Origin: Naegleria gruberi
Lineage: Eukaryota
Strand: one strand, 5' to 3'
Assembly: GCA_000004985.1 (NCBI GenBank)
Contig: GG739539.1
DNA length: 1,130 bases
Under the pieces are notes generated by a model. That model made no database searches. It had not been told where the DNA came from and saw nothing but the letters and a program-made list of their open reading frames with translations. Positions within the stretch are counted from its first letter, which is position 1, and each line of letters opens with the position of its first letter. This document shows, piece by piece, positions 1 through 1,130 of the stretch. A program made the translations under genes and the position numbers.

Positions 1-73
1 GTTTTGAAAGAGTTTTGAATATTGTAACAAAGCAGCAGAAAGTGGACATTCACAGGCACAGTTTGATGTTGGA

Positions 74-538
74 TTGAATTATTTGGAAGGAGAAGGAGTG
101 GAGAGAAATGTGGAATGTGCCATGACTTGGTTTACCAAATCTGCCAATCAGAATAATTTATTTGCCATGAAGAAATTGGCTCAATTGTATGATATTGGTG
201 ATGTAATTCCAAGAAATGTAAATGAAGCATTCAAATGGTGTTTAAATGCTGCAGAATTAGGTGATTCTGGTAGTCAATATGATGTTGCTGCCATGTATGA
301 ATTTGGAGATGGTACTGAAAGAGATTTATCCAAAGCTTTTGAATGGTATTCCAAGTCAGCTCATCAAAAGAATCCCCAAGGTGAATTCCAAGTTGGATTA
401 ATGTATTGCTTGGGTAAACATGTGGAAAAGGATCTCAGTAAAGGTTTGGAGTTTGCATTGAGAGCTGCTGAACAAGGATTGTCAAAAGCTCAATACGTTG
501 TGGCTGACATGTATCCTAAGAGTGGAGTACTTGGGTAA
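74..538 (+). CDS. Sel1-like repeat (SLR, TPR-like) protein. The track ORF starts at TTG 74, but homology and the 36-aa repeat register continue upstream to nt 8-11, so the N-terminus is probably truncated or mis-called. The ORF ends with tandem stops TAA TAG (536-541).
   Basis: The translation contains five consecutive 36-aa units with the Sel1 signature (A-F-x-W-[YFC]-x-K-[SA]-A-E-x-G; Q/Y-x-[LV]-[GA]-x-M-Y-x-x-G-x-G-V-x-[KR]-[DN]). The units are 11..118 SFEYCNKAAESGHSQAQFDVGLNYLEGEGVERNVEC, 119..226 AMTWFTKSANQNNLFAMKKLAQLYDIGDVIPRNVNE, 227..334 AFKWCLNAAELGDSGSQYDVAAMYEFGDGTERDLSK, 335..442 AFEWYSKSAHQKNPQGEFQVGLMYCLGKHVEKDLSK, and 443..535 GLEFALRAAEQGLSKAQYVVADMYPKSGVLG (truncated last unit). 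Codon usage is consistent throughout. That this is coding is high confidence. The N-terminal boundary is low confidence because of the in-frame TGA at 5-7 and the lack of an ATG/GTG before codon 122. Confidence 0.85.
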   Translation: MNYLEGEGVERNVECAMTWFTKSANQNNLFAMKKLAQLYDIGDVIPRNVNEAFKWCLNAAELGDSGSQYDVAAMYEFGDGTERDLSKAFEWYSKSAHQKNPQGEFQVGLMYCLGKHVEKDLSKGLEFALRAAEQGLSKAQYVVADMYPKSGVLG

Positions 539-578
539 TAGACAGTGTTATAGTTGGTTTTTAGTTGGCTATGTTCCG

Positions 579-770
579 TCTAAACCCCATCCACAACCCT
601 ACTACCACCGACTACAACCCTAATTTCCCCCAACTTGTTTCCGAAAATAACTGAACGATTTTCCAGAAATTAATCGAATATCAGCCCATAATCGCCTGAC
701 CGTTTTAGTTCAGTGTTAGTTGGTTGGTAGTCGGTTGATTGTTGGGTAAAGGAATGAAATTGGTGGGTAA
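579..770. repeat. Long imperfect dyad with strand-composition switch. A G-depleted C/A-rich block (579-636, one G in 58 nt) and a C-depleted G/T-rich block (712-770, one C in 59 nt) are symmetric about ~671. They share a perfect complementary 9-mer core, ACCGACTAC (607-615) / GTAGTCGGT (727-735).
   Basis: This is read directly from the sequence. The left block is ...ccccatccacaaccctactaccaccgactacaaccctaatttcccccaac... and the right block is ...gttagttggttggtagtcggttgattgttgggtaaaggaatgaaattggtgggtaa.... The lone G (610) and lone C (732) are the residues that would pair with each other in the core. Flank complementarity around the core is ~70% with indels. The palindrome ATTAAT (669-674) sits at the centre. 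Confidence 0.55.
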
Positions 771-855
771 CTATTCAATAAATATTCAGTAACCATTCGG
801 TTATTATATGGTAAACATTCAGTGACTATTCGGTGAACATTCAGTTTCTATGCGG
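767..855. repeat. Direct-repeat array with three copies of a ~22-bp unit. The copies are 780-801 aaatattcagtaaccattcggt, 813-834 aaacattcagtgactattcggt, and 835-855 gaacattcagtttctatgcgg. A degenerate half-unit precedes them at 767-779 (gtaactattcaat), and an 11-nt spacer (tattatatggt) lies at 802-812.
   Basis: Read directly. Copies 1 and 2 are 19/22 identical and copy 3 is ~16/21. Each unit is built of two ~11-bp half-units ending ATTCAGT / ATTCGGT, giving ~11-bp (one helical turn) phasing. Confidence 0.6.
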
Positions 856-936
856 CTTTTAGTGTGTTGGTATTTGACTGAAAGTTTCCCTTAATTTACT
901 CTGTTGACCATTACAATTTTCATAATTTGAGTAAAA

Positions 937-952
937 CTGATTTATTTATTTA
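937..952 (-). promoter_or_regulatory. Two overlapping AATAAA hexamers (TAAATAAATAAATCAG on the - strand) starting inside and immediately after the TAA stop of the - strand gene. They could be a poly(A) signal if the source is eukaryotic or viral, or may just be A/T-rich 3' flank.
   Basis: The - strand sequence at 952..937 is taaataaataaatcag. The function is inferred only from the motif. Confidence 0.2.
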
Positions 953-1129
953 CAATTGTTGTGCTTCTTCTGAGTCTGATTGACCATTATCTGAATAAAG
1001 ATCTGCACCATCTGATTCCATATCAAGCAAATTAATTGCGTCTGCTGAAGGTTGTGTTGCTCTTGTGTCAGGTTTTTTGATCCAATCTTTAACAAGTGTT
1101 AAAAAAACAACTTCATCTTCTGCAACATA
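950..1129 (-). CDS. 3' end (C-terminal 59 codons plus TAA stop at 950-952) of an unidentified protein-coding gene that enters from beyond the right edge of the window. It has an acidic, Ser/Asp/Glu-rich C-terminal tail.
   Basis: Manual reverse-complement translation in the frame starting at 1129 gives YVAEDEVVFLTLVKDWIKKPDTRATQPSADAINLLDMESDGADLYSDNGQSDSEEAQQL* with no internal stop over 180 nt; the other two - frames hit stops within 10 codons. Codon usage (AGA Arg, CAA Gln, GGT Gly, TGG Trp) matches the + strand gene. It is absent from the ORF track because its start codon lies outside the window. The product is not recognised. Confidence 0.5.
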   Translation of the reverse strand, partial: YVAEDEVVFLTLVKDWIKKPDTRATQPSADAINLLDMESDGADLYSDNGQSDSEEAQQL

Positions 1130-1130
1130 G

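What the first reader, a model, noticed from the sequence alone, without database searches (positions are those of the whole stretch)
1..538. Sel1 repeat array continues in perfect 36-aa register across an in-frame TGA upstream of the called start
The ORF track starts the protein at a TTG (74) in the middle of a Sel1 unit. Translating the same frame upstream gives a complete, well-conserved further unit (nt 11-118, SFEYCNKAAESGH...GEGVERNVEC) that aligns residue-for-residue with the later units (AFKWCLNAAELGD..., AFEWYSKSAHQKN...). The codon before it (8-10, K) fits the inter-repeat linker (D-L-S-K). The TGA at 5-7 therefore occupies exactly the linker position where the other units carry Ser. 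There is no in-frame ATG or GTG between the TGA and codon 122. So the real gene is interrupted or truncated rather than starting at 74. This could be a pseudogenised or fragmented member of a Sel1 family (such families often occur as paralogous arrays), stop-codon recoding or readthrough, TGA read as sense, or a sequencing or assembly error. The five in-frame TGG Trp codons in the window and the normal TAA/TAG terminations argue against a TGA=Trp genetic code.
Basis: seen in the sequence. Interest (0 to 1): 0.5.

Follow-up and report, generated by a model that had tools for sequence, protein, structure and literature searches.

The report
Sel1-repeat gene cut at window edge
This is an ordinary gene for a Sel1-type helical-repeat protein whose beginning is missing at the very edge of the sequence, so the TTG "start" is an artefact of the ORF rule and the cause of the TGA stop seven bases from the edge cannot be settled without upstream sequence.

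Summary
Observation largely confirmed. Frame 2 reads TTT-TGA and is then open from nt 8 to a TAA-TAG double stop at 536-541. It encodes 176 aa of Sel1 repeats (Pfam Sel1 E=3.6e-36) at exact 36-aa spacing. The listed start TTG74, and every other in-frame start, falls inside a confidently predicted helix (pLDDT 95.5). There is no start codon in 8-73.

New evidence: the first visible helix (KSFEYCNKAAESG, nt 8-46) is of the internal-repeat type, not the N-terminal-cap type. It scores +8.1 bits, and only 1 of 108 real caps scores as high. A further helix and loop should therefore lie, or once have lain, upstream of the TGA.

"Across the TGA" cannot be shown. Only one codon (TTT) lies beyond it, and that codon is uninformative (0.06 bits).

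The source contig, orthologues and upstream flank could not be found in any collection. A nonsense mutation, a contig-end error, an intron acceptor, a truncation junction and TGA-as-sense therefore remain unresolved. No RNA structure, no alternative-code ORFs and no frameshift reading support recoding.

Verdict: an ordinary gene fragment that is 5'-incomplete or interrupted. Interest is low.

The parts
5..7 (+). In-frame TGA that closes frame 2, seven bases from the left edge of the window. It aligns with variable linker position 20 of the Sel1 model.
8..46 (+). First visible Sel1 helix B (KSFEYCNKAAESG). It is of the internal-repeat type, with Lys, a small residue, Phe, Glu, an aromatic residue and Lys-Ala-Ala at the diagnostic positions.
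   Evidence: Pfam second stretch. Custom HMM positions 21-33, i-E 1.3e-4. Internal-versus-cap LLR +8.1 bits, with 1 of 108 caps scoring as high. Predicted helix at residues 3-11, block pLDDT 92.
8..535 (+). Sel1-repeat coding region visible in the window. It is 176 codons: an orphan helix B, four full 36-aa units and a final helix A. No usable start codon lies at its 5' end.
   Evidence: Pfam Sel1 E=3.6e-36. AF2 model pLDDT 95.5 with 10 helices. Exact 36-aa spacing.
74..76 (+). TTG listed as the ORF start. It is residue 23, inside helix A of the first full unit, and has no Shine-Dalgarno-like motif at a usable distance.
   Evidence: sequence read directly
87..98 (+). Two overlapping-in-phase AAGGAG motifs produced by the codons for E-G-E-G-V. 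They mimic ribosome-binding sites ahead of in-frame GTG98 and GTG110, and they lie too far (23 nt) from ATG122.
122..124 (+). First in-frame ATG. It is residue 39, inside predicted helix 35-46.
536..541 (+). Tandem stop codons TAA TAG ending the Sel1 ORF.

Best explanation
The window holds the 3'-proximal 176 codons of a Sel1-like repeat (SLR) gene. Its product is an alpha/alpha solenoid that would act as a protein-protein interaction scaffold.

Coding in frame 2 runs from at least nt 8 to the TAA at 536. The first visible helix is the second helix of a repeat unit, so at least one more helix plus loop (about 22 codons) belongs upstream. The gene therefore extends, or once extended, past the left edge. 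TTG74 is only the first start-like codon after a stop.

As sequenced, the frame is closed by TGA at 5-7. My preferred reading is a single-base lesion at a variable linker codon. It would be either a genuine nonsense mutation (a recently split or pseudogenised Sel1 gene, since the remaining 176 codons are intact) or a base error at the extreme end of a short contig.

Shown: the register, the fold, the lack of a start codon, and the internal-type helix.
Inferred: that upstream sequence is Sel1, and the cause of the TGA.
For: - Sel1 identity and exact 36-aa register are established.
- There is no start codon in 8-73.
- All in-window starts fall inside confidently predicted helices (pLDDT 95.5, helices 15-27 and 35-46).
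- The key test compared 922 internal helix B segments with 108 N-terminal cap helices from 169 Sel1 ORFs in 160 related loci. The diagnostic aromatic position is filled in 89% of internal helices and 7% of caps. The window's helix scores +8.1 bits for internal, or +5.0 without Lys 8-10. Only 1 of 108 caps scores as high. The window's own internal helices score 3.3-23.8. Caps of the short stand-alone homologues P0001, P0003, P0007 and P0024 score -21 to -12, and P0011's cap scores +0.4.
- Frame 2 fits the last visible codons better than the alternatives: +2.9 bits, against -3.4 for a frame-1 T-run shift and +0.3 for frame 3 with a 13-nt deletion.
- The anomaly sits 5-7 nt from the sequence end, where assembly support is normally weakest (general knowledge, not tested here).
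Against: - Nothing upstream of the TGA can be examined. The single codon there is uninformative.
- A genuine single nonsense mutation falling exactly in the two visible edge codons is a coincidence.
- The best single homologue, P0001 (197 aa, 38% identity), is collinear end to end with the visible ORF. It belongs to stand-alone ~200-aa bacterial genes. By itself this would suggest the natural N-terminus is near the edge.
- The cap-versus-internal statistic comes from loci retrieved with consensus-like peptide patterns. Its naive-Bayes score overstates independence between positions.
- No read-level data were available.
Confidence: 0.5

Rival explanations
1. Eukaryotic (or other spliced) gene. 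Nt 1-10 or 1-12 would be the 3' end of an intron (ttttgaaAG|, or AG at 11-12), and the Sel1 exon would begin at nt 11 or 13. The TGA would then be intronic and meaningless.
For: - AG dinucleotides at 9-10 and 11-12 are preceded by a T-run.
- The exon-like ORF has no start codon.
- A stop within 2 non-coding codons is expected about 14% of the time.
- The 408-nt spacer between the convergent genes has no intrinsic terminator and carries minisatellite-like repeats.
- The neighbouring gene ends in an acidic, Ser-rich tail with no homologue among ~15 billion mostly prokaryotic proteins.
- All 5 Arg codons are AGA, and CpG is strongly depleted in both coding regions (observed/expected 0.06 and 0.18) but not in the spacer (0.82).
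- One hit comes from the fungus Acaulospora.
Against: - Lys at 8-10 fits the conserved Lys of the repeat (0.53 versus a background of about 0.06-0.10; +3.2 bits). Under this reading that fit would be chance.
- AAG and GAG are not preferred acceptor contexts, since YAG is usual (general knowledge).
- The closest relatives are all bacterial at 38-44% identity, and the fungal hit is weaker at 29%.
- Ten nucleotides are too few to score a splice site.
Confidence: 0.15
2. A 5'-truncated remnant. A deletion, insertion or rearrangement removed the front of a Sel1 gene, with the junction at about nt 8-11. The first 7-10 nt would then be unrelated DNA that happens to carry a stop.
For: - The helix is internal-type with no start codon.
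- The codon beyond the TGA carries no Sel1 signal.
- A stop is expected about 14% of the time in two non-coding codons.
- GTTTTGAA occurs at 1-8 and again at 12-19, the sort of short direct repeat seen at rearrangement junctions.
- A multicopy element at the junction would also explain why the contig stops here (inference).
Against: The remaining 176 codons are perfectly open, with well-kept repeat consensus and a confident fold. That is unexpected for an old, unexpressed relic. An 8-nt repeat is weak evidence. No mobile-element signature is visible in 10 nt.
Confidence: 0.12
3. A frameshift rather than a nonsense codon. Upstream coding would lie in frame 1 or frame 3.
- Frame 1 (GTT TTG AAA GAG TTT | TGA) would join frame 2 through a 1-nt indel or a +1 slip on the T-run 13-16. 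UUU UGA is an RF2-like shifty stop.
- Frame 3 (F-E-R, resembling the T-E-R and V-E-R found at unit ends) would be followed by a 13-nt deletion.
For: - Frame 1 is open to the left edge, and TTT-TGA allows perfect +1 re-pairing of tRNA-Phe (the mechanism is known from prfB, general knowledge).
- Nt 5-16 (TGAAAGAGTTTT) matches nt 316-327 (TGAAAGAGATTT, codons T-E-R-D-L) at 92% (family D13).
Against: - HMM log-odds of the visible residues are -3.4 bits for frame 1 and +0.3 for frame 3, against +2.9 for frame 2.
- By my own estimate, several 12-nt matches with one mismatch are expected by chance in 1130 nt (several other families of that size are listed).
- There is no stimulatory RNA structure (z=+1.28), and no SD-like element at RF2 spacing.
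Confidence: 0.08
4. TGA is read as an amino acid. This could be a reassigned code (code 25, Gly, in Gracilibacteria and Absconditabacteria; code 4, Trp; Euplotes, Cys), selenocysteine, or programmed readthrough. The gene would then be intact.
For: - Both visible genes end in TAA, and the Sel1 gene has TAA-TAG.
- GC content is low.
- The lineage is unsampled.
- The TGA falls at a variable linker position that tolerates most residues.
- Code 25 lineages are real and have low GC (PMC6851277).
Against: - There is no other in-frame TGA in 235 visible codons, although there are 18 GGN Gly and 4 TGG Trp codons.
- Reading TGA as sense creates no new plausible gene and does not fill the 408-nt spacer.
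- There is no SECIS-like or readthrough-stimulating structure downstream.
- The prior is low.
Confidence: 0.05
5. A genuine short gene, reached in one of two ways. Either it initiates inside the window at TTG74, GTG98, GTG110 or ATG122. Or the natural N-terminus is at nt 8, where AAG is a mutated ATG, matching P0003-type proteins whose Met aligns with this Lys.
For: - AAGGAG motifs at 87 and 93 lie 5 and 11 nt before GTG98 and GTG110.
- P0003 and P0013 begin M-TLDELIRAA..., aligning Met with Lys 8-10.
- The visible ORF is collinear with ~200-aa stand-alone homologues.
Against: - Every internal start cuts a helix of a confidently predicted solenoid.
- The AAGGAG motifs are simply the E-G-E-G-V codons of the repeat loop.
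- The first helix scores as internal, not cap (+8.1 bits; 1 of 108 caps as high; the P0003 cap scores -17.7).
- AAG is among the poorest near-cognate start codons (general knowledge).
Confidence: 0.07

Closest known systems
Sel1-like repeat (SLR) proteins, Pfam PF08238 / SMART SEL1 (e.g. Helicobacter HcpB/HcpC, Legionella LpnE/EnhC, C. elegans SEL-1)
   Same: It has 36-aa units with the A-Q-x-x-L-G-x-x-Y ... G-x-G-V-x-x-D ... A-x-x-W-Y-x-K-A-A-x-x-G pattern. Pfam Sel1 gives E=3.6e-36. The predicted fold is a helical-hairpin solenoid of 10 helices.
   Different: No start codon and no N-terminal cap or signal peptide is visible. Identity to any known protein is at most 44%. Unit 2 is degenerate and lacks the G-x-G-V loop. 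No Hcp-type disulfide pattern was examined.
Stand-alone ~200-aa cytoplasmic Sel1 proteins of Proteobacteria-like contigs (P0001, P0007, P0008, P0011, P0014)
   Same: P0001 is the best full-length match at 38% identity. The alignment is collinear and nearly gap-free from query residue 8 to 171. P0001 and P0014 are each followed by a convergent downstream gene.
   Different: Those proteins begin with a Met and a cap-type first helix (scores -21 to +0.4). The window's first helix is internal-type (+8.1) and is preceded by a stop. Their C-terminal tails are 18 or more residues longer.
Large multi-unit Sel1 arrays (hundreds to thousands of residues)
   Same: The window's segment aligns at 36-42% identity to internal stretches of such arrays. 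Of 849 alignments starting at query residue 4 or earlier, 724 have more than 35 ORF codons upstream. The helix type agrees with an internal position.
   Different: Only 4.5 units are visible here, and the frame is closed by TGA at the edge.
Programmed +1 frameshift of prfB (RF2) and stop-codon reassignment (codes 4 and 25)
   Same: A UUU-UGA shifty stop is present in frame 1. Both visible genes end in TAA.
   Different: No stimulator, no supporting upstream frame signal, no other in-frame TGA and no RNA structure were found.

Membership tests
Sel1-like repeat proteins (PF08238) | Significant match to the Sel1 profile in several tandem copies | tested here: met
   E=3.6e-36, 122.7 bits against a cut-off of 30.7, 4 stretches. 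Custom HMM gives five hits at 36-aa spacing.
Sel1-like repeat proteins (PF08238) | Antiparallel helix-A/helix-B hairpins stacked into a solenoid | tested here: met
   AF2 model with pLDDT 95.5 and pTM 0.89, showing 10 helices of 9-14 residues in A/B alternation. This is a prediction, not an experiment. No fold search was run.
Sel1-like repeat proteins (PF08238) | Complete gene: a start codon followed by an N-terminal cap helix or a signal peptide | tested here: not met
   No start codon in 8-73 and TGA at 5-7. The first helix is internal-type, not cap-type.
Selenoprotein gene (bacterial Sec recoding) | SECIS hairpin immediately downstream of the UGA | tested here: not met
   Nt 1-75 fold at -8.5 kcal/mol, z=+1.28; 183 of 200 shuffles fold as well. 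Rfam found nothing.
Reassigned UGA (code 4 Trp / code 25 Gly) | Recurrent in-frame TGA within conserved coding sequence, and TGA never used as a stop | tested here: inconclusive
   There are 0 further in-frame TGA in 235 codons, with 4 TGG and 18 GGN codons. Both stops are TAA. No new ORFs appear under TGA-sense. The sample is too small, and neither tRNA nor release-factor genes are available.
RF2-type programmed +1 frameshift | Shifty codon plus UGA, an upstream SD-like stimulator at about 3 nt, and an upstream ORF in the 0 frame encoding the N-terminal part | tested here: not met
   UUU-UGA is present. However, the frame-1 residues score -3.4 bits against the Sel1 model, and no properly spaced SD-like element or structure exists. 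The upstream ORF cannot be seen.
Spliced eukaryotic gene | Intron with a 5' GT, a branch point, a polypyrimidine tract and a 3' YAG acceptor | not testable with these tools
   Only 10-12 nt of the putative intron are present. AG occurs at 9-10 and 11-12 after TTTT. There are no transcript data.

The most novel reading that the evidence does not exclude
The TGA at 5-7 is decoded as an amino acid. The window would come from an unsampled low-GC lineage with a reassigned UGA (for example code 25 Gly) or from a programmed recoding event. The Sel1 gene would then be intact and continue upstream.
Probability: 0.05. Interest if true: 0.4.

Novelty: new member of a known kind. Interest (0 to 1): 0.12.

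Why it matters
It matters little. The practical point concerns annotation. The mechanical ORF (TTG74-538) and any gene call from GTG98, GTG110 or ATG122 would mis-state the protein, which should be annotated as a 5'-partial or interrupted Sel1-repeat gene.

The cap-versus-internal helix score used here is a cheap way to tell, from one helix, whether a solenoid-repeat ORF at a contig edge is complete.

Both genes in the window lack close relatives among about 15 billion proteins, so the source organism is unsampled. That is mildly interesting, but it is not what the finding is about.

If the TGA were decoded, the window would mark another recoded lineage. Nothing here supports that positively.

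Tried and rejected
1. Retrieving the flank.
- An exact 51-mer search of metagenome, viral and genome contigs found nothing.
- Six possible gene products and the neighbour's fragment were looked up by exact sequence, and none is on record.
- blastn against the phage and plasmid collections gave no match.

2. Looking for orthologues to compare the codon at 5-7.
- The word-indexed search gave a best identity of 39%.
- The exhaustive HMMER search gave 173,621 family members, none above 40% identity.
- Degenerate-pattern scans of metagenomes and genomes found 160 loci at 44% identity or less, and viral contigs gave none.
- These are family members, not orthologues.

3. Identifying the organism from the neighbouring gene. 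No homologue was found.

4. The natural-N-terminus idea (ATG to AAG, with the Met of P0003 aligning to Lys 8-10). I favoured this at first because of the collinearity with ~200-aa homologues. I then downgraded it because the helix is internal-type.

5. The frame-1 T-run shift and the frame-3 13-nt deletion. These were scored and found inferior to frame 2.

6. Alternative codes. They produce no informative ORFs.

7. RNA elements. Rfam, tRNA and terminator scans gave nothing relevant, and there is no structure after the TGA.

8. The per-alignment count of upstream ORF length is biased toward large arrays, so I used it only as background.

Full report
**What is in the window**

The window is 1130 nt at about 36% GC. 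Frame 2 reads TTT(2-4) TGA(5-7). It is then open for 176 codons, from nt 8 to 535, and ends in TAA TAG. The ORF list gives TTG74..538 only because its rule starts an ORF at the first ATG, GTG or TTG after a stop.

A second gene converges from the right on the minus strand at 950-1129 and runs off the window. Its product ends ...DMESDGADLYSDNGQSDSEEAQQL*. The 408 nt between the two genes contain no long ORF.

**Checking the observation**

The 176-aa product is clearly a Sel1-repeat protein. Pfam PF08238 gives E=3.6e-36 with four stretches.

I built a 33-position Sel1 HMM from 1509 units found in 160 related loci.
- It places units at residues 17, 53, 89, 125 and 161, which is exact 36-aa spacing.
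- It matches residues 1-13 (KSFEYCNKAAESG, nt 8-46) to model positions 21-33 (KAFEWYSKAAEQG) with i-E 1.3e-4.

Coding sequence therefore extends upstream of TTG74 to at least nt 8-11.

TTG74 is residue 23. This is Pfam profile position ~9. In an AlphaFold model of high confidence (pLDDT 95.5, pTM 0.89) it lies inside helix 15-27. ATG122 lies inside helix 35-46. No ATG, GTG, TTG, CTG or ATH codon is in frame between 8 and 73.

- In Pfam's register, nt 8-49 is the second helix of a unit, not a whole extra unit.
- Ser occupies the TGA-equivalent position in only two of four units, and that position is variable in the family.
- There are three in-frame TGG codons, not five.
- In-frame GTGs exist at 98 and 110.
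- Only one codon lies beyond the TGA, and Phe there scores 0.06 bits. 'Across the TGA' is therefore an extrapolation, not an observation.

**Attempts to get the flank or orthologues**

All attempts failed.
- Exact 51-mer scans of metagenome, viral and GTDB genome contigs found nothing.
- Seven exact-product look-ups found nothing.
- There was no blastn match in the phage or plasmid collections.
- Protein searches return only generic family members. The best identity in the word-indexed search of 5.8 billion clusters is 39%.
- In the exhaustive HMMER search, 173,621 representatives pass E<=1e-3, but none exceeds 40% identity.
- Pattern-based scans returned 160 loci at 31-44% identity, from Epulopiscium, Elusimicrobia, TM6, Acinetobacter and many others.
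- The neighbour's 59-aa fragment has no homologue anywhere.

The source organism is unsampled, and the codon at 5-7 cannot be compared with an orthologue.

**Is the protein's natural beginning near nt 8, or does the array need more upstream?**

At first the evidence pointed to a natural N-terminus near nt 8.
- The best single homologue, P0001 (197 aa), is collinear with the visible ORF. Query residues 8-171 align to P0001 15-179 with one gap.
- Its relatives are stand-alone ~200-aa bacterial genes.
- P0003 and P0013 begin M-TLDELIRAA..., which puts their Met exactly on Lys 8-10.

This suggested an ATG-to-AAG start loss, with the TGA being an ordinary upstream stop.

I tested this idea directly. 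From 169 Sel1 ORFs in the related loci I took the helix preceding each helix A. I separated 922 unique internal helices from 108 unique first-in-protein 'cap' helices. The two classes differ sharply.

| Diagnostic position | Internal helices | Cap helices |
|---|---|---|
| Aromatic at the Trp position | 89% | 7% |
| Lys at -16 | 76% | under 10% |
| Ala/Ser at -8 | 96% | 21% |
| Lys at -9 | 82% | 19% |

The window's helix has Lys, Ser, Phe, Glu, Tyr, ..., Lys, Ala, Ala at these positions.
- It scores +8.1 bits for internal, or +5.0 without Lys 8-10.
- Only 1 of 108 caps scores as high. The highest-scoring 'caps' lie far inside their ORFs (residues 375-416) and are probably internal helices whose preceding unit the HMM missed.
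- The window's own internal helices score 3.3 to 23.8.
- The caps of P0001, P0003, P0007 and P0024 score -21 to -12.

The first visible helix is therefore an internal repeat helix. Its partner, a helix A plus the G-x-G-V-x-x-D loop of about 22 residues, should lie or have lain upstream.

Two caveats apply. The loci were retrieved with consensus-like peptides, and the score assumes that positions are independent.

**What closes the frame?**

I scored the visible edge residues against the HMM.

| Reading of the edge | Residues scored | Score |
|---|---|---|
| Frame 2 | F, stop, K, S | +2.9 bits, all from the Lys |
| Frame 1 joined by a T-run indel or +1 slip (UUU-UGA, RF2-like) | V, L, K, E | -3.4 bits |
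| Frame 3 followed by a 13-nt deletion | F, E, R | +0.3 bits |

The frame-3 reading was suggested by the 12-nt match of nt 5-16 to nt 316-327 (family D13).

Other checks on recoding gave nothing.
- No RNA structure follows the TGA (z=+1.28), and Rfam finds nothing there.
- Reading TGA as sense produces no new plausible ORFs.
- There is no other in-frame TGA among 235 visible codons, against 4 TGG and 18 GGN codons. This argues against code 4 and mildly against code 25.

If the upstream sequence were non-coding (an intron, a junction or a UTR), the chance of a stop in the two visible codons is about 14%. An intron acceptor is formally possible, because AG occurs at 9-10 and 11-12 after TTTT. 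Several features have a eukaryotic flavour:
- AGA-only Arg codons;
- CpG observed/expected of 0.06 and 0.18 in the two genes against 0.82 in the spacer;
- the acidic tail of the neighbouring gene;
- a long spacer without a terminator.

The well-fitting Lys at 8-10 would then be coincidence.

**Conclusion**

This is an ordinary Sel1-repeat gene fragment that is 5'-incomplete or interrupted, sitting at the edge of a short sequence.

What is shown: the called start is an artefact, coding reaches nt 8, and the first helix is internal-type.

What is inferred: Sel1 sequence lies upstream, and the TGA is a single-base lesion, either a nonsense mutation or an end-of-contig error (confidence 0.5).

The rivals and their confidences are:
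- intron boundary, 0.15;
- truncation junction, 0.12;
- frameshift, 0.08;
- genuine short gene or start loss, 0.07;
- TGA decoded as an amino acid, 0.05.

Upstream sequence and read support at nt 6 would settle the question. Nothing here is surprising to a specialist, and interest is low.

Noticed in passing
window 700-861 (core 767-855): There is a degenerate tandem array with an 11-nt period (consensus GTAAATATTCA, about 7 copies). It can also be read as a 22-nt period (GTAAACATTCAGTGACTATGCG, 3 copies, 77% matches). It is preceded by an 11-nt-period G/T-rich stretch (TAGTTGGTTGA, 717-745). The array looks iteron-like or minisatellite-like and lies between two convergent genes. Its function is unknown.
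   Followed up: partly
window 586-607 and 725-746 (region 540-760): A C-rich arm and a G/T-rich arm form an imperfect inverted repeat (73% complementary, 117 nt apart). The RNA fold of 540-760 is only marginally more stable than shuffles (z=-1.97).
   Followed up: partly
window 950-1129, minus strand: This is the C-terminal 59 codons of a convergent gene that runs off the right edge. It ends in an acidic, Ser-rich tail (DMESDGADLYSDNGQSDSEEAQQL). It has no Pfam match and no homologue in the 5.8-billion-cluster database or in viral contigs.
   Followed up: yes
window 8-538 and 950-1130 versus 539-948: CpG is strongly depleted in both coding regions (observed/expected 0.06 and 0.18) but not in the spacer (0.82). 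All five Arg codons are AGA. This may hint at the kind of source organism but does not decide it.
   Followed up: partly
window 1-19: GTTTTGAA occurs twice, 11 nt apart (1-8 and 12-19). In frame 1 the sequence reads GAG TTT TGA, a UUU-UGA 'shifty stop' that would deliver a +1 slip into the Sel1 frame. HMM scoring does not support a frame-1 upstream ORF.
   Followed up: yes
window 87-98: Two AAGGAG motifs are created by the E-G-E-G-V codons of the repeat loop. They sit 5 and 11 nt before in-frame GTG98 and GTG110. They could lure gene callers into a false internal start.
   Followed up: partly
window 536-541: Tandem in-frame stops TAA TAG end the Sel1 ORF. The last unit stops just after its helix A, with no C-terminal capping helices like those of the ~200-aa homologues.
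   Followed up: no

Follow-up and report, generated by a model that had tools for sequence, protein, structure and literature searches.

Mirror-like skewed blocks in a convergent intergenic spacer probably derive from a decaying 11-bp tandem repeat in two orientations

The spacer between two convergent reading frames in the window (the whole stretch of 1,130 nucleotides analyzed here, with a G+C content of 37%) is probably filled by one degenerate 11-bp tandem array that was made by slippage, is now decaying and includes an inverted segment; we put the probability of this reading at roughly 0.65. The original prediction had described a G-depleted and a C-depleted block in this spacer as the mirror-image arms of a long imperfect dyad, able to form a stem. 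That observation is partly confirmed by our analysis and its interpretation partly supported: the inverted relation between the blocks holds, but the hairpin does not. The skew of the blocks, their paired exceptional bases and their apparent symmetry are attributed here to an 11-nt periodicity that had been missed. What looks like a hairpin-forming compositional mirror would, in this case, have to be corrected to a decayed, strand-asymmetric tandem repeat present in two orientations. As repeats go, the tract is fairly ordinary, except that it has kept CpG to an unusual degree.

The spacer measures 408 bp (542-949). To its left, on the + strand, lies the 3' part of a gene encoding a Sel1-repeat protein (8-541), recognized by four C-terminal repeats (Pfam PF08238 Sel1, E=3.6e-36) and closed by the double stop TAA TAG (536-541). 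The closest database relatives of this Sel1 fragment are only 38-44% identical, the top match being 38% identical in the protein search and 44% in GTDB genomes searched by back-translated peptides. An in-frame TGA at 5-7, directly ahead of this frame, may reflect an intron, a pseudogene, or recoding. Read-through of the Sel1 stop under a ciliate code was considered and rejected, as it would require too many in-frame TAA/TAG codons. To the right, on the - strand, is the 3' end of an open frame (950-1129; stop codon at 950-952) with an acidic C-terminal tail, which stays open for 60 codons up to the window edge. Its autocorrelation peaks at lags 3, 9, 15, and 21, a codon-like periodicity, while neither a homolog nor a Pfam family was found for it in protein, viral-contig, and Pfam searches; viral contigs searched with both flanking proteins gave no match. 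These two frames bear out the placement of the blocks in a convergent intergenic spacer. A scan for tRNA and tmRNA genes returned none, and a promoter scan found fewer promoter-like sites than in shuffled sequence. Coding potential of the blocks themselves was rejected, the ORFs there being just 26-41 aa long.

The compositional blocks are real, and the base counts given for them are exact: the 58 nt of 579-636 contain one G (G610) and the 59 nt of 712-770 one C (C732). Both exceptional bases lie, as described, in complementary 9-mers, ACCGACTAC at 607-615 and GTAGTCGGT at 727-735. A run as poor in G (at most one in at least 58 nt) arose in 3 of 2000 dinucleotide shuffles of the whole window and in 17 of 2000 of the spacer only, and a run as poor in C (at most one in at least 59 nt) in 275 and 21 of 2000, respectively; jointly, the two did not arise in any of 2000 dinucleotide shuffles. 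The C-poor block is, nevertheless, not unique in the window, since coding DNA at 60-119 holds a second, C-free run of 60 nt. The expectation that an inverted 9-mer can occur by chance was also borne out, exact inverted 9-mers being present in every shuffle. A pairing of a G-quadruplex with an i-motif was rejected: the C block alone has four C-runs, which would leave one loop of 18 nt, and just two GGG runs are present in the G block.

The periodic tract extends over 547-876 and consists of about 30 degenerate units of 11 nt. Autocorrelation of the spacer (542-949) has peaks of z=9.0 at lag 11, z=7.6 at lag 22, and z=4.8 at lag 33, with nothing comparable in the coding flanks. Arrays of period 11 at 717-745 and 767-845, and one of period 22 at 789-855, were also detected by Tandem Repeats Finder (TRF). 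With about 56% identity at lag 11, this is a diverged array. Each unit has the core A[T/G]T[C/T][G/A]GT and ends in a tail of four variable bases; the information content reaches 1.0-1.3 bits in columns 1-3 and 6 and 0.09-0.6 bits in the tail. Two variants of the unit exist, each in both orientations: a G/T-rich variant, AGTYGGTKGNT, with at most one C per unit, and an ATTC type, composed of ATTCRGT and an A-rich tail. The pattern ATTCRGTN4ATTCRGT matches 7 times vs. 0.05 expected. An exact ATTCRGT core is found in the units at 784, 795, 817, 828, and 839, and the core AGTCGGT in those at 729 (+) and 603 (-), while the unit tails in the window comprise AACC, TATT, GACT, GAAC, TTCT, TGAT, and GGTA.

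The units are laid out as two forward units (547-568), about 12 reverse units (569-701), and about 16 forward units (702-876), i.e., with two switches in orientation. This layout follows from the in-phase identity of test segments with 702-876, for which the shuffled test segment served as the control. The first two units, GTTATAGTTGG and TTTTTAGTTGG, begin 6 nt past the Sel1 stop codons and match in forward orientation (z=4.4, 0/300) as opposed to reverse (z=1.0). For 575-640, which covers the G-depleted block, the reverse complement matches at period 11 (z=3.3, 1/500), whereas the forward sequence does not (z=-0.2), and at periods 9, 10, 12, and 13 the reverse complement is not significant. 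The reverse complement of 569-640 scores z=3.0, and that of the entire segment 569-701 z=7.1 at period 11 (0/300). The forward units that flank this segment on both sides are 77% identical over 22 nt and form a direct-repeat family, D3. The remainder of the spacer (877-949) is non-repetitive and AT-rich, and in neither orientation does it match the array in phase (z=-1.5 and -0.3).

This map places the skewed blocks within the array. The reverse segment contains 579-636, made of the G/T-rich variant on the opposite strand, and 641-701, made of the ATTC type. Forward G/T-rich units, including AGTTGGTTGGT, AGTCGGTTGAT, and TGTTGGGTAAA, occupy 702-766 and make up most of the C-depleted block; within 700-770, the autocorrelation at lag 11 reaches z=4.7. 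Forward ATTC-type units, among them ATTCAGTAACC, ATTCGGTTATT, ATTCAGTGACT, and ATTCGGTGAAC, cover 767-876, a stretch that includes the TRF arrays at 767-845 and 789-855; two further forward units, ATATGGTAAAC and ATTCAGTTTCT, keep the same register (...ATTCGGTTATT, ATATGGTAAAC, ATTCAGTGACT, ATTCGGTGAAC, ATTCAGTTTCT), and the alternation of ATTCAGT with ATTCGGT across 767-876 produces a higher-order period of 22 nt (lag 22, z=8.2). Because the G/T-rich variant is strand-asymmetric, a forward run of it appears as a C-depleted block and a reverse run as a G-depleted one. A position weight matrix (PWM), i.e., a profile derived from independent metagenome arrays (see below), marks exactly two sites within the blocks, 729-739 on the + strand (AGTCGGTTGAT, score 6.1) and 603-613 on the - strand (AGTCGGTGGTA, score 8.0), and these are the sites of the complementary 9-mer. 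There, GTAGTCGGT is the best-kept forward G-type core and ACCGACTAC the best-kept reverse core, both reading AGTCGGT on their own strand. C732 and G610 thus fall in a complementary 9-mer because they belong to the surviving CpGs of the best-kept unit of each run.

A symmetric placement of the blocks around position ~671, with the palindrome ATTAAT at the center, did not stand up. In a cross-correlation of the two blocks, the three best inverted registers are spaced by exactly 11 nt and have their axes at 655, 660.5, and 666; therefore there is no single center of symmetry but several equivalent registers. The supposed center or loop, 641-701, is itself composed of repeat units in reverse orientation (z=5.7, 0/300 for the reverse complement), which likewise argues against a single axis. 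ATTAAT (669-674) was rejected as a dyad center, as it is one of three occurrences in the window, has its axis at 671.5, half a base off that of the 9-mer pair (671.0), and lies inside a reverse unit (ATTCGATTAAT, - strand). Once composition is set aside, the blocks show only weak complementarity (p ~0.04 by local alignment and ~0.095 for the longest exact match). Of the proposed long dyad, the part that stood is the inverted relation of the blocks, evident from 575-640; the specific stem was lost in the folding controls that preserve the blocks.

The stem had been proposed as a duplex of the C/A-rich and G/U-rich blocks with wobble pairs, acting as a non-coding RNA or as a 3'-end or termination hairpin shared by both genes; in a variant of this idea, the distal G-rich block of each transcript would aid R-loop-assisted termination. 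Either gene's transcript would indeed run into the C-rich block first and the G-rich block second. When 570-780 was compared with global dinucleotide shuffles, the - strand RNA (MFE -59.6 kcal/mol) had z=-2.60 (1/200), which speaks for a stem, the + strand RNA z=-1.48, and single-stranded DNA z=-1.18. Global shuffles, however, probe composition as much as sequence, because they mix the C-rich and G-rich parts. In a block-preserving control, in which each block was shuffled in place and the compositional mirror kept, the signal was gone (z=-0.57 for + and -1.12 for -), as was that of the arm-arm duplex energy (z=-0.13 and -0.87), and the whole tract (547-876) folds no better than controls either (z between -0.8 and -1.5). 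The long stem thus disappeared once local composition was controlled, and since the real 570-780 performs no better than shuffles that keep composition, the hairpin reading fails by the measure that the original prediction had itself set for refutation. The proper folding control for blocks of this kind is a shuffle that keeps local composition.

Other checks for a structured or terminating element agree with this outcome. In an Rfam search with E up to 10, no family matched in the spacer except for a lone chance mir-200 (E=9.4), and across the window this search returned only sub-threshold snoRNA and miRNA noise. The suggested termination hairpin found no counterpart in a scan for a GC stem followed by a T-run, which gave zero terminator-like sites. 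In addition, the 'loop' consists of repeat units, and there are many alternative registers. We therefore regard a wobble stem with a role in RNA processing or termination as highly improbable and count the hairpin, terminator, and R-loop readings among the minor ones.

Also minor, and in our view very improbable, is an origin of the tract as a decayed foldback-type or MITE-like element, with arms of short tandem subrepeats, for which the target of insertion would have been the spacer or an array already present. One and the same unit does occur here in oppositely oriented arrays, the reverse segment 569-701 is bracketed by the forward units of family D3, and in one metagenome contig (L101) inverted 11-mer arrays bound a gene of 87 aa like terminal repeats. 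However, the in-phase identity of the arms reaches only about 40-44% (73% over 22 nt in the best ungapped arm pair), the arms fold no better than controls, there is no evident target-site duplication, and the variants follow the order reverse G-type, reverse ATTC-type, forward G-type, forward ATTC-type, which is not mirrored about any axis. A second copy is also lacking in all collections searched: exact 20-mers in viral contigs and exact 24-mers in metagenome contigs gave zero matches each, blastn against plasmids and phages gave none, and blastn of the window against 200 loci (L001-L200, a set without the viral L201-L233) returned nothing matching 579-770, the sole matching part being the 767-845 array, which matched other arrays. 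Protein searches, together with these exact k-mer and blastn searches, thus yielded no homologous locus or second copy of the tract.

The same variant order bears on how the tandem array may have acquired its inverted segment. We infer an origin of the array by replication slippage or unequal exchange, from units with an ancestral core ATTCGGT or AGTCGGT; an internal segment of 133 bp (569-701) would later have been inverted, or inserted in reverse. The reverse complement of 636-679 matches 795-839 at 33 of 44 positions, which is significant against mononucleotide shuffles (p=0.002) but only marginal beyond the shared periodic profile (p=0.065). A palindromic duplication and a clean in-phase inversion were both rejected, as neither fits the variant order, and for that reason a history in one step is a guess. 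CpG decay may then have removed the sole C from most G-type units, which now read TG or CA, as such decay would produce, leaving one survivor per run. The tract presumably has neither a selected RNA or DNA fold nor a function, and the lack of promoters in a convergent spacer may explain why it has been tolerated.

The distribution of CpG is an unusual property of this tract. Of 13 CpGs in the window, 11 lie inside the tract, where the observed/expected ratio is 0.90, compared to 0.06 in the Sel1 part, 0.18 in the right-hand frame, and 0.35 in the window overall; the coding flanks have TG and CA in excess. All four forward CpGs (732, 798, 831, and 853) share one phase and 4 of the 7 reverse CpGs share a phase. 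G610 is part of the CpG at 609-610 and C732 of that at 732-733. By hand count, about 24 of 30 units have CG, TG, or CA at positions 4-5 of the core. CpG deamination does not account for two of the five reverse G-type units, ATTAGGG and AGTAGGG, in which the former C is now A and not T. CpGs kept at a fixed phase in a diverged array, beside CpG-poor flanks, could reflect selection on the TCGG core and not neutral decay; the phase-locking may be no more than a curiosity of mutation, or it may point to such selection.

Selection on the core leads to the main rival of the decaying array, a functional, phased array of protein-binding sites, in which predicted sites would recur every 11 bp and the two orientations would represent two arms. 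By analogy with ParR/parC centromeres, iterons, and boundary elements, a protein, possibly methylation-sensitive, might coat the tract. With ATTCGGT cores spaced 11 bp apart, close to one turn of the helix, the predicted sites would lie on one face of the DNA. The strict 11-bp phasing across about 330 bp, the higher conservation of core columns compared to the tail, and the phase-kept CpGs next to depleted flanks are all consistent with this proposal, as is the occurrence of arrays of 11-mers with an ATTCRGT core in at least 120 metagenome and 33 viral contigs, those of the metagenome having non-random tails. On the other hand, the window, with its Sel1 gene and an unassigned frame, offers neither a candidate for the binding protein nor a par, rep, or regulator gene, and a convergent spacer contains no promoter that could be regulated. 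Amplification of different unit variants also predicts an uneven conservation of columns, and since CpG is not depleted in the genomes that carry the metagenome arrays, the kinship of these arrays with the window is unproven. A phased binding array is a possible but unlikely explanation. A replication origin was rejected: there is one DnaA-box-like site with 7 of 9 matches (CCATCCACA), and there is neither an AT-rich unwinding center nor an initiator gene.

The metagenome and viral arrays were identified with a motif of three ATTCRGT cores at 11-nt spacing. Among the matches listed, 30 of 62 arrays have TGTC, GGTC, or AGTC as their tail, and 8 have GAAC. The NGTC group is found on densely coding contigs, as near-perfect arrays of 5-20 copies, and one of these contigs (L125) encodes an isoleucyl-tRNA synthetase that is 80% identical to the enzyme of Bacteroidales MAGs. 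Among the matches listed, 14 of 23 stop codons of co-oriented genes have the start of an array of this group within 40 nt, whereas 2 of 17 antisense stops do (p=0.003, Fisher test, with genes called by ORF heuristics). Contigs of the GAAC group (L086, L096, and others) are sparsely coding and probably eukaryotic; long satellites, a PIF1-like ORF, and heptamers or octamers resembling telomeric repeats occur on them. Oppositely oriented 11-mer runs occur within one spacer of a gas-vesicle cluster in L118, and in L101 they flank the 87-aa gene, a member of PF05635. ATTCRGT arrays sometimes adjoin PF05635 genes, an association seen at six loci.

The searchable literature yielded no description of the ATTCRGTNGTC 11-bp arrays, and an exact-string search with rotations of the unit found no paper in which the 11-mers of the window are reported as repeats, matching only primers and unrelated sequences. 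Being widespread in uncultured Bacteroidales-like and other contigs and tending to begin after stop codons, the ATTCRGT 11-bp repeat is worth follow-up by specialists. We consider it quite improbable that 11-bp arrays with an ATTCGGT core constitute a functional, undescribed class of phased binding sites common to environmental Bacteroidales, other prokaryotes, and the host of the window. If this were true, the core would be kept by selection, in arrays that lie right after stop codons and sometimes form inverted pairs, and the window would be an old, two-armed member of the class, with the skewed blocks as its footprint.

Compared directly, the tract and the ATTCRGTNGTC arrays of environmental Bacteroidales-like contigs (L125, L120, L094, L113, L101, and others) share the period, the core, and the A/G alternation. 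The G-type units AGTCGGTTGAT and AGTCGGTGGTA of the window match the units ATTCGGTTGTC and ATTCGGTGGTC of those arrays at 8 of 11 positions; like many of those arrays, that of the window starts just past the stop of a co-oriented gene (6 nt), and inverted pairs, as in the window, are known from L101 and L118. The arrays differ in that those of the contigs are near-perfect, with 5-20 copies, whereas the tract is degenerate and its tails, unlike theirs, lack NGTC (or NGTT). The ATTC-type tails of the window (GAAC, AAAC, and AACC) are nearer to the GAAC group (L086 and L096), with 78-79% identity over 73-79 nt. The CpG observed/expected ratio is 0.64-1.1 in the contigs vs. 0.35 in the window, and since neither group is CpG-depleted, the tract is assigned to neither the NGTC nor the GAAC group. 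Kinship of the window with the metagenome arrays is unproven.

Among described systems, two resemble the tract in single features only. Eukaryotic Foldback transposons possess inverted arms built of short tandem subrepeats, and the tract similarly has two oppositely oriented runs of short tandem units side by side; however, its arms are poorly complementary, the order of its subrepeats is unmirrored, no target-site duplication is evident, and no other copies were found in the collections searched. The parC site of plasmid R1 consists of two sets of five 11-bp direct repeats that are bound by ParR. With parC and iterons the tract shares direct repeats phased at 11 (or 22) bp in two groups, but its groups are inverted and contain about 30 units, no par or rep gene is nearby, and blastn of the window against plasmids and phages found no match.

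The likeness to minisatellites (VNTRs) is broader, as it comprises constant head-to-tail units of 11 bp, a 22-bp alternation, divergence among units, and a location in a non-coding spacer. In contrast to these, the tract flips orientation twice and, in a locus poor in CpG, has kept CpGs at a constant phase. Cyanobacterial STRRs are heptamer repeats. Direct repeats of the heptamer TAACTGA occur in intergenic regions of Beggiatoaceae, Cyanobacteria, and Bacteroidetes, with most sets directly upstream of start codons (MacGregor 2015, PMC4679880). As in the tract, these TAACTGA and STRR sets are short, strand-asymmetric, intergenic tandem units that are oriented with genes and common to distant lineages; they differ in having a unit of 7 nt instead of 11 nt, there being no lag-7 signal in the window, and in that TAACTGA sets lie upstream of starts whereas the tract follows a stop codon. 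A single, isolated TAACTGA is present in the window at 648-654. The bacterial intergenic heptamer direct repeats are the nearest described analogs of the tract, which itself behaves like an ordinary decaying minisatellite.

CpG dinucleotides are extremely depleted in the coding flanks of the window (1-541 and 950-1130), with observed/expected ratios of 0.06 and 0.18, and TG and CA are over-represented there. In the 11-bp repeat tract between the two genes (547-876) this ratio is 0.90; 11 of the 13 CpGs of the window fall inside it, mostly in one phase of the 11-nt unit. No examined metagenome contig that carries 11-bp arrays shows depletion like that of the flanks. Part of the tract (789-855) has a higher-order period of 22 nt, arising from alternation of ATTCAGT and ATTCGGT cores (77% matches at period 22 vs. 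64% at period 11). This A/G alternation also occurs in perfect metagenome arrays, where it is irregular (e.g., L125, 5009-5232). The G-depleted, C-rich block of the tract contains short telomere-like matches, i.e., CTAAACCC, AACCCTA, and AACCCTAA (580-587, 595-601, and 616-623), and a single TAACTGA heptamer lies at 648-654 within the reverse-oriented units. Since these matches are short, given the local composition, chance could explain all of them.

In the left-hand, Sel1-repeat frame, the region 2-77 carries an in-frame TGA at 5-7, within clear Sel1-repeat homology (F*KSFEYCNKAAESGH...), and the first start codon thereafter is a TTG at 74. This arrangement suggests an intron ending at AG 9-10, a pseudogene, or recoding. 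Genetic code 4 is disfavoured: the frame has three TGG codons and the TGA at 5-7 is its sole TGA. The right-hand, minus-strand frame (950-1129, ending ...LLDMESDGADLYSDNGQSDSEEAQQL*) shows codon-like periodicity; it had no homologues among 5.8 billion proteins and is without a Pfam family or viral relative.

Among the metagenome contigs (L081-L200), ATTCRGTNGTC is the consensus of a widespread 11-bp tandem repeat of 5-20 near-perfect copies, of which no description was found in the searchable literature. Its arrays are intergenic and occur in Bacteroidales-like contigs that are densely coding and have a G+C content of 29-57% (e.g., L125, 5009-5232; L120, 10424-10614; L094, 6828-6966; L113, 516-651). 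In 14 of 23 cases, a co-oriented gene has its stop codon at most 40 nt from the 5' edge of the array. In L101, inverted GATTCGGTRGA arrays (758-905 and 1355-1530) flank an 87-aa gene for a PF05635 (23S rRNA intervening-sequence) protein, directly 3' of a cation-efflux gene. Homologous PF05635-type ORFs occur about 50 nt or less from an array at six loci (L101, L095, L097, L140, L155, and L189), the array being upstream and co-oriented in four of them. A group of viral contigs with 46-49% G+C (L202, L203, L206, L207, L210, L221, L223, L225, and L231-L233) shares a conserved phased-site triplet, ATTCGGTCARG ATTCGGTTGAG ATTCGGTTNNN, which resembles a set of operators or iterons.

Two contigs are probably eukaryotic. 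L086 (2016-4760) holds 64 copies of ATTCAGTGAAC and about 78 of a G-rich 11-mer (GGGTCAGGAGG); it also has runs of TTTAGGG-like heptamers and an ORF for a PIF1-like helicase. L096 holds (AAAACCCT)8 at 1086-1150. The likely nature of these sequences is subtelomeric or satellite DNA from a eukaryote in which the 11-mer of the window's unit at 828-838 is also in use.

The two-orientation arrangement of the window is found again in L118, where a forward and then a reverse run of GTCATTCAGTA-type units (6780-7070), separated by a gap of about 50 nt, fill a single spacer, with a GvpL/GvpF-DnaJ gene on one side and a CDC48-like AAA ATPase gene on the other.
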